A stretch of DNA of 64,000 nt from IMG/VR virus record IMGVR_UViG_3300042545_001134, positions 62,001-126,000 of that record; one strand, given 5' to 3'. The notes beneath the pieces are model-generated. The model was given only the letters and a program-made list of their open reading frames with translations, did not search any database and had not been told where the DNA came from. A program made the translations under genes and the position numbers. Shown here piece by piece: positions 1 through 64,000 of this stretch (position 1 is the first letter of the stretch; every line of letters starts with the position of its first letter).

Positions 1-1327
1 GACCTTTTAATAGTCTACCTTTCTTACTCTTACCTTTTACTTCGTTACCTTCAGCGTAAGTTATATTATATGCCCCAACAATATCGGCATCCTTTAGTTT
101 ACCGTAATCGTCACACTCAATGTTAATACAGGTGAATTTGGTTTTATCCTTATCCTTTCTATTCTCCTTATCCACATTCTTACAAGTTGGACATGTAATA
201 GATGTATCTTTTGGATTCACCCACAGGATTTGAATCCCCACCATCTTTGCTTTATATTCAATATCCGTTTGAAGTTGATAATATGCCCACGATTTTAAAA
301 ACAAATCTTTAGTGTTTGTGGTTATACCAGTTAAGTCCTCCATCTTAATAATACCCACATTGTATTGTTGGGCAATATCAATAACATCCCTACTGATATC
401 GTGATTCATTAACACGGACCAATTGTGTTCCTTTTCCTTTAATCTTTCCATTCCCAACATCTTTCTTGTTCTTCCATGTCCACCCTTGGCAAACTTCATG
501 GATTGTTGAAGTGCTCTTCGTATCTTATAGAACTTCATTCTCTCAGTTTGAATCTTTTCACCGATTGAAATCTGTGATGGTTGATGTTTCTCCCCGTCAA
601 TGTATATTGATACTGGTCTGTTTATACCCAAATCAATTCCCATTACCTTATCAGGAATCATATCCTTTGATTTTGTATCAGGTACTGTACATGTTAATAA
701 TAAAATAAAATCTTCATCCTTAATTTGAATAGAACTGGTGTTCATTTTGTATTCACCATTCAATATTCTATTGACAATTTTTTCATTACCACTTCTATCC
801 CTTCCGTAATGTAATTTGAATTTAATTCCTTTGTGAATACTTCTCTCTGATGACGATAATGGTAAGTTAAAAACATAATCCTCCCCTTCTTTACTCACCA
901 CAGGTTCTTTATTTACCGTACCTTTAAATGGTATTGTTAATGATGTTTTTCTAAATGATGGTATTGACATCTTTCCTTGTAAAATATCATAAAAACTCTC
1001 ATCAATAGTTTTATATATCTTTTGACAAAACGACGATTTTATGTTCGATGATATGATGGTATTTTTCTTCATTAAGTTATAACCCATATTCTCCACCATC
1101 GCCCCGTATTTTTCCTTGAAAATCTCTTTTGATTTAACTTTAGTAATATTAGTTGAATTTTTTATCTCATCCAACTCGTACTGGTTACAAACAGTTAACC
1201 TAATAACTTCGTTTCCAATTTGAACCAAGTCAGATGCAATTCTTTTTACGTAATTGTACGATGCAGTTCTGTCCTTGCTGGTTTCACCAACCGCAATCAA
1301 TTTGATTTTTCTTGTGATTATTGACAT
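1..1327 (-). CDS. cas12f: Miniature type V CRISPR effector, Cas12f-like (TnpB-derived RuvC nuclease); 3' end lies outside the window
   Basis: Manual translation from ATG at 1327 is open to base 1 (>442 aa, MSIITRKIKLIAVG...). Motifs: GKMSIPSF, VMGIDLG (D232), KGGHGR, KMEDL (E330), WAYYQLQTDIEYKA, TSITCPTC / CINIEC zinc finger, DADIVGAYNI (D415). CRISPR array begins 25 nt upstream. Confidence 0.85.
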   Translation of the reverse strand, partial: MSIITRKIKLIAVGETSKDRTASYNYVKRIASDLVQIGNEVIRLTVCNQYELDEIKNSTNITKVKSKEIFKEKYGAMVENMGYNLMKKNTIISSNIKSSFCQKIYKTIDESFYDILQGKMSIPSFRKTSLTIPFKGTVNKEPVVSKEGEDYVFNLPLSSSERSIHKGIKFKLHYGRDRSGNEKIVNRILNGEYKMNTSSIQIKDEDFILLLTCTVPDTKSKDMIPDKVMGIDLGINRPVSIYIDGEKHQPSQISIGEKIQTERMKFYKIRRALQQSMKFAKGGHGRTRKMLGMERLKEKEHNWSVLMNHDISRDVIDIAQQYNVGIIKMEDLTGITTNTKDLFLKSWAYYQLQTDIEYKAKMVGIQILWVNPKDTSITCPTCKNVDKENRKDKDKTKFTCINIECDDYGKLKDADIVGAYNITYAEGNEVKGKSKKGRLLKG

Positions 1328-1351
1328 ATCATGTTCTATTTTATGTTCATC

Positions 1352-1692
1352 GTTATATTAAAAACTTCAAGTAAGAGGTATTTACAACATAAATCCCATT
1401 AGTTCGTATGGGTTCGTAGTTGTATACACCTTTCAAATAAGAGGTATTTACAACGTACTTGATGACCTGCAACAGGTCCATCAGTTGTATACACCTTTCA
1501 AATAAGAGAAACCCAAAGTACATGTTGTATACACCTTTCAAATAAGAGGTATTTACAACGTTTTCTCTTTCCCATGAGGTGCATCACCTGTTGTATACAC
1601 CTTTCAAATAAGAGGCATTTACAACTATTAACGGATGTACCAAAAATTAACATATAGTTGTATACACCTTTCAAATAAGAGGCATTTACAAC
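1352..1692 (-). CRISPR. CRISPR array, 6 repeats / 5 spacers; minus-strand repeat GTTGTAAATACCTCTTATTTGAAAGGTGTATACAAC (36 nt)
   Basis: Full repeats at 1419-1454, 1524-1559, 1590-1625, 1657-1692; truncated repeat 1484-1508; degenerate terminal repeat 1352-1388. Spacers 30, 29, 15 (deleted), 30, 31 nt. Degenerate repeat at the cas end and promoter at 1900-1930 give minus-strand orientation. Confidence 0.97.
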
Positions 1693-1894
1693 ATGGTTAA
1701 CCCCATCTTATTATGAATCAACATATTGTGAATGATTCCCTTATTAAAAAATAAAAGGTATTTAGTGAGTGAGAAGTTAATCTCCAGAAAAATTCCATCC
1801 TGTTTATTCAGGATTCACTATGGGCTGTACAACCAGCCCCACCAAAGTTTTACCTCTGATGAAAATATATTGAAGTTTCCAATATTTCAAAGAA
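1693..1894 (-). ncRNA. Structured CRISPR leader / candidate tracrRNA-like RNA
   Basis: Non-coding stretch between promoter and first repeat with hairpins (GGGCTG-GTTGTA-CAGCCC 1822-1839; ATCCTG-AATAAA-CAGGAT 1797-1814) and short segments complementary to the repeat. Confidence 0.45.
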
Positions 1895-1899
1895 CAATA

Positions 1900-1930
1900 C
1901 AAAGATACGTGTATTTTTTAGATATCCAAA
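1900..1930 (-). promoter_or_regulatory. Bacteroidota housekeeping-sigma promoter for leader, array and cas12f
   Basis: Minus strand TTTG-N19-TATCTTTG matches the -33/-7 consensus TTTG / TAnnTTTG. Confidence 0.75.
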
Positions 1931-1951
1931 TTTTTTTTTAAAAATATTTTT

Positions 1952-2044
1952 TTATTCATCATCCTCCAACGAATCACTGTATGTGGGTTTATCCTTTGGG
2001 ACATAGTCCTCATCACAATTATCAATATGGTCCTCGTCGTTCAT
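1952..2044 (-). CDS. Possible 30-aa acidic peptide (MNDEDHIDNCDEDYVPKDKPTYSDSLEDDE)
   Basis: Manually read ORF with A-rich upstream region; too short for the ORF track. Confidence 0.3.
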   Translation of the reverse strand: MNDEDHIDNCDEDYVPKDKPTYSDSLEDDE

Positions 2045-2060
2045 AATAGATTTATTTTAA

Positions 2061-2238
2061 ATAACACCCTGATTTATCCAACTTACAGGTGTCGTGGCTG
2101 TCCCCGTTACCGGGTTAGAAATAGACTTTTGGATAGATAGTCAATCTAAATAGAGCCTTTCCCTATCAGAAGTTCCATATGGTTATCACACCACTTCTCA
2201 TCGTATTGGACATACTATCCGGTGATTAACCGAATCGC
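2061..2238 (-). ncRNA. Unidentified structured RNA, copy 1, directly 3' of tRNA-like element
   Basis: Non-coding, duplicated at 3803-3983; differences between copies keep hairpins and a GNRA loop. Confidence 0.6.
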
Positions 2239-2239
2239 G

Positions 2240-2360
2240 TAGTCAGGACAGGAATCGAACCTATAACCAGTTTTCTAAGCCCTACGTGCAGGATTTTCAC
2301 TGCCTCGTACTGGTGTCTAATCGAGCATACACAGCGTTTAACCAATTCCGCCACCTGACT
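2240..2360 (-). ncRNA. tRNA-like element (121 nt) with expanded, non-canonical centre, copy 1
   Basis: Acceptor AGTCAGG/CCTGACT + discriminator A; Leu/Ser-like D arm TGGCGGAATTGGTTAAACGC; T arm ATAGG-TTCGATT-CCTGT; ~70-nt centre with no 7-nt anticodon loop; no encoded CCA. Confidence 0.7.
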
Positions 2361-2548
2361 ATTAGCGTTCTATTAAAAATGGAAGTTATTGCGCCTATAC
2401 CATTTCGTTGATACCACCAATATGGCGTTCATTTTATTCCATTGTTCAAGTTTTGTGAACATTTTCAAATATAGATTTTTATTCCATCATTGCGCCTATT
2501 TTTCTTGCTTTGCGCCTATTTTTTCCACCATAAGGCTAAAATTAGAAA

Positions 2549-2788
2549 TTATTTTCCAAATGTTTCGTTGTAGTATTGTTGAGAGCCAATTACATATTCA
2601 TCTGAAATGCCAAATTTGTAAGCATTCATTATCTCCTGCTTGTGCATTTCTTTGGCTTCGTCAACATCCACTAAAAAATTATCTATCATTGTTGTTCTAA
2701 CAATTCCATCTGGTTCAGATTCTATTATTAAAATTCTTCGTTTCAATTCAGATATTAACCATTCTATACTGCTTTTTTGTTTTTCCAT
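2549..2788 (-). CDS. Small hypothetical protein, paralogue of 2925-3143
   Basis: Both share A(K)EM-KQ-I-N-Y...YYNETFGK; the last 27 nt of the two genes are identical. Confidence 0.7.
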   Translation of the reverse strand: MEKQKSSIEWLISELKRRILIIESEPDGIVRTTMIDNFLVDVDEAKEMHKQEIMNAYKFGISDEYVIGSQQYYNETFGK

Positions 2789-2924
2789 TTTATTTGTTGT
2801 TTAAATGTTTTCTATTTCTTTTTTAATTCTTCATAAATACCACCTAAAATAATCATTATGATTAGTTGTATAAATGTAGTTACCCAATAATAAGCGTGTT
2901 CCATAAGTTTTTTTGTTATTTAAG

Positions 2925-3143
2925 TTATTTTCCAAATGTTTCGTTGTAGTATTTTTCTGCTGTTTCGTATGGCTTATCTCTAAAATGCCACGATTGATTA
3001 TAGCAATTGATGATTTGTTGCTTCTCCATTTCTTTGGCTTGTAAAAGAATATCTTTATACATTTTCCTTAATTCTTCTGAATCAAAAGATACTAATCCTA
3101 ATAATTTTAATTCAATAAATCTTACTGCTGTTTGTTTTTTCAT
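2925..3143 (-). CDS. Small hypothetical protein, paralogue of 2549-2788
   Basis: MKKQTAVRF...QAKEMEKQQIINCY...YYNETFGK. Confidence 0.7.
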   Translation of the reverse strand: MKKQTAVRFIELKLLGLVSFDSEELRKMYKDILLQAKEMEKQQIINCYNQSWHFRDKPYETAEKYYNETFGK

Positions 3144-3532
3144 TTTGTTTGTTGTTTAAGTTTTACAATCTCAATCAGTTTTTTAATACACTCAAGCTCT
3201 GCTTCTTTATAAGTACCATTAAATTTTAAAGGTTCAGTTCCACATAGTCTATTCCATTTATCATTAATAATTAGATAAGAAAACTCTTGAGTACCAACTT
3301 CAATTAATCCTGTTAATCTATATTCTTCTCTAAACCATCTAAATACTTGTTGGTAAATTGGGGCTTTAATAAGATTCTTTTCTAATAAATTAGAATCAAA
3401 CATTTGTATTAGTATTTCACCAGTTGGCTCTTCCCATTCGGTAACAATACAATATCTACCAAAACAAGGTTCATCAAATCCTAATTCTTTTAAAGCTAAT
3501 GCTTCTTGGTATGGCATAAATTCTTTTTCCAT
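3140..3532 (-). CDS. Hypothetical phage protein (ALALKELGFDEPC type)
   Basis: 130-aa ORF overlapping the next start; A-rich initiation region. Confidence 0.7.
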   Translation of the reverse strand: MEKEFMPYQEALALKELGFDEPCFGRYCIVTEWEEPTGEILIQMFDSNLLEKNLIKAPIYQQVFRWFREEYRLTGLIEVGTQEFSYLIINDKWNRLCGTEPLKFNGTYKEAELECIKKLIEIVKLKQQTK

Positions 3533-3721
3533 TTTGTTTGTTGTTTAAGTTATATAATTTGTTAAATGTTTTTTTGGTGCTTGTTAAATGTTTGTATAAA
3601 TTTTTAGTAACGTTTCATGCACTTTGTCCAGTTAATTCATTAAAAGACTGGACATTACACGCCTTTAAATGCTTAAGCCTATTGGCTTTTGTTAATTGTA
3701 CCTATGGTACTTTGTTAATTG

Positions 3722-3800
3722 TAGTCAGGGCCGGACTCGAACCGGATAAACAACCATTTTATTGGACTTGGGCACCATCCCGCATTACGCCCACCTGACT
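3722..3800 (-). ncRNA. Third tRNA-like element (79 nt), same acceptor stem, different centre
   Basis: AGTCAGG...CCGG-TTCGAGT-CCGG-C-CCTGACT-A; D-like stem GGGC/GCCC; no canonical anticodon arm. Confidence 0.6.
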
Positions 3801-3802
3801 AT

Positions 3803-3983
3803 ATAACACCCTATTTTATCCAACTACAGGTGTTAAGGCTGTCCCTATTGCTAGGTTAGGAATAAACTTATTTAAATTAGATAGTCAATCTAAATAGAAC
3901 CTTGTCCTATTAGCAGTTCCATATGAGGAATCACCTCACTTCTCATCGTATTGGACATACTATCCGGTGATTAACCGAATCGC
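3803..3983 (-). ncRNA. Unidentified structured RNA, copy 2
   Basis: Homologous to 2061-2238; flanked on both sides by tRNA-like elements. Confidence 0.6.
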
Positions 3984-3984
3984 G

Positions 3985-4105
3985 TAGTCAGGACAGGAAT
4001 CGAACCTATAACCAGTTTTCTAAGCCCTACGTGCAGGATTTTCACTGCCTCGTACTGGTGTCTAATCGAGCATACACAGCGTTTAACCAATTCCGCCACC
4101 TGACT
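3985..4105 (-). ncRNA. tRNA-like element (121 nt), copy 2, identical to 2240-2360
   Basis: Exact duplicate. Confidence 0.7.
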
Positions 4106-4526
4106 ATTTTTTCTTATTCTTCTTTAATTCTACCACCTTCTCATACTCCTCAGATTCAATTAAATTATCAATAACCATCTTTTCAAATATGTTTTTGTCA
4201 CTTTCATTATCCGATAATTCGTGATGTGCACCACTTTTGAAAAGTTGGTACATACTTTCAAGTGACTTAGAATCGTTCTTCATTTGATAATTTAATGAAT
4301 AGAGCATTAAAGAGTTTAATAAACCAAACCAAGTATGTTCAGATTCGGTAAATTCGGATTCGTCTTTACCTTTGGATAATATTTTATTCCCAACTTCAAA
4401 GATATCATCAATATCAATTGGAGATTTTAATCTGACATCACTGTTTTCAATCAAATCAATCATAATCTGAGGTATGTGTGTATATTTTTTCATGGCACAA
4501 AGATAATCAATATATTCTAAAAACAA
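4104..4526 (-). CDS. Hypothetical protein (true start probably MKKY at 4493)
   Basis: ORF track; promoter-like TATCTTTG lies just upstream of 4493. Confidence 0.65.
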   Translation of the reverse strand: MFLEYIDYLCAMKKYTHIPQIMIDLIENSDVRLKSPIDIDDIFEVGNKILSKGKDESEFTESEHTWFGLLNSLMLYSLNYQMKNDSKSLESMYQLFKSGAHHELSDNESDKNIFEKMVIDNLIESEEYEKVVELKKNKKK

Positions 4527-4553
4527 AAAAATATTTTTTTGTTCATCAAAATG

Positions 4554-5183
4554 TTACTCGTCGTTTATTTTTAATTCAAATTTTTTAATTTTAAAAAATT
4601 TTTCAAAATATTCCCGTTTAAAGAGCCATCCACGAGTTTTTTTAAGGTTACCACCGGAAACGACGGACCAAATATGTTCTTTGGCAAGGTTTATTATCCT
4701 TATTGGAGTATTAATCCAAATTTCACCAATAAAAACGTATATAGTGATAAAATAATCTGAGGTCGTAGCAATAACTCCAGAATCTTGTTGTATACCATTT
4801 TCATCTTCGCATGAAATTTCTATAAACCCATTACCTGTATCTTTATCGGCAGATAATTGCCTCTCAAAATGTTGCATTTTTAATACCCTTTCATATTTAC
4901 CGGGGTATGCCTTCAAGTCTAATTTTACTTCAAATTTTCTTATTTTCCCATACTTACTGGCAACAATGTCAAATTTCTTTAATTCACCAGTCGGTAAGTT
5001 AGTTCTAAAACATGATATAATAGTCCAACCATAATCAATTAATAGTTGAATAATAATTTTTTCACCAATATCACCAACTCTACTATCTTTACTAAAAGAA
5101 TAATCATTGGGGTATTGTTGCCTTAACCTACCCATTTTATGGATAAAATTATAATCATCTTCGGTTAAGTAAACTTTTTTCAT
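4554..5183 (-). CDS. PD-(D/E)XK nuclease-like protein
   Basis: GDIGEK...FDIVA...KFEVK motif spacing. Confidence 0.55.
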   Translation of the reverse strand: MKKVYLTEDDYNFIHKMGRLRQQYPNDYSFSKDSRVGDIGEKIIIQLLIDYGWTIISCFRTNLPTGELKKFDIVASKYGKIRKFEVKLDLKAYPGKYERVLKMQHFERQLSADKDTGNGFIEISCEDENGIQQDSGVIATTSDYFITIYVFIGEIWINTPIRIINLAKEHIWSVVSGGNLKKTRGWLFKREYFEKFFKIKKFELKINDE

Positions 5184-5187
5184 GGCA

Positions 5188-5219
5188 CAAATATAATAGG
5201 TTATTTAGAATATTCCAAA
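5188..5219 (-). promoter_or_regulatory. Bacteroidota-type promoter with extended TTTGGAATATTC element
   Basis: TTTG-N20-TATATTTG. Confidence 0.75.
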
Positions 5220-5316
5220 TTATTCTTCAATGTTTTTTGATTTGAACCATAGGAGTATAACCCCCACGATTCCGTAGACAATTAAAAATGTCAATATGTG
5301 TTCAACGATTATCATA

Positions 5317-5586
5317 TTATTTTCCATCAAGATGAATGTCGGTTGCGTAATTCTTTTCCTTATTGAATAAAGGTTCTTGGTCTACCAACTCGTCATGTAG
5401 TGTCCAGTCATCATATGTTTTTTCACCATCGTTGAAACTCATATTATCTGAATTCTCTTTTAGGTATTCCAGCACCTGTTCTTCTTCCATACCCTGAAGT
5501 TCAGGATAGTTATCCGTGTCAATCTCAATTGATTTCTTTAGAATCCATGTGTGAAACCCTTCGCTTAATTGAATTTTTAGTTTCAT
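5317..5586 (-). CDS. Hypothetical protein
   Basis: 89-aa ORF in co-directional gene run. Confidence 0.65.
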   Translation of the reverse strand: MKLKIQLSEGFHTWILKKSIEIDTDNYPELQGMEEEQVLEYLKENSDNMSFNDGEKTYDDWTLHDELVDQEPLFNKEKNYATDIHLDGK

Positions 5587-5589
5587 AGT

Positions 5590-5853
5590 TTAAAAATTGT
5601 CCGTTGAATTCATTTTAATGTTCTCATCATATTTGGTTTTACCATAATGTTGAGCGTTAATTGTTTCACCGGTTGTTGTGAAGTAATGATGTTTACCCCC
5701 ATCAAAGAATCGGTACATCTTTATACCATCCTTCTCGAATAGAAACTCAACTTGGAATCCATTACCCTCTGTTGTTGATGATTGTGGGTCCTTGTAACAT
5801 CCTGTTAATAGAACACCCGCCAATAATAATCCTAATATTTTTTTCATTACCAA
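5590..5853 (-). CDS. Small lipoprotein (DUF4884-like)
   Basis: Lipobox LLTGC; VEFLFEKDGIKMYRFFDGG. Confidence 0.6.
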   Translation of the reverse strand: MVMKKILGLLLAGVLLTGCYKDPQSSTTEGNGFQVEFLFEKDGIKMYRFFDGGKHHYFTTTGETINAQHYGKTKYDENIKMNSTDNF

Positions 5854-6080
5854 TTATCTAAGTCTGTTAAATCTAATTCTGTTTTTGTGTTATGACTGTA
5901 CACAACAATTTCACTACCAATACCCGTAGGGGTTACTTTCCATGTGAGTAGTCCGCACTCACCATAGATTGCCTTGATATGTGATTTCCACTCATTAAAT
6001 TTATTTTGTTGCTCGTCGCTTAACTCAACAGTTATAGTGTTGTTTTTATTTTTCATAATACTTCGGTTAATACTCTCCAC
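5847..6080 (-). CDS. Hypothetical protein
   Basis: ORF track, tight packing. Confidence 0.6.
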   Translation of the reverse strand: MESINRSIMKNKNNTITVELSDEQQNKFNEWKSHIKAIYGECGLLTWKVTPTGIGSEIVVYSHNTKTELDLTDLDNW

Positions 6081-6436
6081 TCTTTTAATACGTTACCATC
6101 AAATATTACTTCAACGGGAATACCTTTTAGTTTATCAACACTACGTACCTTCGCGTCTTTAAGAAGTTTAGAAAGGAACCTCATAGTTTCTGAGTATCCT
6201 TTATCCCTATCTTCTTCTGTCCACTTACAGTGTTCACTCCACTTAATTGATTCAGCGTCCCAATTACCCTTGAAGTCTCCAACTGCCCAACCACCATCAC
6301 CAAGAGTGATAGATAATCCAAGTTGAGAATCTTGATAACCACCAAGACCAAATTGTACCAATTCGATTTTACCTAATTTCTTTTCCATATTTTTTTTATT
6401 TTTAGATTCCACGGAATAACCATGAAACAAATTCAA
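6053..6436 (-). CDS. Hypothetical phage protein
   Basis: ORF track; likely start MEKKLG. Confidence 0.65.
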   Translation of the reverse strand: MNLFHGYSVESKNKKNMEKKLGKIELVQFGLGGYQDSQLGLSITLGDGGWAVGDFKGNWDAESIKWSEHCKWTEEDRDKGYSETMRFLSKLLKDAKVRSVDKLKGIPVEVIFDGNVLKEWRVLTEVL

Positions 6437-6499
6437 TCATTAAGTAACACATCAAAGATATACTACCCAACACTAATAGTGTTGCTAAAATTTTATCTT

Positions 6500-6772
6500 T
6501 CATTTTACTTTAGGCATTAATTCACAATCAAATTTATAAAGTTCATTCACCACCGGAGTGTAACCCTTTATTTTTGTTTTAATTACAATTTCTTTCCTAT
6601 CCTCCAACATCAATCCAACAACCACACTATCATTCCATTGAAATGTCATAACATATGTAATCAGACCAGTGCACGATTTTGGTTTAACCTTTGTTTTTTC
6701 TTTTGGAACATCCTTAAAACTTGATAGTGTTACTATAACAACCATCAATAATAATGTGTGTTTTATTCTCAT
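6500..6772 (-). CDS. Secreted/membrane-anchored hypothetical protein
   Basis: N-terminal hydrophobic signal. Confidence 0.6.
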   Translation of the reverse strand: MRIKHTLLLMVVIVTLSSFKDVPKEKTKVKPKSCTGLITYVMTFQWNDSVVVGLMLEDRKEIVIKTKIKGYTPVVNELYKFDCELMPKVK

Positions 6773-6778
6773 GTTGTT

Positions 6779-6961
6779 TTATTGACCAATCTGTTCACCA
6801 ATCTGTATTGATAACGCCGCAATGAATGAAACTAACGCGATTCCACCAAATACCATTCTAACAATAAATCGAACCTTGCGGTTTTTAATGTTATCAACCA
6901 ACACCCACATCGATAATAAAAATACCCAACCAATAATGTTTAAAAATGTTACTGTTAACAT
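6779..6961 (-). CDS. Small two-TM membrane protein
   Basis: Two hydrophobic segments. Confidence 0.55.
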   Translation of the reverse strand: MLTVTFLNIIGWVFLLSMWVLVDNIKNRKVRFIVRMVFGGIALVSFIAALSIQIGEQIGQ

Positions 6962-6962
6962 A

Positions 6963-7145
6963 TTATTTTCTTAGTTCGTTTAGTTTATCTGAAAGTAAGT
7001 CAACCTCAGTTTTTGTTTCGAGTTCTCCTTCTTCATTTATTTTACCCCACGTTTTTATTAAATTACCCGATATGATTTCATCAAACGTTAATCCACTGTA
7101 ACTACTGTACTGTGAAATTGTGCCCAATATAGATTCTGTTTCCAT
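6963..7145 (-). CDS. Hypothetical protein
   Basis: ORF track, tight packing. Confidence 0.5.
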   Translation of the reverse strand: METESILGTISQYSSYSGLTFDEIISGNLIKTWGKINEEGELETKTEVDLLSDKLNELRK

Positions 7146-7268
7146 AATATTTTATTCTTTTAATTTGTTAGCAACCCATTCAGGGTCATTTTTAAATTCT
7201 TTCCATGTGTCGAAGTCCTTCAACGACTCAATGATTTCTAATAATCTATCTATTGTATCCATAATATT

Positions 7269-8201
7269 TTAAAAAGGTAACGAGTCATTATCATAAATTT
7301 CCGATGCTCGGTTTGTTTCATCATCTAATCTTCTCATTATTTCCTCAACCCTAATTCTTTCCTGCCATTGAAGTCCTTCATTTCGTTCTTGATATTGTTG
7401 TTCTTGATTTAATTCATTGGCAATTCTTCTAACATCATCAATATCAATATCATCACGAAAATGTGGAGGTAATGGTGCATTTTGTTTTTTACTTTGTTGT
7501 ATGGTTACCGCGATTCCATGGTTTTTTGCCAATTCAATAACTGACTCTCTTTTTTTAACCTCCTCAATCAACACACCCATAACTTCATTTGGTATTGACC
7601 ATAACATTGGATTACTTTCCTTGTCGTTGGCCAACCATCCCTGTACTTTATCTTCGGTTGTTGAAGATGATACCGCATATTTTACATTACTCTTCTTATT
7701 GATGATGTAAATCAATTTGTATTTTGATTTGTAATCGTCCCAATGTCTCTCCTGGGTTGTACACCACTTCGTATTTGCACCATACATCTTTGATGCCTCA
7801 AATGATAATGGAATTATAACCAACCAAAAATCGGTTTCATATAATTTCTTAACCTGTTTCTCAAGTTCCTTTAGTTTAACAACATCATCCGCTCGGTTTA
7901 CTTCCTTCTTGATGTCATTAAAATTTTTATAATGACTAATGTCGGGATTACTCAAACGGTTTGCTCGAGAATGTTTTTCAAAATCAATAAGTAATGCCAA
8001 ATTTTCATATTCGAATAGTTTAATTACTATACTCCTATGTAACGCCTGAACATCTCCCTTCTTATAGTACTCGTTTTTGAGTATCTTGATAAGAAACCCC
8101 ATATACTTGTAGGTCTCTGATGGTTCAACTGATGCAATAATGTCAATCAGTGAAACATTTAATTCCGGATGTTGTTCTTTTAACTTATCTAATCTTGACA
8201 T
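7269..8201 (-). CDS. Conserved jumbo-phage protein with YGxxTKWCTT motif (paralogue of 22535-23554)
   Basis: WLVIIPLSFEASKMYGANTKWCTT. Confidence 0.7.
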   Translation of the reverse strand: MSRLDKLKEQHPELNVSLIDIIASVEPSETYKYMGFLIKILKNEYYKKGDVQALHRSIVIKLFEYENLALLIDFEKHSRANRLSNPDISHYKNFNDIKKEVNRADDVVKLKELEKQVKKLYETDFWLVIIPLSFEASKMYGANTKWCTTQERHWDDYKSKYKLIYIINKKSNVKYAVSSSTTEDKVQGWLANDKESNPMLWSIPNEVMGVLIEEVKKRESVIELAKNHGIAVTIQQSKKQNAPLPPHFRDDIDIDDVRRIANELNQEQQYQERNEGLQWQERIRVEEIMRRLDDETNRASEIYDNDSLPF

Positions 8202-8203
8202 AT

Positions 8204-8503
8204 CTACTTAGGTATTCTATCCAACACTCTTTCCACCATATCTTCTCTTATCCGATAGTTGTTTTCATTGTCGAATGACTGTTGCGATATGTACTCACCG
8301 GCACGATTCTTAAACCTCGCGTAGATACCATTACTTTGGTGGGTAAAACCATTCGTCTCCAAATAATCTTTAACATAATCCTTACCACTAAATCCTTGTT
8401 GTTTAACGGTTACGAAAAAAAGTCTATCCGCAAAACTAATCGATACATCCGAAAACTTTATGTATGAATGTAGGTGTTCGTGTACTTGAATGTTACTATC
8501 CAT
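8204..8503 (-). CDS. Hypothetical protein
   Basis: ORF track, promoter motif upstream. Confidence 0.6.
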   Translation of the reverse strand: MDSNIQVHEHLHSYIKFSDVSISFADRLFFVTVKQQGFSGKDYVKDYLETNGFTHQSNGIYARFKNRAGEYISQQSFDNENNYRIREDMVERVLDRIPK

Positions 8504-8555
8504 GATGGTTTATTTTTATAAAGGATAAGAAATTTTTCCGAATATTCCAAATTGT

Positions 8556-9293
8556 TTACCAATAACCCACATCTTTTTTAAAGAAATCGTTATTGCCCCT
8601 GTTTCTGTAACTCTTAATGAGTAACTTAATCATACCAAAATACCCCATCTTTTTAAACCTCCTATCATCTTGACCAATATAGTGATTTGAAATTTTAAAG
8701 TTTTCGGGGTAAAACTTCTTACTCAATACATAATCCTCAGAGTGATTTAATGTTTCATCAAACCCACCGAAAAGATTAAACATCTTTCTATCAACCATGA
8801 AATAGGTTCCAACTGCAAAGGGGGTGACCTTACTAACAAAGTAATTCACGATATTAAACATTTTAAACATAAGTGAAGTTCTAAAATCATTACCATATGA
8901 TTCTAATTTACAGGTTAATAGTTGTAATTCCCTCTCTTCCATTTCATTTAATGTATTTTTAATGGTATGGGAGTCATCTAAAATTACATCACCGTCAATG
9001 AATAAGATATATTTGGTATCAACCAATTTTGCCCCATTGTTTCGACCAACTGATACGGTACCCCCATCAATCAATTCTATCTTTAGTTTCTTCTGATAAA
9101 AGAATGATTGTTTTTTAATTACCTTTCGAGTTCCATCATTACTATGATTGTCCGCAATTATCACTCTTGTTCCCCGTATACCGGTTTGGTTATGTATTGA
9201 ATGTAATGTACGCTCAATGTAATTTGCTTCGTTATATGTTGGGATAACGATTGTAAGGTTATTTTTTATTGAAGTGTTTTGTGAATTTGCCAT
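8556..9293 (-). CDS. Glycosyltransferase family 2
   Basis: IVIPTYNE, IADNHSNDGT, GRNNGA, LFIDGD, GGFDE, EDY. Confidence 0.9.
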   Translation of the reverse strand: MANSQNTSIKNNLTIVIPTYNEANYIERTLHSIHNQTGIRGTRVIIADNHSNDGTRKVIKKQSFFYQKKLKIELIDGGTVSVGRNNGAKLVDTKYILFIDGDVILDDSHTIKNTLNEMEERELQLLTCKLESYGNDFRTSLMFKMFNIVNYFVSKVTPFAVGTYFMVDRKMFNLFGGFDETLNHSEDYVLSKKFYPENFKISNHYIGQDDRRFKKMGYFGMIKLLIKSYRNRGNNDFFKKDVGYW

Positions 9294-9954
9294 TGTTATA
9301 AATTATATATGAATTATTTTCTATCCAGTCACCGCAATTGACGTATTCAATATCGTCGATGACTTTTATTATGGGATGATGAATATGCCCACAGACAACT
9401 TTGGTACAGTTTCTTTTTTTCGCTTGGTAAACTATTTGGTCCTCAAAGGATGTGATGAATTTAACCGCCTCCTTTACTTTATCCTTTAAGAACTTAGATA
9501 AAGAACGTTTAAACCCCAATCTTTTAAGGTATCTATCAACTACAATTGCCAAATCGTAACCGACGGAACCAAGAACACCCAACCATTTTAATTTTACAAC
9601 ACCATCATATAGGTCTCCATGTGTGATGAAAATATCTTTGTAAATGTATTCATTGTGAAATTCGATATTCCCAAATGATAAGTCATCATAATCCCTCAAG
9701 AACTCATCATGATTACCAGTGATGTAAATTACTTTCGTACCATTTTTTGAATAGGATAGAATTTTTCTTATTAAGTTGGTGTAAGATTGTTTCCAGTAAA
9801 ATCTCTTTTTTAATAACCAACCATCAATTATGTCACCAACCAAGAAAAGGTATTCCGGTTGATATTTTTTTAAGGTCTCAAGGACCTCTTCAGCATTACA
9901 TCCCTTTGAACCGAGGTGAACATCTGAAATTAATAACGCTTCAATTTTTTTCAT
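9259..9954 (-). CDS. LpxH-like metallophosphoesterase (UDP-2,3-diacylglucosamine diphosphatase family)
   Basis: SDVHLG, LVGDIIDGW, GNHDE, THGD, CGHIH, NCGDWIE. Start taken as MKKIEAL at 9954. Confidence 0.85.
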   Translation of the reverse strand: MKKIEALLISDVHLGSKGCNAEEVLETLKKYQPEYLFLVGDIIDGWLLKKRFYWKQSYTNLIRKILSYSKNGTKVIYITGNHDEFLRDYDDLSFGNIEFHNEYIYKDIFITHGDLYDGVVKLKWLGVLGSVGYDLAIVVDRYLKRLGFKRSLSKFLKDKVKEAVKFITSFEDQIVYQAKKRNCTKVVCGHIHHPIIKVIDDIEYVNCGDWIENNSYIIYNNGKFTKHFNKK

Positions 9955-9955
9955 T

Positions 9956-10681
9956 TTAAAATAGTTTTCCTTGTATGTATTCCATTGCTCTTCTATACCT
10001 ACTGATTGGTTTGTGTTCCTCACCATCTAAGAACTTCTCCAATACTCTCTTTACATTAATCTCTTCGGGGTCATAGATGTCTCTAACAATATTATTCCCG
10101 TCAATTATGTGTGGTCGGGCGTAGTATGTTAACTTCTTAAATGAATCACCGTACTTGTGAAACTGTTCTTTGAATAACTCGGACGCCATCTCTTTAATTT
10201 TGATTTTAAATTGATAGTACTCGTCACCAATCTCTTTAGTCCACCCGTATTCCCAACTGGTAAACAAATAAACTTTCTTTTCTGATTTGTGGAAGAACGT
10301 AATGATTTTATCTTCTCCCGGTGAACCGGTGTTCCACTCTATCTTTTCTTCGTTGTTAGATTTATCTTCAATACCAAAGATTCCATTTGGTGTTACGAAC
10401 AAATAATCAGGAGATGACTTACTTCCGAATGGTTCGTGAATAACAAAGTATCCACCGCCCAATTTATCGGAGGTGAATACACTGTGGTCGTATTTGAAAT
10501 AGAAGTTTTTTAATTCGTCTTTATTCTTCTTATCTTCAATGTAGAATTGACCGTCTTTCAACCATGGTAATTCTAAGAACTTGGTCATCGTAAATGATTC
10601 TCTCTCTTTACTGTTCCAATCGTTCTCAATCTCGTTAACTATACCTGATAGTATACCTTTCAATTCTTCACTTTTTTTCAT
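9956..10681 (-). CDS. Restriction-endonuclease-like PD-(D/E)XK protein
   Basis: EPFGSKSSPDYLFV...GIEDKS. Confidence 0.5.
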   Translation of the reverse strand: MKKSEELKGILSGIVNEIENDWNSKERESFTMTKFLELPWLKDGQFYIEDKKNKDELKNFYFKYDHSVFTSDKLGGGYFVIHEPFGSKSSPDYLFVTPNGIFGIEDKSNNEEKIEWNTGSPGEDKIITFFHKSEKKVYLFTSWEYGWTKEIGDEYYQFKIKIKEMASELFKEQFHKYGDSFKKLTYYARPHIIDGNNIVRDIYDPEEINVKRVLEKFLDGEEHKPISRYRRAMEYIQGKLF

Positions 10682-10890
10682 TAAGATTCTCTTTCTTTTC
10701 TATCTATGTATCTATGTACAATAATTAACAATATCATTACGATTATACTTTGCTGTGCTGGTATTGGTAAAAACATCACTAACGCCATGCAGATACCATA
10801 AAGAAAATCGTTCCAATCCTTCTTGATGAGTGACCCTAAAATATAGAGACCCCATATAATTCCAATCACTATGTTGAAGACTACTAACAT
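10681..10890 (-). CDS. Small membrane protein
   Basis: Hydrophobic; promoter directly upstream. Confidence 0.55.
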   Translation of the reverse strand: MLVVFNIVIGIIWGLYILGSLIKKDWNDFLYGICMALVMFLPIPAQQSIIVMILLIIVHRYIDRKERES

Positions 10891-10895
10891 TGTTC

Positions 10896-10927
10896 CAAAT
10901 ATAAAAGATTATTTTGAATATTCCAAA
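10896..10927 (-). promoter_or_regulatory. Bacteroidota-type promoter with TTTGGAATATTC element
   Basis: TTTG-N20-TATATTTG. Confidence 0.7.
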
Positions 10928-10984
10928 TAATACCCTGATTTTTTTCAAAATCGGTATATATATGGATTATAAAAACTTATAACA

Positions 10985-11389
10985 TTGGACAAAATAGAAG
11001 TATTTGAACCCTATCATCAACACCTATTATTAAAGTGTTGGATGACTAATCCTCCTAAGAAGGAAGAACAACTAAATAAATGGTTTATACACCTCGTAGA
11101 TTCGGTTGGAATGAGGGTAGTTGCTGGGCCAACCAGTGTCTATGTATCCGACCCAGGTAATGAGGGGTTAACGGGAACCGTAACATTAGCCACATCACAC
11201 GGGTCAATACACATTTGGGACCATTATGAGTTACCAATGGCACAGTTTGACATCTACAGTTGTAAATGTTTTAACTTGGGTACCGTATTAAAGTGTTTTG
11301 AACCTTTCGGTATGGTAAAGGCAGAATGGGTTATGATTGACAGGAATGGTAGTCCTGTAATCACCGAATCGGGAGTGTGGGAAGGTTAA
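10985..11389 (+). CDS. speD: S-adenosylmethionine decarboxylase proenzyme (class 1b-like), TTG start
   Basis: GLTGTVTLATSHGSIHIW...DIYSC. Confidence 0.75.
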   Translation: MDKIEVFEPYHQHLLLKCWMTNPPKKEEQLNKWFIHLVDSVGMRVVAGPTSVYVSDPGNEGLTGTVTLATSHGSIHIWDHYELPMAQFDIYSCKCFNLGTVLKCFEPFGMVKAEWVMIDRNGSPVITESGVWEG

Positions 11390-11476
11390 TTTATTTATAT
11401 TTTCCGAATAAATCTATGTAATATTGGTGGTGTTCTCAATATAGGGGCGGTGATATTTATATATAAATAAAAAATT

Positions 11477-12037
11477 ATGGGTGGAGATATACGTAAAATG
11501 ATTGATAAAGTAAAAAACTTTAAACATTTTGTGAATGAAAGATTGGAATTAGGTAGTCAAGAAAGAATTCATCTAAGTAAAACACCAATTGATAAAATTG
11601 AAAACGGAGTTAAAAATCAAGATGTTCACGGAAAACCGGGAGGTTTATGGTATGGATTCGGTGATAATTGGATTAATTTTAAAAAATATGGTGTTACTTG
11701 GGATACCAAGGAAAACGTACCATTAAAGGGTGTGATGAATAGTGAGGTTTATATTTATAAATTATATTTAGATATGAGTGAAATTATGATTCTGAATACA
11801 GAAGATTTATTTAAAGAGTTTACAGAAAAATATAGTACACACCAAAATTATCCACACAATATTAATTGGGATTTAGTTTCAAAAAAATATAAAGGTATCG
11901 AGTTTCCAAATTATGAAGAGATTGGTGTTAGAAATTTACATCAAGAATCAAAAGAATATTATTGGGCATATACCATTGATGCAAATTCTGGTTGCATTTG
12001 GGATGTATCAGCAATAAAAAAATTTAGATTATTATAA
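11477..12037 (+). CDS. Hypothetical protein, possibly virion-packaged
   Basis: TATTTAT motif upstream; N-terminal ...KNFKHFVNE leader; KPGGLWYG, INWDLV..KYKGI, DANSGCIW. Confidence 0.65.
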   Translation: MGGDIRKMIDKVKNFKHFVNERLELGSQERIHLSKTPIDKIENGVKNQDVHGKPGGLWYGFGDNWINFKKYGVTWDTKENVPLKGVMNSEVYIYKLYLDMSEIMILNTEDLFKEFTEKYSTHQNYPHNINWDLVSKKYKGIEFPNYEEIGVRNLHQESKEYYWAYTIDANSGCIWDVSAIKKFRLL

Positions 12038-12056
12038 AAAATTGTGGATGAAGATA

Positions 12057-12776
12057 TTAATGAGAAATAACTAACTCATCTCTAAGTTTCGCGGCCATTT
12101 CATAGTTCTCATCTGCAACCGCAATGAGTAATCTCTCTTGGAGTTCCTGTTTTGATTCTCCAGATAAATCTTCTTGAATTGGTTCTCTTTCTTCTTGTAG
12201 AATGGAAACCCACGCCTTCAAATAAAGAATAACATTCCCCTTTTTAGAATAGTAGTTGTGGTCTTGAGTGGTTGTGGTAACCATTTTCTTCACTTCAACC
12301 ATTTTGGTTCTTCCAAACAATCTACCGAAGAAAGTATTAACTGGGATATAATCGTAATGGTCAAATACTTCAGTTGTTACTTTATGATGGGTAGATATCC
12401 CTGAACGTTTTAATATTGCGGAATTTTCCAAATACTCTAAGTGTGCGATGTCATCAGTAGTTAATCCAGCATCGTTTAAATCGTCGAAAATCTGTTTCAT
12501 TGGTACTCCCGTTATTGGGCACCATGCACTTATAAGGCTCTTCCAAGTTTTTGCCACCTCAGGTTTATCTTTAACCTTCTCAAAGATTGAGTGTGTAAAG
12601 ATATCCTCATCTTTAAGTCGTTGTTTCAACTCGGTACCTGTTATCCCTAACATTGCTTGAGATACAACACCACAGTTACAACTTTCTTGTTCCTGCCAAT
12701 TGTAAATTACTGTTCCATTTTCAAGTGCTCTGATTGCACCCATTAAAGATTTGGTTAATTTTTCTTTACGGTTCAT
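12057..12776 (-). CDS. Hypothetical protein with C-terminal UVR (UvrB/C) coiled-coil motif
   Basis: LQERLLIAVADENYEMAAKLRDEL. Confidence 0.65.
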   Translation of the reverse strand: MNRKEKLTKSLMGAIRALENGTVIYNWQEQESCNCGVVSQAMLGITGTELKQRLKDEDIFTHSIFEKVKDKPEVAKTWKSLISAWCPITGVPMKQIFDDLNDAGLTTDDIAHLEYLENSAILKRSGISTHHKVTTEVFDHYDYIPVNTFFGRLFGRTKMVEVKKMVTTTTQDHNYYSKKGNVILYLKAWVSILQEEREPIQEDLSGESKQELQERLLIAVADENYEMAAKLRDELVISH

Positions 12777-12787
12777 AGTATGTAGAT

Positions 12788-13660
12788 TTATAATATTTCT
12801 TTTAAAGTTATTTCTTGTGGTGAATTTATAATTTTAGGACCTTCTCTAAACCATTTAGTGATGATGTTTTTTTCACCCGAGATAACCGGTAGTCCGCAAT
12901 GTTTTGCGTATTCATTTGGTTTTCCATTTCTTAAAATATTAGACCAAACAACGGCAGTTCCGGTATTCGGAATTAATGTTTTATCGATTTTTGTGAAGTG
13001 TGTTTCACCACCCTCTTCCACATCATTAAGATAAACCATGAATGTCCACGTTCTTTGACCAAGATTAACTAACCCCACTTTATTGGGTTCGTAATTCTCA
13101 TCAAAATAATCACCGTGTTCTTTAAATTGTTGACCAACTAGATACTTCTGACCTTGTGGTATTTCACCCAACTCGTGGGGTAATTTCATAAACGAATGTA
13201 TCTTATCATTTACGGATTTATAGATTGGATTATCTAAAAACATATCACAGGTTGAACTGGTTCTAACGTCTTCAACATTAGTATTTGTAACCACTGTTGA
13301 TTGTCTCAACTTACCAACCATCTGTTCTATTAACTCCCCACATTCTTCACCCGATAAGAAGTTTGGTATTGTATAAATTTCCAAAAACTCAGTCTCGATT
13401 CTATAAACACCTGAGTTATCACACAACGGTTTATAGAGAGGTTGAATGGTAAATGGTGGTGTTTCATTAAGGGCTACTTGGGTATCCTTTCTTTTTTGTA
13501 TCAAAGGATTTGAAGGTGTCATATCTAATTCTTTAGAAATTAAATCATATTCAAATCCATGATTTAATAATACGTTAAAGATATTTTCTTTACCTAAACC
13601 ATTTACTACGTTTGTCCAAATCCAAACTTTCCATTCCGGTGATAAACTTTTGATAATCAT
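12788..13660 (-). CDS. 2OG-Fe(II) oxygenase, prolyl 4-hydroxylase-like
   Basis: RTSST, FKEHGDYF (HxD), WTFMVYLNDVEEGGETHF, HCGLPVISGEK, TKWFR. Confidence 0.9.
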   Translation of the reverse strand: MIIKSLSPEWKVWIWTNVVNGLGKENIFNVLLNHGFEYDLISKELDMTPSNPLIQKRKDTQVALNETPPFTIQPLYKPLCDNSGVYRIETEFLEIYTIPNFLSGEECGELIEQMVGKLRQSTVVTNTNVEDVRTSSTCDMFLDNPIYKSVNDKIHSFMKLPHELGEIPQGQKYLVGQQFKEHGDYFDENYEPNKVGLVNLGQRTWTFMVYLNDVEEGGETHFTKIDKTLIPNTGTAVVWSNILRNGKPNEYAKHCGLPVISGEKNIITKWFREGPKIINSPQEITLKEIL

Positions 13661-13930
13661 TTTTATTTATATTGATTGAATAAATCTATGTAATAATCCA
13701 CCTTTTCGGGACGGACTGTCATTGAGAAATAAAATTGTTTTTCTTTAATTCCTTTTGGGAATTTTGTGCGCATTAGATTAAATAACTCTCTTCTTTCGAC
13801 AGTAGGGTTATGATATTCGTGTTTCATTTTTTTGTTTATAAACTACAATATACAATAACAGAAACAAGTACCATCCACAGTACGAGTACTCCGGCAATTG
13901 CCCAATCCGTAGATTTCCAATTCTTCATTT

Positions 13931-14218
13931 TTATAAACTTTTTAAATGGCAGTATCGATTCGCCGCCACGATTATCTTGAGGTTTTTCAGACAGTCTTGG
14001 TCTGCACGGTTGACTGCCTCGAATAAATTGTTATCAACGATTGACTGAACAAAACTCCCACCCATCGGACCAACACCATCTCGAGTTACCATCACTGATA
14101 CAATGATATCAATAATGTGTTCACTTACATTTACTTCGTACTTTTTTACAAACTCTCTTGCGGTTTCGTAAAATTTGTTTCCTCTATCTATCATAACTAT
14201 TTTGTTTTTAATTATCAA
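13931..14218 (-). CDS. Hypothetical protein
   Basis: ORF track. Confidence 0.6.
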   Translation of the reverse strand: MIIKNKIVMIDRGNKFYETAREFVKKYEVNVSEHIIDIIVSVMVTRDGVGPMGGSFVQSIVDNNLFEAVNRADQDCLKNLKIIVAANRYCHLKSL

Positions 14219-14687
14219 ACCAAAAAACTACTCTAAATCCATTTTCTTTAATCGTATGTCGATTGTCATCATCAATCCAAAACTCATTTTTAAATCTTTC
14301 ATTCATTGGGTTAACAAAAAAAGATAATGTTTCAATAAGTTCTTTATTATCTGAATTATTGTAAATGTAATCTTTGAGTTCTTTCATTGTATAGTAAGAA
14401 GGTGTATGTACCTCATCCCATTTTTCATACTCTCTTTTGGTAACGTCACTCACATCTTCAGGTAAACCTCTCGGCTCCTTAATTGGGTCTTCAGAACTTC
14501 TCACACCAGCAAGTATTCCGAACAACTCATAATTTCTTCCAATGTAAAATGAAACTTGGTCGTATTCATTTTTAGAGTCGTCCAACCCAAAGTGTGGATT
14601 TATTTGCCAGTAGTCAACGTTGACCCATTTATTTTCACCGTTAATCGATGTGTATTTTTCTAAGTAACTATGTATATCGCATCCCAT
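14208..14687 (-). CDS. Conserved phage protein (MGCDIH type)
   Basis: MGCDIH...RNYELFGILAGVR...PRGLPEDVS...RVVFWFDN. Confidence 0.75.
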   Translation of the reverse strand: MGCDIHSYLEKYTSINGENKWVNVDYWQINPHFGLDDSKNEYDQVSFYIGRNYELFGILAGVRSSEDPIKEPRGLPEDVSDVTKREYEKWDEVHTPSYYTMKELKDYIYNNSDNKELIETLSFFVNPMNERFKNEFWIDDDNRHTIKENGFRVVFWFDN

Positions 14688-14732
14688 ATTTCAAATATAA
14701 TTAATTTTTTCCAATTATTCGGTTTTACCAAA

Positions 14733-15614
14733 TTAAACTTTTAATTTTTTTATTATTATTTCCGCAGTTGCTCTCGGACTCAAAAATTCTTCGTAAAATT
14801 TTTTATTATTTAATCCCATTTGTTCCAATTTTTTAGGATTTTTGAGTAAGTTTCGTGCGATTTTAATTCCATCACTCCAATTTTCTACTTTTATAACTGG
14901 AATATTTTTATAGTATTCCCTATCGGGTAATTCTTCTGTTATAACTACACAACCATACTTCATGGCCTCATACAATCTAAATGTTTCTGAATTTGTCCAA
15001 CCTCTTGGACAAAGTGCTATTTTACTATGTTGTAAAAAGTATTGGTATAATTCCGAGTCCATTCCTTTGTTAAAATCTTCGTTGAATTGAAACAAATCTC
15101 TATTCCATTTCCATTGAAGGATTTTATTCAAAATTTTCAAAGTTTTATTTTTGTAGAATGATAATCCCATGGATAACCAAAACTTACGAATACCACTCAA
15201 CTCACTTGCCAATACCAATCGGTTTCTATTTAAACAACCAATAAAAGATATGTTGTATAGTCTTTCACCCATTGGTATTATTTCGGAATTTATACTTTCA
15301 GTAAAATAACCCAAAGGTATTGATGTTGTATTTTTGGTATTCCAATAGTAATTTGAAAAAATATGAGTGTAATCGTTTTTTATCTCATTTATATTATTTC
15401 TTTTGTTTTCACTACTATGCCAAATTAAAACTTTTTTGGAATGATTGATTCGTTTGGGTAGTGGAGTAGGAGTTTTACTTCCATTAGTAGAATACATCAC
15501 AAACAAAAATTCATCAAAATTTTTAAGTTTCTTTTTTAGATACTTAAACATTTCTCCCGTGTACCCTCCTTTGTATTTTTGCTCATTACCCAACTCATCA
15601 ATAACATTTTTCAT
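14733..15614 (-). CDS. Exostosin/GT-B-type glycosyltransferase-like protein
   Basis: SKIALCPRGW..ETFRLYEAMKYGCVVI. Confidence 0.7.
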   Translation of the reverse strand: MKNVIDELGNEQKYKGGYTGEMFKYLKKKLKNFDEFLFVMYSTNGSKTPTPLPKRINHSKKVLIWHSSENKRNNINEIKNDYTHIFSNYYWNTKNTTSIPLGYFTESINSEIIPMGERLYNISFIGCLNRNRLVLASELSGIRKFWLSMGLSFYKNKTLKILNKILQWKWNRDLFQFNEDFNKGMDSELYQYFLQHSKIALCPRGWTNSETFRLYEAMKYGCVVITEELPDREYYKNIPVIKVENWSDGIKIARNLLKNPKKLEQMGLNNKKFYEEFLSPRATAEIIIKKLKV

Positions 15615-15653
15615 ATTTTTAATATAATTAAAGTTTTTTAAAAAACAAAATGA

Positions 15654-16919
15654 TTACACCATTGAGTTGTAATATGTGTGTGATTTTATGATTGCGTTTT
15701 CAATAACACCAATGATACTGGTAAGGTTAAATTCATCAATATTACCAATTGAAATTCTAAACCAACCCTTGTTTTCTTTTGAACCAAAGTATTCAAATGG
15801 TACAATACCCAAACCACACGTATTGATTAAGTAGGATATGTAATCCTCAGTATTGGCAAATGAGTGAGTGTATTCTATATAAACTGAAATGTATATTCCA
15901 CCTTCAGGTCTTTGACAGTCAACTCTGAATCCTTTACCTTTCATCTTATCAAACATATCACAAATAGAATGTGTAATGTGTTTGTATTTGGTGGTAACAT
16001 TTTGAGTGTGGTGGGTGAACTCAGGTAAAGTATCTGACATAAATTTACCAACCGCATTTTGTTCCGCCTTTGGTGCCCACGCTCCGATGTGTGAAAATAT
16101 CTCGGTTAGTTTTCCAATAATATCTTTAGGTCCAAACGCCCAACCAACACGAACACCGGTTGCATTAAGTGACTTGGAGATACCATCAACACAAATCAAA
16201 TAATCTTTAATCTCAGGACATAGTGTTAATGGATGAACAAACAAATCATCTTGAGTTAAATCAGAATAGATTTGGTCAAAGAAAAGGTACAGAGGTCTCG
16301 AATTTATGTGGTCTTTCCTAACGTTATTTTCATTTACAATTAAATCACAAATATCTTTTAAAACTTCAGGGTCTATAACACGACCTGTTGGGTTCTGTGG
16401 TGAACAAATACAAACCAATGATGTGGTCCTTTTAATTTTAACGTCAATATCCATTACACTCGGGAAGAATGAGTTCTCAGGTTTACATTCGATAACATCT
16501 TTAACCGCATTATGTAAGAATGAGTAGTGATTGTTATTCCACGATGGAACCGGATAAATAACAGAGTCACCATCATTTACGGTACCTTTGAATATGGTAT
16601 AGATTAATGGTCGAACACCTCCACCAATTAATATCTCTTCGGGTGAATAGTCAATGTCGTGTTTTGTTTTCATGTAATCACTAACCGACTTTCTCAAATC
16701 TAGTTCTCCCTGTGATGCCGGATAGTTGGTTAGGTCTTCGTTGTACGCATCTTGAATGAAAAACTTTAACCTCTCAGGTATTGGCCATTTCTTCGAATCA
16801 AAATCACCTATTGTTAAATTGGCAACGGGTTTAGTTTTTGATATTTCTTTAATTTGTTGTGAGATTTTAATAATCTCTGAGCCGATGATTCCGTTTCCAA
16901 TTTTCGATAATCTTTTCAT
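15654..16919 (-). CDS. PLP-dependent aminotransferase class I/II
   Basis: NLTIGDFD, CSPQNPTG, FDQIY, DGISKS, GVRVGW, FRISI. Confidence 0.92.
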   Translation of the reverse strand: MKRLSKIGNGIIGSEIIKISQQIKEISKTKPVANLTIGDFDSKKWPIPERLKFFIQDAYNEDLTNYPASQGELDLRKSVSDYMKTKHDIDYSPEEILIGGGVRPLIYTIFKGTVNDGDSVIYPVPSWNNNHYSFLHNAVKDVIECKPENSFFPSVMDIDVKIKRTTSLVCICSPQNPTGRVIDPEVLKDICDLIVNENNVRKDHINSRPLYLFFDQIYSDLTQDDLFVHPLTLCPEIKDYLICVDGISKSLNATGVRVGWAFGPKDIIGKLTEIFSHIGAWAPKAEQNAVGKFMSDTLPEFTHHTQNVTTKYKHITHSICDMFDKMKGKGFRVDCQRPEGGIYISVYIEYTHSFANTEDYISYLINTCGLGIVPFEYFGSKENKGWFRISIGNIDEFNLTSIIGVIENAIIKSHTYYNSMV

Positions 16920-16948
16920 TGTTTTTTATGGGTCTTTATGTTTTAAGT

Positions 16949-17452
16949 TTATTCGTAATTTTCACTGAAAGTCTTATTCAACCCATTAATAACATTTTGT
17001 TGTTTATCTTTCAATGCATTATCGATTAAATACTTTTCATTTTCTATTGCCCACAATCTTTCGTAATTTTCATCCAAAGTACCTTCTATTGTTTCAATAT
17101 CCTTTTTCTTACACAAGTAAATAGTGTCATCATTTTGATAACCGTAAGTTAAAAATTCAACGGGATAAATCAAGAAAAGGGATAAAATTTGATGACCTTC
17201 TCTTTGATAATACTTTAAAGACCATTTTTTTATGTAAAATACGGAACCATCCCAATTATTCTCAGTTAACTCATAAATTGGGTTGACTTTGGTTCGGTAT
17301 TTCTCAGATATTTTAAACTTGTGTACATATTTTATCTTATCGTATAATGATAATTTGTTTAATAACGCGTACACAAGTATTCCGAATACTAACAATATCG
17401 ATAATAACAGGAAACCTCCAAGTATTAATGTAGCAAAATCTGATAGTGTCAT
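16949..17452 (-). CDS. Membrane-anchored hypothetical protein
   Basis: N-terminal TM segment. Confidence 0.6.
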   Translation of the reverse strand: MTLSDFATLILGGFLLLSILLVFGILVYALLNKLSLYDKIKYVHKFKISEKYRTKVNPIYELTENNWDGSVFYIKKWSLKYYQREGHQILSLFLIYPVEFLTYGYQNDDTIYLCKKKDIETIEGTLDENYERLWAIENEKYLIDNALKDKQQNVINGLNKTFSENYE

Positions 17453-17473
17453 AATAGTTTTATTTTAAATTGT

Positions 17474-18268
17474 TTAACTTAAAGAGTTAGGTAAGTATAG
17501 TAATGTTGGATTCTTTTTTTGTATATCTAATTCGGGATAGTTCTCTTTGAATTTCATAACATCAAACTTTTTAGTAATTAAGTGATGACCATTCTTAGTT
17601 GGAATAACCGCCTCGAGTTTCGGTCCCACTTTATAACCTATTGGCATACCCGCACTGTCGAACTCAACTTCAGTAATTGGTTTACATTCGTATTCAATAA
17701 ATGCAACCATAAGAGGACTCATTTCTTTTATGTCATCAACATCAATAATCCATCTCTTCTCCTGTGTTTTAATTTGACCAACAACTGAATCAAATAACCC
17801 CTTTTGGTTGTGTTGACCATTCTGAATACGTTGTGCCAAATCAACCATCATGTTTAATGACACATCAAAATGGTTTTGTTTCTGAACGTGGATGTACGCT
17901 CTCGCCTTAAACATCTCACAGAGTTGTTTAATCTCTTCATACCTACGTTCAAGATGTTCGATACTTTCAATACAGTAAGTCTTAATTGTCCTTACCGATT
18001 GGTGATTATCTCTTTCACCTTCGGGTTGGTCTTTCTTACGTTTAAAAACATATAACATGTAGAAGTCCCCACTTTTTTCAAAGTTCAAGAGAGGTCTAAT
18101 TAAATCTATATTGTCCATACTACTTTGTTTATTGTTTGTCATTCTTTTTTCTTTTAACCATTCGTTTAATGATTCACTTGTTTCGTTACTTAACGCATTG
18201 TCAAGTTTTTCTTCGAGTTTGTTTAAGTCTAAGTTGCTCACTATTGTTCCATTGTTGGTTTTAACCAA
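17474..18268 (-). CDS. Hypothetical protein, possible AEP (primase-polymerase) fold
   Basis: WIIDVDD (DxD) and TKNGHH motifs; true start may be internal (MDNIDL). Confidence 0.5.
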   Translation of the reverse strand: MVKTNNGTIVSNLDLNKLEEKLDNALSNETSESLNEWLKEKRMTNNKQSSMDNIDLIRPLLNFEKSGDFYMLYVFKRKKDQPEGERDNHQSVRTIKTYCIESIEHLERRYEEIKQLCEMFKARAYIHVQKQNHFDVSLNMMVDLAQRIQNGQHNQKGLFDSVVGQIKTQEKRWIIDVDDIKEMSPLMVAFIEYECKPITEVEFDSAGMPIGYKVGPKLEAVIPTKNGHHLITKKFDVMKFKENYPELDIQKKNPTLLYLPNSLS

Positions 18269-18975
18269 AGAGTATTATCTTTGAAGATGTAGTTCCTTAA
18301 TGCTGGGTATTCATGTAATGTCTTCAATGTTTTAACGGTATCGTGTTTAAAACATTTGAATAATTCCTCTCTAATTCTTTCAGTTGATACAACACCCATC
18401 TTACCAACATAATCATAATCTTGCATAATACTATCCATCGCCGGTCCTATCCAAAATCCTTTGGTTATACAGAACCTGATTGCTCTCAGAATACGAAGTG
18501 GGTCGTCATCAAATGTATCGGTACATGGTAATGGTGTACGAAGATACCCTCTCTTTAAATCCTCAATCCCATTAAAGTAATCTATGATATTCCCATCACC
18601 GTCTTTTGCCAACGCGTTCAATGTAAAATCCCTACGTTCTAAATCGTCATATAAGGTCCCTGGTTTAACGATAGGTATTCGGGTACCACTTATGTATCCA
18701 ACTTCCTTTCGAGCCATTACGAAGTCTGCAACACCTTGGTAACGGTGTCCCTCAGGGAACCGTGCTCTAATGGTGAAACATGATGGTGTTTCCAAGAATA
18801 TTTCAAACTTTTCAGAGACAAGATAATAGTGTAAAACCGTGAACATATCCTCCGCCTCAGTGTATAAATCCAATAAAGATTGGGTGGGTACTGCAACATA
18901 ATCCACATCTTTAGATGTTAACCCCAAGATTTCGTCCCTTACTTTTCCCCCAACTTCGTAAAATGTAAAACTCAT
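18241..18975 (-). CDS. cca: tRNA nucleotidyltransferase (CCA-adding / poly(A) polymerase family), short form
   Basis: EVGGKVRD, KDVD, DLERRDFTLNA, DDPLRILRAIRF, STERIREEL. Confidence 0.88.
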   Translation of the reverse strand: MSFTFYEVGGKVRDEILGLTSKDVDYVAVPTQSLLDLYTEAEDMFTVLHYYLVSEKFEIFLETPSCFTIRARFPEGHRYQGVADFVMARKEVGYISGTRIPIVKPGTLYDDLERRDFTLNALAKDGDGNIIDYFNGIEDLKRGYLRTPLPCTDTFDDDPLRILRAIRFCITKGFWIGPAMDSIMQDYDYVGKMGVVSTERIREELFKCFKHDTVKTLKTLHEYPALRNYIFKDNTLWLKPTMEQ

Positions 18976-18991
18976 AATATTTTTTATGGTA

Positions 18992-19023
18992 CAAATATAA
19001 GAGATTACTTCGAATATTCCAAA
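18992..19023 (-). promoter_or_regulatory. Bacteroidota-type promoter with TTTGGAATATTC element
   Basis: TTTG-N20-TATATTTG. Confidence 0.75.
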
Positions 19024-19035
19024 TTATTTGTAAAT

Positions 19036-19063
19036 AAAAAACCCCCATAAACTATGAGGGTTT
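19036..19063 (-). terminator. Intrinsic terminator
   Basis: AAAACCC...GGGTTTT hairpin with T run on minus strand. Confidence 0.6.
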
Positions 19064-19180
19064 TAATTCTAAAAAACAAATTTAACCAATATGACAGAAA
19101 GTGCGGTAGTCACCGATACACATACTCAGGGTAGTGTTATGATAATGATAACAAATTCTATTTGGTTTTTAAAGTCATTT

Positions 19181-19747
19181 TTAAAATAATTCTTTTAGTT
19201 TGTGTTTTTCTATCACATCTTTCAATGAGGTAACATATTTGTCCCCCGACTCGGCGTAACTACCACTGAGGTAAGTGAAATATTCCTGTTCGTTACGAAT
19301 AGATGAAAGGTATCGACATTGATAGAATGCGTAATCGTAAACAGATTCATACCAGTTCTCATAGTATGCATGACCATTCTGTGTACCCTTAGCGGTGTTG
19401 ATTCGAATAGTTGCCTGTTTCATTCCAAATAAGTTGTGGTTCTCTTTGAATATGTTACTTTTAAATGCACCTGTCTCAAGAATAGATTGTGCCATTACTA
19501 TATGAGGAAAACGAACATTCAATCGTTTAAGTTCATCGGCAAATTTATCTTCAGTGAATTCATTTTTTTGTTGGTCGAGACTAACAACCAATAGTTCCAT
19601 TTCATGTTCATCTAATGTTGTGAACCTATAGAATCTACCAAGTAGGAACGTTGCGAACATTAAGACCACAACGACTGATAATGCAATCTTTGTTTTCTTT
19701 AAATCTTTCCTCCACACTAATGTATTTGTATCAAATTTATAAAACAT
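19181..19747 (-). CDS. Membrane-anchored glucosaminidase (GH73-like) peptidoglycan hydrolase
   Basis: AQSILETG, NHNLFGMK, YAES..KY; N-terminal TM. Confidence 0.8.
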   Translation of the reverse strand: MFYKFDTNTLVWRKDLKKTKIALSVVVVLMFATFLLGRFYRFTTLDEHEMELLVVSLDQQKNEFTEDKFADELKRLNVRFPHIVMAQSILETGAFKSNIFKENHNLFGMKQATIRINTAKGTQNGHAYYENWYESVYDYAFYQCRYLSSIRNEQEYFTYLSGSYAESGDKYVTSLKDVIEKHKLKELF

Positions 19748-19976
19748 AATTTTAGGTTTTTAGGGTTAAACAAACATCGGACCAAACTCAATTGTTCAAT
19801 TTACTGTAATGAAATTCATAATATTCCTTACTCATTAAATGACCAACGATAATCTTGGTCATCCTTAACGCCTCGTCAAACGTTTCGTAGTAAAACGTTT
19901 TACCATTGTCGGTGACAATTACCCAATTCTTTATATTTTTTAGGTCATTCATTGTGAATAGTTTTAAACTTCACTA

Positions 19977-20007
19977 CAAATATAGTAAGGTTTTTGGAAT
20001 ATCCAAA
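19977..20007 (-). promoter_or_regulatory. Bacteroidota-type promoter
   Basis: TTTG-N19-TATATTTG. Confidence 0.65.
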
Positions 20008-20024
20008 AAAAATTAAAAATATTT

Positions 20025-20438
20025 TTAAATTCTAGAATTTAGTTCCCGAGTAAGTCTCTCACGAACTTTATCACTAATTGGTATTGCGTTACCATCCTCG
20101 TCAACACGAACAAAGGTGATGTTGGTGGATAGTATAACATCTTCTTCGTGTGTGTACACGTTGAACGACCTTGCCTCCAAGTAAAGTGTTATAGATGTGT
20201 TACCAATTTTAACAACATCACCATATATTTTAAGTAACGAACCTTCTCTTGCTGGTTTTTTAAAAATACATTTATCGATACAGATGGTTACCATTCGTCT
20301 ATTGTGACAAATCTCCATCGCATACGATGCAGCTGATGAGTCTATCCAACTAGTAAGTTTGCCCCCGAAGAGGTTCCCATGAAATCCTAAATCCGATTTC
20401 TTAATTGGGTGTGTGTTGATTAAGTTCAATTTGTTCAA
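20025..20438 (-). CDS. Acyl-CoA thioesterase (hotdog fold, YciA-like)
   Basis: DLGFHGNLFGGKL..WID, VT..ID...FKKP, ITFVRVDEDG. Confidence 0.88.
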   Translation of the reverse strand: MNKLNLINTHPIKKSDLGFHGNLFGGKLTSWIDSSAASYAMEICHNRRMVTICIDKCIFKKPAREGSLLKIYGDVVKIGNTSITLYLEARSFNVYTHEEDVILSTNITFVRVDEDGNAIPISDKVRERLTRELNSRI

Positions 20439-20449
20439 GATTATTTTAT

Positions 20450-20827
20450 TTAATTGGAAACGATTAACTGGTCCACTATCATCTTGGCAGTGGCGTAGTT
20501 TGTTGCTAATGGTACTTCGTGAACATCACAAACTCTCATTAACATTTGTACATCGGGTTCATGGGGATGTCTATCCAACGGGTCTCTAAAGAATATAACC
20601 GCAGTCATTTCTTTTCTTGCGACCATTGCTGCGATTTCAGCATCACCACCCATAGGACCTGAGTTGACTGTGTCCACTTTAGTTATGCCAGCAAACATAA
20701 TTCGTTTACCTGTTGTACCTGTGGCAACAATATCAACATCTTCTCGGTTGAAGAAATATAATCTCTTCATCACAAAGGCAACCATGTCCGCCTTCTTCCC
20801 ATCATGGGCAATCAATGCAATCTTCAT
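20450..20827 (-). CDS. mgsA: Methylglyoxal synthase
   Basis: IALIAHDGKK, ATGTTG, SGPMGGD, FFRDPL, HEPDV, PLATN. Confidence 0.95.
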   Translation of the reverse strand: MKIALIAHDGKKADMVAFVMKRLYFFNREDVDIVATGTTGKRIMFAGITKVDTVNSGPMGGDAEIAAMVARKEMTAVIFFRDPLDRHPHEPDVQMLMRVCDVHEVPLATNYATAKMIVDQLIVSN

Positions 20828-20828
20828 A

Positions 20829-21308
20829 TTAATATAAGTAAAGTTTTATACCACAGAATAAGTTATGTTCGTTTTTCATATTCACATAACTTACTGAAGC
20901 ATAAAATGGGTATGTTAGTTTATAGTCCGCACTTACTCTAAACATTGTTTTAGTATAGTCCCTAACATCAACACCCAACCCAATTGTTGGTACAAGTCTC
21001 TTAATGTCTTTATGTCTAAAAACATAGTTACCACCAACGTAAACATCATCACTGTATGCGTTAAAAACAAATGGTTCGTTGTTTACCATATACAAACCGG
21101 CGGACATTCTCCTGTGTCCAATTTCAATATTAGACATTCCGTACCTATTGGATAATGAATACCCAACTGAATAGAACGAACCACCACCTCTATTCCCGTA
21201 GGATAATGAGTAGTTGAACGCCTTTTGAAACGGTCTACTCAATAAAGATGATGGTTGCCCAAACAACTGTAGAGGTAAGATGAACAGTAATGTTATTAAT
21301 AATTTCAT
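20829..21308 (-). CDS. Secreted protein, possible outer-membrane beta-barrel
   Basis: Signal peptide; alternating aromatic/Gly strands; C-terminal aromatic residue. Confidence 0.5.
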   Translation of the reverse strand: MKLLITLLFILPLQLFGQPSSLLSRPFQKAFNYSLSYGNRGGGSFYSVGYSLSNRYGMSNIEIGHRRMSAGLYMVNNEPFVFNAYSDDVYVGGNYVFRHKDIKRLVPTIGLGVDVRDYTKTMFRVSADYKLTYPFYASVSYVNMKNEHNLFCGIKLYLY

Positions 21309-21703
21309 ACACTTTTGGGGTCGATTCCCACTTTAGCAAAAACATTTTCACATCTTTCTCTGAATACCGAATCAGTACCAAATAAATCTTCAAACGTTCT
21401 AATGGAATGAATGATTGTTGTGTGGTCTTTACCGCCCACCATCTCACCAATCTTCGCTAAAGAAAATCTCGTCTTTCTTTTAATAATGTACGCAATTAAA
21501 TGTCTTGATTCGACACACTCTCTCTTTCTTGAACGAGAGATAATTTGTTCTTTTGTTAATCCATAATCCCGACCAACAATTTCAAAAATTTGTTCTTCTG
21601 TAATAACCATTTTGGATTTCTTCAAATACGGATGTTTTCTTGAATCTAAAAATTCAATCTTCAAACCCGGATATATGTAAGGACTTATTTTTTTGTTAGG
21701 CAT
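21305..21703 (-). CDS. Stand-alone DnaA C-terminal (domain IV) HTH protein
   Basis: SRSRKRECVESRH...SLAKIGEMVGGKDHTTIIHS. Confidence 0.85.
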   Translation of the reverse strand: MPNKKISPYIYPGLKIEFLDSRKHPYLKKSKMVITEEQIFEIVGRDYGLTKEQIISRSRKRECVESRHLIAYIIKRKTRFSLAKIGEMVGGKDHTTIIHSIRTFEDLFGTDSVFRERCENVFAKVGIDPKSV

Positions 21704-21909
21704 TAATCAACAATTTTTCTGACGAAATAAGTGTGACCTGAGTCGGTATTGGCATTCAATAACTCGACCATTTTGTTTACCTCTTCTTCTGACTCAAACT
21801 CTTCAACTTCACCTAGTGAATCATTCATAATGATGTTGATGTAGTGAGGTTCCCCGTCTCCGTGGAACTTGTTAGAAACCATTTTTTTTACGATGATGTA
21901 TTTTCCCAT
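21703..21909 (-). CDS. Hypothetical protein
   Basis: ORF track. Confidence 0.55.
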   Translation of the reverse strand: MGKYIIVKKMVSNKFHGDGEPHYINIIMNDSLGEVEEFESEEEVNKMVELLNANTDSGHTYFVRKIVD

Positions 21910-21910
21910 G

Positions 21911-22459
21911 TTATTTTGTTAAATAAAGTCTGTTGTGATTGTAAAGTGCAACGGGATTGTTGTCTGCAATTTCACCATACTTACTCATTACGTGTTCGTA
22001 TGCCAAATCCTGCGGTTCATTAATAACTTCCGATAAGATATTACAGAAACCAAAGTTAGATTCATCAACGGAATCTTGTTTTGTACCGGGTAAACCACAG
22101 TAGTATGCCTCCCCAACTTCGCTGATGAACATTCCACTATAGAAACCTTTCAATCCAAATGGTTGAACGAATCTATCGGCGTTACACCAAATGAATACTG
22201 AGTTGTCTTTCTCACTTAATACGGGTACAACGTTTTTATCAATAATGTATGGACCATACCCTTTGAATGTACCAACCGAGAACAAACCACCGGGTGAACC
22301 GTGACCCATCATCATAACTCTATCGTGTTCTCTGATTAGTTCAATCAGTTCTTGTTGACTTACACCACCAGTTATTACTGTTTTGTTTGGTATAGGATTA
22401 TAGACAATATCCAAGAATGATGTTGAACTGTCTTTCGGATGTACTATTAATGTTTTCAT
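21911..22459 (-). CDS. Hypothetical protein, possible clan CD peptidase fold
   Basis: VMMMGHG and VFIWC strand-end motifs. Confidence 0.5.
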   Translation of the reverse strand: MKTLIVHPKDSSTSFLDIVYNPIPNKTVITGGVSQQELIELIREHDRVMMMGHGSPGGLFSVGTFKGYGPYIIDKNVVPVLSEKDNSVFIWCNADRFVQPFGLKGFYSGMFISEVGEAYYCGLPGTKQDSVDESNFGFCNILSEVINEPQDLAYEHVMSKYGEIADNNPVALYNHNRLYLTK

Positions 22460-22463
22460 TGTA

Positions 22464-22494
22464 CAAAGGTATGTTTATTTTCGAATATTCCAAA
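22464..22494 (-). promoter_or_regulatory. Bacteroidota-type promoter with TTTGGAATATTC element
   Basis: TTTG-N19-TACCTTTG. Confidence 0.72.
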
Positions 22495-22534
22495 AATATT
22501 CTAATATTTTTATTATAAAACTATTTTGGTTATA

Positions 22535-23554
22535 TTAACCTCGAGCCATACCAATATCAAATCCTGTGTTATACGCTGCGGTGCCCCCTCTCATATCTCC
22601 AACAGTTAGTTCACCGTGATAACGATTTTCTACGCGCATATCAAGGGCAGACTCTTCAGTAACTTCCATATCAGTCGGACCTTCGTCAACCATAGGTGAT
22701 TCCATTGCCACTTCCATTGGTTCTTCACGAGATATGAGATATTTTTCTCGTCGATTCATAAGTTCCTCTTGTTTTTTCAAGTCTTCCTCACTTAATAATA
22801 ATAAGTTCGATACTGGATTCTTAAAAACTTCTTCTTTGATACATTCCATTATGAATAATGGTAATTCACTTTCAATTGAATCGATTCTTGTATCCGCTTG
22901 ATTCCAAAATGAGAACTCAGGTTCAAGGTCTAACGATTTAAAACATGCAACTTTTAGACCTGTTACTTTGTTAATCATGTAAAGAAGGATTCCTCTCTTT
23001 GCATAACGAATAAAGTACTCAGGGTTATTCTCTTGAGTTGTACACCATTTAGTAGATGAACCATACTTACGAGACGAATGATAAGTTAAAGGTCTAAGAA
23101 CAATCCACTCATCATCTGAGTATATTACTTTGATTTGTTTTTCCAAATCTTTCTCAAGTGTCTTTACCTCAGCAATACCAGTTGCCACCATAATCTCATC
23201 AAACGTACTGTAACGAGACAAATCACTTTGTTCAATCAAACCTCTTTCATTGTACTCACAAAACTTCATGAATGACTTCAAATCATTATGGTTAAACATA
23301 ATGTCAATGAAACGGTACATAAACATTAGTTGTAGTGGTGTGAAGTCACTAAGGTCCTCCTCACTAATTCCGTAGTCCTTTTTGTACGATGCGATAACTT
23401 CTTTTTGGTATTCATCAAGATTTTTAGTTTTCTTCATAACACGCATCAATGTCTCAACGTATTTTGTTTTTTTCTCAGGCACAAACAATTCAACAATGTC
23501 AATCATGTTGATGATGTGTTCAGGATTTGTTTTTAAGTTTCTAATTCGTGACAT
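22535..23554 (-). CDS. Conserved jumbo-phage protein with YGxxTKWCTT motif (paralogue of 7269-8201)
   Basis: WIVLRPLTYHSSRKYGSSTKWCTT. Confidence 0.7.
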   Translation of the reverse strand: MSRIRNLKTNPEHIINMIDIVELFVPEKKTKYVETLMRVMKKTKNLDEYQKEVIASYKKDYGISEEDLSDFTPLQLMFMYRFIDIMFNHNDLKSFMKFCEYNERGLIEQSDLSRYSTFDEIMVATGIAEVKTLEKDLEKQIKVIYSDDEWIVLRPLTYHSSRKYGSSTKWCTTQENNPEYFIRYAKRGILLYMINKVTGLKVACFKSLDLEPEFSFWNQADTRIDSIESELPLFIMECIKEEVFKNPVSNLLLLSEEDLKKQEELMNRREKYLISREEPMEVAMESPMVDEGPTDMEVTEESALDMRVENRYHGELTVGDMRGGTAAYNTGFDIGMARG

Positions 23555-23564
23555 AGTATATTTT

Positions 23565-24191
23565 TTAATAGTTCTTTCTTAATAATTCAATTACGTCCCA
23601 CGCATCCTCAAGTGCATTGTGCGTAACAATACCTTCAATGTTGGCTCGTTCTTTACATTTAGTTAGTGAGGGAATTGCCTCATCATTTGACCAATCAACA
23701 AATAAAATTGATGGGTCGATTATTCTCGAACGAGTTCTTATTAATTTCTTCCACCACGGCAACTCTTCTAAGAATAACTTGTCAAAGGTACCAAAGTTCT
23801 TTCCGGCAACATTGATTGTAATTGGTTTAGTTTGTCCATTAATTACCAGTATAAAACCATCCCCATACCCATTATTGATTAAGAAATAATAGAATTCTTT
23901 TACAACTTCATCTTCAGTATAAAATTTATATCCACTATTATTATTTAATAGTTCTCTAACTTCATCTTTACCCTCAAGATATTCACCCATCATAGAGATA
24001 ATGTTACTATTCATAGTGATTGCTCTTGGTGAACCTTGAATATTGTTTTGAATTACTATTGCGTTGAACTTGGGTAGTTCCTCGTAAGGTAATTTCTTAG
24101 TGGTGTCTTCGATGATTGCACCGATAGATAGGACATTGTTCATATCAGGATTTAAACCTGATGTTTCGATATCAATTGATACATATAACAT
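23565..24191 (-). CDS. DEDDh 3'-5' exonuclease
   Basis: IDIETSG, GKNFGTFD, HNALEDA. Confidence 0.88.
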   Translation of the reverse strand: MLYVSIDIETSGLNPDMNNVLSIGAIIEDTTKKLPYEELPKFNAIVIQNNIQGSPRAITMNSNIISMMGEYLEGKDEVRELLNNNSGYKFYTEDEVVKEFYYFLINNGYGDGFILVINGQTKPITINVAGKNFGTFDKLFLEELPWWKKLIRTRSRIIDPSILFVDWSNDEAIPSLTKCKERANIEGIVTHNALEDAWDVIELLRKNY

Positions 24192-24382
24192 TAGTCTAAG
24201 GATTTAATTATCATTACGAATATGATGAATAGAATAATGAGCGCAAAACCACCCCACAAAGGTGCGGTTACCCACCACCAAGACCAATCAATAAAACCCG
24301 TAAGTTTAAGGGTCATGAAAATTAAAAACATCAGTCCGAAGAAACCTATCCCCCCTGATGAACTTGAATTACTGTTCGACAT
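24191..24382 (-). CDS. Small membrane protein
   Basis: LKLTGFIDWSWWWVTAPLW. Confidence 0.65.
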   Translation of the reverse strand: MSNSNSSSSGGIGFFGLMFLIFMTLKLTGFIDWSWWWVTAPLWGGFALIILFIIFVMIIKSLD

Positions 24383-24857
24383 TTTTTTTAAAATTATATT
24401 TGGTTGTTAATATTTCAATTGTTTTCTCTGCGGATGTGTGTTGTATACCAATACCACCGGCACCAATCCAACCATCGATATTATCTTTTCTATCGTCAAT
24501 TAGAATTGAATTTGGTTCCGCGAAATCTTTCTTGTGTTTAGCACTTCTAAGAATAAGTTGTGTGCCAGGTAATTCTCTTTCAACCCAATCATGTTTGGCA
24601 ACACGAGAATCATTCTGCCTTGATGGGGCAGATAAAATAAAGGGGTTATGTGGTTTAATAAAATCCCACAAGATGTGACCATCGTTCATCCATTTTAAGT
24701 TAATCCAAAAGTCATAACCGGCAGAATTAATCGGGTCCCAAAAATTAGTATCGTTTCGATGTTCACCATCCAAATCGTGACCGGTTAAATTCTTATATCC
24801 TTTATTGAAATCAATAAGGACACCATCAAGGTCACAGTATATTTTATAATCACCCAT
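24369..24857 (-). CDS. HAD 5'(3')-deoxyribonucleotidase-like protein
   Basis: YCDLDGVL, ILSAP, K..W, ILIDD. Confidence 0.85.
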   Translation of the reverse strand: MGDYKIYCDLDGVLIDFNKGYKNLTGHDLDGEHRNDTNFWDPINSAGYDFWINLKWMNDGHILWDFIKPHNPFILSAPSRQNDSRVAKHDWVERELPGTQLILRSAKHKKDFAEPNSILIDDRKDNIDGWIGAGGIGIQHTSAEKTIEILTTKYNFKKNVEQ

Positions 24858-24921
24858 ATTTTAGAGATGTTTTTACAAATATACAAAAATGTTTTTAAAT
24901 AAAAAAACTGGTAAGTATTAT

Positions 24922-25260
24922 TTACCAGTTTTCGTCATCGTCATCACCAAAGTCGTCTTTAAAATCGTCATCTTCATAATCATCCTCCTCATCAACATGT
25001 TCGTCCTCCAATTCTTCAATTAGTGATTCATATACTAAATCCTCACTTACCCAATCAGGTAGGTCTTCATCTGTGTTTGATTCATAATTTTTAATGTCGA
25101 TATCCTCACGATTAATATAGTTTGAGTCTCCGTAAGAATCTTCAATTATTTCGGGTTCATTGTACCACGAGTAACTTACATATACCTCGGCTTCGTCAGA
25201 ACTATTAGGGTCGTATATTGTGACAACTTTAGTATTCAGTCCTTTTTTTGATTTTCCCAT
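24922..25260 (-). CDS. Highly acidic hypothetical protein
   Basis: D/E-rich C terminus. Confidence 0.6.
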   Translation of the reverse strand: MGKSKKGLNTKVVTIYDPNSSDEAEVYVSYSWYNEPEIIEDSYGDSNYINREDIDIKNYESNTDEDLPDWVSEDLVYESLIEELEDEHVDEEDDYEDDDFKDDFGDDDDENW

Positions 25261-25288
25261 AGTTTAAATTAAGATATTTATTAATAGA

Positions 25289-25837
25289 ATGTTCAAATAT
25301 ATATCTGTAATATTATCAAAATTCACTCAAGGTCAAAGAATTATTGCCCTGTTGTTATTATTATTGTCTATAACATTCATTTCTATTGGTCCAAAAATAG
25401 TGGAATCGTTAACTTACAGTGATGTGGAATTGAAATCAAAAGTAGAGTCTCAAACCACACAAATACTTGAATTGAACGACAGAGTAACTGAATTAAATAC
25501 TCAAATTATATCCAACCAAAGACAATGTACAGATGCAATTGTTGAAAGAGAAAAAGAAATCATGGGTGAGATTATTGCACTTGAGGGTAGGGTTAAACAA
25601 CAAACCAATCCACTTGGTGGGTCCGATAATGGTCGTGAGAATGGTTCGGGTACACCACATCAAAGAATGTCGATGAAAACGATAGATACGGTAAACATGG
25701 AAATGATTGTTCTCGAGTCTACACCTCCACCACCCATACAGAAAGAAAAGACCCAACCAACATCATTGATGTTAGATGGGCTAAGTAAAATTAAAAAGAA
25801 TCTAAATAATAGTATTAATTCAAAGAAAAAGAATTAA
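25289..25837 (+). CDS. Membrane-anchored coiled-coil protein (spanin-like or structural)
   Basis: N-terminal TM then heptad region; TATTTAT upstream. Confidence 0.55.
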   Translation: MFKYISVILSKFTQGQRIIALLLLLLSITFISIGPKIVESLTYSDVELKSKVESQTTQILELNDRVTELNTQIISNQRQCTDAIVEREKEIMGEIIALEGRVKQQTNPLGGSDNGRENGSGTPHQRMSMKTIDTVNMEMIVLESTPPPPIQKEKTQPTSLMLDGLSKIKKNLNNSINSKKKN

Positions 25838-26073
25838 TTTCCTTTAGCAACAACTTCGGGGTTATCGGTATGTGCGTCTTTCACAACATAAAAATTACCT
25901 TCTTCGTCTTGCGCCAAACTTAATAGAACCGCTTGTTCTTCTTCATAACTATCAGCACCCGGTAACTCCTCAGGTTGAACCTTAGTATCGAAATCATCGA
26001 ATTCAGCCTCTTTTATTGTCTTTTTTACGATGTTCTCGATATCTGAAATACTCAATTTAACTATTTTAGCCAT
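25834..26073 (-). CDS. Small protein with IVKLSISDIENIVKKTIKE leader, probable virion component
   Basis: Leader motif; TATTTAT upstream. Confidence 0.6.
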   Translation of the reverse strand: MAKIVKLSISDIENIVKKTIKEAEFDDFDTKVQPEELPGADSYEEEQAVLLSLAQDEEGNFYVVKDAHTDNPEVVAKGN

Positions 26074-26109
26074 GATGTGTTGTTTTATATATAAATATCA
26101 TTTAAAATG

Positions 26110-26132
26110 AAAAACCCCTCCGAAGAGGGGTT
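26110..26132 (-). terminator. Intrinsic terminator with UUCG loop
   Basis: AACCCCTC-TTCG-GAGGGGTT-TTT after SPFH stop. Confidence 0.85.
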
Positions 26133-26136
26133 GTTA

Positions 26137-27060
26137 TTATTTAATACCTATCATTGAACTAGTTTTGTCCCCTAACATCGTTTCGGGTAACTTACCATTC
26201 CATTTGTTAATCCACTCAAGTTGTAACAACATAGGGGTAATTGTCTTTTGTTTTAGACTGTTTGCCTCTGCCTCAGCCTTCGCTGCGGTTAACATTGCCT
26301 GAGCGTTACCGTTGGCGGTTGCGATTTTAATCTTAGCCTGAGCCTCAGCAGTTTTAACTTGATTTTCAGCCATCAAAGAACTTTGTACGGCATTATTCTT
26401 AGCCTCGATTGACTTTTTAAATGTCTCAGGATAAATCAAATTAGAAGTGAATTGATTAATAACAAATCCTTCTTTTTGTAATTGACTCTCCAACAATCTA
26501 CGAACCTCGACTTCAAACACCGCTCTATTTGATATGAGTTCATCTGCGGTATACTTATTGGTTGCCAAACGGAACGCATCGTACACTGCGGTCTTTAAAA
26601 ATCCCTCCTCAATCTCGGGTAATGACCTACGATATTTCGCGAAGATGAATGGGACTCTTTCTCGTTGAACCGAATAGTTCACAATTGGGGATACATGGAA
26701 TTCACTACCGTCTTTTGAGTTAACGATAAATGAGTTATCCGCATCTTCTGTCTTGGTGTATTCTTTGTGTTGGATGTAAATCGGGAACTCATAAATTTTT
26801 GTAGTTAATGGATTGTAAAACACCATACCGGTACATTCCGTAACATCATCCACTCCTTTACCTGTTCCATAAAGATTAACTTTAACACCTACGTGTCCTG
26901 CATCGATTCTCTCACATGAGAAGAATAACGTGATAAGTAGAATAAATCCTACGACTCCTAAAATAATTGATTTCATTGTTTTTTTTCTTTTTATTTGTTC
27001 TTGTAATTTACGTTCTTGACGTTCCTTTTCTTGTTGTAAATAATAATTCTGGTAATCCAT
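26137..27060 (-). CDS. SPFH/Band 7 (prohibitin-like) membrane protein
   Basis: TM, AGHVGVKVNLYG, PETFKKSIEAK, Ala-rich coil. Confidence 0.88.
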   Translation of the reverse strand: MDYQNYYLQQEKERQERKLQEQIKRKKTMKSIILGVVGFILLITLFFSCERIDAGHVGVKVNLYGTGKGVDDVTECTGMVFYNPLTTKIYEFPIYIQHKEYTKTEDADNSFIVNSKDGSEFHVSPIVNYSVQRERVPFIFAKYRRSLPEIEEGFLKTAVYDAFRLATNKYTADELISNRAVFEVEVRRLLESQLQKEGFVINQFTSNLIYPETFKKSIEAKNNAVQSSLMAENQVKTAEAQAKIKIATANGNAQAMLTAAKAEAEANSLKQKTITPMLLQLEWINKWNGKLPETMLGDKTSSMIGIK

Positions 27061-27066
27061 TTATGT

Positions 27067-27441
27067 TTATTTTTTTGGTTTATTTATTACCTCCGTTTTT
27101 GGTTTTCTTTTTTTCTTTGGTTTGACAAAAACAATTTCGGGATAATAATCCAACTCCGTTTCAGGTTCTTTATCGGGTTCAGGTTCGAACAATGGATGTA
27201 CCTTTGGTGTGGTATCCAAAAACGTTACCTTAACATAATATATTACAAATAATAGTACGAACACCGCACCGATACCCGAAAGAATATTATACAATGTGTT
27301 TGCCACGGTTAAACCGGGGAAGATAATAAATTGGAAAAATCCAATTACCCCAGTCATTACAAAGAACGATTGTAAAATTGGGGATTTGATTAGTTCAGAG
27401 AAAACTTTTTTCATGATTGTTTGGTTTTTTAAAATATACAA
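27067..27441 (-). CDS. Membrane protein
   Basis: Two TM segments, basic tail. Confidence 0.6.
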   Translation of the reverse strand: MYILKNQTIMKKVFSELIKSPILQSFFVMTGVIGFFQFIIFPGLTVANTLYNILSGIGAVFVLLFVIYYVKVTFLDTTPKVHPLFEPEPDKEPETELDYYPEIVFVKPKKKRKPKTEVINKPKK

Positions 27442-27462
27442 ATTAATTTTTAATTTTCCAAA

Positions 27463-28119
27463 TTACCCAACAACATTTTTCATGTCATCATTGTGATGGT
27501 CAAGAGGTCCCATCTCAGAACCAATTGGTACTTTTAACATTGGGTTCATTACCTCATGAACAAAGTCATATGGTCTAAACTCGGGATGTCCGTCCATACC
27601 AACATCCATTCTTCTTCCACCACTAACCTTAGCGTGATGAGGTAGGTGACAATGACCATGTAAATGGATACGACCTTTTCTTAGATTGTTCCAAGATGTG
27701 ATTGGGTAATGTAACATCTCAAATGAATGACCTTGGTATTCAAGTCTATTGTAGTGACTAACACTGGCAAATAAACTCTTACAGTTTTCACGATTTCTTT
27801 CAATGTGATGGTCATGATTACCTAACAAGATATGAATCTCTTGACAGATGATTCTATTTCTGAATTCCGCAATGTTCTCGAACCCACCGAATGACCAATC
27901 ACCCAAGTGAATCAACACATCATCTTGACCAACAACTTCATTGATGTTGTTTACAATCGCAGCGTTCATCTTATCAAGAGTTGCGAAATCTCTTGTTTGA
28001 CTAACGGGAATACTACCGTCGGGCATTCTCCAATTAGTAATTCCTCTACATATATTAGTATGTGAGTAATGTGTGTCAGATGTTATCCAAACCTTTCTAC
28101 TATTATCTATCCTTAACAT
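27463..28119 (-). CDS. Calcineurin-like metallophosphoesterase
   Basis: SDTHYSH, HLGDW, GNHD, LHYP, HGHCH, DVGMD. Confidence 0.9.
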   Translation of the reverse strand: MLRIDNSRKVWITSDTHYSHTNICRGITNWRMPDGSIPVSQTRDFATLDKMNAAIVNNINEVVGQDDVLIHLGDWSFGGFENIAEFRNRIICQEIHILLGNHDHHIERNRENCKSLFASVSHYNRLEYQGHSFEMLHYPITSWNNLRKGRIHLHGHCHLPHHAKVSGGRRMDVGMDGHPEFRPYDFVHEVMNPMLKVPIGSEMGPLDHHNDDMKNVVG

Positions 28120-28120
28120 A

Positions 28121-28693
28121 TCAACTAAATTCTGTTGATGTACTTACACGAAGTCCATCGATTATTAAATCATCATATTTTTCATTATCCATCCAAAAGG
28201 CACCATGACCTTTTGCTCTTTGTTCTTTACGATATTCTTCGTTGACAACCCAACCATCGGGTTCACCCCATTCGAGTGCCATGGTAATAAACTCTTCAAC
28301 ATTTTCTTCTTCACCATATTCATCTACAACCCTACCTGAACGAATGAACGATAAAAGTTCTTCCTTATTGGAATAATATTTGTCCTTGTGAAAATTCCAA
28401 CAGAACTTCCATCCACCACTTCGTTTACCTAAATGAATATTGGTACCATCGAGAAAATCATCCCAAACAGAAATAGAGTCCCAAGAATCTTCTTTAGTTA
28501 CGCGGAATCCCCTTTCAATATTACTCGGAGTTAAATCTAAATCCATAACTCGTTGGATAAGAACCTTTTTTCTTTCGTCCATCTCACTCTCAAGTGGTAT
28601 ATGGTAATAGTTTGTGCCCATAATAATTATATTATGATACAAAGATAAAAAATAATTTCGAATATTCCAAATAATAGCAAAAAAAATCCCCAA
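28121..28693 (-). CDS. Conserved phage protein (true start probably MGTNYY)
   Basis: IHLGKRSGGWKFCWN; promoter at 28640-28671 lies upstream of MGTNYY. Confidence 0.65.
   Translation of the reverse strand: MGIFFAIIWNIRNYFLSLYHNIIIMGTNYYHIPLESEMDERKKVLIQRVMDLDLTPSNIERGFRVTKEDSWDSISVWDDFLDGTNIHLGKRSGGWKFCWNFHKDKYYSNKEELLSFIRSGRVVDEYGEEENVEEFITMALEWGEPDGWVVNEEYRKEQRAKGHGAFWMDNEKYDDLIIDGLRVSTSTEFS
28640..28671 (-). promoter_or_regulatory. Bacteroidota-type promoter with TTTGGAATATTC element
   Basis: TTTG-N20-TATCTTTG. Confidence 0.75.
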
Positions 28694-28709
28694 TTTCTTG
28701 AGGATTCTT
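28679..28709 (-). terminator. Probable intrinsic terminator
   Basis: Imperfect hairpin followed by long T run on minus strand. Confidence 0.5.
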
Positions 28710-28729
28710 ATTTTATGGGGGAATTGTAA

Positions 28730-29074
28730 TTATTCTTGTACGTAATTTTCGAAAGTTAAATCAGGATTTTCAGTTGAGAATTTACTAATTAAGTAGTCTT
28801 GAACCGATGACAATAACATTTCATATGGGTCAGTTAATGACACATCAAAACTTAATTCCGCTCTGTCAATGTTATTAATGGTAAATTGTGAAACCGTCAC
28901 CAATTGTAGTGAGGTTACATCGGCCGGATTAGTAACTTCTTTTTCAACACATAGTTGACACTGAATATCTAATCTACCCATAGGTATTTGTTGAACGTTT
29001 AATGCGATAACTGCATCTTTAATATAACTGTCGTTGTTTGGGTTTGGAAAGAATCCGTTTACTTGTATTGCCAT
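28730..29074 (-). CDS. Hypothetical protein
   Basis: ORF track. Confidence 0.6.
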   Translation of the reverse strand: MAIQVNGFFPNPNNDSYIKDAVIALNVQQIPMGRLDIQCQLCVEKEVTNPADVTSLQLVTVSQFTINNIDRAELSFDVSLTDPYEMLLSSVQDYLISKFSTENPDLTFENYVQE

Positions 29075-29080
29075 AATATT

Positions 29081-30259
29081 TTATTTCTTTAATTTAGTTA
29101 TCACTCGTTGAACTAATCTGTTTTTAATACTTTCATTAACATCTCTCTTAATTTGGTATTGTTTAACGTTAGCGACTTTTAATGTTTCTTTAGGGTCGAT
29201 TGCCTCGATTTGTGATTTTAATTCCTCAATGGCTTCCATCAATGCGTTAATCACATTGATATCATCCATTACAGTATATGAATTACCATATTCTTTTCTT
29301 GGGTCAAGTTGTGCAGTTTTAGATACTTGGAAGATTTTGTCATCAAGGAAACCACCTCTTAAACCACTCTCTTCTTTCATCTTTTTACCAATCTTGTTTG
29401 TCATTTTAACATTCCACGCAAAACTCTCACCCATTCTTTCACCACTGATTTGAAAATCCATACGAATAGAAACGTCAATGTTCTTTTCTTCAAGACCAAA
29501 CGCATCTAATTTATAGACATCTGTTTTACCAGCGTATTGTTTTTGGTTCTTCTTGTCTGCTGCCCAATTTCTATAGTTTTGGTTAAATTGTCTAGCCAAG
29601 TAATAAGTTTTCATTTCAGGAGTATCTCCACCTTTAACACGTGCAATTGCCGCCTTTAAGAAATCTTGTAACGATTCATAACCGTTGTAGTTATGTGTTT
29701 CGTAATTGATTTTATTGTTATCGTATCGACCGTACATACTAATATGTCTCCTGTCTCTAGCAACGATTGTTGGGATACTTCTTTTGTTAAGAATTTCACT
29801 GAACTCTTGGTCCCCGAATTCTGTATCAACGATAGAAAATAGTTTTCTTTTGATTTTTTCTCCTTCTGACATATTTTCACCTGAGTGAATATATGATGTA
29901 TCGATAGAACCTTCTTCATCACCTTCTCCACCCGGTAAAGGTTTTACATCCAACTTTCTTCTTGGTTGACATGCCGGTAAATTACCTTGTTCCCATTTAA
30001 GATTTACTCCGAACTTTTCTTTTAGTTCGTCCATCAACTCAGAATTTTCTTCAATGAATTGATTAATATCACTACCACAAGTGAATAAAATTGGGGTTCC
30101 TTGTACATTCCATCCTACAAGATTGTTGGTCTTATCCATTATCTTTTCGAATTTTTTGGTTATCCCGCTCATTTTTTTCCAATCGGCCATCTCACCCATA
30201 TCTGTAGTGATAGATTCAAAAATGAGATTTTTTAAATATTTTTTGGTTTTATTGTCCAT
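29081..30259 (-). CDS. Hypothetical protein, probable virion component
   Basis: 392 aa; TATTTAT upstream; leader ending LIFE. Confidence 0.65.
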   Translation of the reverse strand: MDNKTKKYLKNLIFESITTDMGEMADWKKMSGITKKFEKIMDKTNNLVGWNVQGTPILFTCGSDINQFIEENSELMDELKEKFGVNLKWEQGNLPACQPRRKLDVKPLPGGEGDEEGSIDTSYIHSGENMSEGEKIKRKLFSIVDTEFGDQEFSEILNKRSIPTIVARDRRHISMYGRYDNNKINYETHNYNGYESLQDFLKAAIARVKGGDTPEMKTYYLARQFNQNYRNWAADKKNQKQYAGKTDVYKLDAFGLEEKNIDVSIRMDFQISGERMGESFAWNVKMTNKIGKKMKEESGLRGGFLDDKIFQVSKTAQLDPRKEYGNSYTVMDDINVINALMEAIEELKSQIEAIDPKETLKVANVKQYQIKRDVNESIKNRLVQRVITKLKK

Positions 30260-30307
30260 TTAACGATACTTTTTTCTTATATATAAATACAACCGAAATG
30301 GTTATTG

Positions 30308-30535
30308 TTATCTTTTATTGATGATGTCTCGTACTTTTTTACCGAGTTCCATATCATTTGGAGTATCATTGATTACACTTTTTGGGACACATATAACATC
30401 CTCATCGATTTGACGTTCAAAACAAGTGAGACATAATTGTCCCATTCCTTCCAAATAACCCATTCTGTGGTCGATGTGTGTTTCGAACTCATATAGGGTT
30501 TCTTTCCCACATGTAACGCATAATTCTTTTGCCAT
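30308..30535 (-). CDS. Small Cys-motif protein (start MAKELC)
   Basis: CVTC...YLEGMGQLCLTC. Confidence 0.6.
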   Translation of the reverse strand: MAKELCVTCGKETLYEFETHIDHRMGYLEGMGQLCLTCFERQIDEDVICVPKSVINDTPNDMELGKKVRDIINKR

Positions 30536-30581
30536 AGTTATTTTTTTAATAAGATATACTTTTTTTTGTAAAAAAAAAATA

Positions 30582-31895
30582 TTATGATAAAGGTTTAATT
30601 TTAGGACTTGACCCACTATTGTATCCACTAACAACCTGTGCAACCAAATCACCTGTACCCCAAGTCTTTAAAGATTCACATTTGGCGATTTTATCCGCAC
30701 CGATATCATTCTTTAAACCGTTAACAATACAACTGTATGTTGTTTTTCTAAGTGTTTTAAGGGTGGCAATCATACCATCCTCAATCGTTTCATAACTTTT
30801 AACACCATGACTATTAACTGAGACAGAACCCGGTAAATCCCAAGTAGTGTTAAATGGATTAAACGTACCACCACTTCCCTCCGCCTGTCTCCAAGCATAA
30901 AGGAATTTAAGGTTCTCTTCACTTACAGGTGCGCCAAGATTTTCAAGTAGTTTTGCGTAGAATGAACTATCGGTAACACCACCTGCCAATACTGTTGGGT
31001 CAAGATATTGTTTAATATCATTGTCCTCAATGTTCTTTGCTTTAAGTAATTCAATTAGTTTGGTTAACATTTCAGGGGTTGCCTTTGTCATCGATGCACT
31101 TGGTGAACCACCTGATGGTCCTCCAACCGCCTTACCCGCACCATATTGTAAGTGAAAGTGTGGTCCTGTTGCGTTTTTCGATGGGTTAGTGTACTCATCA
31201 ATATATGAGAACTTACCGTCTTTAGATTTGTATTTGTTTAATACATTCATGAACGCCTTCGCGTTTTCTGAATTATATGGTTTCAATACAAGGTCAACCG
31301 CTTGACCCATTGTATGTCTACTTTTAGTACCTTTATGGAAATTATCATTACCCGCGGTAACAACAACCTTTACCTTAGGTTTAACCTCGGCATAATCTTT
31401 TAATACGTCACTTACAATACCACTAATTTCATCTGTAATCTGTCCACCACTGGTAAGTTCATTACCTTTCTCATCGTGACCCAAGTCATCCAATGTACTT
31501 CTTAGTTCGGACGCACTTTCATTAAGTTTCTCGACATTCTCAGATGTGAATTTACTAACGGCAGATGCGGTCTCGGGACCAAACAAACCGTCGACACCAT
31601 ATTTTGGTAAAGTGTAACCGAGTAATGTTAAACCGATTTGCATAGATTCAACTTCCTTTTGAAATCCCATTGAACCTTTTTGTTGTTGACTTAATCCACC
31701 CTTACCAACAGCATCCTCTAATGTAATGTATAGTTGTTCAACGTCTTTAGAAACTAAATCCGCTTTCTTTGGGTCGTCTTTCTTCTTTAAACCTACTTTT
31801 GACAAAATATTATCCAAGAAACCTTCGGTCATAACCTCCTTACCGTAAGTTATTTCGTGGATTCTTTCTAATTCTTCTTGGAGTGTCTTCTTCAT
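30582..31895 (-). CDS. Multi-domain peptidoglycan hydrolase (PG-binding + M15-like peptidase + lysozyme-like)
   Basis: LLGY...GVDGLFGPET; TAGND.FH..SRH..GQAVDL...HFH; AWRQAEG...NPFNTT. Confidence 0.7.
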   Translation of the reverse strand: MKKTLQEELERIHEITYGKEVMTEGFLDNILSKVGLKKKDDPKKADLVSKDVEQLYITLEDAVGKGGLSQQQKGSMGFQKEVESMQIGLTLLGYTLPKYGVDGLFGPETASAVSKFTSENVEKLNESASELRSTLDDLGHDEKGNELTSGGQITDEISGIVSDVLKDYAEVKPKVKVVVTAGNDNFHKGTKSRHTMGQAVDLVLKPYNSENAKAFMNVLNKYKSKDGKFSYIDEYTNPSKNATGPHFHLQYGAGKAVGGPSGGSPSASMTKATPEMLTKLIELLKAKNIEDNDIKQYLDPTVLAGGVTDSSFYAKLLENLGAPVSEENLKFLYAWRQAEGSGGTFNPFNTTWDLPGSVSVNSHGVKSYETIEDGMIATLKTLRKTTYSCIVNGLKNDIGADKIAKCESLKTWGTGDLVAQVVSGYNSGSSPKIKPLS

Positions 31896-31936
31896 GTCTT
31901 AATAAATATATCTAATAAATAGTATAAAACTCCCTT

Positions 31937-32506
31937 TTAGAGTGTCAAAAACTTAATAACCTTCTCCTTTACTCCCGATTGTTTGATGCCTTCATTTCCT
32001 TTTGGTGTTAAAACAAAATTATCTAACCCCCAAGTTTTCCATTCTTCATCATTACCCATGTTTAAATCGTCAATAGAAACCCAATGGGTTATCTCAGGAT
32101 GGTCATGTAGGTATTGTTTAATTTCGATAACCCTACACATCTCCGAGTCCCATTGAGTTGACCATACCCATGTCTTATCATTATACCAAGTACACTCAGA
32201 TAAATCAGGAGTAAACGCAATTGGTTTCTTAATGATTCCTTTGGATTCATAATACTCTCCCATCTCTTCAACATTCGCCCATCGTTTCCAATCTGATGAG
32301 ACAACAATCTCAGCGCCTGTTTCTTCTAAGATTTCGTTAAGGATGGTAATCGCCTTTTTGTTAAAGTTGTCGAATCGAGCATCGACCGGTAAAGACAGAA
32401 CGGATTGTGACAGTTTACGTCCAACCTTGGTTTGTTTTTTGAAACGACCGCCCCACTCTGTGGATAAACAGATTACTCCGTCATGGTCTAAAAATATTAC
32501 TTTCAT
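31937..32506 (-). CDS. HAD phosphatase of the RNA-repair (Swiss-army-knife) type
   Basis: VIFLDHDGV, IVVSSDW, WVSIDD. Confidence 0.8.
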   Translation of the reverse strand: MKVIFLDHDGVICLSTEWGGRFKKQTKVGRKLSQSVLSLPVDARFDNFNKKAITILNEILEETGAEIVVSSDWKRWANVEEMGEYYESKGIIKKPIAFTPDLSECTWYNDKTWVWSTQWDSEMCRVIEIKQYLHDHPEITHWVSIDDLNMGNDEEWKTWGLDNFVLTPKGNEGIKQSGVKEKVIKFLTL

Positions 32507-32587
32507 TCTTTTGGTTTAGTGAGACACTCCAAACATATACTTTGCGCAGGTAATAGAATTGGTATTGGGTTACCACATACCTTACAG

Positions 32588-33280
32588 TTATTTATTGATT
32601 CCATTGTATTTCTTAAATACTTTTACGAACTCAGGTGAATACTTTTTATAAACTATTTCACTCCATTTGGCGTACTTACCAGTTGACATGAATGCCTGAA
32701 TCTCATCATCTATTATTTTCTTATCGTTAACGTAACCCGCCTTGATTAGGTGTTTACCCAAACTGATATATTCGGTCTTCCTGATTTGACTTATCAAATA
32801 ATCCATCTCAACCTTATACTTCAAATCGGTGTAATATAACCCATGGGCCATCTCGTGGTTCATGGTACCTGATTTGATTTTATCTGCACCAATTATGTAC
32901 CACGGTTGGTGCTCTTCACCCTTTCCTTTGGTGTCGTTTTCACAGAAAGAAATAATCTTACCCATGATATTGTCATATTCATTTGGGTAATGTGATTTAA
33001 ATTTTTTGTGAGACTCCAAAAGAATGTTTGATGGAATGTTATATCCAACCCAATCGTGTGGGTAACTAAAGTAAGTTGATTTATTACCCTTAGTGTATGT
33101 TCTCATGTAAGATTCAAGACTGAACACATTACCCCTCACTTCAGGGTATGGTGACTCATAATACTCTTGGTATCTACAGAATAACATTGCACGGTCGTAG
33201 TCATCCTTTATTATGACGGCATAGATGTGCGGTTTAATTTCATTTACTTCACCAACCACTAGTGGATGTACTATTTCCAT
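32588..33280 (-). CDS. Hypothetical protein with HExxH motif
   Basis: NHEMAHG...DEIQA. Confidence 0.6.
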   Translation of the reverse strand: MEIVHPLVVGEVNEIKPHIYAVIIKDDYDRAMLFCRYQEYYESPYPEVRGNVFSLESYMRTYTKGNKSTYFSYPHDWVGYNIPSNILLESHKKFKSHYPNEYDNIMGKIISFCENDTKGKGEEHQPWYIIGADKIKSGTMNHEMAHGLYYTDLKYKVEMDYLISQIRKTEYISLGKHLIKAGYVNDKKIIDDEIQAFMSTGKYAKWSEIVYKKYSPEFVKVFKKYNGINK

Positions 33281-33282
33281 AA

Positions 33283-33477
33283 TTAAAATTTTCCTTCAGT
33301 GTGTGAATTGTTATCCCATTCGTCCTCATCTTCACCAAAAAGGTCCATCCCTTTATAATTGGGGTGGTTTGTTTTCATATAATCAATACCTTCAACCCAT
33401 CTCCACGCAACAATCGTTATTGTTATAACAATTAACACAACATATCCTATAAATCCCATATCCTTAATTATTGTCAA
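33283..33477 (-). CDS. Small membrane protein
   Basis: Single TM. Confidence 0.55.
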   Translation of the reverse strand: MTIIKDMGFIGYVVLIVITITIVAWRWVEGIDYMKTNHPNYKGMDLFGEDEDEWDNNSHTEGKF

Positions 33478-33646
33478 TTCTCATTTTGGTCCTCTTTTTT
33501 TACAATGACTTTACCCTTTTTGTTTATAATATTACCATCTTTATCTAAAATGTTTCCGTTATCATCCATTATGGGTGCCGTTACCATTTGGTAACACATA
33601 AACACCATTGATAGAAACATTAGTGATAGGATAGTGTATATTATTG

Positions 33647-34039
33647 TCATTGGTTAAAATATTTTGATTTCCAAAATTGGTACCATTTACGTTTTTGAAT
33701 TGGTCGGCACTCTGAGAATGGATTATCACCAAAATTAACCCTACCCAAATACTTTGACGATAATACATTTAAAAATATCTCATGATATCTCTTAGGGATT
33801 TCATCAAAGTCTGCCGTGATTTCCACTATAAGTTCGATTGGTCCATTATCATATTGCACAACTATTCGTTCATGAAGTTTCACAATGGTGGATGTTTTAA
33901 TATGAATGGTATCTCCACCCAAAATAAAATCTTGTTGATTTGGGTTATCTGGGTCAATGTTTAACATGTCTTCTTTTACTTTTTTAGGGGTTCTCTTTCT
34001 ACTCGGTTTCGTGCTCGAGGTATCGTTCGCATTTGTCAT
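33647..34039 (-). CDS. Hypothetical protein
   Basis: ORF track. Confidence 0.55.
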   Translation of the reverse strand: MTNANDTSSTKPSRKRTPKKVKEDMLNIDPDNPNQQDFILGGDTIHIKTSTIVKLHERIVVQYDNGPIELIVEITADFDEIPKRYHEIFLNVLSSKYLGRVNFGDNPFSECRPIQKRKWYQFWKSKYFNQ

Positions 34040-34271
34040 AGGATTCTTTATCTATTTCTTTTAGGTAGTCAAAAGTCAATTCATATCTACCACTTATTGT
34101 TGACTCATTAAACCATTCAGAATAGATACTATCCTTTTCATTGGTAACCTTCTCCAAATCCATTTTAAGGATTTTATTTTCATTATCTACTTTGGTGTAC
34201 TGTAGTGTCAACCAAATAACAAATAACATCAACAACATCAAATATGTCATTGGTTTTTTTAGGTATTTCAT
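33999..34271 (-). CDS. Membrane-anchored hypothetical protein
   Basis: N-terminal TM then coil. Confidence 0.55.
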   Translation of the reverse strand: MKYLKKPMTYLMLLMLFVIWLTLQYTKVDNENKILKMDLEKVTNEKDSIYSEWFNESTISGRYELTFDYLKEIDKESYDKCERYLEHETE

Positions 34272-34544
34272 AGTTAAAATTTAAAAAATTTCTTCGGCGA
34301 TACCCAGTATCTCCGCTAAACACAACATGATAGCCGCACCGGTAAAATTCAAGGTAAAAAGACAATAACATGCCCCGATTCTGATACCTGACTTTACAAT
34401 ACTAATCCTGAAATGGACATTTGTTTTTGATTCTTTTTCTTGCATAATAAAATGTACTTAATTTTTTTGACATTACAAAATTAGAAGACAAAAATAGTTA
34501 GAATATCCACATATCCAAAATATTTTTAAAGATATTTTGAAAAA

Positions 34545-35954
34545 TTACGAAATAAAGTCAAACTTTTCCTTCCTTAATTGAAGACCCGAATATTCCGACA
34601 TCTTTTTGTTTAATATTTGTATTGATTTGTTAAACAAAACATCCACTGAGGTATTTGCCTTACCGTATTGTTGACTTAAACACCCCTTCCTGTATTGTAA
34701 ATTAATTCTTTTTCTTTTGTGGGTCATGGCAATATAAACATAGAGTAGTCCGTTGGTAAATTGTTTACCCATACAGTTTTTCATTTTATACCCCTCCAAT
34801 GAAAATTCGTCTTCAGTTTTCAATATTGTGACGTTAAATGTTTCCCCGTCAACTACGATATCTTCTTCTATATGTGAAATAAAATCATCAGGTAACGCAT
34901 ACCTAATACGATAACCTTTTTTAAAATGGTTCTTATATCCTTCCCACTGTTTCAATAATATTTCAAAACTATTATCATCATTTGCTTTAAACTTTAAATC
35001 TAAATTATTATTTAATAATGATTCACGAATAGATAGTAATTCGTTTAATGAAAATACTAACGAATCGTTTTGTAATCCATCTTTTTCCCAATTGTTAAAC
35101 AACTTAACCATGAATCGTTTTTCAGATTCATTCTTTAATGTGTGGTACCTTTTGTTTGGAACTGTCACTGTGCAGTAATCAATCCATTTAATTTGTTTGA
35201 GGTAATCAATATAATTCTCACCAAATAAACCACACACATAACTTATCGTTCTGATATTAATGTAATCTTCCGATTTGTTGATTTCACCAATTAAGTATTT
35301 TGATTTGATACCGTATGAATCCAATATTGCTGGCAGATATTTGTAATCGTTTAACTTCAACCATTTTGGTTTTGGATAATCATATTGTATTGAATGGTAC
35401 ACATCATCGTGTGCTCTGATTTTTTTTCTATCTAAATGAAAGTCAACAAGTAAATCGAACAGAGGATTGATGTGTGGTTTATGTTCATATAGTTTTGTTT
35501 TATAGTATTCGGATTGAAGTATTGGGACAATCTTACTCAACAATATTTTCATAATTGAGTCGCACGCTCTTGTGTATTTTACACCCCAGTAGTTTTGTCT
35601 TTTTTCACCTTTAAAAAACCCTGATTCGGTAAAATCAAAAAGTGTACTAAAGTTATTTGTTTGTCTTTTGATTCTACCTTTGGTTGTACGATTATCATCG
35701 ATACCGTCGTTTGATAATTGGTAATTTGTTGTAACATTACCATTCTTTAGATTAATAGTTAAACCGTGGCTAACAACCATCTTTCTACGGGTACCGTACC
35801 TATTATAATCAAATGAAAATTCGGCAATGTATTGAATTAAGTTATCGTATTGATATAACATTAATTGACAGTTAGAGGTTAAACCTCCTTGTTTGTCGAT
35901 TACTCCCCTTTCTTTTTTATTTTGACTATGATTAAACAATAAGTCCATATACAA
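34545..35954 (-). CDS. PcfJ-like domain protein
   Basis: C-terminal LEGYKMKNCMG; shares internal blocks with 35987-37858. Confidence 0.65.
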   Translation of the reverse strand: MYMDLLFNHSQNKKERGVIDKQGGLTSNCQLMLYQYDNLIQYIAEFSFDYNRYGTRRKMVVSHGLTINLKNGNVTTNYQLSNDGIDDNRTTKGRIKRQTNNFSTLFDFTESGFFKGEKRQNYWGVKYTRACDSIMKILLSKIVPILQSEYYKTKLYEHKPHINPLFDLLVDFHLDRKKIRAHDDVYHSIQYDYPKPKWLKLNDYKYLPAILDSYGIKSKYLIGEINKSEDYINIRTISYVCGLFGENYIDYLKQIKWIDYCTVTVPNKRYHTLKNESEKRFMVKLFNNWEKDGLQNDSLVFSLNELLSIRESLLNNNLDLKFKANDDNSFEILLKQWEGYKNHFKKGYRIRYALPDDFISHIEEDIVVDGETFNVTILKTEDEFSLEGYKMKNCMGKQFTNGLLYVYIAMTHKRKRINLQYRKGCLSQQYGKANTSVDVLFNKSIQILNKKMSEYSGLQLRKEKFDFIS

Positions 35955-35986
35955 AATATATACGGACTTTTTGGAATTATGTAGTC

Positions 35987-37858
35987 TTAAAATCCAAACA
36001 AATGATGGTTGGGTAAGTTTAAACCATTTCCTCCCTGTAATTGGGCTATTGGGACTTCTTTACCATTAATCTTTACCCTAACTTTTTTTGTTTCTAAATG
36101 GGTTAGGAGTCTTTGGTGTGAGAATCGTTTAACTTTCCCTCTCAATAACCTTAATGGTTCTGTAAAGTGTTCAGGTGGTATACGGTTACAGAAATGTCTT
36201 TCTTGAATACATTCACCGGTTTTCTTATCGAACTCACATGTCACCCTATCTTTTTCGTCGTCGGTCCTTAATGAGATAACTATTGATGATTCCTTATTCG
36301 CGTAACTAGCAACGCAGTGATGCATGAATGAACCTTCTTCGGAATACTCCTCATCTCTTTTTAAGATGTGGGGTGTGAATTTTCTTTCAACCAAATCCGC
36401 ACCTAACAAATTAAAAGGTTCCTCAACCTTTCTAACCATTCTGTTATCAAAAACATATTCGGTTGACCAACCTTTTCTAATCGTGGCAATCATCTTTGAT
36501 AACTCAATATGTTCAGTATGGAAGTCATCATAGTTTGTTGCCCTCATTCTAAAGTTTGGGTCAAACTCTCTAATCTGAGTTATCATATCCAAGTGGTCAA
36601 CAAATAAACTATAGATACCACTCACTGAACGTAATGGGTCACTAACTGATTTGGTATCAACCAGTGAATTGGTGATTTTAATTATATTCTCCTTCTCACT
36701 ATCTTCAAGGTTAAATCTTCGATAGTTCTTTCTTTCTTTGATTGGTTCGGCACTGTATGGTTGTGAGGTTATTGACTTGAAGTAATCGTACGCTCGGGGT
36801 TTTAAATTACCGATGTGTTTTGTATATTCATTACCAAAAAATCCACAGAACAATGCCAAATGTTTAATGTCAATATCCACATGGGTATGTAACATTTTGT
36901 TTGTTAGTTTAGATAATATTCCGTAACTATCTAACGACGATTGTATTAATTTCCTACCATTCTTCTTGAGGTATACTTCGCCCGGATAGTACATGGTTAT
37001 CAATTTATGGTAATCATTGGGCGTTTTAATTTTCTTATGTTTAACAAGAAAGTCTATAAATCTAAGACGTAATTTTAATTTATCCTCATTATCAATCAAC
37101 GTAATTGGGGTGTCGTTGTGTTGACCAATCTCAATTAATAATCTATCCAAAAAGACATCATCATCCATTTCTTTTTTAAACTCATTAAAAACGGGAGAAT
37201 TTTTACTTACATTGTTAGTTATTTTAAAAAAACCATTTGAACCAATTAGGTTTTCAATTACACCAAAAGAATTTCTTCTAAACCTATTTGTTTTAACACC
37301 TTTATTTCTTCTATTAGATTCCCCAACATTTATATCCCCATTATTTAAATTAAAGGATATGACTTCACTATTCGTTCTAATCTTAAAATATTTAGAGTTA
37401 AGGTCCCTTGACCTTGTTCTTTTGTATGTGCGAGCAATGACTTTACCATCAACCAATTTAATGGTCCTTTCTGTTGTGACAATTAAAATACGAGCAAAAG
37501 GATTTACATAATGTTTTTTTATGTGTCTATCTTTAGTGGTGAAAAACTCCCCATCTATTCCACCTGAAAATGTGTTTTTAAATGCCAATTCAAATGGTAT
37601 CTTCAATGACTTTTCATCACCCAAATCCTCGTTAGTATAATAATATTTGGTTTTGGCCCCTTTTTCGTGTTTAAATAATGGGATGGTAAGATATTTTGGG
37701 GATAATGACATTGGGAGTTTAAAAACATCAAAAAAAACATTATCAAGTTCAGTGGGGATTACGAGTTTTTTAATTGGGTCACCTTGATGTGGGAACTTAC
37801 AATAGTTCTTAACCACAGTTATAATAGCATAAGTTATCGATTGTCTTAAAATTTCCAT
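35987..37858 (-). CDS. PcfJ-like domain protein
   Basis: EEGSFMHHCVASYA...RVTCEF. Confidence 0.75.
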   Translation of the reverse strand: MEILRQSITYAIITVVKNYCKFPHQGDPIKKLVIPTELDNVFFDVFKLPMSLSPKYLTIPLFKHEKGAKTKYYYTNEDLGDEKSLKIPFELAFKNTFSGGIDGEFFTTKDRHIKKHYVNPFARILIVTTERTIKLVDGKVIARTYKRTRSRDLNSKYFKIRTNSEVISFNLNNGDINVGESNRRNKGVKTNRFRRNSFGVIENLIGSNGFFKITNNVSKNSPVFNEFKKEMDDDVFLDRLLIEIGQHNDTPITLIDNEDKLKLRLRFIDFLVKHKKIKTPNDYHKLITMYYPGEVYLKKNGRKLIQSSLDSYGILSKLTNKMLHTHVDIDIKHLALFCGFFGNEYTKHIGNLKPRAYDYFKSITSQPYSAEPIKERKNYRRFNLEDSEKENIIKITNSLVDTKSVSDPLRSVSGIYSLFVDHLDMITQIREFDPNFRMRATNYDDFHTEHIELSKMIATIRKGWSTEYVFDNRMVRKVEEPFNLLGADLVERKFTPHILKRDEEYSEEGSFMHHCVASYANKESSIVISLRTDDEKDRVTCEFDKKTGECIQERHFCNRIPPEHFTEPLRLLRGKVKRFSHQRLLTHLETKKVRVKINGKEVPIAQLQGGNGLNLPNHHLFGF

Positions 37859-37924
37859 ATCATCACAATTTCTACAAAGATAGTATTTTTTTGGATATAC
37901 AATATTTATTTGAAAAATATTAAC

Positions 37925-38056
37925 ATGGCAAAATCATCAAAAAGTAGTTCAAACTCTGTAAAGGTTAATTTTGGTAAAAAAACTTCGGGTAAATCGAAAA
38001 AAAATATCAACAAACATACCAGTAAAGTGAAGAAATACAGAGGTCAGGGTCGCTGA
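37925..38056 (+). CDS. 43-aa highly basic peptide ending KKYRGQGR
   Basis: Manually read ORF with TATTTAT motif 15 nt upstream. Confidence 0.65.
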   Translation: MAKSSKSSSNSVKVNFGKKTSGKSKKNINKHTSKVKKYRGQGR

Positions 38057-38057
38057 A

Positions 38058-38357
38058 TTACTCTCTTTTTGGAACATAAAGCGTGTAAAACGCAGTAATC
38101 TCCTCATTGGGGACTATGTCTTTAATTGCCCTAATCATTATAAATCTACCTTCTTCATACACCTCACAATTGGGTGTTTCCGAATGATTAAAGAACCCAC
38201 CAAGTGGTGTTCTACTATACCCATTTTCAAACTCATCATCTCTAATGTGGGTGATTCCAAACACATGATGTTTGAGAATGTTTTCTGTTGCGAATAGACC
38301 TAATCCGTCTATATCACTGTTTCTAATTGTTACGTTTTTTGGTAATGGTCTGTACAT
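38058..38357 (-). CDS. Minimal SET-domain protein
   Basis: GLGLFAT, GFFNHSETPNC, RAIKDI..NEEITAFY. Confidence 0.85.
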   Translation of the reverse strand: MYRPLPKNVTIRNSDIDGLGLFATENILKHHVFGITHIRDDEFENGYSRTPLGGFFNHSETPNCEVYEEGRFIMIRAIKDIVPNEEITAFYTLYVPKRE

Positions 38358-38686
38358 TAACTTATCATCTGTAGTAGGATATAAGATAGTTTATAACCGG
38401 CAAATGCACCGAGAGCGGATGGTATTGGAAATACAATCATTTTACCCAAATCGGTCACATACTTTGGTCTGTTAACAATTGTACCCATAAAGTAATAGTA
38501 TATGATATAACCAAACAAAACCGCAATGTCGGTTCGTGTTGAAATGAATACTACTAAAGTTGCCCCAATGAATCCAAAGGTGAAGTTATCACGGATACCT
38601 TCCCAAATTTCATGTGTGGTTGCGCTCTTATATTCCTTTATTATTTTATTTAATTTAATTCCACCCTTCTTAATGCTACTCTCCAT
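38357..38686 (-). CDS. Membrane protein
   Basis: Several hydrophobic segments. Confidence 0.6.
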   Translation of the reverse strand: MESSIKKGGIKLNKIIKEYKSATTHEIWEGIRDNFTFGFIGATLVVFISTRTDIAVLFGYIIYYYFMGTIVNRPKYVTDLGKMIVFPIPSALGAFAGYKLSYILLQMIS

Positions 38687-38691
38687 TTAAT

Positions 38692-39231
38692 TTAGTCTAC
38701 GTTTATCTTTATCTTTGTTTTTTCTCCGTTTGGTTGTGAATACACCGCATGTTGTGGTGTTAGTTCGTAATTTAAACCTATCATCTTCCTAATGTACTTA
38801 TTACCCGTTCCCGGTTTAAGATATGCCACGGTTAAATGTGGGTGGTAATCAGGATAATCGTTTGTGTGTGGATACCCTCTCAATTCACCATTTGCATCAT
38901 GAAGACTGTCACCCTCAACATCGAACTTTAATACATCATATTGTTTGTTCTTAAACAATGACGGGTTATGTACTTTACATGATGGGTATGTGTGTTTATT
39001 CAATACATTTTTTACATCATCAATGGATACACCATCGTGTAAACCATATAGTAATGTGGTATGTGGTTCTGTCTCCAATCCGAATGAACCATCTTCTTCT
39101 TCGGTGTAAACATCGTTAGGGTCAATCATACCGTGGATGTACTTCATTTCAGGAAATGCGAAGTACAACATTGCACAACCAAATTCGTACTTTGGTTTGT
39201 TTTCTTCATTAATAATATCCATTAGTTTCAT
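38692..39231 (-). CDS. 2H phosphoesterase, Acb1/T4 gp57B-like
   Basis: PHTTLLY and HTNDYPDYHPHLTVAY (two HxT motifs). Confidence 0.75.
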   Translation of the reverse strand: MKLMDIINEENKPKYEFGCAMLYFAFPEMKYIHGMIDPNDVYTEEEDGSFGLETEPHTTLLYGLHDGVSIDDVKNVLNKHTYPSCKVHNPSLFKNKQYDVLKFDVEGDSLHDANGELRGYPHTNDYPDYHPHLTVAYLKPGTGNKYIRKMIGLNYELTPQHAVYSQPNGEKTKIKINVD

Positions 39232-39473
39232 TATCTAGTTTTTGTTATTTGTATCGTTATCCCTGCGGGTCCCGATGACATACTATATGTATTGAATCGG
39301 TTATCATTAAACCAACCATAATCCTTAAAATTAAATAAAATACAATCTCTACCCTCAAACCAAACATGGATTGCGTTTGTTGCATAATCTATTGAAGGTT
39401 GGGATATGTACCCCAATTTCCAAGATTCTCTAAACTCTTCTACAAATTCGTCAGGTGTGATGTGGATAAACAT
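39231..39473 (-). CDS. Hypothetical protein
   Basis: ORF track. Confidence 0.55.
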   Translation of the reverse strand: MFIHITPDEFVEEFRESWKLGYISQPSIDYATNAIHVWFEGRDCILFNFKDYGWFNDNRFNTYSMSSGPAGITIQITKTR

Positions 39474-39721
39474 TAATCCAAATTAAATAATCCTTTCAGG
39501 TAATCATCATAAGACATTTTCATTACGTGTTCGTATTGGTCTTCGTAACTTACTCTCTGCATGGTTTCCCAAATGTCTTCTGCCGGTTGTTCACCTATTT
39601 TATCTTTAAGGTCTTGGAACTCGGTTGTATTTCCAAAATTCTTATATCCTTGTACAATTGCGTCCACTTTATCGTGTGCTGCAACTTTGAAATCTTCAAA
39701 TGTTAATTGATTGTTTTCCAT
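39473..39721 (-). CDS. Hypothetical protein
   Basis: ORF track. Confidence 0.55.
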   Translation of the reverse strand: MENNQLTFEDFKVAAHDKVDAIVQGYKNFGNTTEFQDLKDKIGEQPAEDIWETMQRVSYEDQYEHVMKMSYDDYLKGLFNLD

Positions 39722-39729
39722 ATAGATAA

Positions 39730-40017
39730 TTACTCAACTTCGGGCGTTTCTTCCGTACTATTTAATATAATAATTTCCTTATGTTCCTTATCAACTAACA
39801 ACGCAGTTACTGGTTTATCGACCCTATAGAAATGTTCTCCATCGAGTATTCCTTCTTCTCCATTAACCATTGAGTATTCCATAAACTCCTCAGGGAGTTT
39901 GTTAATCCATTCTTTTAATTCTTGTAGTATCATAATTCTAATTTGATAAATGTTTCTTTTTGTGTTGTAATAGATTACCATACCCACCAATTTGTTTGCT
40001 ACAAATATCACAAACAA
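39730..40017 (-). CDS. Hypothetical protein (true start probably MILQELK)
   Basis: ORF track; annotated 5' part overlaps the endonuclease. Confidence 0.5.
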   Translation of the reverse strand: MFVIFVANKLVGMVIYYNTKRNIYQIRIMILQELKEWINKLPEEFMEYSMVNGEEGILDGEHFYRVDKPVTALLVDKEHKEIIILNSTEETPEVE

Positions 40018-40600
40018 ATTTTTCTAAAGTTTTACCTTTGTTCCATGTAGGTTTTCCCTTTTTGGTTTCACTTATTTTTTTACTATGTTCTTTTGTTCTT
40101 GGTGGTTTTGGTTTCCTTAATTTTTCTCTATTCTCTTCTTTTTTCATTGGATTATTATCACCTGATAATGCAATACTCATTTTATATCTATACTCATCAG
40201 ATTTATGAAATCCATGTGATATTCTTTTTTGTATTGTTTCTTCAGATTGCGTTACCCCAATTTGATACTCTCTTAATTTTTGTTTATGCTCTTCTGTTTT
40301 TGGGTATCTTAACTTTTCTCTAACTTCATCTGATGGATTGAATAACCCCTCACCGCCATCTGTCATATTTGTCAATGTATCTCTACCATATTTTTGAATT
40401 AAATATTTTTCAGTATCACATGCACCTTCCCATTCAATATCCGATTCAATAATTTCAACATCATATCCATATTTAGCAACAACGTTTTTCCAATGTATGT
40501 TTCTATTTCTATAAGAATAAGCTCTTTCTTCATAAAGGCCAATCCCAACATAAAAAACTTCATTAGTATTTTTCTTTTTGTGTAAATAAACAACTGCCAT
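39938..40600 (-). mobile_element. Free-standing GIY-YIG homing endonuclease with NUMOD3-like repeats
   Basis: VVYLH...VFYVGIG..RAY, LTNMTDGGEG, TEEHKQKL / TKEHSKKISE..KGK, C-terminal C2H2-like motif. Confidence 0.8.
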
Positions 40601-40671
40601 ATATTATTTCTTTTAGTATAAATATATAAAAGTTGTGAAAAAGGTGCTTTAATTGTTGGTTATTTTTCATA

Positions 40672-41964
40672 TCAATTGGACAAGGGCGCCTTAATTGTTG
40701 AATGCGATTGGTAATTATCCGTTTTAAAAGTGATATCCACATCTAAAGTATTAATAACCTCATCTACGGTTAATAAATGCCAATTTTCATTACCTGAATT
40801 GATTTTTAATGTGGGTAATTTAAATGGTTCTCTTGTGTGATTTGGTATTTTGTAAGAATTATAATACTCACTTAAACCACCACCGAATGGTACTTGTTCA
40901 TCAACCGCTGTTTTATAAAAATCACCCATTGCGGTCTTTAACAATTCTGTTCTCTCTTCGTGAGTGTATTTTCTTCCAATCTGTTCTTTAGCCTGTTCAA
41001 TATGATTTGAATACAAATGTACATCACCTAAATTACCAATCAACTCATCAGGTACCATATTAACAGTTTTAGCAATTATTTCCAATAACAATCCATAAGA
41101 TGCAATGTTGAATGGTAAACCTAAGAATGTATCTACTGAACGTTGATTCCACATTAATGAGATTGCTCTTGTTGGGATATTATGATTGTTTAGAACTTCT
41201 AATGTCCTTTCTTCAGGAATTACTGTCCCATAATTACCACCTCTTCTAAACTCAGAAGGGTCTAAATCTCTTTTTGTAAATTCTAATACTCTATCATTCA
41301 AACTCAACTCTCTTGTATAAACTTGAAATCCATAATGACAAGGAGGTAAAGTCATTTTATCCAACTCCCCCACATTCCAAGCACTAACCATTAATCGTCT
41401 TGAGTCTGGATTTGTTTTAAGGTCGTTGATTAGATTTTGGATTTGGTCTATTGGTGGGTATTTGAAATATGATACCCCATCGAGATATTCATCCTCGGTT
41501 TCCCAACTTCTCCATTGTTTACCATATATTGGACCTAACTCACCCCATTTCTTAGCAAACTCATCATCGGTTTTGATTTTGTCAATAAATTCTTCTATTG
41601 TAAATGGTTCAGTTAATGTTCTATTTTTCTTAGAATTCTCTAATAATTTGGTTTTACCAACATATTCACCTTTATTATATCTTTTAATATAGGCTTGGTA
41701 AGCATCACCATTCCAAATGTGACAATTGTTATCAACTAAATATTTAATGTTTGTATCACCACGTAAGAACCATAATAATTCAGTTACAATAGTTTTCCAA
41801 GCCATCTTCTTGGTTGTAAGTAAAGGAAACCCTTCACTCATTTTATGACGTATTTGTCTACCAAATACTGAAATGGTACCACCATTTCTTGTTTCTTTCT
41901 TAACTCCATTATCAAGAATGTCTTGTAGGAGTAATTGATATTGTTTATCTATGTTATTCATCAT
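40672..41964 (-). CDS. thyA: Thymidylate synthase (long form with insertions)
   Basis: FPLLTTKK, ELLWFLRG, LGPIYGKQWR, SRRLMVSAWN, LPPCH, QRSVDTFLGLPFNIASY. Confidence 0.97.
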   Translation of the reverse strand: MMNNIDKQYQLLLQDILDNGVKKETRNGGTISVFGRQIRHKMSEGFPLLTTKKMAWKTIVTELLWFLRGDTNIKYLVDNNCHIWNGDAYQAYIKRYNKGEYVGKTKLLENSKKNRTLTEPFTIEEFIDKIKTDDEFAKKWGELGPIYGKQWRSWETEDEYLDGVSYFKYPPIDQIQNLINDLKTNPDSRRLMVSAWNVGELDKMTLPPCHYGFQVYTRELSLNDRVLEFTKRDLDPSEFRRGGNYGTVIPEERTLEVLNNHNIPTRAISLMWNQRSVDTFLGLPFNIASYGLLLEIIAKTVNMVPDELIGNLGDVHLYSNHIEQAKEQIGRKYTHEERTELLKTAMGDFYKTAVDEQVPFGGGLSEYYNSYKIPNHTREPFKLPTLKINSGNENWHLLTVDEVINTLDVDITFKTDNYQSHSTIKAPLSN

Positions 41965-42323
41965 TCAAATGTTTGTATTTTGGCATCTACTTCTTTTAAT
42001 TCTGACCATGTTCCAAGATATGTGATTGCCCTAACTTTCCTGTTATCAATCCACACATACTCTTGTCCGTCTTTGATTCTTGGTTTGTCCATAACCAATC
42101 CATGGTATTTAAAACCTTTTTCTTTTAACCACGTTTCGGTAACTTCTCTGTCTTTACTTTCTCTTGCAGTAAAGAAGGTAATGATATGACCTTCATCATA
42201 CCATTTATTGATTATATCCAATGCGTTTGGGAAATGATTTGCGGTTACATATAAATGACTGTCTTCGTTTTTGATGTCATCACAGATTGTTCCGTCGATA
42301 TCGATTAAAAATACCTTACCCAT
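41961..42323 (-). CDS. Small HAD-family phosphatase (start MGKVFL)
   Basis: LIDIDGTI, FFTAR, MDKP, WIDNR. Confidence 0.75.
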   Translation of the reverse strand: MGKVFLIDIDGTICDDIKNEDSHLYVTANHFPNALDIINKWYDEGHIITFFTARESKDREVTETWLKEKGFKYHGLVMDKPRIKDGQEYVWIDNRKVRAITYLGTWSELKEVDAKIQTFE

Positions 42324-42327
42324 TTTA

Positions 42328-43458
42328 TTATTCTTCGTCTTTTTTATACTCTTCAAATAATTCATCGTTTGAAAGTGTTCCGTATTTTGTTGACAAGTCA
42401 TCGGTTTTAATTTCAGCGTACATTACATGTAATGTATTTTTTAACTCATCTGCTAATGATAGTGATTTACAAATAACAGTTAAGATTCTGTAAGGGTCAG
42501 CGTTTGAACCGGGTCGTCTATCTTCAAGATAACCCCTCCACGTTTCTCCGACGGTTTTTGGAACCCTAATTGATGCACCTCTATCAGATACACCCCAACT
42601 GAATTTATCAATTGATTGTGTTTCAAATTTACCCGTTAATCTTAAATGATTATCGGAACCATAATTTTCAATATGAATTTTTGTCCTACTTTCAAATGTT
42701 TTAAAGATTGCGTTGAAGTATTCTTCCCCACCTGTCTCTCTCATTTTTTGGTTTGAGAAATTGGCATGTAAACCTGAACCATTCCATTCACCTGTCGTAA
42801 TTGGTTTAGGGTGTAACTCAATTGCCACCGAATATCTTTCAGAAATTTTATTTAAGAAGTAACGAGACATCCATAAGTCATCAGCACCTTTAAGTTTACC
42901 TTTAGCAAAGATTTGATATTCCCATTGACCCAATGCAACTTCTGCGTTTGTTCCTTCAAGATTGATACCATAGTTTAAACACATATCTAAATGTTCATCA
43001 CTAATAAGTCTACCAACAACATGACCACCAACACCGCAATAGTATTTTCCTTGTGGGTCAATCATCCCACCATTTTCAAAACCCAATACAGGTTGGTTAT
43101 GTCCTGAACGAATAAAATATTCTTGTTCAAATCCAACCCAAAAATCGGTATCTTCTTCCCCAACTTTTGCTCGGTAATTTGATGGGTGAATCTCATTGTT
43201 TCCGTCAAGTACTTCACACAACACATAAACTGTTGGGTAATCATCTTTACTGTTATTGTTTTTATAAAACCTAACAGGTTTTAAGTAACAATCGGAGAAG
43301 TTACCCTCCGCCTGCATTGTTGAACTTCCATCGAATCCCCAGTTAGAGATGTCATCAATGGTTAACTCGCCGTTATAGTCAACGACTTTAATTTTACTTC
43401 TAAGATTTGGTTCGGGTGAATATCCATCCAACCAAACGTACTCAAATTTAATTTTCAT
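42328..43458 (-). CDS. glnII: Glutamine synthetase type II
   Basis: EYVWLDG, FDGSST, GFEQEY, NAEVALGQWEYQI, WNGSGLH, RLTGKFET, RGASIRVP, YLEDRRP.SNADPY. Confidence 0.95.
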   Translation of the reverse strand: MKIKFEYVWLDGYSPEPNLRSKIKVVDYNGELTIDDISNWGFDGSSTMQAEGNFSDCYLKPVRFYKNNNSKDDYPTVYVLCEVLDGNNEIHPSNYRAKVGEEDTDFWVGFEQEYFIRSGHNQPVLGFENGGMIDPQGKYYCGVGGHVVGRLISDEHLDMCLNYGINLEGTNAEVALGQWEYQIFAKGKLKGADDLWMSRYFLNKISERYSVAIELHPKPITTGEWNGSGLHANFSNQKMRETGGEEYFNAIFKTFESRTKIHIENYGSDNHLRLTGKFETQSIDKFSWGVSDRGASIRVPKTVGETWRGYLEDRRPGSNADPYRILTVICKSLSLADELKNTLHVMYAEIKTDDLSTKYGTLSNDELFEEYKKDEE

Positions 43459-43681
43459 TCTGTTGTTTTTTTAATTTATCTATGCATTTGTAAATGCAAT
43501 ATGATTCTTCGATTGTGAACGCACCTTCTTTGTTCGCATGGGTAAGTGCGATATCGATAAGTTTTAATGCGTTTTCAGGTTCAATAGTTTCAAGGAATTC
43601 TTTAAAGTCCGATTCCTCTTCATATTCAAAGTCCCCGTTAAAAAGTGTACTCATATCAAAAATATAAGAAATTATTTTCAA
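43448..43681 (-). CDS. Hypothetical protein
   Basis: ORF track. Confidence 0.55.
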   Translation of the reverse strand: MKIISYIFDMSTLFNGDFEYEEESDFKEFLETIEPENALKLIDIALTHANKEGAFTIEESYCIYKCIDKLKKQQNEN

Positions 43682-43703
43682 ATTTCCAAGTAATTATTGT
43701 AAT

Positions 43704-44066
43704 ATGTCAGTAATAATTAACGATAAACAGTACGTGGCGGAATATCTGTCGACTCCCGAGGAAATAATGAAGGGAATGATGGGTAGAGACACCCTTGAGG
43801 GTTGTATAGTCTTCAAGATGGGAATGGGTCACCATTCGTTTTGGATGAAGAACTGTTACATACCATTGGACATTGTATTCGTGAATAAGAATAGAATTTC
43901 ACATATCCATAAAAACTGCGAACCCGCCGGAAATAAACTTAATCCACCGAGATACACCGGTATCGGGGACCATGTCATTGAATTTCCAACGGGAACCGCT
44001 AATAACTTTAAAGTGGGTGATAGGGTTGCCATGTACTTAGGTGCACCTGTGAACCCCGTTCGTTAA
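43704..44066 (+). CDS. DUF192 family protein
   Basis: KGMMGR, HSFWMKNCYIPLDIVFV, VIEF. Confidence 0.85.
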   Translation: MSVIINDKQYVAEYLSTPEEIMKGMMGRDTLEGCIVFKMGMGHHSFWMKNCYIPLDIVFVNKNRISHIHKNCEPAGNKLNPPRYTGIGDHVIEFPTGTANNFKVGDRVAMYLGAPVNPVR

Positions 44067-44920
44067 CCTTCGTATTCGGGGAACAAATTATAATCAAACT
44101 GATTGATTCTCTGACGAGAAATCTCGGTGTACTTTTCAGATAGTTCAAATCCGATATAGTTTCTACCCAATTTCTTTGCCGCAAGTGCCGTGGTTCCCGA
44201 ACCTGAGAAACAATCCAATACCAAATCATTTTTAAATGAAAGGATTTTAATTGCCTTAACCGGAATATCCATTGAGAAGGTTGCCTTAGTTAATGACTTC
44301 GTATCGTTGAAGTATTTCCACTGACCGAACACCAACTCCATAAACTCATTCTTATCTTTATCAGAATAGATTCGTTTAGTTCTTGTTTTGGGGTCTTCAC
44401 CTTCTTCCACCTCAACGTCAACTTGTGCTTCAGTATATGACCACGTTGAGATACCTTTATCTTTCTTCTTGTAGTCTTTCTTATATGCAAGAATAACACA
44501 TTCTTTTGGATTATATATGTACGGTGCTGACGGTGACATCCACGAACCCCACGCAGTTGTTTTAGAACGGTGTGGAGAATCTTCCTCTAAATCGACAACA
44601 CCAAAGAAACCGAATCCAATCTCTTTCATTATCTGCCAGTATTCAGATACGATGAATACACGACCGCCACGTTCCCTTACGTTTACTTCATAAGGTATGT
44701 TAATCGCAACACGACCATCGTCCTTTAATGTTCTGTAAACTTCAGATAACCAAGTTCTACACCACTCAAAGTAATCACCCATAGGTACATCGTCTATATG
44801 TGTATCATATGCGATACCAACATTATATGGTGGTGATGTGACCACTAAATCTATTGTGTTATCACCCAATTCTTTGAATAGTTCAACACAATCTCCGTTA
44901 TAAATTTTATTCGATTCCAT
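44063..44920 (-). CDS. Orphan amino-methyltransferase (N4-C/N6-A, beta class)
   Basis: DLVVTSPPY precedes LDCFSGSGTT; YIGFELS. Confidence 0.92.
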   Translation of the reverse strand: MESNKIYNGDCVELFKELGDNTIDLVVTSPPYNVGIAYDTHIDDVPMGDYFEWCRTWLSEVYRTLKDDGRVAINIPYEVNVRERGGRVFIVSEYWQIMKEIGFGFFGVVDLEEDSPHRSKTTAWGSWMSPSAPYIYNPKECVILAYKKDYKKKDKGISTWSYTEAQVDVEVEEGEDPKTRTKRIYSDKDKNEFMELVFGQWKYFNDTKSLTKATFSMDIPVKAIKILSFKNDLVLDCFSGSGTTALAAKKLGRNYIGFELSEKYTEISRQRINQFDYNLFPEYEG

Positions 44921-45009
44921 TTACAATTACGTTTTTATCGGTTATCTTCTGATAAAGTATAAGGAATTAAAACCAATAAACCAAATATTTAATAAAAAAG
45001 AAAAACATT

Positions 45010-45183
45010 ATGGGATGCGGATGTAAAAAGAAGAACGTTCAAACAACAGTGAACCCTTCACCAGCGACAATAACATTAAACGAAACATTTCAACCAACAA
45101 CTACTATGGACCAACAGGTTCAACAGTTGGTACAGAAGATTGAGGAGATTAACGAAACTCTTGATTCTCAGGGGGAACAATAA
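45010..45183 (+). CDS. 57-aa protein starting MGCGCKKK
   Basis: Manually read ORF; TATTTAA upstream. Confidence 0.6.
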   Translation: MGCGCKKKNVQTTVNPSPATITLNETFQPTTTMDQQVQQLVQKIEEINETLDSQGEQ

Positions 45184-45269
45184 TATATTATCGGTTTTAA
45201 GATAACGGATAGAGTAAAAACTGTCCGTTATTTTTTGACCATATAATATATATAAATTTATATACTTAT

Positions 45270-45467
45270 ATGAAAGCACAGACAAAACTTACGAGTGTTC
45301 ACATTTTAGATGATGTGTACAAAAAATTCAAAATCAACACGATAGATGGTTCAATTAACCTACAGAAGTTAGTTAATAGGGCTCTTGATTTATACAATAC
45401 AAGAGAGGATTTTAGAGACCAGATAAACAACCATAACGGTTTGGCAACAACGGGGTCTAAATTCTAA
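45270..45467 (+). CDS. Small ribbon-helix-helix-like DNA-binding protein
   Basis: Beta strand TSVHI, helix, LQKLVNRALDLY. Confidence 0.5.
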   Translation: MKAQTKLTSVHILDDVYKKFKINTIDGSINLQKLVNRALDLYNTREDFRDQINNHNGLATTGSKF

Positions 45468-45469
45468 CT

Positions 45470-46828
45470 ATGAAGAAAAAGATTCTATTATTATCTGATG
45501 ATTTAAGAATGACATCGGGTGTTGCTACTATGTCAAAAGAATTGGTAATGGGTACTATTCACAAGTACGATTGGGTACAGTTGGGTAGTGCAATCAACCA
45601 TCCTGAGGCAGGTAAAATTGTAGATATAAATGCGGACATTAGGGAGAAGACAAGAGTACTTGATGCAAACCTTAAAATCATTCCAAGTAATGGATATGGT
45701 AATATTTTTACATTGAGGTCTCTTATTGAGTCTGAGAAACCTGACGCAATATTACACTTCACCGACCCACATTACTGGCAATGGTTGTACGAGGCGGAAC
45801 ATGAGATTAGACAACAAATTCCAATTCTATATTACCACGTGTGGGATAACCTACCTGACCCAACCTATAATAGAAACAATTATGAAAGTTGTGATTGGAT
45901 TGGTTGTATCTCCAAACAAACATATGGTTTAGTCCATAGAGTGGGTAAAATGGATAACGAACCAACCTTCAAACCTTTGGAGGATTGGCAAATCAGTTAT
46001 GTTCCTCACGGTATTAATTCAGATGTGTTCAAACCAACAGATAGTGTTGCTGATGATTTAAAGAAATACATTTACGAAGATAAAGAATATGATTTTATTC
46101 TATTCTATAACAATCGTAACATCAAAAGAAAACAACCGGGTGATGTGATATTATCATATAAATTATTCTGTGATTCTTTACCTAAAGAACAATCCGATAA
46201 ATGTTTATTGTTAATGCACACCACACCAATCGATGAGAATGGTACCGACCTACCGGCGGTGGCTAAAAGTGTTTGTCCCGACTATAATATTAAGTTTGTT
46301 AACTTAAAATTGGAACAGAATAAATTGAATGAGTTGTATAATATTGTTGACTGTACAATTAACATTGCGAACAACGAAGGTTTTGGTTTGGGTACCGCCG
46401 AAAGTATAATGGCTGGCACACCAATCATTGTTAATGTCACAGGTGGATTACAAGACCAATGTGGTTTTGATTACACCGCAGACAATTACATAACATTCGG
46501 TTCACTCCACAATAGAAAGAAACACGGTTCAACTTTACATGGTGAATGGGTTGTACCCGTTTGGCCATCCGTTAACAATCTAAATGGTTCGGTCCCAACT
46601 CCTTTCATTTATGAAGACAGAGTAAACAATAATGATGTTGCCGGTGCAATTTCTGAAGTTTATGGTTGGGGTAAAGAAGGAAGAAAAGAACGAGGATTAA
46701 AAGGTAGAGAATGGGCAATCGAAAACCTATCAAGTAAAGTGATGTGTGATTCATTAATTGATGGAATTGAAACAACTTTCAAAAACTATAAACCTAAAAA
46801 GAAATTTGAATTATATCGTATAGTATGA
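45470..46828 (+). CDS. GT-B (family 4-like) glycosyltransferase
   Basis: SGVAT, VPHGI, RNIKRKQ, NEGFGLGTAE...TGGLQDQ. Confidence 0.85.
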   Translation: MKKKILLLSDDLRMTSGVATMSKELVMGTIHKYDWVQLGSAINHPEAGKIVDINADIREKTRVLDANLKIIPSNGYGNIFTLRSLIESEKPDAILHFTDPHYWQWLYEAEHEIRQQIPILYYHVWDNLPDPTYNRNNYESCDWIGCISKQTYGLVHRVGKMDNEPTFKPLEDWQISYVPHGINSDVFKPTDSVADDLKKYIYEDKEYDFILFYNNRNIKRKQPGDVILSYKLFCDSLPKEQSDKCLLLMHTTPIDENGTDLPAVAKSVCPDYNIKFVNLKLEQNKLNELYNIVDCTINIANNEGFGLGTAESIMAGTPIIVNVTGGLQDQCGFDYTADNYITFGSLHNRKKHGSTLHGEWVVPVWPSVNNLNGSVPTPFIYEDRVNNNDVAGAISEVYGWGKEGRKERGLKGREWAIENLSSKVMCDSLIDGIETTFKNYKPKKKFELYRIV

Positions 46829-48072
46829 GTAAACCTTTTTTATTATTTAGAGGACCCGTTGAAACATTAAGTGGGTATGGAGCACACTCGAGAGATTTAT
46901 TGAGGTCTCTTCGTGACATGGACTTATTTGAAATAAGGGTGGATTCGTGTCATTGGGGTTCAACACCAAAAACGGCATTACAAGAGGATACCGAATATAA
47001 TAAGTGGATACTTGCGCATATCGTTAAAGTGATACCCGCAACTCCCGATGTTTATGTTCAGGTTACAGTACCAAATGAATTCCAAAAGATTGGTAGGTTC
47101 AGTATCGGTATAACTGCCGGTATTGAAACAACAATGGCATCAAAGGAATGGATTGATGGTTGTAACAGAATGGATTTAATCATCACAACTTCAACCTTCT
47201 CCAAGGAAGTACTACTTCAAACCGTTTACAATGAAACTGATAACCTAACCGGTAAACTAATTAAACAACATAAAATTGAGAAACCTGTTGAGGTTCTTTT
47301 TGAGGGTGTTGACACTGAAATTTATAATGATAAATTTTCAGGGTTAGATGTTGGAATTAACGAAGATTTTTCTTATCTTTTTGTTGGTCACTGGTTAAAA
47401 GGTAATTTAGGTCAGGATAGAAAAGATGTTGGTATGTTAATTAAGTGTTTCTCTGAGGCATTTAAGGATTCGGAAGAACAACCCGCATTAATTCTTAAAA
47501 CATCTTCAGCATCTTTTTCGATAAAAGAAAGAGAAAACTTTAAGAAGAAAATTTCTGATTTGGTTAAGGGAATTGAAAACCCACCGCCAATCTATCTTTT
47601 ATTCGGTGAGTTAACAGACAAGGAAATGAATGAGTTATACAATCACCCAAAAGTGAAGGCAATGGTAACCTTAACAAAAGGCGAAGGATTCGGTAGACCT
47701 CTACTTGAGTTCTCAATGACAGGTAAACCTATTCTTGCATCTAATTGGTCGGGACATAAAGACTTCTTACCAATGGATAAGGCAGTAATGTTAGGTGGTT
47801 CATTGACTGATGTTCATGAGAGTGTTGTTGATTCATTTATCATCAAGGGGTCAAAATGGTTTACACCAAACTATGGTGAAGTTGTTGAGATTATGAGAAT
47901 GGTTAAAAATGAATATGACACGTTCTACGGTAACTCTCAAGTTTTGATGGAAGAGAATAGAGAAAAATATTCGATGTCAAAAATGACCGAGAAGTTTGAA
48001 TCAATCATAACACCATATGTGGTTAAACCTAAAGAAGTTAAATTAAAAATACCTCAGTTAACAAAACTATAA
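46825..48072 (+). CDS. GT-B glycosyltransferase
   Basis: SGYGAHSRD, QDRKDVG, KGEGFGRPLLEF, SNWSGH. Confidence 0.85.
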   Translation: MSKPFLLFRGPVETLSGYGAHSRDLLRSLRDMDLFEIRVDSCHWGSTPKTALQEDTEYNKWILAHIVKVIPATPDVYVQVTVPNEFQKIGRFSIGITAGIETTMASKEWIDGCNRMDLIITTSTFSKEVLLQTVYNETDNLTGKLIKQHKIEKPVEVLFEGVDTEIYNDKFSGLDVGINEDFSYLFVGHWLKGNLGQDRKDVGMLIKCFSEAFKDSEEQPALILKTSSASFSIKERENFKKKISDLVKGIENPPPIYLLFGELTDKEMNELYNHPKVKAMVTLTKGEGFGRPLLEFSMTGKPILASNWSGHKDFLPMDKAVMLGGSLTDVHESVVDSFIIKGSKWFTPNYGEVVEIMRMVKNEYDTFYGNSQVLMEENREKYSMSKMTEKFESIITPYVVKPKEVKLKIPQLTKL

Positions 48073-48353
48073 TGGGATTACTTGACAATTTTAAATTAGG
48101 TAGAGAAAATGAAGACAATTCATTTTTATTTACGAACCATAACCTTCAATTATTTACATTACAACCGACAGTTACATTTAATCAAACCGAATGGATGTTT
48201 CAATTTGATGAAGGTGAACCGACGGTTTTCGCAACACAACAAGAAGAATCCAATTTAACGATAACACTCAACAACACCAATCACGCATCGATAGAATTTA
48301 CGGGACCCAATAATCAAAAATTTAAAATATTCGCAAGAGAAAGACAACAATGA
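48072..48353 (+). CDS. Hypothetical protein
   Basis: ORF track. Confidence 0.55.
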   Translation: MGLLDNFKLGRENEDNSFLFTNHNLQLFTLQPTVTFNQTEWMFQFDEGEPTVFATQQEESNLTITLNNTNHASIEFTGPNNQKFKIFARERQQ

Positions 48354-48976
48354 AAATAAGTTATGCAATTACCGTTTGTGATGAGTTACAAGAAATCAAA
48401 AGACTTGTACCGTTTCTTTTAGAACATAAAAGACCTGAAGATGAAATCATAGTTTTATATGACCAAAAAAATGGGTCGGATGAGGTAATTGATTTCTTAT
48501 TACCATTTAATAGATTCCCACATGTTCAAACATGGAGAGGTATGGTTTTCGTAAATGATTTTTCTATTTGGAAAAACAAATTAAACGATTACTGTGGTGG
48601 TGATTACATTTTACAATTGGATGCGGATGAAATGATTACCGAGGAACTAATTAAAATGTTACCGGCAATACTTGAATCAAATCCTGAAGTTGATTTGTTT
48701 GTACTTCCTCGAATAAACACGGTGGATGGTATAACCGAAGAACACATTAACAAGTGGGGATGGAAACAAGATGAACAGGGTAGAATTAACTTCCCTGATT
48801 GGCAGGGTAGATTATACCGTAAAGGTTTAAACTGGTATGGTAAAGTTCATGAAAAAATTATAGGGGCAAAGAAATATTCGATTATGCCTGAAGATGAGGG
48901 ATTTTGTATCCTTCATCCTAAAACAATCGAGAGACAGGAAAGACAAAATAATTTTTACAGTAAAATTCAAAAGTAA
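48350..48976 (+). CDS. Glycosyltransferase family 2
   Basis: ISYAITVCDE, QLDADE, FPDWQGRLY, GKVHE. Confidence 0.85.
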   Translation: MKISYAITVCDELQEIKRLVPFLLEHKRPEDEIIVLYDQKNGSDEVIDFLLPFNRFPHVQTWRGMVFVNDFSIWKNKLNDYCGGDYILQLDADEMITEELIKMLPAILESNPEVDLFVLPRINTVDGITEEHINKWGWKQDEQGRINFPDWQGRLYRKGLNWYGKVHEKIIGAKKYSIMPEDEGFCILHPKTIERQERQNNFYSKIQK

Positions 48977-49734
48977 TGAAGTTAATTTTAGCAACTGGGT
49001 CCGATATAAATTATATGACCAAGATGAGACCATACTTTAAATCAATTGAGAAAAACTCAAACTTCGATAAGAATGTTTTGGTTTTTGTTGGTGATGGGGA
49101 AGGTTTATCATTACCATTTAAAACTATCGATATCGCAACATTATCGATTTCAGACGTACAGGCATTGAATAATAATAAGTGTGTTCAACACGGGGATTTC
49201 TTAAACTCCAATCACTTCAATTCAATAACCCAAGATGATGACGTTATCTTCTATACTGACGGTGACATCATCCTTCAACGTAACATGACTGACGAAGAGT
49301 TAGAACAATTCAGAAACTTCAAAGATGGTGACGTTTATGTTGGTTATAATGCATCACCAACTGACACATTAATGATTGAATCGGGTAGATTAGGTCAAAC
49401 GGGTGTTAAGGTTGACGGTGTGAGTGACAAACCGTGGGATAAGATTAAAGTCTATAACACCGGTGTTCTCGCAATGAATAAAAGAACTTGGGCTAAACTA
49501 CTAAGTGACTATGTTGAATTGTATCCGTCAGTTGAACCAATGTTTGCGCATTACGCAAAACAACAATGGTTGATTTCATTTTTGATTGGCACAAGAGAAG
49601 ATTACAATATAATCGAAATGCCGTACCATATCCATAATCATTTACATTTCCCAAGTCCTGAGGGTACAATCCAAGATAAAAACGGTGATGTATTTTTTAA
49701 CAATAAAAAAGTATTATTCAAACACAAATGGTAG
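48976..49734 (+). CDS. GT-A nucleotide-diphospho-sugar transferase-like protein
   Basis: IFYTDGD (DxD), YNTGV, HNHLH. Confidence 0.6.
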   Translation: MKLILATGSDINYMTKMRPYFKSIEKNSNFDKNVLVFVGDGEGLSLPFKTIDIATLSISDVQALNNNKCVQHGDFLNSNHFNSITQDDDVIFYTDGDIILQRNMTDEELEQFRNFKDGDVYVGYNASPTDTLMIESGRLGQTGVKVDGVSDKPWDKIKVYNTGVLAMNKRTWAKLLSDYVELYPSVEPMFAHYAKQQWLISFLIGTREDYNIIEMPYHIHNHLHFPSPEGTIQDKNGDVFFNNKKVLFKHKW

Positions 49735-50384
49735 AAATTTTTAAAAGGATATCTGAAATTGATATCAAAGAAATCGATTTAAATGTTTTAGAAACAATTC
49801 TCCCCACATTTGGTATGAATGGTGAGAATTCGAGAGAGTTACCTTCAGAATTGTCTGAACACTTTAATGAAGGTATTCGTTTTTGGCAGTACCCAAATCA
49901 ATTTGCTCCGTATCTTAAACAAATATCAAAATATAGAATTAAATCGTATCTTGAAATTGGTTGTAGGTGGGGTGGTACGTTTATTATAACAAAGGAAATA
50001 TTAACCAAAATAAATGGTGAAGTTAATGGATTCGCGTGTGACTTTATGCCACAATCAAGGATGCTTGACGAATACCAAAAATATGGTAATTTTAACTACT
50101 TACAAACTCATAGTCAAAAATTAAAAAGAGAATCAATAAATCAAGATATTGATTTAATTTTAATTGATGGTGACCACAGTTATGAAGGGTTAAAAAGAGA
50201 TTTTGAAATCTGTAAACAATATAACCCCAAATACGTATCTTTTCATGATATATGTAGTGACGCATGTCCTGGCGTTGTTAAGTTTTGGAATGAAATTAAG
50301 GAACAATATAAACACTATGAATTTATGAGTCAATATGATAGTGTTGACGGTAATTTTTTAGGTATTGGTTTAATAGAGATTTAA
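49728..50384 (+). CDS. Class I SAM methyltransferase (Methyltransf_24-like, sugar O-methyl type)
   Basis: YLEIGCRWGG, LILIDGDHSYEG, FHD. Confidence 0.8.
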   Translation: MVEIFKRISEIDIKEIDLNVLETILPTFGMNGENSRELPSELSEHFNEGIRFWQYPNQFAPYLKQISKYRIKSYLEIGCRWGGTFIITKEILTKINGEVNGFACDFMPQSRMLDEYQKYGNFNYLQTHSQKLKRESINQDIDLILIDGDHSYEGLKRDFEICKQYNPKYVSFHDICSDACPGVVKFWNEIKEQYKHYEFMSQYDSVDGNFLGIGLIEI

Positions 50385-50385
50385 T

Positions 50386-51483
50386 ATGGAGTACGATTAT
50401 CTAATAGTTGGTGCCGGTTTCTTCGGTTCCATATGTGCCCACGAATTAACTAAGTCAGGTAAAAAAGTTTTAGTTATTGATTCAAGAGAACACATCGGTG
50501 GCAATTGTTACACCGAGAATAAAGATGGTATCAATGTTCAAGTATACGGTGCACACATCTTCCACACATCAAACAAAGAAGTGTGGGATTGGATTAACCA
50601 ATTCGCTGAGTTTAACAACTATAGACACCATGTGATTGCCAACTACAAAGAAGAATTATATTCACTTCCTTTTAGTATGTGGACATTCAATAAACTGTGG
50701 GGAGTTAAGACACCTCAACAGGCGAAAGATATGATTGCAGAACAATCAAATGATATTGAAGAACCGAGCAACTTAGAAGAACAGGCAATCAAACTTGTAG
50801 GTAAGGATGTTTATGAAAAACTCATTAAGGGTTATACTCATAAACAATGGATGAAAGACCCCAAGGAATTACCAAAGGAAATCATTAAGAGGTTACCAGT
50901 TCGTTTTACCTATGACAACAATTATTTCTTTGACAAATATCAAGGTATCCCAATTGGTGGTTACACTCAGATTTTTGAAAAGTTATTAGAGGGAGTTGAG
51001 GTTAGATTGGGTGTGGATTATTTTAAAGGTAGTTTACCTAAACATAACAAAGTAATATTCACAGGACCAATCGATAAGTTCTTCGGTTACAAGTACGGTA
51101 AGTTAGAATACAAAACAGTTAGTTTCGAACACCAGTATTATAGTTCACCAAACCTTCAGGGTGTCCCTGTAATGAACTATACTGATGTGGATGTACCATT
51201 CACTCGTATCATTGAACATAAACACTTTGAGGGTTTAGAAACGAATGGCTCGTGGATTACATATGAATACCCACAAGAGTATGTGGCAGATAAAACTGAC
51301 CCATATTATCCTGTGAACGATAAAGAGAACAATGAAATGTTTTCAAAATATAAAGAAGAGGCGGAGAAAGTTAAGGATTGTGTATTGTTTGGTGGAAGAC
51401 TTGGTGAATACAAATACTATGACATGCATCAGGTTGTCGAATCAGCACTAAACTTTATTAAAAAGGAAATCGATGGAAATTAG
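50386..51483 (+). CDS. glf: UDP-galactopyranose mutase
   Basis: IVGAGFFG, HIGGNC, YGAHIFHT, RLPVRFTYDNNYF, FTRIIEHKHF, PYYPV, GRLGEYKYYDMHQ. Confidence 0.96.
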   Translation: MEYDYLIVGAGFFGSICAHELTKSGKKVLVIDSREHIGGNCYTENKDGINVQVYGAHIFHTSNKEVWDWINQFAEFNNYRHHVIANYKEELYSLPFSMWTFNKLWGVKTPQQAKDMIAEQSNDIEEPSNLEEQAIKLVGKDVYEKLIKGYTHKQWMKDPKELPKEIIKRLPVRFTYDNNYFFDKYQGIPIGGYTQIFEKLLEGVEVRLGVDYFKGSLPKHNKVIFTGPIDKFFGYKYGKLEYKTVSFEHQYYSSPNLQGVPVMNYTDVDVPFTRIIEHKHFEGLETNGSWITYEYPQEYVADKTDPYYPVNDKENNEMFSKYKEEAEKVKDCVLFGGRLGEYKYYDMHQVVESALNFIKKEIDGN

Positions 51484-52576
51484 TTTTGTACTTGCGGTAT
51501 TCAATAAATTAGACCTCACCAAGGATTGTTATAAAAGACTTCGTGAAATCTATCCCGATGCACCATTAGTAATCAGTAGTGGGGGTTCAACAGATGGTAC
51601 CAAAGAATGGTTAGAGTCTTTAGATGACGATAATCTTTCATTTGTTCACGATGATGATAGGTTAACCTTCTCAGAAACGTATAATGCTGCAATTAAGATT
51701 GTAGATACGGAGAAACTTGTCCTTATTCACAACGATATGGTCATTGGGAGACACTTTCTCGAGAATTTGAATAGATTACTCACACCAGACACTTTGATGT
51801 GTTATACGACCTTAGAACCACCCATTTTTGCTGGTCACCAAAGACCCGGTAAAGTGATAATGGACTTAGGTAGTTCGTTCCACGATTTTAAATGGGAAGA
51901 ATTTGATTCATATGTTGAAGAGAATAAGAACAACTGTCAGATATATGATGGTGGTGTGTTCTTTATGAGTGGTTATAAGAAACTATTCGAGGATGTGGGT
52001 TACTTTGATGGATTTAGTTTTGTACCAGCGTTTGCTGAGGATGATGACTTCTTAATCAGAACCAAACTGAAGGGATATAAATTAAAAACCACATCATGCG
52101 CAATCACATATCACTTTGTTTCACAGACTTCTCGTTTCAGTGATGATTACAAGAAAGATAGATTTAAGTATGAGGTTAACTCAAATAGAAACTTTGTTCG
52201 TAAATGGGGCATATCAATTCCATCATTCAATGAATTAAGATATTGGGAGGATAATCTATTTGTTTATAAGACTTTCACCATGGGTTTAACCACTCGCAGT
52301 CGAGCAAGGTTATTTGAGATAGAACCGTTCTTCGATAAAATCGATTTAGGGACAATTCCCGAGGATTACATCGAGAATGAACAGAAGAATACTCGTTATG
52401 ATTTAAGGTCGAAATTTGTCCTTACAGATATCGTAGATGTGATGGTTTATGAAGTTCAACCAATGACTGATGATGACATCTACACGTTACAGAAATTGAG
52501 GTTATCAATTCCATATTATGAACCGGGTGAATACCAAGTAGGTTCATTAAAGATAGAAATAAGAAAGGGGGTATAA
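51473..52576 (+). CDS. Glycosyltransferase family 2
   Basis: GGSTDGT, LIHNDM, FAEDDD, YHFVSQTSR. Confidence 0.85.
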   Translation: MEISFVLAVFNKLDLTKDCYKRLREIYPDAPLVISSGGSTDGTKEWLESLDDDNLSFVHDDDRLTFSETYNAAIKIVDTEKLVLIHNDMVIGRHFLENLNRLLTPDTLMCYTTLEPPIFAGHQRPGKVIMDLGSSFHDFKWEEFDSYVEENKNNCQIYDGGVFFMSGYKKLFEDVGYFDGFSFVPAFAEDDDFLIRTKLKGYKLKTTSCAITYHFVSQTSRFSDDYKKDRFKYEVNSNRNFVRKWGISIPSFNELRYWEDNLFVYKTFTMGLTTRSRARLFEIEPFFDKIDLGTIPEDYIENEQKNTRYDLRSKFVLTDIVDVMVYEVQPMTDDDIYTLQKLRLSIPYYEPGEYQVGSLKIEIRKGV

Positions 52577-52589
52577 ACCCCCTTTTTTT
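52564..52589. terminator. Bidirectional intrinsic terminator between convergent genes
   Basis: AAAGGGGGT-ATAA-ACCCCCTTTTTT. Confidence 0.85.
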
Positions 52590-53061
52590 ATTCGTTTGTT
52601 TCAGTTGGTTTTGATACCAATTGGAATAAGATTGAATAGTTGTCGGTAGTATCACCGGCGTTCTCCAAATCCTCTACTGTCAACGGAGTGTACTCAACTT
52701 CTTTCTCCTCGTTTAACAACTCACCGTATTCTTTTTGGAAATCGATGTATTTTGGATTTAACTCACGAGAAATAACTGCATCGTTCTCATCTTTCTGTTC
52801 AATGAACATACCGATTTGAATTCCACCTTTACCATCGTCTTCACCATGTTTTTGGATGATATCATCACGAAGTGTTTCAACTGACTTGCGTTCTGCAGAC
52901 AATCTCTCACCAAGTTCTGTCAACCAATATTTGGTTTTAAGTGCTAATTTATGTTTTCTAAAACCGATGAAAATTTCTTTTCCTGTTTGTGGATTAACCA
53001 AACCGTTAATCTCACTCTCCAATTGTAGGATTTCTCCAAGTTTAAGCGTTCTTTTTGCCAT
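52588..53061 (-). CDS. Conserved jumbo-phage coiled-coil protein (possible tail-assembly chaperone)
   Basis: ORF track; position next to tail genes. Confidence 0.55.
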   Translation of the reverse strand: MAKRTLKLGEILQLESEINGLVNPQTGKEIFIGFRKHKLALKTKYWLTELGERLSAERKSVETLRDDIIQKHGEDDGKGGIQIGMFIEQKDENDAVISRELNPKYIDFQKEYGELLNEEKEVEYTPLTVEDLENAGDTTDNYSILFQLVSKPTETNE

Positions 53062-53116
53062 AATTGTTTAATTTGATTTTTATTAATTATACATTTAATT
53101 TTTTAAATTGTCAAGT

Positions 53117-53836
53117 CTATTTCCCCAATAATTGAACTTTTGTTACCCCCGTCATCTTATCTTTTAATAAGGTTGTTAGATTCTTATCCTTTTCAATATT
53201 GATTGACGATAATTTTGAGGCAATGGTAATTGAGATACCTTCACCAGATGCAATAATCTTACCTCCATTGATTAGACCACAATATTCTTTTGCGACTTGT
53301 AATTTTTCATAGATGTTATAAAAATGTTCTTGATTGAAACCATTTTTATTAATGGCAATAAAGTATTCCCACAACATCTCAAGTTCATTATAACTCGGAT
53401 ACAATACATCTATATAATTTTTATAGTGAATCCACTCGTGTTGAGTCAAATCCATTTCATCCACATATTCTTTTTTGATTGGGTGATTAACCAAGGTATC
53501 AATATATGATATACCCTCTTTAAATGAATATGATTTTAAATCATCTAAGAATGTGTAATCGGAAATCTCGGTATCGGCATCAATCAGTATTGAGATGTCG
53601 TGATTTTTAAGAATGTATTTTGGAAGTATCATTTTATCATGATACGATTTTTGGGACCTTTCATATGGAATTACATGAAGGTATAAAGAAGTTAAAAAGT
53701 CTTTAAAGTATTCGGGGTTATCAGTTAGAACGTAACAATGATAACCCCCATTAAGAATTTGTTTTACCTTATCGGATGTGATTTTATAATAATAATCTTC
53801 ACCGAAACAAAAAATTCCAAATCCTATATTGTTCAT
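53117..53836 (-). CDS. GT-A-like hypothetical protein
   Basis: YVLTDNP, SYHDK, ILIDAD (DxD). Confidence 0.55.
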   Translation of the reverse strand: MNNIGFGIFCFGEDYYYKITSDKVKQILNGGYHCYVLTDNPEYFKDFLTSLYLHVIPYERSQKSYHDKMILPKYILKNHDISILIDADTEISDYTFLDDLKSYSFKEGISYIDTLVNHPIKKEYVDEMDLTQHEWIHYKNYIDVLYPSYNELEMLWEYFIAINKNGFNQEHFYNIYEKLQVAKEYCGLINGGKIIASGEGISITIASKLSSINIEKDKNLTTLLKDKMTGVTKVQLLGK

Positions 53837-53865
53837 AGGATATAATTTAAGGAAAAAATTTTAAA

Positions 53866-54015
53866 TTACAAAGTGTTAGATAAGAAATTTGCGTAGTTTG
53901 TTGCGGTCTCTTCCTCACCAAATGGTTCGGTTGTCTCCAACACACCATTACGTTTAAATTCAACATACCATACGTTACCATTTTGGTAAACTCTTACATC
54001 AGTTATAGTGTTCAT
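53866..54015 (-). CDS. 49-aa protein, tandem paralogue of 54017-54160
   Basis: Manual translation MNTITDVRVYQNGNVWYVEFKRNG... Confidence 0.55.
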   Translation of the reverse strand: MNTITDVRVYQNGNVWYVEFKRNGVLETTEPFGEEETATNYANFLSNTL

Positions 54016-54016
54016 A

Positions 54017-54160
54017 TTATGAATTTAATTTTAAACTAAAATTAATTGCATGTTGTTCTTCCATATATGGATTACTTATGATAGTTTCACCGTCCTGTAT
54101 GTATTTTACGTACCAACAGGTGTTTTCTAAATAAATTTCTATGTTATCGATTTCTGGCAT
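54017..54160 (-). CDS. 47-aa protein, tandem paralogue of 53866-54015
   Basis: Manual translation MPEIDNIEIYLENTCWYVKYIQDG... Confidence 0.55.
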   Translation of the reverse strand: MPEIDNIEIYLENTCWYVKYIQDGETIISNPYMEEQHAINFSLKLNS

Positions 54161-54164
54161 AATA

Positions 54165-54539
54165 TTATGAATTTATATCAAATACAGTTAATGGTCTTTG
54201 AACCACAATCCATTGTTGATTAGTTTCATCCCAAATTGCGGCCTGAGTGTTTGTAATCGATGGTCTCTCAATTGGTGAATCCCAACATTTTAATTCAGTA
54301 TTAATAACCCAAGAATTGTAAGGTTTTGGAGGTAAGAATACATCTAAAACCTCATTGTATGTGAAACCAACACCAGCGAACATTCCTCTAATGGTTCCAT
54401 TATAAGATGTTTGAATCCATCTTCCACCTAAACCTAAGTCAATCGATAGGTATTCCTCACCTCTGTGTTCTTCCTCATTAGGAACAACTAAAACTTTGGT
54501 TACAACGTTATTTAAATCTATTTCTGCAAAATGTGCCAT
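54165..54539 (-). CDS. Tail-fibre-associated small protein (MAHFAEI type)
   Basis: WIQTSYN...FAGVGFTY...PKPYNSW; follows Gly-rich gene. Confidence 0.65.
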   Translation of the reverse strand: MAHFAEIDLNNVVTKVLVVPNEEEHRGEEYLSIDLGLGGRWIQTSYNGTIRGMFAGVGFTYNEVLDVFLPPKPYNSWVINTELKCWDSPIERPSITNTQAAIWDETNQQWIVVQRPLTVFDINS

Positions 54540-54543
54540 ATTT

Positions 54544-56211
54544 TTATTTGTATTTATATCTAATTATTACGATACCACTTCCACCATTTCCTCCTTGGTT
54601 ATTTCCATTGTAATGAGAACCCCCGCCACCGCCACCACCGGTGTTGGTACCTCCATTTCCTCCCGGAACGTTTGCCCATGAACAACACGCACCGTATGCT
54701 CCGGGTACTCCCCACATGATTGAATCTTTTCCCCCTTCACCTTGTCCAAGAGCACCTCCACCCCCGCCACCACGACCTCCATATCCACCCGCATCATTTG
54801 AGTAAGCGGAACCTCCTCCGCCACCGCCCCAATAATATGGTCGGCCTAATATACCTGAAAATTTACCTGAACCACCGTTTGGTCTTGAAGGTGAGTTGGT
54901 ACCAACTGCACCAGCACCTCCACCTCCACCTGAATAGTATTGTCCACCACCTTGACCACCATTAAATCCTTGACCCGATATTCCTGTACCTCCACTTCTT
55001 ATATTTCCATCACTATATCCACTTGGTGCCCCTCCCGAACCACCATTACCTGGTGTACCGTAGTTAGGGGTATAACCATAATATGAACTTGCTCCAAATC
55101 CACCACCTGTGGATGTTAACCCTAATGCAGATGAACTATCACCTTGGGATGCACCTATTTGAAATTGATGAAATTGTGGTTGTCCCGGTGTATTTGCTGC
55201 AGGTGCTCCCGCACCACCAGCCCCAACTGTTATGGTATAAGTGGTTTGATTTAAAACGGTTCGTCCCGATAAGACACCTCCGCCACCTCCTCCGCCGCCC
55301 ATGTCCATACCTCCACCGCCACCACCGGCAACGATAAGATATTCCACTTCCAATAATGAAGCGTCGGCAGTTGATGTGATTGCGAATGTACCACTACTAT
55401 TAAATCTGTGAACTCTCCATTCACCCACTTCGGTGATAACACCACCAGTGGCAATTACTCTATGATGTTTAAATGAAGAACCTGAAGTGTTTATTGTTAA
55501 GGATTCTAATTTGTTTTGTCTGTTATTATCTAATAAGTTTTGTATTGTTGGTTCTGAACCATCACATAAATCAACTCGTGGGTCAAAAAATTGTAATCGT
55601 GTTGTATTGTCACCGCAATAGTAAAGATAAGTTCTATGATTTAATCCATATGTACTTGGTCCTGATTTACAATCACTACCAATATTACAACCATTAATAC
55701 TTCCAACTTTTCCTCCTGTTGTTGTCCAAAATCCAGTATCGGGGTGTCCACCCAATCCTTGTGGATAGTCAAATGGAAAACAATGACCAACAACTAAGTA
55801 CCATTGGTCTTGTGTTAAACCTCCCGAACCACCACAATGCCAATATGGGTTACACTCCTCGTTTCCGTCGGATAGTCTTATAACACATTGACCAATACCA
55901 TTTGTACCTAAATAAAATGTTCCACCAGCACTAACGGATGTTCTTTTAACCCAAACAGAATGTCTATATAATTTTGTGTTGTCGATATAAAACCAATCGG
56001 TGTTCCATCCACCGTCGGGGTTTCCATTACCTGATGGTCTTGTTTCCCAAACAACGGCGGAATTACCCCACGGGTCGGTACCAACTACTCTTGCATTCTC
56101 ATCGCCATTTTCATTGGCAGAAAAATTACCAAGGGGTGTGGCAAAACTACTTGAACCCGTTGTCCAATCGTTTCCCGTTATTTTACTCGATGTTTTATAA
56201 TATACTGGCAT
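54544..56211 (-). CDS. Tail/receptor-binding protein with lectin-like N-domain and glycine-rich C-domain
   Basis: EYLIVAGGGGGG...GGSGIVIIRY glycine-rich domain. Confidence 0.75.
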   Translation of the reverse strand: MPVYYKTSSKITGNDWTTGSSSFATPLGNFSANENGDENARVVGTDPWGNSAVVWETRPSGNGNPDGGWNTDWFYIDNTKLYRHSVWVKRTSVSAGGTFYLGTNGIGQCVIRLSDGNEECNPYWHCGGSGGLTQDQWYLVVGHCFPFDYPQGLGGHPDTGFWTTTGGKVGSINGCNIGSDCKSGPSTYGLNHRTYLYYCGDNTTRLQFFDPRVDLCDGSEPTIQNLLDNNRQNKLESLTINTSGSSFKHHRVIATGGVITEVGEWRVHRFNSSGTFAITSTADASLLEVEYLIVAGGGGGGMDMGGGGGGGGVLSGRTVLNQTTYTITVGAGGAGAPAANTPGQPQFHQFQIGASQGDSSSALGLTSTGGGFGASSYYGYTPNYGTPGNGGSGGAPSGYSDGNIRSGGTGISGQGFNGGQGGGQYYSGGGGGAGAVGTNSPSRPNGGSGKFSGILGRPYYWGGGGGGSAYSNDAGGYGGRGGGGGGALGQGEGGKDSIMWGVPGAYGACCSWANVPGGNGGTNTGGGGGGGSHYNGNNQGGNGGSGIVIIRYKYK

Positions 56212-56218
56212 GTCTTAT

Positions 56219-57007
56219 TTATATTTTAAAACGAACTCTTCCGTTATTAAAGTTTTGTGTTATTTCAGATTCTGTTAGTGCTCGATTATATATATGAACC
56301 ATTGGAATATATGCATCCATAAAGTGATTACTATTTACACAACCAACAAAAAATTCATTGGTTGGGGTTCCCCCAACTCCAACTGCAGCTTTAGAGTCAA
56401 CTAAAACACCATTTACATATAATCTAACATCACCACCTGAGTCAAGTACAAATCCGTTATAATACCAAATTCCAGTTTCAAAAGTATAATTATATAAACC
56501 ACTGTTATTACCCGCACCAGCATAAAAATATCCCTGACCTCCATTTTGAATACCAAGATACGTGTAACCTGCAGCGTCTTGTGTTCCGGTAAGTGAATAA
56601 CCACCCGTACCGTCTAAATTTTTATATTTAATCCAAATAAAATAACTTCGAGCACCAGATGGTCTAATTTGACTTCGACATTTAGAACTCAATGCCGATT
56701 GAAAGTTAGCACTACCATTACCTTGGTCATATATGATTTGTGCTCCCGATTCAATAGTTGCATCGTAACCGTAACCACTCATATCTCTCCATATTGTGTT
56801 ACAATTGACACATCCGGGATTTGATGAATAATATTGACACCCATAACCACAATCATAATAATTGGACGTATTTTTAAAAGAATAATCATTGGCCGCGTCT
56901 AACCATAAGGTAATTCCTCTAGTTACTAATTCGGGTGGATGTATCGTTGTACCCGTTGGGCTAAAATCATCCGCACCTAATACGTTACCTCCAATTGCTA
57001 TTGACAT
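56219..57007 (-). CDS. Concanavalin A/LamG-like lectin tail protein
   Basis: LWLDAAN, LYVNGV, IYNRALTESEITQNFN. Confidence 0.8.
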   Translation of the reverse strand: MSIAIGGNVLGADDFSPTGTTIHPPELVTRGITLWLDAANDYSFKNTSNYYDCGYGCQYYSSNPGCVNCNTIWRDMSGYGYDATIESGAQIIYDQGNGSANFQSALSSKCRSQIRPSGARSYFIWIKYKNLDGTGGYSLTGTQDAAGYTYLGIQNGGQGYFYAGAGNNSGLYNYTFETGIWYYNGFVLDSGGDVRLYVNGVLVDSKAAVGVGGTPTNEFFVGCVNSNHFMDAYIPMVHIYNRALTESEITQNFNNGRVRFKI

Positions 57008-57023
57008 ATTATATTAATTATAG

Positions 57024-57794
57024 TTAAAAATAGTTATTAACTGTAGCGTTATAGTTCTCTAAAATTTCATATGGATTTAAAATTCTATTGTAGAGACTAA
57101 TCATTGAAATGTCGCCCCAATATTGACTTGCATTGTTAACATCATTTTGTGAACCATTGTTGTATGCACCTATGGAACAAAATCCGTGTTTAAATCTTGA
57201 ATTTATACTACTAATACTACCACGTTTAAAACTCGCACTATCGTTATATCCAAATTCATAATAAGGTGCCTCCGTATCAAAAAATCTCCAAACCATGAAA
57301 ACCCACGATGATGGGTAACCCGGTAAACTCTGTTGACTAAATCCTGAATTGTTAAAACCTGTTCCATTTGTGTTATCGTACATTCCAATGTCCCATGCAC
57401 CCGATTGTATAATGACATGGTGGTCTTGTCCTGAACTTAAACCCCTAAGTAATGTTCTCCATTCCGCAGTACTGTTTTTAACTCTAGTCCAAAGACAGAT
57501 TGTCACATTACCTGACACAATTAAATCCGAACTCTGTTTTTTTGCACAACCATATGAACCATTAAAGTCCATATATTTAATTGCGGTTGCTGAATTAAAC
57601 GCCGATGCATTTATTTCAAAATTATTTCCGAGAGGACTTAAATCAAACCACGTTGTTCCACTACCAGGATATGAATCTTTATCGGTTGCATCCAAATGTA
57701 GTATCAATCCATCTCTATTATATTTTTGTTTAAAAACTCCTGTTGATGTAATATCGGTACTAGTGATTTCATTATTTTTTAGATATAACGCCAT
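57024..57794 (-). CDS. Concanavalin A/LamG-like lectin tail protein
   Basis: GLILHLDA...SYPGSGTTWFDLS, LYNRIL..EILENYNA. Confidence 0.8.
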   Translation of the reverse strand: MALYLKNNEITSTDITSTGVFKQKYNRDGLILHLDATDKDSYPGSGTTWFDLSPLGNNFEINASAFNSATAIKYMDFNGSYGCAKKQSSDLIVSGNVTICLWTRVKNSTAEWRTLLRGLSSGQDHHVIIQSGAWDIGMYDNTNGTGFNNSGFSQQSLPGYPSSWVFMVWRFFDTEAPYYEFGYNDSASFKRGSISSINSRFKHGFCSIGAYNNGSQNDVNNASQYWGDISMISLYNRILNPYEILENYNATVNNYF

Positions 57795-57795
57795 A

Positions 57796-60700
57796 TTAAA
57801 TTTCTTCCAAAGTTATGCGGTATTTCTTACCATTTAAGTTATTGATTATGTATAGGTTTTCATCACCCTCTTGGATTGTCCACGTACCACTTGTTCCGTC
57901 AATATCGTTACCTTCGGGTTTATTCATGTTACTTAGGTGTAAGTCATTCGTGTAAATGTTTCTCCAACCTAATGATGCTGAACCCAAATCGTATGCGTTA
58001 TTTGTGGTTGGTAAGAAGTGTCCTGTTGTATTCCAAGAACCATATATTGTACCACCATATGAACCACCATAGTTCACTCTAACACCCCATCCACCGATTT
58101 CATTTAATATTCCAATACCCGCAGCGTCCCAATAGAAACTACCTTTGTAGGTTCCTTGGTGACCCAATCTCATTCTTATTTCACCGTAAGATGCGTTTGT
58201 AGAACCAACTGTCCAACTTGCGTTGTTTTCTGAATACCAATGGTTATTCGTAGCCTCATTATAAAGACCTTCATTTACCTGATTATTTCTAAACCAATTG
58301 TTGGCATAAATGTCAACAAATGTTGGTGAGTTACTAGTTGATACTCTTTGATTCTCTAATGGTTGGAAACGAGCATCTGACTCTGTTTCTGTAAAGTATC
58401 TGTCGTCATGAGTGTGTGATGACTCAGCGTATTTTCCATCGATATCAACTGTTACAGTTCCACCGTCATTTCTTGTCATGGTGATAACACCGGTTGACGT
58501 ATTGAATGTTGCTCCGGTCACATAATAGTTTGTATCGACATATGATGTGATGTATCCACTGTTGTTTGTGAACTGAGAAATGTTCATTGAGGTTAGTGCA
58601 CCTGCGGTGGTTGCATATGTTGCGGTTGCCGCATTTCCTGATGTGTTTTGGTTCCACGTCGGAACTGTTCCAGTTAATCCACCATAATCAACATTGGTTG
58701 CGGTGGACGCGTTACCTATAAAATTACCACTATTATCAATGTAAGATACATCGGTTCCGTTTCTTCTAAACTGAACAATTCTATCCGAAGCACTGTCAGA
58801 TACTATATACCATCTTGCTGAGTGATATTGTATTTTTCCTTGTGTACCTGGGTCACCCGTCCAGTTAGAAGTAGAATTACTTCTTATATCGGTATTTGTT
58901 ATTGTTATAGTACCGGTCATTGTACCTCCACCTAAAGGTAGATAAGAACTTAACGAAGATGCCGCCGCGTAGTATGAACCATGTTGACCATCTAATAAGT
59001 CGGCATCAAGTCCCGAACTCGCTCCGTCATTTCCTGCGTGCCATACTGTGTTACCTCTAATAGTTACGGCACCTGCATTATCTATCTTGAAATCATTTAG
59101 ACCATATCTACCCATTACAACTGTGTAATCGGCAAATGCCTCAATCACAGGTAAACCTGAAATTGTGTTAACCGAGAAGATTGAATCGGTCATGTCATCG
59201 GTGATTGTAAACAATCTACCATTAACACCATCAACGGTCAATGCCTCAGTTCCGGCAACCGTACTATTAACCTTAACAGTTTTTAAGTTTGAGGTACTTG
59301 CTGGATTTAAGTAATAATTTGTGTCGTTACTATCGTAGTAAATTGGTGCATATACTGCAGTTGTAACGTGAACGTTTTGTGAGTTATCACAACGTAACGA
59401 CCAGTTTCCACCTGTGTTTAAGAAACCAATTTCATTTGAGGTGTTTGCGTATATATAACCTCTTAATGCACTTACGTGACCACCCGTGTAGAACCTAATA
59501 CCAGAATAAGTTGTGGTACTTGACATATCCCAATATCCATTTGAATTTGAGGACAAGTGCTGTGTTGTTACCTCATTATAAAAACCGTCGTTTGATTGGG
59601 TATTTCTAAACCAATTACTCGCATAAATATCGGTACCGGTTATTGTTCCAGTCACACCTAAATTACCTGATGCATCTAAAGTTGTTCTAACATTACCATT
59701 TACAATTAAGTTTAATGGATGGTTTGACATTGTACCCATTTTACCCGCTCCGTTTCCGGTGTGGGAATACATGGATGTTATGATTCCGTCACTTACTGAA
59801 ACAACATCAAGTCTTGCATGTGCCGTACCTGCAATGTTTACTCTTGCATTCCAACCACCATCATTTGAGACGCTACCATGTCCATCACCAAATTCATTAT
59901 ATGAGTTTGAGAATGTGTTTATTCCCGAGAAACCATTATCTCCCGAAAATGTGAGGTTGGTTGAAGTACTTGCACCTCTTGCAGTTACAGACGCTAACGT
60001 ATCTGTTTCAGAATACGATTCCAAATATCTACCATCAATATCAACAGTTACAGTACCACCGTCATTTCTTGTCATGGTGATAACACCAGTTGATGTATTG
60101 AATGTGGCTCCCGTTATATAATTGTCAGTTACTGTTTCAGTTGCTGTCGATAAACCTATAACGTGTCCAAAACTATCTAATAATATATCTTGAATGTAAG
60201 TTCTTCCTGAGTTGTCGGATGAAGATGCCGCAGCCACCGATGGGTGAGCAGTTAAATAAGTACCAAGTAGTTGGTATCTTCCATCCAAATTAGGAACAGT
60301 CACCGTACCACCGTCATTTCTTGTTAATGTGATAACACCAGTTGATGTATTGAAGGTTGCACCTGTTACATAATAGTTTGTATCGACATATGATGTAATA
60401 TAACCACTGTTGTTTGTGAACTGAGAAATGTTCATTGAGGTTAGTGCACCTGCGGTGGTTGCATATGTTGCAGTTGCCGCATTTCCACTAATATTAGTTT
60501 GGTCTCCAGTGTTTGTTCCTGAAGAAGAACCACTAAAGTTTGACGCTGTAAATGTTCCGGCAATTTGCATATTACCATTACCCACATTTAATGCAGCAAT
60601 TGGTGTACCACCATCAGTTCCCCAAGTAAATCCTCTAGTTGCCCCATTACTATCAATGTTGGTCTTTATAGAATAATCGGTAACCGGACCATAATGATAT

Positions 60701-63700
60701 TCGGCACTGTTACCCATGTGGATTTTATATAAATCAGAACCTCCCCAGAATTTTAATCCATTACCAGCACCCGCTGTTACACCATAAGATGCGTTTAGAT
60801 TACTCGCGTTTGGTGCGGAACCTGCTGTGGTTGCATATGTTGCGGTTGCCGCATTTCCTGATGTGTTTTGGTTCCACGTTGGGATGTTTCCTGAGTGATA
60901 TACTGTGTACTCTGTCAGACCTGCACCAATCCTAACAACCAATCCGTTTGTGTTAACAGGATTCAATACGATTATATCATCCGCATCATTTGATACACCG
61001 ATAACCAATCTATTCGATTCACCTGACGAACCTCCAATACCAAATGCATGATATTGAATGAAACCAAAATCAGATGGGTGATTAATATTTGAGCCATCTC
61101 TTTCAGATTCGAAGAAGATACCACTAACACCAGTACTGTTACCTTTTAATACGATGTTATCCGCACCCGTTACATAATTTGATTCCGTTGTATATGTACC
61201 TCTTGATAATGAACCACCAACGGTTAAACCACCAATGGTTATGTCATTTGTTGTTGATGCTCCTCTTGTTGTTACAGACGCTAATGTATCGGTTTCAGAA
61301 TATGATTCCAAATATCTACCATCGATATCAACTGTCACAGTTCCACCGTCGGTTCTTGTCATGGTGATAACACCATTACCAGTGTTGAATGTTGCACCTG
61401 TTACATAGGTGTTGGTGTCAGTAACAACCGAGAAACCAGTAACTGTTACAGTTCCTCCGTTTGATTTGGTAAGTGTTAATGTACCTGCACTGTACGTACC
61501 ACCCGTAACTGTAACGTCCGAAATGGACTCCAACATGGTGACGTTATATGTGTCACCATTATTTCTGGTGAATGTTAGAACCGCAGTTGACCCATTCCAC
61601 GTTACTCCCGTGGTGTAGTTATTGGTATCAACATACGATGTAATCCATCCAGGATTTGTGGATACACTACCGTCGGCCATTAAGAACTGAGAAGAACTTC
61701 CTCCACTCTTAACAAGTGAAGTTGCCGTTAATGCCCCCGCATTGGTTATTGTTACTATATTGGTCGCACCACCGTTTCTAAATACAAAATCACCTCCACC
61801 TGTGTTTTGGAAATATAAATTGTTTGAGTGCCATTGAATTTTGTTTTCTTCTCCTGTCCAACTACCGTAGTTACCTTTTAATGCATAACCACCGGCAATT
61901 GTTAAGTTGTCATCAACATAAACAGAACCATTGAAGTATGATGTTCCGTTGTTATAAAAAGTATATCCGGAGTTGGCTCCACCTATTGAGACATTTCCGT
62001 TAACAAAGAGTTTAACTCCTGAAACGGGTGATGCACCCATCGCAATGTTTCCACTAGTATTAAGATGGAAATCGTTTTGATTATAACGACCCATTATAAC
62101 TTTATTATCAGCGAACGCCTCAATTACGGGAACACCCGCAATTGTATTAACTGAGAATAATGAGTTACTTAAATCATCTGTGATTGTAAACAATCTACCA
62201 TTAACACCATCAACCGTGAATACTTCTGTTCCACTTGCTGTACTGTTTAATTTAACAGTTGATAAGTTTGAAGTACTTGCCGGATTTAAATAATATGCGG
62301 TGTCATTAATATCGTAGTAAATTGGTGCGTAAACTCTACCTGAACCATCTACTCTATATGTGAATGATGAACTGTCCGTTCTTAATGCGTAACCATAAGT
62401 GGCCCCTGCGGCAATGTTTACATAAATACCATATTCTGATTTAGAACTGTTATATGCGTTGAACTGTGCCAACCAGTCATTGTTGTTTGTTGCGGTTACA
62501 TATAAAGTGGCATCTTGAACTGTGTTACTATTTCCACCATCAATCCAAAGACCTCTATTATCATAAGTTCGAACCATTGTTGATTCGGTTTGGTAGATAC
62601 CACCACCATGTGTTGAGTTGTACCAACCAGTATTTCCACTACTTCTAAACCAATCACTTGCGTTAAATGAAGCGGCATAAACGTAATCAGTTGATGGATT
62701 TACATAAACTTCAGCGGTTCCATAAACCGCATTTCCTGAACCCCATAATAATTGATAGTTACTGTTACTATTATTGTTGTAACTAATTGCCCCAAGATAC
62801 GTTCCCGCCTCTTGGTACTTACCATCGATATCAACTGTTACAGTACCGCCATCATTTCTTGTCATGGTGATAACACCAGTTGATGTATTAAATGTTGCTC
62901 CGGTTACATAATAATTTGTGTCGGTATCAACAACTGTTTCACTTGCGGTGGTGATTCCGGTGATGTGACCAAAACTATCTAATAAAATGTCTTGTATGTA
63001 AGTTCTACCTGAGTTGTCTGAAGAACCAGCAGCACTTACTGAAGGGTGACCTGTTAAGAACGCAGATGCGTGTTGACCATCAAGAGTATCCGCATCCAAC
63101 CCACTTCCACTTCCATCATTACCAGAATGCCAAATTCTATATCTAACGTTACCTACTGACCATCCACCCCATACTAAGTCATTTTCTGCACCACCTAATC
63201 CGAAGTAACCCGCATAATCTCCACCAATGTGGAATGTCATATATGCATCAGCACCTGCGGTATCTTGGTAGACAGTTAATCCCCTATTAGCGGCGGCAAC
63301 TGTATTAATAAATGTATTTGATGTTTGATAAAACTCGGCAGTTCTTGTTGTTGATGCCCCACGAGAAAGTACACTATCTAATGTATCGGTTTCAGAATAA
63401 CCAGTTATGTATCCACTATTATTTGTAAACTGAGAAATATTCATACTACTCAACGCACCAGCAGTATCGGCATAACCCGCATAAATCTTATACCAAGAAC
63501 CCCACGTAGTTGCTTCTCTTGTTCTAAATGTTACATACCTATCAGAAGTATTATATCTTGGGATTGCCAACTGCATTGCGTAGTTAGCAAATGAATAATC
63601 ATTACCAAGTCCCAAAGTAAATCCGTAGAATTGTGATGAACCCGTACCCGGACCGTTTGTTGACCCATTCACATATCTCGCTCCAAAGTCTCCAACACTA

Positions 63701-64000
63701 TTAAAATCGGTGTAGGTACTATGATTCTGACCCATGTTATTGAACAAACGATGTTCGTCTGTCATATCATCTATTACCGAATGGGTGTGTGATGATTCCG
63801 CATATTTTCCATCAATATCAACCGTGACTGTACCACCATCATTTCTTGTCATGGTGATAACACCAGTTGAAGTATTAAATGTTGCTCCCGTTACGTAATA
63901 GTTCGTATCGGTGTTAACTGATGATATATCAACCGGACTACTAAACGCCCCTCCTGAACCGGTAAATGTTAAATTAGTGCCGTCAAAAGTAACATCACTA
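57796..64000 (-). CDS. Very long modular tail fibre (>2060 aa; start outside the window)
   Basis: Frame stays open from 63852 to the window edge (SDVTFDGTNLTF...). Multiple internal repeats; C terminus AYDLGSASLGWRNIYTNDLHLSN...WTIQEG. Confidence 0.88.
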   Translation of the reverse strand, partial: SDVTFDGTNLTFTGSGGAFSSPVDISSVNTDTNYYVTGATFNTSTGVITMTRNDGGTVTVDIDGKYAESSHTHSVIDDMTDEHRLFNNMGQNHSTYTDFNSVGDFGARYVNGSTNGPGTGSSQFYGFTLGLGNDYSFANYAMQLAIPRYNTSDRYVTFRTREATTWGSWYKIYAGYADTAGALSSMNISQFTNNSGYITGYSETDTLDSVLSRGASTTRTAEFYQTSNTFINTVAAANRGLTVYQDTAGADAYMTFHIGGDYAGYFGLGGAENDLVWGGWSVGNVRYRIWHSGNDGSGSGLDADTLDGQHASAFLTGHPSVSAAGSSDNSGRTYIQDILLDSFGHITGITTASETVVDTDTNYYVTGATFNTSTGVITMTRNDGGTVTVDIDGKYQEAGTYLGAISYNNNSNSNYQLLWGSGNAVYGTAEVYVNPSTDYVYAASFNASDWFRSSGNTGWYNSTHGGGIYQTESTMVRTYDNRGLWIDGGNSNTVQDATLYVTATNNNDWLAQFNAYNSSKSEYGIYVNIAAGATYGYALRTDSSSFTYRVDGSGRVYAPIYYDINDTAYYLNPASTSNLSTVKLNSTASGTEVFTVDGVNGRLFTITDDLSNSLFSVNTIAGVPVIEAFADNKVIMGRYNQNDFHLNTSGNIAMGASPVSGVKLFVNGNVSIGGANSGYTFYNNGTSYFNGSVYVDDNLTIAGGYALKGNYGSWTGEENKIQWHSNNLYFQNTGGGDFVFRNGGATNIVTITNAGALTATSLVKSGGSSSQFLMADGSVSTNPGWITSYVDTNNYTTGVTWNGSTAVLTFTRNNGDTYNVTMLESISDVTVTGGTYSAGTLTLTKSNGGTVTVTGFSVVTDTNTYVTGATFNTGNGVITMTRTDGGTVTVDIDGRYLESYSETDTLASVTTRGASTTNDITIGGLTVGGSLSRGTYTTESNYVTGADNIVLKGNSTGVSGIFFESERDGSNINHPSDFGFIQYHAFGIGGSSGESNRLVIGVSNDADDIIVLNPVNTNGLVVRIGAGLTEYTVYHSGNIPTWNQNTSGNAATATYATTAGSAPNASNLNASYGVTAGAGNGLKFWGGSDLYKIHMGNSAEYHYGPVTDYSIKTNIDSNGATRGFTWGTDGGTPIAALNVGNGNMQIAGTFTASNFSGSSSGTNTGDQTNISGNAATATYATTAGALTSMNISQFTNNSGYITSYVDTNYYVTGATFNTSTGVITLTRNDGGTVTVPNLDGRYQLLGTYLTAHPSVAAASSSDNSGRTYIQDILLDSFGHVIGLSTATETVTDNYITGATFNTSTGVITMTRNDGGTVTVDIDGRYLESYSETDTLASVTARGASTSTNLTFSGDNGFSGINTFSNSYNEFGDGHGSVSNDGGWNARVNIAGTAHARLDVVSVSDGIITSMYSHTGNGAGKMGTMSNHPLNLIVNGNVRTTLDASGNLGVTGTITGTDIYASNWFRNTQSNDGFYNEVTTQHLSSNSNGYWDMSSTTTYSGIRFYTGGHVSALRGYIYANTSNEIGFLNTGGNWSLRCDNSQNVHVTTAVYAPIYYDSNDTNYYLNPASTSNLKTVKVNSTVAGTEALTVDGVNGRLFTITDDMTDSIFSVNTISGLPVIEAFADYTVVMGRYGLNDFKIDNAGAVTIRGNTVWHAGNDGASSGLDADLLDGQHGSYYAAASSLSSYLPLGGGTMTGTITITNTDIRSNSTSNWTGDPGTQGKIQYHSARWYIVSDSASDRIVQFRRNGTDVSYIDNSGNFIGNASTATNVDYGGLTGTVPTWNQNTSGNAATATYATTAGALTSMNISQFTNNSGYITSYVDTNYYVTGATFNTSTGVITMTRNDGGTVTVDIDGKYAESSHTHDDRYFTETESDARFQPLENQRVSTSNSPTFVDIYANNWFRNNQVNEGLYNEATNNHWYSENNASWTVGSTNASYGEIRMRLGHQGTYKGSFYWDAAGIGILNEIGGWGVRVNYGGSYGGTIYGSWNTTGHFLPTTNNAYDLGSASLGWRNIYTNDLHLSNMNKPEGNDIDGTSGTWTIQEGDENLYIINNLNGKKYRITLEEI

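What the first reader, a model, noticed from the sequence alone, without database searches (positions are those of the whole stretch)
1693..1894. Array leader looks like a cis-encoded tracr/omega-RNA with pseudoknot potential
Seen on the minus strand: hairpin GGGCTG-[GTTGTA]-CAGCCC (1822-1839), whose whole loop is complementary to the repeat 3' end TACAAC next to the spacer; AGAGGTA (1851-1857) complementary to repeat TACCTCT; a 15/16 repeat-like segment (1749-1764); further hairpins at 1797-1814 and ~1865-1886. Known: TnpB omega-RNAs and Cas12f guides form a pseudoknot with the bases just 5' of the guide. Inference: the scaffold sits directly upstream of repeat 1 and forms a natural single guide.
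Basis: partly seen in the sequence, partly recalled or inferred. Interest (0 to 1): 0.7.

Follow-up and report, generated by a model that had tools for sequence, protein, structure and literature searches.

The report
Phage Cas12f tracrRNA gene before array
The stretch upstream of this giant-phage CRISPR array encodes the structured helper RNA (tracrRNA) that a miniature Cas12f nuclease needs; this is a known kind of RNA, here in an unusual place and apparently transcribed together with the array.

Summary
On the minus strand, window ~1893..1745 encodes a roughly 150-nt structured RNA. It lies between a promoter-like site and a 36-nt-repeat CRISPR array (1692..1353), which is followed by a 475-aa cas12f gene (1327..off window). 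The record is a 310-kb phage.

- **Conservation:** 27 copies of this scaffold from 20 related phage loci share five helices with strong compensatory change. In those helices 94.8% of cells are paired, against 74% in shuffles.
- **Pseudoknot:** the 6-nt loop of hairpin 1839..1822 co-varies with the last 6 nt of the cognate repeat (GTTGTA/TACAAC, GTTGTG/CACAAC, GTTGTT/AACAAC).
- **Known relative:** the published guide RNA of the closest solved relative, Al3Cas12f, has the same design (loop GUUGGA, crRNA end UCCAAC).
- **Expression:** contigs from five metatranscriptome runs cover the scaffold and run into repeat 1. None covers cas12f.
- **The 15/16 repeat-like segment** is the 3' anti-repeat.
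- **AGAGGTA** is at chance level and belongs to a co-varying stem.

Verdict: an ordinary Cas12f tracrRNA, and a new member of a known kind. The "natural single guide" reading is only partly right. In this copy the scaffold is fused to a degenerate half-repeat and a conserved 32-nt pseudo-spacer, not to repeat 1. True fusions occur in relatives and in a second, ORF-overlapping copy just left of the window.

The parts
1900..1930 (-). Candidate Bacteroidota-type promoter: TTTG (1930..1927), a 19-nt spacer, then TATCTTTG (1907..1900).
   Evidence: Read from the sequence. The same TTTG-N19-TACATTTG arrangement occurs in L002. This is inferred and not tested. The consensus is recalled from knowledge of Bacteroides/Flavobacterium promoters.
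1886..1895 (-). Conserved box GTTCTTTGAA. It is either the 5' end of the RNA or a -7-like promoter element.
   Evidence: The box is present upstream of nearly every free-standing scaffold in loci with 38-95% protein identity. It is absent from the ORF-embedded copies. The long Al3Cas12f sgRNA starts UUGAAAU.
1745..1893 (-). tracrRNA scaffold as a whole, about 150 nt. Neither the 5' end nor the 3' end is exactly defined.
   Evidence: The covariance model R1 hits window 1751-1871 at 122 bits, E 9e-26. RNA contigs cover 1710-1875 (X15, 100% identity), 1666-1872/1875 (X18, X19) and 1663-1818 (X20). Fold z-score is -3.6.
1867..1885 (-). 5' hairpin AUAUUGGA-AAC-UUCAAUAU.
   Evidence: Predicted in the minimum-free-energy fold. 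It is kept in close relatives only. The RNA contigs start at 1871-1875, inside this hairpin.
1840..1861 (-). Stem 1 (CAUCAGAG / CUUUGGUG).
   Evidence: RNAalifold helix 1. All 4 scored pairs show compensatory changes. The sequence itself is not conserved.
1822..1839 (-). Pseudoknot hairpin GGGCUG-GUUGUA-CAGCCC. The loop (1833..1828) pairs with the repeat's 3' end UACAAC (repeat:anti-repeat 1).
   Evidence: The stem is 98.8% paired, with compensatory change at 5 of 6 pairs. Loop and repeat 3' end pair 6/6 in 17 of 19 modules and show three pair types at position 6. Only 3 of 100,000 permutations reach the observed score. Al3Cas12f has the same design.
1764..1819 (-). Junction stem AGUGA (1819..1815) / UCACU (1768..1764), which encloses hairpins 3 and 4.
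   Evidence: RNAalifold helix 3 is 98.5% paired, and its outer pair switches between A-U and G-C in 10 sequences. CACUCAC is invariant, and ACACUCA is present in the Al3Cas12f tracrRNA.
1797..1814 (-). Hairpin 3: AUCCUG-AAUAAA-CAGGAU.
   Evidence: Five of 6 pairs show compensatory change and 95.7% of cells are paired.
1771..1784 (-). Hairpin 4: GAGA-UUAACU-UCUC.
   Evidence: Predicted in the minimum-free-energy fold. Both pairs scored in the alignment co-vary. Its length varies among relatives.
1749..1764 (-). AUACCUUU (1761..1754) pairs with the repeat's AAAGGUGU (repeat:anti-repeat 2).
   Evidence: The complementarity can be read directly from the sequence. AAATACC is near-invariant. The segment is positionally equivalent to the Al3Cas12f anti-repeat AAUUCACUUGA, which pairs with UCAAGUGAAU. 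No shuffle of 2000 gave a 15/16 match.
1746..1756 (-). U-run UUUUAUUUUUU, a possible leaky 3' end of a free tracrRNA.
   Evidence: Read from the sequence. It is present in the upstream-type modules only. RNA contigs continue past it.
1693..1745 (-). Degenerate half-repeat ending in CACAAU (1730..1725), followed by the 32-nt pseudo-spacer 'spacer 0' (1724..1693).
   Evidence: This stretch is conserved in OWN, L163, L002 and L165, while the true spacers of those loci differ. No target was found in the phage genome.
1353..1692 (-). CRISPR array: repeats at 1692..1657, 1625..1590, 1559..1524, a truncated unit at 1519..1484, 1454..1419, and a degenerate terminal repeat at 1388..1353.
1..1327 (-). 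cas12f gene (475 aa). The last 33 codons lie left of the window.
   Evidence: NCBIfam guided_TnpB E 4e-43 and Cas12f2 E 8e-26. Best PDB matches are Al3Cas12f 9NZO/9NZR at E 9e-49. The full ORF was recovered. The RuvC D/E/D residues and the zinc-finger cysteines are invariant.

Best explanation
Window ~1893..1745 (minus strand) is the tracrRNA gene of a type V-F (Cas12f) CRISPR system carried by a roughly 310-kb phage.

The RNA folds into stem 1, a GC-rich hairpin, a junction stem enclosing two hairpins, and a single-stranded 3' anti-repeat. It joins each crRNA through two contacts:
- The hairpin loop GUUGUA pairs with the last six repeat bases UACAAC, immediately 5' of the guide. This is the pseudoknot, or repeat:anti-repeat 1.
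- AUACCUUU pairs with the repeat's AAAGGUGU. This is repeat:anti-repeat 2.

The resulting dual guide is presumed to load a Cas12f dimer for DNA cleavage.

The scaffold has its own promoter-like site, points the same way as the array and cas12f, and appears to be read through into the array. The scaffold and pre-crRNA would then start life as one transcript.

Shown here: sequence and structure conservation, pseudoknot covariation, homology of design to validated Cas12f guides, and presence of the scaffold in RNA libraries.

Inferred: exact RNA ends, processing, action in trans on spacers 1-5, dimer loading and cleavage.
For: - **The effector is a Cas12f.**
- **The scaffold is conserved and structured.** There are 27 homologous copies in 20 loci. 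RNAalifold finds 23 pairs, 17 of them with compensatory changes. 94.8% of cells are paired, against 74.4% in shuffles (0/500) and 33-47% when partners are slid; the covariation score is 0.604 against 0.208.
- **The pseudoknot co-varies.** Loop and repeat 3' end form 112 of 114 possible Watson-Crick pairs, with A:U, G:C and U:A at position 6. The permutation test gives about p = 3e-5. The G:C state arose separately in two major clades.
- **Validated relatives have the same architecture.** Published Al3Cas12f, MG119-3 and MG119-2 sgRNAs have a stem 1, a hairpin whose loop is complementary to the crRNA 3' end, an ACACUCA motif and a 3' anti-repeat. The guide-pseudoknot-stem core is reported as conserved in all Cas12 guides and in the TnpB omega-RNA.
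- **The scaffold is abundant as RNA.** In each of five metatranscriptome runs (X15, X16, X18, X19, X20) a contig of 156-263 nt covers the scaffold, while cas12f has zero depth. Two DNA runs cover the region evenly.
- **Copy number.** The covariance model finds only two copies in the 310-kb genome.
Against: - There is no biochemical test.
- The RNA evidence comes from assembled, unstranded contigs of environmental metatranscriptomes. All but X15 come from related strains (about 95-98% identity). Contig ends are assembly ends, not mapped RNA ends.
- The transcription start is ambiguous. Two candidate promoter readings give a start between about 1893 and 1878, whereas the contigs begin at 1875.
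- In this clade each repeat carries its own copies of the anti-repeat and of GUUGUA. The repeat could therefore fold on itself and compete with, or partly replace, the tracrRNA contacts.
- A second intact scaffold copy at the cas12f 3' end could be the functional one.
Confidence: 0.85

Rival explanations
1. The scaffold, degenerate half-repeat and 'spacer 0' form a functional natural single-guide RNA with a dedicated, conserved guide. It might, for example, regulate expression in the way Cas9's long tracrRNA does, in addition to or instead of serving the array in trans.
For: The scaffold is followed in cis by a half-repeat whose CACAAU still pairs 5/6 with the loop, and by a 32-nt segment conserved among relatives at 74-95% protein identity whose true spacers all differ. 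The X15 RNA contig ends 15 nt into this segment. Relatives and the second copy carry true scaffold-half-repeat-spacer fusions.
Against: No target for spacer 0 was found in the phage genome. The best seed match is 11 nt, with only 16/32 identity overall. The cis half-repeat has lost a clear repeat:anti-repeat 2 partner, and its local hairpins differ between 95%-identical strains. Other upstream-type lineages (L004, L005, L167) carry a different conserved segment in this position. The contig end is not a mapped 3' end.
Confidence: 0.15
2. The functional tracrRNA is the second copy, which overlaps the cas12f 3' end in the position of an omega-RNA. The window's upstream copy would then be a decaying duplicate that serves only as leader and promoter.
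For: The second copy scores 110 bits with intact, compensated helices (GGGUUG/CAACCC) and ends in GGTGTATACAAC plus a spacer. The downstream position is the rule for Cas12 arrays and omega-RNAs.
Against: The upstream copy scores higher (122 bits), adjoins the only intact array, and is the region seen in RNA libraries. The second copy region shows only 26-36-nt repeat-like pieces in the RNA runs. The array next to the second copy is degenerate, and that copy lacks the conserved upstream box. L004, L005 and L007 have only the upstream copy.
Confidence: 0.07
3. The region is a plain CRISPR leader (AT-rich, with promoter and integration signals) that happens to contain repeat remnants. It encodes no scaffold RNA.
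For: It is by position the leader. A 7-nt complement such as AGAGGTA arises by chance in half of shuffles. Degenerate repeat fragments are common in leaders.
Against: Five helices show compensatory change in loci down to 38% protein identity. The loop co-varies with the repeat end. The same element lies downstream of cas12f in other loci and overlaps the ORF in this genome. The design matches validated tracrRNAs. The region is selectively present in RNA libraries.
Confidence: 0.02

Closest known systems
tracrRNA/sgRNA of Al3Cas12f and the Cas12f-MG119 family (Alistipes and related; PDB 9NZO/9NZR; PMC13186708)
   Same: The protein is the best solved match, at E 9e-49. The guide has the same order of elements: an optional 5' hairpin starting UUGAAAU, stem 1, a GC hairpin with a 6-nt loop complementary to the last 6 nt of the crRNA repeat (GUUGGA/UCCAAC there, GUUGUA/UACAAC here), internal hairpins, an ACACUCA motif and a 3' anti-repeat. 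The size is similar, at 129-156 nt.
   Different: The helix sequences differ, and the homology was judged by motif order rather than by a scored alignment. This system sits in a 310-kb phage, the scaffold lies upstream of both array and gene, and it is followed by a fossil half-repeat and pseudo-spacer. A second copy overlaps the ORF. The natural locus layout of the MG119 systems is not described in the text I read.
Un1Cas12f1 (Cas14a1) tracrRNA:crRNA
   Same: It has the pseudoknot (repeat:anti-repeat 1) and stem 5 (repeat:anti-repeat 2) architecture, as summarised in PMC10097598. From memory only, its tracrRNA has a GGGCUG...CAGCC hairpin whose loop pairs with the AUGCAA of the repeat, and its repeat starts GTTGCA and ends TGCAAC.
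   Different: The protein is a distant match (E about 1e-16) from an archaeal source, and the scaffold is longer. I could not verify the Un1 sequence in the paper library.
ISDra2 TnpB omega-RNA (PMC10097598)
   Same: It has the guide-pseudoknot-stem core and acts as a 'natural sgRNA', with the tracr-like and crRNA-like parts joined by a loop. This genome's second scaffold copy overlaps the 3' end of the nuclease ORF, as an omega-RNA does.
   Different: The window's copy is upstream, followed by a multi-spacer array, and not at a transposon end. No TnpA or transposon ends were looked for. The protein scores as Cas12f-like rather than as IS200/IS605 TnpB.
Chimeric single guide RNAs of sigma-E-associated dCas12f (PMC13472631; PMC10691335)
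   Same: The tracrRNA and a half direct repeat are fused into one RNA in a Cas12f-derived lineage of Bacteroidota. The protein match to 9N9C is E 1e-18.
   Different: Those proteins are nuclease-dead, have lost their arrays and act in transcription. Here the RuvC residues are intact and a true array is present.
TranC systems and the 'functional RNA splitting' model (Jin et al. 2025, as cited in 10.64898/2026.03.27.714800)
   Same: The idea that a transposon right-end or omega RNA split into tracrRNA plus crRNA. The scaffold-half-repeat-array modules here look like that transition.
   Different: I did not read the primary paper. Membership in any TranC clade was not tested.
Cas9 tracr-L natural single guide (Workman et al. 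2021, cited in PMC13472631)
   Same: A tracrRNA form that carries its own guide.
   Different: It belongs to a type II system and targets the cas promoter. No such target was found here.

Membership tests
Cas12f (type V-F) tracrRNA | Encoded next to a cas12f gene and its CRISPR array. | tested here: met
   The order on the minus strand is scaffold 1893..1745, array 1692..1353, cas12f 1327...
Cas12f (type V-F) tracrRNA | An anti-repeat that pairs with the 3' half of the repeat (repeat:anti-repeat 2 / stem 5). | tested here: met
   AUACCUUU (1761..1754) is complementary to the repeat's AAAGGUGU, giving 8 pairs including one G-U. Matching changes are seen by eye in L006, L089 and L166. These changes were not scored formally.
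Cas12f (type V-F) tracrRNA | A pseudoknot (repeat:anti-repeat 1) between an internal tracrRNA segment and the repeat bases next to the guide. | tested here: met
   Pairing is 6/6 in 17 of 19 modules, with three pair types at position 6. Only 3 of 100,000 permutations reach the observed score. The changes are independent on the protein tree.
Cas12f (type V-F) tracrRNA | A conserved multi-stem scaffold supported by covariation. | tested here: met
   (94.8% paired; 17 of 23 pairs with compensatory change). The covariance model finds both genomic copies.
Cas12f (type V-F) tracrRNA | Expressed as a stable RNA. | tested here: inconclusive
   Metatranscriptome contigs cover the scaffold in 5 of 6 RNA runs while cas12f has zero depth. 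The contigs are unstranded and assembled, so no RNA ends were mapped.
Cas12f (type V-F) tracrRNA | Required, together with crRNA, for DNA cleavage by a Cas12f dimer. | not testable with these tools
   This needs interference or cleavage assays.
TnpB omega-RNA | Overlaps or follows the 3' end of the nuclease ORF and ends in a single guide at a transposon end, with no CRISPR array. | tested here: not met
   The window's copy is upstream of the gene and precedes a 5-spacer array. Only the second copy (L001 1488..1372) overlaps the ORF 3' end, and it too is followed by degenerate repeats. Transposon ends were not searched.
Natural single-guide RNA (scaffold covalently joined to a repeat 3' half and a guide) | The scaffold is directly continuous with an intact repeat 3' half and a functional guide. 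| tested here: inconclusive
   In the window the cis half-repeat is degenerate (CACAAU, 5/6 pairing) and the following 32 nt are conserved without a detectable target. Intact fusions with variable first spacers occur in L008, L085, L086, L088, L089, L090, L169, L170 and in the second copy.
CRISPR leader | The sequence upstream of the first repeat carries the array promoter, and spacer turnover happens at that end. | tested here: inconclusive
   The position fits. The only promoter-like motifs lie upstream of the scaffold. RNA contigs bridge scaffold to repeat 1, and one of them continues to repeat 2. A 98%-identical strain carries a different first spacer. The terminal repeat next to cas12f is degenerate. 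There is no direct promoter or adaptation test, and no Cas1 or Cas2 in the genome.

The most novel reading that the evidence does not exclude
In this phage-restricted Cas12f lineage the scaffold and array form one mobile transcription unit, a 'scaffold-half-repeat-spacer-array' module. Such a module can sit before the gene, after it, or on both sides. Its first unit would be a natural single guide and the remaining units would be served in trans.

In the window's clade the repeats have in addition absorbed copies of the anti-repeat and of the pseudoknot loop. Each crRNA could then form the guide-pseudoknot-stem core by itself.

That would make these loci living intermediates between the omega-RNA, the dual tracrRNA:crRNA guide and the tracr-independent palindromic-repeat guide. 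The conserved 'spacer 0' might be a dedicated guide.
Probability: 0.2. Interest if true: 0.7.

Novelty: new member of a known kind. Interest (0 to 1): 0.45.

Why it matters
This result assigns a function to the array "leader" and gives the full RNA parts list for a compact (475-aa), apparently active Cas12f from a giant phage. That parts list is what is needed to reconstitute the system or to design a single guide for it.

The family offers natural variation that bears on how the transposon omega-RNA split into tracrRNA and crRNA:
- The scaffold occurs upstream of the gene, downstream of it, on both sides, or overlapping the ORF.
- It is fused to half-repeats that are intact in some loci and fossil in others.
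- The repeats carry an internal anti-repeat in some lineages and not in others.

The result also shows that, in this clade, the main array and its tracrRNA lie upstream of cas12. That layout is described as rare for Cas12 systems (PMC10691335).

Tried and rejected
- **Rfam scan** of window 1-6000 at E<=1. No tracrRNA-like family was found, only two chance-level hits.
- **AGAGGTA as an anti-repeat.** Rejected: it is at chance level and not conserved, being part of co-varying stem 1.
- **Spacer targets.** All 86 spacers extracted from the 21 loci were searched with blastn-short against the 310-kb genome and against all fetched loci. Only 13-17-nt chance matches turned up, so neither PAM nor target is known.
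- **'Spacer 0' self-target.** The only extended seed match is 11 nt at G000:205303, with 16/32 identity overall, so it was rejected.
- **Host or cellular relatives.** The GTDB species-genome scan gave only TnpB-level matches at 27-36% identity. The IMG/VR and metagenome scans gave few close loci, because the degenerate patterns were swamped by TnpB. More loci came from exact-protein look-ups, one of which returned no DNA.
- **Cas1 and Cas2** in the phage genome: none found.
- **Exact transcription start.** Two promoter readings disagree by about 10-15 nt, and the contig ends (1871-1875) fit neither exactly. This is unresolved. The sigma-70 scanner was not used because the motifs look Bacteroidota-type.
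- **Un1Cas12f1 tracrRNA sequence.** I could not verify it in the library, so that comparison is marked as memory.
- **The 'Cas12 hacker' (Cas12p) paper.** It describes a different, larger family. It was used only for its statement that Cas12 tracrRNAs generally form a pseudoknot with the repeat 3' end.
Full report
**Setting**

The window is G000:C1:62001-126000 of an IMG/VR virus record of 310,691 bp, estimated 93% complete, so it comes from a giant phage. Read on the minus strand, the left end of the window has this order:
- small ORFs;
- a non-coding stretch, 1930..1693;
- a CRISPR array with a 36-nt repeat (repeats at 1692..1657, 1625..1590, 1559..1524, a truncated unit at 1519..1484, 1454..1419, and a degenerate terminal repeat at 1388..1353);
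- 26 nt later, an ORF from 1327 that runs off the window.

The full ORF is 475 aa. It matches NCBIfam guided_TnpB (4e-43) and Cas12f2 (8e-26), and Pfam Cas12f1-like_TNB. Its best solved relatives are Al3Cas12f (9NZO/9NZR, E 9e-49), then OsCas12f, AsCas12f, CnCas12f and, more distantly, Un1Cas12f1. The RuvC D/E/D residues and the zinc-finger cysteines are invariant in 33 relatives. It therefore looks like an active miniature type V-F effector. No Cas1 or Cas2 is found in the phage genome.

**Checking the observation**

- The hairpin GGGCTG-GTTGTA-CAGCCC lies at 1839..1822, and its loop is the exact complement of the repeat's last six bases. This never arises in 2000 dinucleotide shuffles.
- The 15/16 repeat-like 16-mer at 1764..1749 also never arises in 2000 shuffles.
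- A 7-nt complement such as AGAGGTA arises in half of the shuffles.
- The region 1905..1740 folds with a z-score of -3.6.

**Relatives**

The protein has hundreds of relatives, many on contigs of 180-340 kb. None of the 185,579 GTDB species genomes holds a close one. I collected 20 loci at 38-95% protein identity.

A blastn search with the leader showed that it is conserved. Unexpectedly, it also showed a second copy in this same genome. That copy overlaps the last ~90 nt of cas12f and ends ~27 nt past the stop, at L001 1488..1372, just left of the window. A covariance model built from the family finds exactly these two copies in the 310 kb: 122 bits at window 1751-1871 and 110 bits at G000:C1:61874-61988.

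**Structure**

A MAFFT alignment of 27 scaffold copies gives, by RNAalifold and with no input from me, five helices:
- stem 1;
- a junction stem AGUGA/UCACU;
- a fourth small hairpin.

Of the 23 pairs, 17 show compensatory changes. On this structure 94.8% of cells are paired. The figure is 74.4% when partners are shuffled (0 of 500 shuffles reach the observed value) and 33-47% when partners are slid. The covariation score is 0.604 against 0.208.

AGAGGTA is simply the 5' strand and loop of stem 1. That stem changes sequence freely while keeping its pairing (for example CATCGGGAG/CTCGATG and CATCTTCTT/AAGAAGATG), so AGAGGTA is not an anti-repeat.

**Pseudoknot**

For 19 scaffold-array modules I tabulated the hairpin loop against the consensus of the adjacent repeats. 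The loop pairs 6/6 with the repeat's last six bases in 17 modules and 5/6 in the other two. The sixth position takes three Watson-Crick forms:
- GTTGTA with TACAAC in most modules;
- GTTGTG with CACAAC in L006 (both modules) and L089;
- GTTGTT with AACAAC in L090 and L170.

Re-dealing the repeats among modules reaches the observed 112/114 pairs in 3 of 100,000 trials. On the protein tree the G:C form arose in two different major clades, and one four-member clade holds all three forms. The repeat's own 5' hexamer pairs less consistently with the 3' end, at 4-6/6. The trans contact with the scaffold loop is therefore well supported.

**What the repeat-like segment is**

The scaffold ends ...CACUCACUAAAUACCUUUU. 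AUACCUUU (1761..1754) is complementary to AAAGGUGU, which lies in the repeat just before A+UACAAC. This is the classical second repeat:anti-repeat duplex.

The segment looks like the repeat, rather than like its complement, for a specific reason. In this clade the 5' half of the repeat (GUUGUA-AA-AUACCUCU) is itself a copy of the pseudoknot loop and of the anti-repeat. Most relatives have repeats without that internal copy, of the form ...CACAATTTGAAAGGTATATACAAC.

**Comparison with validated guides**

The supplementary table of the Al3Cas12f paper gives experimentally used guides. Al3Cas12f has these elements, in this order:
- an optional 5' hairpin beginning UUGAAAU;
- a short stem (CCCCUUCGGGG);
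- the hairpin GGGCGC-GUUGGA-GCGCCU;
- internal hairpins;
- ACACUCA;
- the anti-repeat AAUUCACUUGA, joined by a GAAA tetraloop to the crRNA UCAAGUGAAUAUCCAAC.

Its loop GUUGGA is the complement of UCCAAC. MG119-3 has the same loop and the same crRNA end, and MG119-2 has UUUUAU against AUAAAA. The window's scaffold has the same elements in the same order.

The TnpB structure paper states that the guide-pseudoknot-stem core is conserved in all Cas12 guides. It also states that the omega-RNA is a natural single guide whose pseudoknot and stem correspond to repeat:anti-repeat 1 and 2 of Cas12f.

**Expression**

Fourteen lake and freshwater DNA runs hold the region. Six metatranscriptome runs hold part of it.

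Laid on 4.3 kb around the locus, the RNA runs gave:
- X15: a single 166-nt contig, 100% identical, at window 1710-1875, and nothing else in the 4.3 kb;
- X18 and X19: 210- and 213-nt contigs at 1666-1872/1875 (about 95% identity, a relative);
- X20: a 156-nt contig at 1663-1818;
- X16: a 263-nt contig running from 1847 through 'spacer 0' and repeat 1, then through a different 29-nt spacer into the next repeat (98% identity).

The cas12f ORF has no RNA contig over any length in any of the six RNA runs; the only match is a 32-nt fragment in X19. Two DNA runs cover the region evenly.

The 3' limits at 1663-1666 are what an assembler with 31-nt words gives on entering a 36-nt repeat. The transcripts therefore enter the array. 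I conclude that the scaffold is an abundant RNA and that transcription continues from it into the array. These are unstranded assembled contigs, so strand and true ends are not shown.

**Start and end**

Two promoter readings are possible:
- TTTG (1930..1927)-N19-TATCTTTG (1907..1900) fits the Bacteroidota consensus as I recall it and recurs in L002. It would start the RNA near 1893.
- The box GTTCTTTGAA (1895..1886), present before nearly all free-standing scaffolds, may itself be a promoter element, or it may be the RNA's 5' end.

RNA contigs begin at 1871-1875.

After the anti-repeat comes the U-run UUUUAUUUUUU (1756..1746), then a degenerate half-repeat ending in CACAAU (1730..1725), then 32 nt (1724..1693), then repeat 1. 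The 32 nt are conserved in OWN, L163, L002 and L165, although all true spacers of these loci differ. No target was found in the genome.

**Family architecture**

In the more distant loci (L008, L085, L086, L088, L089, L090, L169, L170) the unit lies downstream of cas12f. There the scaffold runs without a break into a hairpin (AAAUACCUUU-loop-AAAGGUAUAU), then ACAAC, then a variable first spacer, then ordinary repeats. This is a genuine natural single guide followed by an array.

Other layouts also occur:
- L006/L168 carry complete modules on both sides of the gene.
- L088 has two modules in tandem.
- L004, L005 and L007 have only the upstream module.
- This genome, along with L002, L083, L084 and L163, has the upstream module plus an ORF-overlapping copy. 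In this genome that copy is fused to GGTGTATACAAC, a 29-nt spacer and two degenerate repeats.

The ORF-overlapping copies lack the upstream box. They may therefore be cut from the mRNA, as omega-RNAs are. This last point is inference.

**Conclusion**

The finding is a Cas12f tracrRNA gene. The AGAGGTA contact is not. The 'natural single guide' holds for relatives and for the second copy. For this copy it holds only with respect to a fossil or special-purpose 'spacer 0'.

The kind of RNA is known and has been characterised in the closest solved relative. This is therefore a new member of that kind, from a phage-restricted lineage. Its layout is instructive for three reasons: the array and tracrRNA lie upstream of cas12, which is reported to be rare; scaffold and array are co-transcribed; and the repeats carry their own anti-repeat.

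Noticed in passing
L001:1230-1492 (= G000:C1:61731-61993, just left of window position 1): A second scaffold copy overlaps the last ~90 nt of cas12f and encodes the protein's C-terminal tail (...DGVGCTTH...). It is fused to GGTGTATACAAC, then a 29-nt spacer, a degenerate repeat, a 32-nt spacer and another degenerate repeat. Its position is like that of an omega-RNA. Its helices are compensated relative to the upstream copy.
   Followed up: yes
window 1484-1523 (minus strand): One array unit is truncated. Only 14 nt of a spacer (ATGTACTTTGGGTT) are joined to a repeat that lacks its first ~10 nt. This points to an internal deletion in the array.
   Followed up: partly
window 1657-1692 and 1590-1625 versus 1524-1559 and 1419-1454: The two scaffold-proximal repeats read AAATGCC where the older ones read AAATACC. 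In addition, a 98%-identical strain seen in run X16 carries a different first spacer. Together these suggest that spacer turnover happens at the scaffold end, even though the phage has no Cas1 or Cas2.
   Followed up: partly
window 2239-2360 and 3984-4105 (minus strand), inside the 179-nt direct repeat 2185-2363 / 3930-4108: There are two 99%-identical tRNA-like genes of about 122 nt, each with a good acceptor stem and T-arm. ARAGORN calls them only when introns are allowed, predicting a 32-nt insert in the anticodon loop and a long variable arm; its 'Gly-GCC' label is unreliable. In the sequencing runs, contigs from other organisms match the two ends of these genes with only 29-38 nt between them, where the window has 74-86 nt.
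   Followed up: partly
window 2546-3560: Short direct repeats spaced about 355-390 nt apart (families D4, D8, D9, D10) mark a run of tandem paralogous small ORFs (72-130 aa) upstream of the CRISPR locus.
   Followed up: no
window 2467-2524 (minus strand): A weak partial Rfam tmRNA match (11 bits, E 0.26, far below the gathering score). It is probably chance, and ARAGORN finds no tmRNA nearby.
   Followed up: partly
L006:3500-5970 and L168:2530-4990; L088:800-1660: Some relatives carry two complete promoter-scaffold-array modules. In L006/L168 they flank cas12f; in L088 they lie in tandem. The two modules have different repeat 5' halves and differently compensated internal hairpins. The scaffold plus array therefore behaves as a duplicable unit.
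   Followed up: partly
window 1900-1930; L002:1917-1955: The promoter-like motif TTTG-N19-TAnnTTTG is of the Bacteroidota type. The closest characterised Cas12f relatives are also from Bacteroidota (Alistipes; sigma-E dCas12f lineages). This hints at a Bacteroidota host for the lake phage. The host was not otherwise tested.
   Followed up: no
L163, L165, L167 (about 1-2.5 kb downstream of cas12f): A bPH_2 (PF03703) gene recurs on the opposite strand near cas12f in three relatives, and a DNA methylase gene recurs in L166 and L167. I did not check whether the window's genome shares them.
   Followed up: no

Follow-up and report, generated by a model that had tools for sequence, protein, structure and literature searches.

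Phage T4 encodes two small stable RNAs of unknown function, rnaC (species 1, 139 nt) and rnaD (species 2, 119 nt), at the end of its tRNA cluster. rnaD and rnaC start 1 and 6 nt after the preceding RNA, so tRNA-processing enzymes can free them. The large phage RNAs GOLLD and ROOL (500-800+ nt) are often encoded near tRNA islands, and have ornate multi-pseudoknot folds, no known protein partner and no known function (PMC12286853, PMC5737381). GOLLD has one conserved and one variable half, and GOLLD and ROOL form cages through intermolecular contacts (PMC12286853). The phi29-type packaging RNA (pRNA) is a phage RNA of about 120-170 nt in which two loops carry covarying 4-nt complementary sequences; it has a 5'/3' closing helix and a three-way junction, and its loops pair between molecules on the portal. 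The freshwater-1 RNA (Rfam RF02979) is a simple 62-nt structured motif of unknown function from freshwater metagenomes.

The sequence examined here is a 64,000-nt window (positions 62,001 to 126,000) of IMG/VR virus record IMGVR_UViG_3300042545_001134. A preliminary description had proposed that two copies of a structured RNA of about 180 nt lie in this window, that they differ in their 3' two-thirds while keeping their structure, and that each starts next to a tRNA-like discriminator. This observation was confirmed in every sequence detail, and was understated. The two copies are paralogous genes of a widespread, apparently undescribed family of intricately folded RNAs carried by uncultivated lake-water phages, mostly inside their tRNA gene clusters. 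What the RNA does is unknown, but its conservation and its knots and loop contacts show that it is under strong selection.

The two copies and their tRNA-like flanks

Both copies lie on the minus strand, copy A at 2239-2061 (about 179 nt; type A with a short middle domain) and copy B at 3984-3801 (about 184 nt). A covariance model of the family found exactly these two copies in the window, at 2062-2242 (181.4 bits) and 3804-3987 (176.4 bits). An orthologue of copy B is present in another phage contig. Pairwise alignment showed 172 nt of perfect identity, made of an upstream tRNA-like unit plus the first 48 nt of the element, whereas the remaining ~139 columns were ~77% identical.

Each copy begins right after the discriminator A of an identical 121-nt tRNA-like unit (2240-2360 before copy A, 3985-4105 before copy B, both on the minus strand). 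This unit has an AGUCAGG/CCUGACU acceptor stem, a D arm and a T arm, but a 59-nt insert replaces the anticodon arm. It was scored as tRNA by Rfam at 37.3 bits with the insert, and ARAGORN found no tRNA in the window. The first bases of the unit before copy B overlap the stop codon of the ORF at 4104-4526. A further 79-nt tRNA-like unit (3722-3800, minus strand), 5 nt downstream of copy B, has the same acceptor stem, is below the Rfam tRNA threshold and has no clear anticodon arm. The lack of a recognisable anticodon arm in the flanking units had been missed in the preliminary description, as had the P4 hairpin and the two pseudoknots and kissing loop presented below.

Predicted fold and its support by covariation

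Two copies alone would be weak evidence, and single-sequence folding gave z-scores of only -1.1 and -2.0. The decisive support came from homologues, the search for which, together with a test for covariation, had been set out beforehand. Two independent exact-pattern scans of IMG/VR gave 77 + 44 further loci, all confirmed with the covariance model and all in uncultivated phage contigs of 4-335 kb; a collection of metagenome contigs was not scanned, as the viral scans gave enough loci. On 51 distinct sequences, 92.4% of pair cells were standard pairs, against 81% in shuffles and 27-52% when partners were slid, and 19 of 29 pairs showed compensatory changes. The RNAs are 140-250 nt long. Their 5' core (P1-P5) is shared by all members, while the 3' domain is exchangeable (types A, B and a 'type C'), the shorter type B keeping the 5' core with a different 3' domain.

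Covariation supports seven hairpins, two pseudoknots (PK1 and PK2) and a kissing contact. All features are on the minus strand, with coordinates given first for copy A. P1 (AUUCGG-UUAAUCA-CCGGAU) is at 2217-2235 (copy B: 3962-3980); all five pairs counted on one family alignment (A2) showed compensatory changes, as did four of six on another (A5). P2 (GUAU-GUCCA-AUAC) is at 2203-2215 (3948-3960), and is followed by the near-invariant junction GAUGAGAA at 2195-2202 (3940-3947; family consensus GAnnRGAA in A2, A5 and a third alignment, A6). P3 is GUGGU-GUGAUA-ACCAU at 2179-2194 and GUGAGG-UGAUU-CCUCAU at 3923-3939, with compensatory changes between the copies and across the family. The P2 loop bases UCCA (2207-2210) pair with UGGA 3' of P3 (2174-2177; 3918-3921), forming PK1, in which all 4 pairs covary and 88-95% of cells are paired. 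The P1 loop bases AUCA (2223-2226) and the P3 loop bases UGAU (2185-2188) form the kissing contact, which was 91.5% paired with 13 double changes against 2.5 in shuffles.

P4 is GAUAGGG-AAAGG-CUCUAUU at 2149-2167 and AAUAGGA-CAAGG-UUCUAUU at 3893-3911; on A5, 98.9% of its cells were paired and 3 pairs showed compensatory change. P5 (UAGAU-UGACU-AUCUA) is identical in both copies (2134-2148; 3878-3892) and also covaries across the family. Its loop bases GACU (2139-2142) pair with AGUC at 2124-2127 (copy B: AGUU at 3865-3868) to form PK2; the partner sequences change together across middle-domain classes, and in type B the partner is the 3' tail. The near-invariant single-stranded UAUUUCUAAC follows at 2114-2123 (3855-3864; family consensus UAUUCCUAAC). 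P6, with its GNRA loop, is CCCG-GUAA-CGGG at 2103-2114 and CCUA-GCAA-UAGG at 3844-3855, with two pairs covarying in 13 and 21 sequences, and is followed by the conserved GACAGCC at 2096-2102 (3837-3843). The terminal P7 hairpin (ACACCU...AGGGUGU; 2064-2092 and 3806-3833) has a 7-bp stem, and its 15-nt loop GUAAGUUGGAUAAAU matches the family's conserved loop motif. One locus found with an independent pattern has a fully different stem (CCGUUU/AAACGG) around a similar loop. Some 'invariant' blocks were part of the search patterns, and this ascertainment bias affects GACAGC..ACACCUG..AGUUGGAUA in the first set and AUAGUAUG..GAUGAGAA in the second, whereas UAUUCCUAAC was in no pattern used. Structured RNAs this intricate are rare, and RNAs of such complexity have often turned out to be ribozymes, sensors or cores of RNA-protein machines.

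Other pairings were examined and rejected. An 11-nt tetraloop receptor (UAUGG / CCUAAC) was excluded because the GG covaries with the P2 loop instead, a UAGGA/UCCUA long-range helix was replaced by the covarying local P4, and the CGUG of a 5' CACG / 3' CGUG closing helix in type B belongs to a covarying local hairpin. The P5 loop and PK2 were considered as a mimic of the AGUCAGG acceptor stem, but the PK2 sequence varies freely among classes, so the match is ancestry or chance.

Comparison with known RNAs

A strong match to an Rfam family had been named in advance as a result that would count against the proposal, and none was found. With Rfam 15 (4227 models), only tRNA hits on the flanks appeared at the gathering threshold. 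At E<=10 nothing meaningful overlapped the element in the window, the only overlapping hit being a Tetrahymena C/D snoRNA model at 18.8 bits against a threshold of 100, and nothing overlapped it in 17 diverse loci. Over the window and 35 related loci, the Rfam searches returned only tRNAs, noise and one freshwater-1 RNA (74.3 bits), a different and much simpler motif which lies in the same tRNA island as a type B element without overlapping it. A box C/D or kink-turn reading of GAUGAG...CUGA was also rejected, as copy B has CUAA instead of CUGA. There was no match in 50,697 GenBank phage records, and two independent diagnostic patterns gave no hit in 185,579 bacterial and archaeal species genomes. 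No description of this RNA was found in the literature searched, although overlap with the csRNA catalogue of PMC10690425 was not checked.

The family shares with T4 rnaC and rnaD its placement directly after a tRNA in a phage tRNA cluster, and the 5' end of rnaD (AUGAGAAACCGG..CCGGU) resembles J2/3 plus P3. The model match to rnaD was only 6.1 bits over its first 23 nt (E 0.06 in 1.8 kb, filters off), which does not establish homology and leaves a common origin undecided. rnaD lacks P1, P2, both pseudoknots and the kissing loop, and the hosts and phage lineages are unrelated. The phage setting near tRNA islands and an ornate multi-pseudoknot fold with no known protein partner are shared with GOLLD and ROOL, and GOLLD likewise has one conserved and one variable half, but there was no similarity to their Rfam models, and these larger RNAs also occur in prophages of cultured bacteria.

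The P1-loop/P3-loop contact might be intermolecular, with the RNA assembling into rings or cages as phi29 pRNA, ROOL and GOLLD do, since its 4-5-bp complementarity covaries as the pRNA loops do, and covariation does not distinguish contacts within one molecule from contacts between molecules. This is not excluded but is considered unlikely, although oligomeric state was not measured, because P1 and P3 are only about 25 nt apart and flank a pseudoknot, which favours an intramolecular contact, and because the RNA is 3-4 times smaller than ROOL or GOLLD. Unlike pRNA, it has no 5'/3' closing helix, has two pseudoknots, occurs in very different phages including 300-kb ones, and gave no Rfam pRNA hit.

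A divergent housekeeping RNA (tmRNA, RNase P RNA, 6S, SRP, rRNA fragment) or a decayed tRNA duplicate without function is very improbable. The element does lie among tRNAs, and ARAGORN found a tmRNA elsewhere in one related locus, but it found none in the window, and the 5' and 3' ends of the element do not pair. The UCUAAC-hairpin-GGACAG and the P7 loop looked like 23S H79-80 and the 16S 3' end, but local alignment to E. coli 16S, 23S and 5S rRNA scored no better than shuffles. Extensive compensatory change rules out decay.

A Cas12f1-like (Cas12f/TnpB-like) ORF (2-1327, minus strand) and a mini CRISPR array with a 36-nt repeat (1353-1694) lie 370 nt from copy A, and scaffold RNAs of such nucleases are 130-250 nt and pseudoknotted. 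A tracrRNA or guide-scaffold role is nevertheless effectively refuted, as complementarity to the repeat was no better than in shuffles (6-7 nt against a mean of 6.2), neither end has a variable guide segment, and none of the eight most widespread neighbouring protein families of the first-scan loci was a nuclease of this kind.

Genomic context, expression and possible role

Most members sit inside tRNA islands, with up to 22 tRNAs found by ARAGORN around the element and, as a rule, one copy per locus and not one per tRNA. The junction to an upstream tRNA or tRNA-like 3' end is fixed to the nucleotide in 46 of 69 distinct members, in which a T-loop motif lies exactly 30-34 nt upstream of AUAGU, peaking at 32 nt. 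Many members are followed within a few nt by another tRNA, but about a third stand alone among small ORFs with no upstream tRNA. Of elements with no detected downstream tRNA, 16 of 34 have at least 6 U in the 10 nt after P7, compared with 3 of 22 when a tRNA follows. Expression had also been listed among the points to be checked: metatranscriptome contigs matched copy A with 1 mismatch over 173-223 nt, and many freshwater, river, estuary and marine RNA libraries hold words of the family. These were assembled contigs, which give no RNA ends, so the processed species and its size are inferred, and they could contain DNA and partly come from relatives.

The interpretation in the preliminary description, a functional phage ncRNA released by tRNA-processing enzymes, was partly supported: the functional ncRNA is strongly supported, whereas the release is plausible but not shown, and cannot be the universal route given the members without an upstream tRNA. 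The fold, its maintenance by covariation, the shared core with its exchangeable 3' domain, and the fixed junction in two thirds of members are results of the analysis; what follows is inference, held with moderate confidence. The RNA would be transcribed with the tRNAs, in phages whose hosts are probably Bacteroidota. The RNA would be cut out as a discrete stable species, its 5' end made by the enzyme that trims the upstream tRNA after its discriminator (RNase Z type), and its 3' end by RNase P acting on the next tRNA or by a U-rich stop after P7 where no tRNA follows. It would then act in trans as a folded RNA, neither antisense nor leader, with the invariant unpaired residues (5' CG, AUAGU, GAnnRGAA, AUAU, UAUUCCUAAC, GGACAGC and the P7 loop) held in a pocket or surface that binds a partner. 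Given the company it keeps, that partner most likely belongs to tRNA or translation metabolism during infection; the window encodes a PolyA_pol-head (CCA-adding type) enzyme and a HAD_SAK_2 RNA-repair protein.

No partner was identified from gene neighbourhoods. Clustering of 970 ORFs from the loci of the first two scans gave no protein family tied to the element, the recurrent families being lineage-specific (a T9SS-domain protein, an HNH endonuclease, a Clp-type protease and HAD_SAK_2). Downstream neighbours are assorted tRNAs or unrelated small ORFs, which does not fit a riboswitch or attenuator whose terminal hairpin plus U-run controls transcription into downstream tRNAs or genes. The U-run in about half of the members lacking a downstream tRNA, and the conserved, complex aptamer-like core with a variable 3' domain, agree with such a cis-acting regulator. 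However, this reading is very unlikely, as the P7 loop is conserved, unlike an expression platform, many members are followed within 2-5 nt by a tRNA with no terminator, and the element is often the last RNA gene of its island or sits between tRNAs.

The knotted 5' core might instead be a ribozyme that cuts at its own 5' edge, creating the 3' end of the upstream tRNA or tRNA-like unit, or that performs another RNA-processing reaction in the island. The fold is compact, about 20 invariant unpaired residues are concentrated in junctions, conservation starts with an invariant CG 1-2 nt after the discriminator, and the phage encodes end-healing-type enzymes: a HAD_SAK_2 RNA-repair protein, a Metallophos protein and a PolyA_pol-head (CCA-adding type) enzyme. 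This possibility is not excluded but is doubtful; self-cleavage was not assayed, one copy per island of up to 22 tRNAs argues against a general processing device, and host RNase Z and RNase P suffice to explain the ends. There was no match to the hammerhead, twister, twister-sister, pistol, hatchet, HDV-like or glmS models, and GAUGAGAA only superficially resembles the hammerhead CUGAUGA, with no GAAA after the next stem. More speculatively, and only as a tentative suggestion, the RNA could be a new kind of RNA machine specific to phage tRNA islands, either a new ribozyme class acting on tRNA-type substrates, or a self-assembling or decoy RNA that protects or reprogrammes the unusual AGUCAGG-stem tRNA-like RNAs against host tRNA-directed defences.

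The family, which is abundant in freshwater phage contigs, adds a small member to the unexplained group of phage RNAs that travel with tRNA genes (T4 rnaC/rnaD, GOLLD, ROOL). With its size, well-defined covariation model and natural domain-swap variants, it is much easier to probe, crystallise or image than GOLLD or ROOL, and could therefore help to test why phages keep ornate RNAs in tRNA islands. The accompanying anticodon-less tRNA-like units, with one shared acceptor stem, are a second puzzle that may be linked.

Two diverged gene copies and their family

The structured RNA was found in two copies, both encoded on the minus strand, copy A running from 2239 down to 2061 and copy B from 3984 down to 3801. 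The preliminary description, in which two copies of a structured RNA with compensatory differences were noted, had placed them correctly, although it had not assigned them to the minus strand. Each copy is preceded, with no spacer, by an identical 121-nt unit (2360-2240 and 4105-3985), which Rfam scored as tRNA at 37.3 bits, with a 59-nt insert where the anticodon arm should be. ARAGORN called no tRNA anywhere in the window. Five nt after copy B lies a 79-nt tRNA-like unit (3800-3722) with the same acceptor stem, AGUCAGG/CCUGACU plus A. Pairwise alignment showed 172 nt of perfect identity, comprising the tRNA-like unit and the first 48 nt of the element, while the remaining sequence was about 77% identical. 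The differences previously listed in hairpins P3 and P6 are compensatory, and every motif that had been cited was found in place. The observation itself was confirmed and extended. Single-sequence folding was unremarkable (z = -1.1 and -2.0), and two copies alone would therefore not prove much.

The absence of homologues elsewhere had been listed among the outcomes that would argue against the RNA, and three scans of IMG/VR were performed. An exact scan with the invariant 19-mer of hairpin P5 found genuine relatives, a pattern from the 3' domain found 77 loci, and an independent pattern from the 5' domain found 79 loci, 44 of which were new. A covariance model built from an alignment of 51 distinct sequences scored every one of these loci, with 108-200 bits for type A and 68-88 bits for a shorter type B, and found exactly the two copies in the 64-kb window. 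The contigs are 4-335 kb. One of them (L013, 310,691 bp) carries both copies with the spacing seen in the window and is presumably the source phage, whereas a different 76-kb contig (L012) has a copy-B-type gene with another 5' part and no upstream tRNA-like unit. The two window copies are thus diverged paralogues, and recent homogenisation of their 5' parts is inferred. There is normally one copy per locus. In locus L024 a second, divergent copy (6372-6592, minus strand; 55.8 bits), which lacks the P7 hairpin, lies about 400 nt downstream of the main copy and is separated from it by two tRNA-like units, and locus L014 gave a weak second hit (7056-7212; 20 bits).

Nothing similar was detected elsewhere. 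A search of 50,697 GenBank phage records gave no match, even at E<=1, and both patterns gave zero hits in one genome for each of 185,579 bacterial and archaeal species. A strong Rfam hit would have counted against an unnamed RNA, but no Rfam 15 family matched at E<=10, either in the window or in 17 diverse loci, and no description of the RNA was found in the literature searched. Readings of the element as a housekeeping RNA or as an rRNA mimic were both rejected by the tests performed. It should be noted that blocks used as search patterns are invariant by construction, and that members found with the other pattern show what really varies; for example, locus L109 keeps the P7 loop but has an entirely different, still complementary stem.

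Covariation and the predicted fold

Covariation across homologues had also been named in advance as a criterion. RNAalifold and explicit pair counts on the alignment of 51 sequences supported P1, P2, P3, P6 and P7. Overall, 92.4% of cells were paired, against 81% in shuffles and 27-52% with slid partners, and 19 of 29 pairs showed compensatory change. A reading of the element as a non-functional duplicate was rejected. A second alignment, of 27 5' halves, added two hairpins, P4 (GAUAGGG-AAAGG-CUCUAUU), which had not been noted before, and P5, which is invariant between the two window copies but covaries elsewhere.

Three tertiary pairings emerged. In the first pseudoknot (PK1), the P2 loop (UCCA) pairs with UGGA just 3' of P3, and all four pairs covary, for example CUC/GAG, CCU/AGG, AUCC/GGAU, ACUA/UAGU and GCCA/UGGC. 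In a kissing loop, AUCA in the P1 loop pairs with UGAU in the P3 loop; the variants seen were GUCA/UGAC, AACUA/UAGUU, AACA/UGUU, GCCA/UGGC, UAAU/AUUA and UCAU/AUGA, and 91.5% of cells were paired, with 13 double changes against 2.5 expected. In the second pseudoknot (PK2), the P5-type loop pairs with the 4-7 nt just 5' of UAUUCCUAAC. The PK2 partner sequences change together between middle-domain classes: GACUAU/AUAGUC, AACUAU/GUAGUU, GACCGU/AUGGUC, GUUCAGU/GUUGAAC, AUCA/UGAU and AGUCA/UGACU. In the window, the P5 loop UGACUA (hairpin at 2134-2148) equals the 3' acceptor strand of the flanking tRNA-like units (2240-2247), and its pseudoknot partner (A)UAGUC equals their 5' end (2354-2360). As the pairing sequence varies in other classes, this is probably ancestry or chance.

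The type B subfamily (loci L082-L125, e.g. L091:5913-6084 and L096:3867-4038) is about 140-165 nt long and has the same 5' core. Its 3' domain differs, as UAUUCCUAAC, P6, GGACAGC and P7 are replaced by a different hairpin with a conserved AAAGAACAAC loop, and the P5 loop pairs with the 3' tail UAGUCA. The constant part is therefore the knotted 5' core (P1-P5 with PK1, the kissing loop and the PK2 loop strand), whereas the 3' domain is modular. The unpaired residues held by this scaffold are nearly invariant, namely CG at the 5' end, AUAGU, GAnnRGAA and AUAU in both types, and UAUUCCUAAC, GGACAGC and the P7 loop A(A)G(U/C)UGGAUAAA in type A.

Association with phage tRNA islands, and expression

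ARAGORN and Rfam showed the element inside phage tRNA islands of up to 22 tRNAs. One island also has a tmRNA, and another, which contains a type B element, has a freshwater-1 RNA (Rfam RF02979, 74.3 bits; L111:74-135, minus strand). In 46 of 69 distinct members, a T-loop motif lies 30-34 nt upstream of AUAGU, with a mode of 32 nt, so that the element starts 1-2 nt after a discriminator, and in 29 of those 46 the upstream 3' strand is exactly (C/U)CUGACUA. About a third are followed closely by another tRNA. Where none was detected, 16 of 34 have at least 6 U in the next 10 nt, against 3 of 22 when a tRNA follows. About a third stand alone among small, co-oriented ORFs. Clustering of 970 neighbouring ORFs from the loci of the first two scans gave no protein family tied to the element, and a cis-regulatory leader fits the context poorly.

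The tRNA-like units (2240-2360, 3985-4105 and 3722-3800 in the window; loci L002, L028, L039, L076 and about 70 others) all share the acceptor stem AGUCAGG/CCUGACU plus A, a D arm and a T arm, but have a variable middle (70-150 nt in total) instead of a recognisable anticodon arm. About 130 instances were counted in 73 of 121 loci, and a 71-nt unit in L002 has only a UCA-GAAA-UGA mini-hairpin. They look like natural 'tRNA scaffolds' carrying other RNA modules, and were missed by ARAGORN in the window and in several loci checked. Directly after the element, in L029 (285-560), L049 (minus strand, downstream of 2719), L069 (4680-4820) and L079 (1912-2030), lies a second conserved RNA-like block, AAUGCACCAUUCU ... 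CCCAAGG..GAGCAGUUGUAA ... UUACAACUGAGUGCAGAG, with long complementary arms and no Rfam match.

Proteins with the type IX secretion CHU_C domain, which is confined to Bacteroidota and their relatives, occur in 12 related loci. Together with the A-rich, Shine-Dalgarno-less start regions and a TAtaTTTG box upstream of copy A, seen by inspection, this points to Bacteroidota hosts. The box, which is similar to the Bacteroidota -7 element, lies among three exact copies of ATAGGCGCAA (2389-2398, 2490-2499 and 2510-2519, minus strand) within 130 nt upstream of the tRNA-like unit of copy A. These copies occur exactly nowhere else in the window, and this may be a promoter or operator of the RNA operon.

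Absence of expression had been listed among the outcomes that would argue against the RNA. DNA runs from lake water contain the whole stretch, and several dozen metatranscriptomes contain sequence words of the family. When assembled contigs from four RNA libraries were aligned to positions 1700-4300, contigs matched copy A with one mismatch (2012-2234 and 2062-2234), and there was also depth over the tRNA-like units, but none over most flanking coding sequence. This is consistent with expression but is not proof, as contigs carry no ends or strand, DNA carry-over is possible, and conserved RNA genes of relatives map more easily than their coding flanks. The apparent skips inside the 121-nt unit are other tRNA-like units with different inserts, not splicing. 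A 30-codon acidic ORF (MNDEDHIDNCDEDYVPKDKPTYSDSLEDDE; 1925-2043, minus strand) starts 18 nt after copy A and is followed by an A/U-rich stretch, and the contig at 2012-2234 runs from copy A into it.

Possible mode of action and neighbouring genes

The analysis demonstrates a discrete, strongly constrained RNA gene, placed like a tRNA gene within phage tRNA polycistrons. Its release by the enzymes that trim the neighbouring tRNAs, or termination by a U-run where there are none, and its subsequent action in trans through its folded shape are inferences. The earlier interpretation, a functional phage RNA released by tRNA-processing enzymes, was thus supported in part: the RNA is functional and phage-borne, but its processing route is inferred. 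The layout is that of T4 rnaD and rnaC, which begin 1 and 6 nt after the preceding RNA gene. The only sequence link is a 6-bit match of the rnaD 5' end to J2/3 plus P3, which is a lead and not homology. The genomic setting and ornate fold recall GOLLD and ROOL (PMC12286853), but neither the size nor the models match. The complexity of the fold also leaves room for a catalytic role, for a self-assembly role if the kissing loop is intermolecular, and for a decoy or partner role for the odd AGUCAGG-stem tRNA-like RNAs, none of which was assayed here. The element represents an apparently new RNA family, within the already known but unexplained category of structured RNAs that phages keep with their tRNA genes.

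Near copy A, at 1353-1694 and 2-1327 (minus strand), lies a phage-borne miniature CRISPR-Cas12 locus. Its CRISPR-like array has 5-6 copies of the 36-nt repeat GTTGTATACACCTTTCAAATAAGAGGTATTTACAAC at 65-67-nt spacing, with one repeat truncated, and abuts a compact Cas12f1/TnpB-like ORF of more than 442 aa that runs off the window (Pfam Cas12f1-like_TNB, 1.3e-14; OrfB_IS605). A tracrRNA role of the element for this Cas12f-like gene was tested and rejected. The gene content of 4000-64000 fits a very large phage, and includes a CCA-adding-type nucleotidyltransferase (PolyA_pol-head), a HAD_SAK_2 RNA-repair protein, a Band_7/SPFH protein, thymidylate synthase, a DNA methylase, glutamine synthetase-like and UDP-galactopyranose mutase genes, several glycosyltransferases, and a 2018-aa ORF at 57796-63852.

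What the first reader, a model, noticed from the sequence alone, without database searches (positions are those of the whole stretch)
2240..4105. Family of anticodon-less tRNA mimics sharing one acceptor stem
Seen: three elements (2240-2360, 3722-3800, 3985-4105) share AGUCAGG/CCUGACU-A and a TTCGA T-loop, but their centres are unrelated and none has a canonical anticodon arm. The 121-nt form has a GUGU/ACAC hairpin with a 12-nt loop and a branched ACCAGU/ACUGGU arm. No CCA is encoded, but a CCA-adding enzyme gene is at 18241. The invariant loop UUGACUA of the neighbouring RNA can pair with UAGUCAG at the element 5' end, hinting at a switch. Inference: RNase P/Z processing signals, decoys for tRNA-targeting defence nucleases, or aminoacylated non-decoding RNAs.
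Basis: partly seen in the sequence, partly recalled or inferred. Interest (0 to 1): 0.75.

Follow-up and report, generated by a model that had tools for sequence, protein, structure and literature searches.

The report
Phage family of anticodon-less tRNA-like RNAs
The three elements are real minus-strand genes for non-decoding tRNA look-alikes from a large, apparently undescribed family in lake and marine phages, and they most likely act as built-in cutting and stabilising signals for neighbouring RNAs.

Summary
A (2360->2240) and C (4105->3985) are identical 121-nt copies. B (3800->3722) is 79 nt. A fourth copy (128 nt) sits in the phage's tRNA array outside the window.

Each keeps a tRNA top half: acceptor stem AGUCAGG/CCUGACU, discriminator A, D-loop GG and T-arm. 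A, C and D have a tRNA-Leu-type D-arm. None has a canonical anticodon arm.

They belong to a large phage-borne family. More than 120 viral contigs carry the main type and 64 carry the B type. Centres of 16-130 nt are almost all unrelated to each other. No sampled host tRNA uses this acceptor stem.

Elements share the flanking bases of the phage's real tRNAs (U-1, C74). They point the same way as neighbouring genes in 130 of 140 cases and are packed between ORFs, real tRNAs and other small RNAs. Real tRNAs take their place beside the same neighbour RNA in related phages. They are found in lake metatranscriptomes.

Best reading: phage counterparts of plant-mitochondrial t-elements, meaning RNase P/Z processing and stability modules, possibly also natural tRNA scaffolds for variable cargo. 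The intron, guide and loop-switch ideas failed. Processing itself is untested.

The parts
2240..2360 (-). Element A: 121-nt tRNA-like RNA with acceptor AGUCAGG/CCUGACU, A73, Leu-type D-arm and T-arm GGUUCGAUUCC. Its 69-nt centre replaces the anticodon and variable arms (GUGU/ACAC hairpin plus a long CCAGU/ACUGG arm).
   Evidence: Rfam tRNA 37.3 bits, skipping 59 nt of centre. Model R1 56 bits. The frame-constrained fold is -32.1 kcal/mol against -33.3 unconstrained, and the centre's z-score is -0.14.
3985..4105 (-). Element C: an identical second copy of element A. Its first two bases together with the preceding T form the TAG stop of the upstream 140-aa ORF.
   Evidence: Sequence identical to A. 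R1 56 bits. ORF 4104-4526 ends here.
3722..3800 (-). Element B: 79-nt B-type tRNA-like RNA. It has the same acceptor stem and A73, the segment GGGCGUAAUG after U8, a D-like hairpin with a GG loop, a short CCA/UGG hairpin and a 4-bp T-stem.
   Evidence: R1 50.6 bits. The B-type 5' 18-mer occurs in 64 viral contigs, giving 35 unique members. Three helices covary in alignment A4.
2051..2239 (-). Neighbour RNA, copy 1: a conserved, pseudoknotted structured RNA directly downstream of element A, followed by an A-rich leader and a 30-codon ORF.
   Evidence: nhmmer E 1.8e-64. 21 of 31 pairs are compensated in a 10-sequence alignment. Internal pseudoknot loop GACU with AGUC. An RNA-library contig covers 2012-2234 with 1 mismatch.
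3801..3984 (-). Neighbour RNA, copy 2: lies exactly between element C and element B.
   Evidence: In relatives the same RNA is flanked by real tRNAs (L131) or preceded by a promoter (L140).
4104..4526 (-). Upstream 140-aa ORF of unknown function whose stop codon overlaps the 5' edge of element C.
   Evidence: no Pfam match. Across the family this overlap is not enriched over random TAG triplets.
2466..2473 (-). Candidate Bacteroidota-type -7 promoter box (TATATTTG) about 105 nt upstream of element A. This is an inference only.
   Evidence: Read from the sequence. TAnnTTTG lies directly upstream of some family members.
18241..18975 (-). Phage nucleotidyltransferase of the CCA-adding/poly(A) polymerase family, a candidate for completing the 3' ends of tRNAs and elements that encode only C74.
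   Evidence: PF01743 E 5.4e-17 and a genome search hit. Its activity on the elements is untested.

Best explanation
What they are: the elements are minus-strand genes for non-decoding tRNA-like RNAs. The main type (A, C, D) appears derived from a phage tRNA-Leu-type gene; the origin of the B type is less clear. They keep the half of a tRNA that maturation enzymes read. That half comprises the acceptor stem with U-1, A73 and C74, and the D-loop/T-loop elbow. The decoding half is replaced by arbitrary inserts.

How they most likely work: they are transcribed within polycistronic units. The host's RNase P cuts at their 5' edge. The 3' tRNA-processing machinery (RNase Z or exonucleases) cuts at their 3' edge, and a CCA-adding enzyme, possibly the phage's own, then finishes that end. 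This releases precisely ended neighbours, both mRNAs with a leader of about 15 nt and small structured RNAs such as the 185-nt neighbour RNA, and leaves a stable tRNA-shaped RNA.

They are therefore a phage counterpart of plant-mitochondrial t-elements and of mitochondrial tRNA punctuation. Some centres may in addition be functional cargo carried on a natural tRNA scaffold.

Shown: strand, fold frame, family membership, genomic context, presence in RNA libraries.
Inferred: the cleavages, CCA addition, and the stabilising role.
For: Frame:
- Rfam tRNA and model R1 hit only the minus strand.
- U8, A14, G18G19 and the T-loop are conserved. D- and T-stems show compensated changes.
- The best non-member hit of R1 is the phage's own tRNA-Leu. 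The 5' part hits annotated tRNA-Leu genes.

Non-decoding:
- ARAGORN of 128 elements, with scattered anticodons.
- Some centres are only a tetraloop hairpin. B-type loops range from 5-13 nt up to 60-nt inserts.

Processing context:
- The phage's real tRNAs have the same U-1 and C74.
- Element D sits in the tRNA array, 4 and 10 nt from real tRNAs.
- The same neighbour RNA is flanked by elements in some phages and by real tRNAs in others (X24 loose end at 3982).
- 130 of 140 nearest genes are co-oriented.
- 39% of elements have an ORF ending within 40 nt upstream. 29 of 101 have a start codon 10-30 nt downstream, against 51 of 505 random positions, p = 4e-6.

Expression: lake metatranscriptome contigs cover the elements, other family members and the neighbour RNA, but not the intervening ORFs.

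Precedent: t-elements (PMC1920247) and the engineered tRNA scaffold (PMC3753655).
Against: - No transcript ends could be read. The RNA runs are assembled contigs and could contain DNA.
- A pure processing signal does not explain why the 7-bp acceptor sequence is nearly invariant, while ordinary phage tRNAs with the same T-arm have many different acceptor stems.
- It does not explain why no sampled host tRNA shares this acceptor.
- It does not explain why some centre subfamilies keep helices through compensatory changes.
- 55 of 146 elements have neither an ORF nor a tRNA within 40 nt.
- Where the element supplies the upstream stop codon, RNase P cleavage would produce a non-stop mRNA.
Confidence: 0.5

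Rival explanations
1. Natural tRNA scaffold with functional cargo. The constant frame only provides processing and nuclease resistance. The variable centre (and the D-loop insert in some members) is the working part, for example a protein-binding aptamer, regulator or anti-defence RNA. This overlaps with the best explanation rather than excluding it.
For: - The architecture equals the engineered scaffold: acceptor, T- and D-arms kept, anticodon arm replaced.
- 106 of 114 centres are mutually unrelated.
- Subfamilies with homologous centres keep helices by compensated changes.
- Inserts are tolerated at two sites, the centre and the D-loop.
- The B type has a conserved stem with a variable loop or large insert.
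Against: - Centres are on average barely more stable than shuffles: mean z -0.5, and -0.14 for the window's 121-nt form.
- There is no shared motif, no Rfam family, and no match to other phage DNA beyond shuffled controls.
- Some centres are only 16-20 nt.
Confidence: 0.25
2. Leucylated non-decoding RNAs. Host LeuRS charges them because it reads A73 and the elbow rather than the anticodon. They then serve as amino-acid donors or titrate LeuRS or EF-Tu.
For: - The main type keeps A73 (106 of 117), a regular acceptor helix, U8-A14, G18G19 and a Leu-type D-arm.
- For a bacterial LeuRS these are the critical elements, and deleting the anticodon stem-loop costs only 2.5-fold in affinity (PMC2377443).
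Against: - The B type shares the acceptor stem but lacks the Leu D-arm.
- The discriminator is G, U or C in 24 of 192 members, and A73G lowers leucylation 143-fold.
- The phage has no LeuRS of its own.
Confidence: 0.1
3. Decoys or inhibitors for host factors that recognise tRNA shape, such as tRNA-targeting defence nucleases or toxins. The private acceptor stem and missing anticodon loop would make them uncleavable binders.
For: - Multiple copies per genome.
- Presence in RNA libraries.
- The acceptor stem is absent from sampled host tRNAs.
- Diversity of the sort expected under an arms race.
Against: - No defence or counter-defence gene is linked; no protein family is in more than 16 of 133 loci.
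- Most known phage-relevant tRNA nucleases cut anticodon loops, which these RNAs lack (established knowledge).
- The idea does not explain the tight positioning at gene borders.
Confidence: 0.07
4. DNA-level boundary or recombination sequences. The invariant 25-nt ends act as homology patches or recombinase sites that shuffle gene cassettes between phages, and the tRNA likeness is ancestral baggage.
For: - Both ends are near-invariant across very different phages.
- Elements sit at gene borders.
- In relative L140, 95% identity stops exactly at an element junction.
Against: - Elbow nucleotides and stems are kept by compensated changes, which is RNA-level selection.
- Elements are strongly co-oriented with genes and present in RNA libraries.
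- Only one mosaic breakpoint was examined.
- No recombinase is linked.
Confidence: 0.05
5. Decoding tRNAs after all, either carrying small introns or with unusual enlarged anticodon arms (for example suppressors).
For:
- Leu is the commonest forced label, 16 of 74.
- One AGTCAGG member (L067, 71 nt) scores 66 bits as a tRNA.
Against: - The forced calls span 21 amino acids plus Stop and SeC. Intron positions run from 30 to 39 and lengths from 2 to 78 nt.
- The proposed anticodon stems are weak and G-U-rich.
- The phage already has tRNAs for all 20 amino acids and no RtcB ligase.
- Known bacterial tRNA introns are self-splicing group I introns of over 200 nt (established knowledge).
Confidence: 0.03

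Closest known systems
Plant-mitochondrial t-elements (tRNA-like processing signals; PMC1920247)
   Same: Both are non-canonical cloverleaves with a conserved GGTTCRANYCC T-arm, placed at mRNA borders. t-elements are cut by RNase P and RNase Z, gain untemplated C/A at the 3' end, and persist as small stable RNAs. Some abut or overlap ORF ends.
   Different: t-elements occur as a few dispersed copies in organelle genomes and have no shared acceptor sequence. Here there are hundreds of phage copies with one private acceptor stem, most with a Leu-type D-arm and with inserts of up to 130 nt. There is no homology and no cleavage data.
Engineered tRNA scaffold for recombinant RNA (Ponchon and Dardel; PMC3753655)
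   Same: The same design: acceptor stem, T-arm and D-arm kept, and the anticodon stem-loop replaced by an arbitrary RNA. The chimera is processed and stabilised by the cell's tRNA machinery.
   Different: The scaffold is man-made. Whether the natural centres are functional cargo is unknown.
Mitochondrial tRNA punctuation, and viral or cellular tRNA-like processing units (MHV68 TMERs, MALAT1 mascRNA; from my own knowledge)
   Same: tRNA or tRNA-like units inside longer transcripts direct RNase P/Z cuts that mature the neighbouring RNAs.
   Different: Those are eukaryotic or organellar systems, and punctuating tRNAs are real decoders. No bacterial-virus family of dedicated non-decoding units was found in the literature searched.
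Canonical phage tRNA-Leu (type II tRNA, Rfam RF00005)
   Same: 7-bp acceptor stem, A73, U8, D-arm GCGG-AAUUGGU-A-CGC with G18G19, and T-arm. Located in or near tRNA arrays. Same U-1 and C74 flanks.
   Different: No 5-bp/7-nt anticodon arm and no coherent anticodon. Rfam scores are 31-50 bits against 50-77 for neighbouring real tRNAs.
Other non-decoding tRNA mimics: the tmRNA tRNA-like domain, bacterial Y RNA YrlA (PMC4201824), B. cereus tRNA-Other
   Same: tRNA-shaped RNAs that use the elbow or acceptor for non-decoding roles. Some are phage-encoded.
   Different: There is no tag ORF or pseudoknot ring (tmRNA). In YrlA the 5' and 3' ends form a Ro-binding stem, which is not the case here. No Rfam hit to either family.

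Membership tests
Canonical tRNA (RF00005) | 7-bp acceptor stem, D-arm with G18G19, and T-arm with a GTTCRANYC loop | tested here: met
   Rfam 37.3 bits against a cut-off of 29 for A. R1 alignment. Conservation tables.
Canonical tRNA (RF00005) | Anticodon arm with a 5-bp stem and a 7-nt loop containing U33 and a coherent anticodon | tested here: not met
   ARAGORN finds no tRNA in the window. 26 of 128 family members are called, with scattered labels. Rfam skips 59 nt of centre.
Intron-containing tRNA | Removing one insert gives a standard cloverleaf with an identity that is consistent across homologues | tested here: not met
   Forced calls give 21 amino-acid labels, with variable intron positions and lengths. 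The proposed stems are weak.
t-element-type processing signal | tRNA-like fold with a conserved T-arm but a non-canonical remainder, lying at the borders of other RNAs | tested here: met
t-element-type processing signal | RNA termini coincide with element borders, with RNase P/Z cleavage and untemplated C/A at the 3' end | not testable with these tools
   Only assembled contigs of RNA runs were available, and no ends were reported.
tRNA-Leu identity set for bacterial LeuRS | A73, a regular acceptor helix, and the U8-A14, G18-U55, G19-C56 core | tested here: met
   Present in A/C and most main-type members; criteria taken from PMC2377443. The B type lacks the Leu D-arm, and 24 of 192 members lack A73.
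tRNA-Leu identity set for bacterial LeuRS | Correctly oriented long variable arm, and actual leucylation | not testable with these tools
   The centres are too diverse to infer arm orientation, and no charging data exist.
tmRNA | tRNA-like ends enclosing a tag reading frame and pseudoknots | tested here: not met
   ARAGORN and Rfam find the phage's real tmRNA elsewhere (genome 6451-6857) and none at the elements.
Bacterial Y RNA (YrlA) | 5' and 3' ends form a Ro60-binding stem with an internal tRNA-like module; Rfam model match | tested here: not met
   No Rfam match. Here the RNA ends form the acceptor stem itself.

The most novel reading that the evidence does not exclude
Phages of Bacteroidota carry a plug-in small-RNA platform. 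A private, non-decoding, tRNA-Leu-derived chassis is read by host tRNA-maturation enzymes but is, on this reading, kept away from translation by its unique acceptor stem. It expresses and stabilises a fast-evolving repertoire of RNA modules, such as aptamers, regulators or anti-defence RNAs. This would be a natural tRNA scaffold discovered after the engineered one.
Probability: 0.25. Interest if true: 0.85.

Novelty: new variant of a known kind. Interest (0 to 1): 0.72.

Why it matters
- **Annotation.** tRNA finders label about a fifth of these elements as tRNAs with odd anticodons, and with introns allowed more than half. That would corrupt inferences about phage codon supply, suppressor tRNAs and recoding.
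- **Gene expression.** If processing is confirmed, many aquatic phages would use tRNA-like punctuation to mature mRNAs and small RNAs. That strategy is so far known from organelles and eukaryotic viruses.
- **Discovery handle.** The elements flag unknown structured phage RNAs. The 185-nt pseudoknotted RNA and at least two further conserved small RNAs were found simply by looking next to them.
- **Open question made testable.** The invariant private acceptor stem and the hypervariable inserts raise the question of what reads that stem and whether the inserts are cargo.

Tried and rejected
- **Intron-containing tRNA:** forced cloverleaves are incoherent across the family.
- **Guide or spacer role:** no matches to held phage DNA or to this phage's own genome beyond shuffled controls, and no shared motif.
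- **Obligate linked protein partner:** no ORF family is in more than 16 of 133 loci, and the top ones are terminase or unknowns.
- **Switch between the neighbour RNA's loop and the element's 5' end:** the loop covaries with an internal partner, and the acceptor stays constant where the loop changes.
- **Element supplying the upstream TAG stop as a design feature:** not enriched, 4.6% against 3.8% for random TAG.
- **8-bp acceptor stem using -1:73:** only suggestive, 85% paired against 82% in shuffles.
- **Mimicry of a host tRNA acceptor:** not found in 151 sampled genomes of the candidate host order.
- **Known RNA family for centres or neighbours:** Rfam gives only tRNA, tmRNA and one group I intron.
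- **Cultured, annotated phage carrying the element:** none in 50,697 records.
- **Docking on the phage CCA-adding enzyme:** the tool did not fold protein-RNA pairs, so this is no evidence either way.
- **Published description:** seven literature searches found none, nor did the papers read from them.
- **Tool oddities:** Rfam in E-value mode on 1800-4600 did not list the tRNA hit that gathering mode gives, and gathering mode lists only one of the two identical copies.
Full report
**Setting.** The window is bases 62001-126000 of a 310,691-bp phage record from IMG/VR, estimated 93% complete. All ORFs around the finding are on the minus strand. The genome has 25 canonical tRNAs covering all 20 amino acids, plus a tmRNA, clustered at the ends of the record.

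**Checking the observation.**
- AGTCAGG-N(40-140)-CCTGACTA occurs four times in the genome and never for the reversed control pattern.
- The RNA strand is minus. Rfam's tRNA model hits 2360->2240 at 37.3 bits (cut-off 29) by aligning acceptor, D-arm and T-arm and skipping 59 nt of centre. The T-loop reads GGUUCGAUUCC only on that strand.
- A (2360->2240) and C (4105->3985) are identical. B (3800->3722) is different. A fourth copy, D (128 nt), lies at genome 307917-308044, 4 nt after tRNA-Leu(UAG) and 10 nt before tRNA-Tyr.
- Default ARAGORN finds no tRNA in the window.
- No CCA is encoded; only a C follows the discriminator.
- ORF 18241-18975 has the CCA-adding/poly(A) polymerase head domain.

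**A large family.**
93 of the 133 viral loci then held yielded 128 elements (117 unique) with matching 3' ends.
- The same scan of about 600 Gb of cellular genomes also capped at 120. Only four of those hits were real elements, and the two whose titles were listed are on Bacteroidota MAG contigs, Sediminibacterium and Flavobacterium.
- Members are 70-181 nt, median 106. The T-stem ACAGG/CCUGU, which my filter did not force, is present in 84 of 117, with rare compensated variants. The discriminator is A in 106 of 117.
- A covariance model of the frame finds exactly four members in this genome (50-58 bits). The next-best hit is the phage's own tRNA-Leu(UAA) at 46 bits.
- The 5' part alone matches annotated tRNA-Leu genes of cultured phages, but no cultured phage has the whole element.
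- A scan anchored only on the T-arm shows the same T-arm on ordinary phage tRNAs with many different acceptor stems. Among uncalled tRNA-likes AGUCAGG dominates. One member (L276) has another acceptor stem with the same Leu-type D-arm and a centre of about 100 nt.
- No tRNA-sized sequence with this acceptor stem occurs in 151 sampled genomes of the candidate host order. The stem is therefore private to the phage elements.

**The window's B element represents a second, more uniform type.** Its 5' 18-mer occurs in 64 viral contigs, giving 35 unique members of 76-133 nt. RNAalifold on 26 members supports:
- a D-like hairpin, where 16 of 26 sequences carry a compensated change at one pair;
- a CCN/NGG hairpin whose loop ranges from about 5 to 13 nt, or carries a 40-60-nt insert;
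- a 4-bp T-stem.

The 121-nt type is found only in the window's near-twin, L132.

**Not decoders.**
- ARAGORN accepts 26 of 128 elements, with labels from Cys to Tyr(AUA) and 4-base 'anticodons'.
- Some centres are nothing but a tetraloop hairpin.
- With introns allowed, 74 of 117 are 'rescued', but as 21 different amino acids plus Stop and SeC. Intron positions run from 30 to 39 and lengths from 2 to 78 nt.
- A few members may still be close to real tRNAs. L067 (71 nt) scores 66 bits, and Leu is the commonest forced label.

**The centres.**
- 106 of 114 are mutually unrelated and share no enriched motif.
- They are only slightly more stable than shuffles: mean z -0.5, and -0.14 for the window's 121-nt form.
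- They match nothing else in the phage DNA I hold beyond shuffled controls, and no Rfam family.
- Small groups with homologous centres do keep helices through compensated changes.
- Some members, including D, carry an extra hairpin inside the D-loop.

**Context.**
- The base before the element is T in 100 of 117 unique elements. In the larger set the base after the discriminator is C in 187 of 192. The phage's genuine tRNAs have the same flanks.
- Elements are co-oriented with the nearest gene in 130 of 140 cases.
- 39% have a same-strand ORF ending within 40 nt upstream, 30% have an ORF starting within 40 nt downstream, and 13% have both.
- Start codons peak 12-22 nt downstream: 29 of 101 fall within 10-30 nt, against 51 of 505 random positions, p = 4e-6.
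- The remaining elements lie beside other small structured RNAs.
- The 185-nt neighbour RNA, present twice in the window, is flanked by elements here and in L130. It is flanked by real tRNAs in L131 and in an RNA contig of run X24, and preceded by a promoter in L140. Elements and tRNAs are therefore interchangeable in that position.
- No protein family is linked. The phage has no LeuRS and no RtcB.

**Expression.** Four lake metatranscriptomes hold contigs that match only the constant ends and carry at least seven other centres. They also hold near-identical contigs of the neighbour RNA (2012-2234), element B (3719-3800) and the 121-nt element (3996-4085). The ORFs in between are essentially uncovered. 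These are assembled contigs, and DNA carry-over cannot be excluded, so no transcript ends can be read.

**Neighbour RNA and the 'switch'.** This RNA is genuinely structured, with 21 of 31 pairs compensated. Its invariant loop GACU pairs with AGUC just upstream of UAUUCCUAAC inside the same RNA. L096 has GAUC with GAUC. L034 has AACU with AGUU while its flanking elements keep AGUCAGG. That supports an internal pseudoknot and not pairing with the element's 5' end.

**Interpretation.** What is kept is the part of a tRNA that RNase P, 3'-end processing, the CCA-adding enzyme and elbow-binding factors read. What is lost is the part the ribosome reads. Taken together with the tRNA-type flanks, the interchangeability with real tRNAs and the border positions, the best reading is a phage version of plant-mitochondrial t-elements (PMC1920247), and more broadly of tRNA punctuation.

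The design also equals the engineered tRNA scaffold (PMC3753655), so some centres may be cargo.

Leucylation is chemically plausible for the main type, because LeuRS needs A73 and the elbow rather than the anticodon arm (PMC2377443). It is unlikely to be the unifying function, since the B type lacks the Leu D-arm and the discriminator varies.

The near-invariant private acceptor stem is unexplained by any of these readings. It is the most interesting loose end.

**Novelty.** Seven literature searches, and the three candidate papers I read from them, turned up no description of this family. The library lacks most subscription journals, so earlier description cannot be excluded.

Noticed in passing
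window 2051-2239 (-) and 3801-3984 (-); relatives L130, L131, L034, L035, L114, L096, L139, L140: A conserved RNA of about 185-215 nt with long invariant single-stranded blocks, GNRA-capped helices and a covariation-supported pseudoknot (loop GACU with AGUC). It has no Rfam match and is usually excised-looking, sitting between tRNAs or tRNA-like elements. Function unknown.
   Followed up: partly
window 2389-2398, 2490-2499, 2510-2519 (+ strand TTGCGCCTAT): Three exact copies of a 10-mer in the non-coding stretch upstream (minus-strand sense) of element A. This may be a regulator binding site near the candidate promoter.
   Followed up: no
window about 2789-2810, 3144-3163, 3533-3552 (minus-strand gene starts): Three consecutive small minus-strand ORFs share an almost identical leader, AACAACAAACAAA-ATG. 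It is A-rich with no Shine-Dalgarno sequence, as expected for a Bacteroidota host.
   Followed up: no
L294, L312, L330, L341, L285, L321 (other viral contigs): A separate 49-51-nt class made only of a 7-bp acceptor stem (ACGCACG/CGTGCGT or a variant), a 17-nt linker and a T-arm. This is a minimal 'top-half-only' tRNA-like element.
   Followed up: no
L019 and L061 (between elements); L009, L033, L049, L058, L027 (just upstream of elements): At least two more conserved small RNAs recur next to elements. One begins CCUAGCCUUUGUUUGGGGCAAGCGCUCG. The other ends in a GCUCG-GAAA-GACGAGC hairpin.
   Followed up: no
L276 (viral contig): A 158-nt member with the same Leu-type D-arm and T-arm but a different acceptor stem (GUAGAUG/CAUCUAC). 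This shows the design is not strictly tied to AGUCAGG.
   Followed up: no
genome 6451-6857 (+), outside the window: The phage encodes its own tmRNA (tag GNVYNNMEVAGLLATSKVAA by ARAGORN) alongside its 25 tRNAs.
   Followed up: no
window 24139-24227 (-): A weak hit of the element model (15 bits, E 0.13), probably noise.
   Followed up: no
L140 against window 3715-3982: 95% identity between the two phages ends exactly at the junction of the neighbour RNA and element C, and the upstream sequences are unrelated. This is a mosaic breakpoint at an element border.
   Followed up: partly
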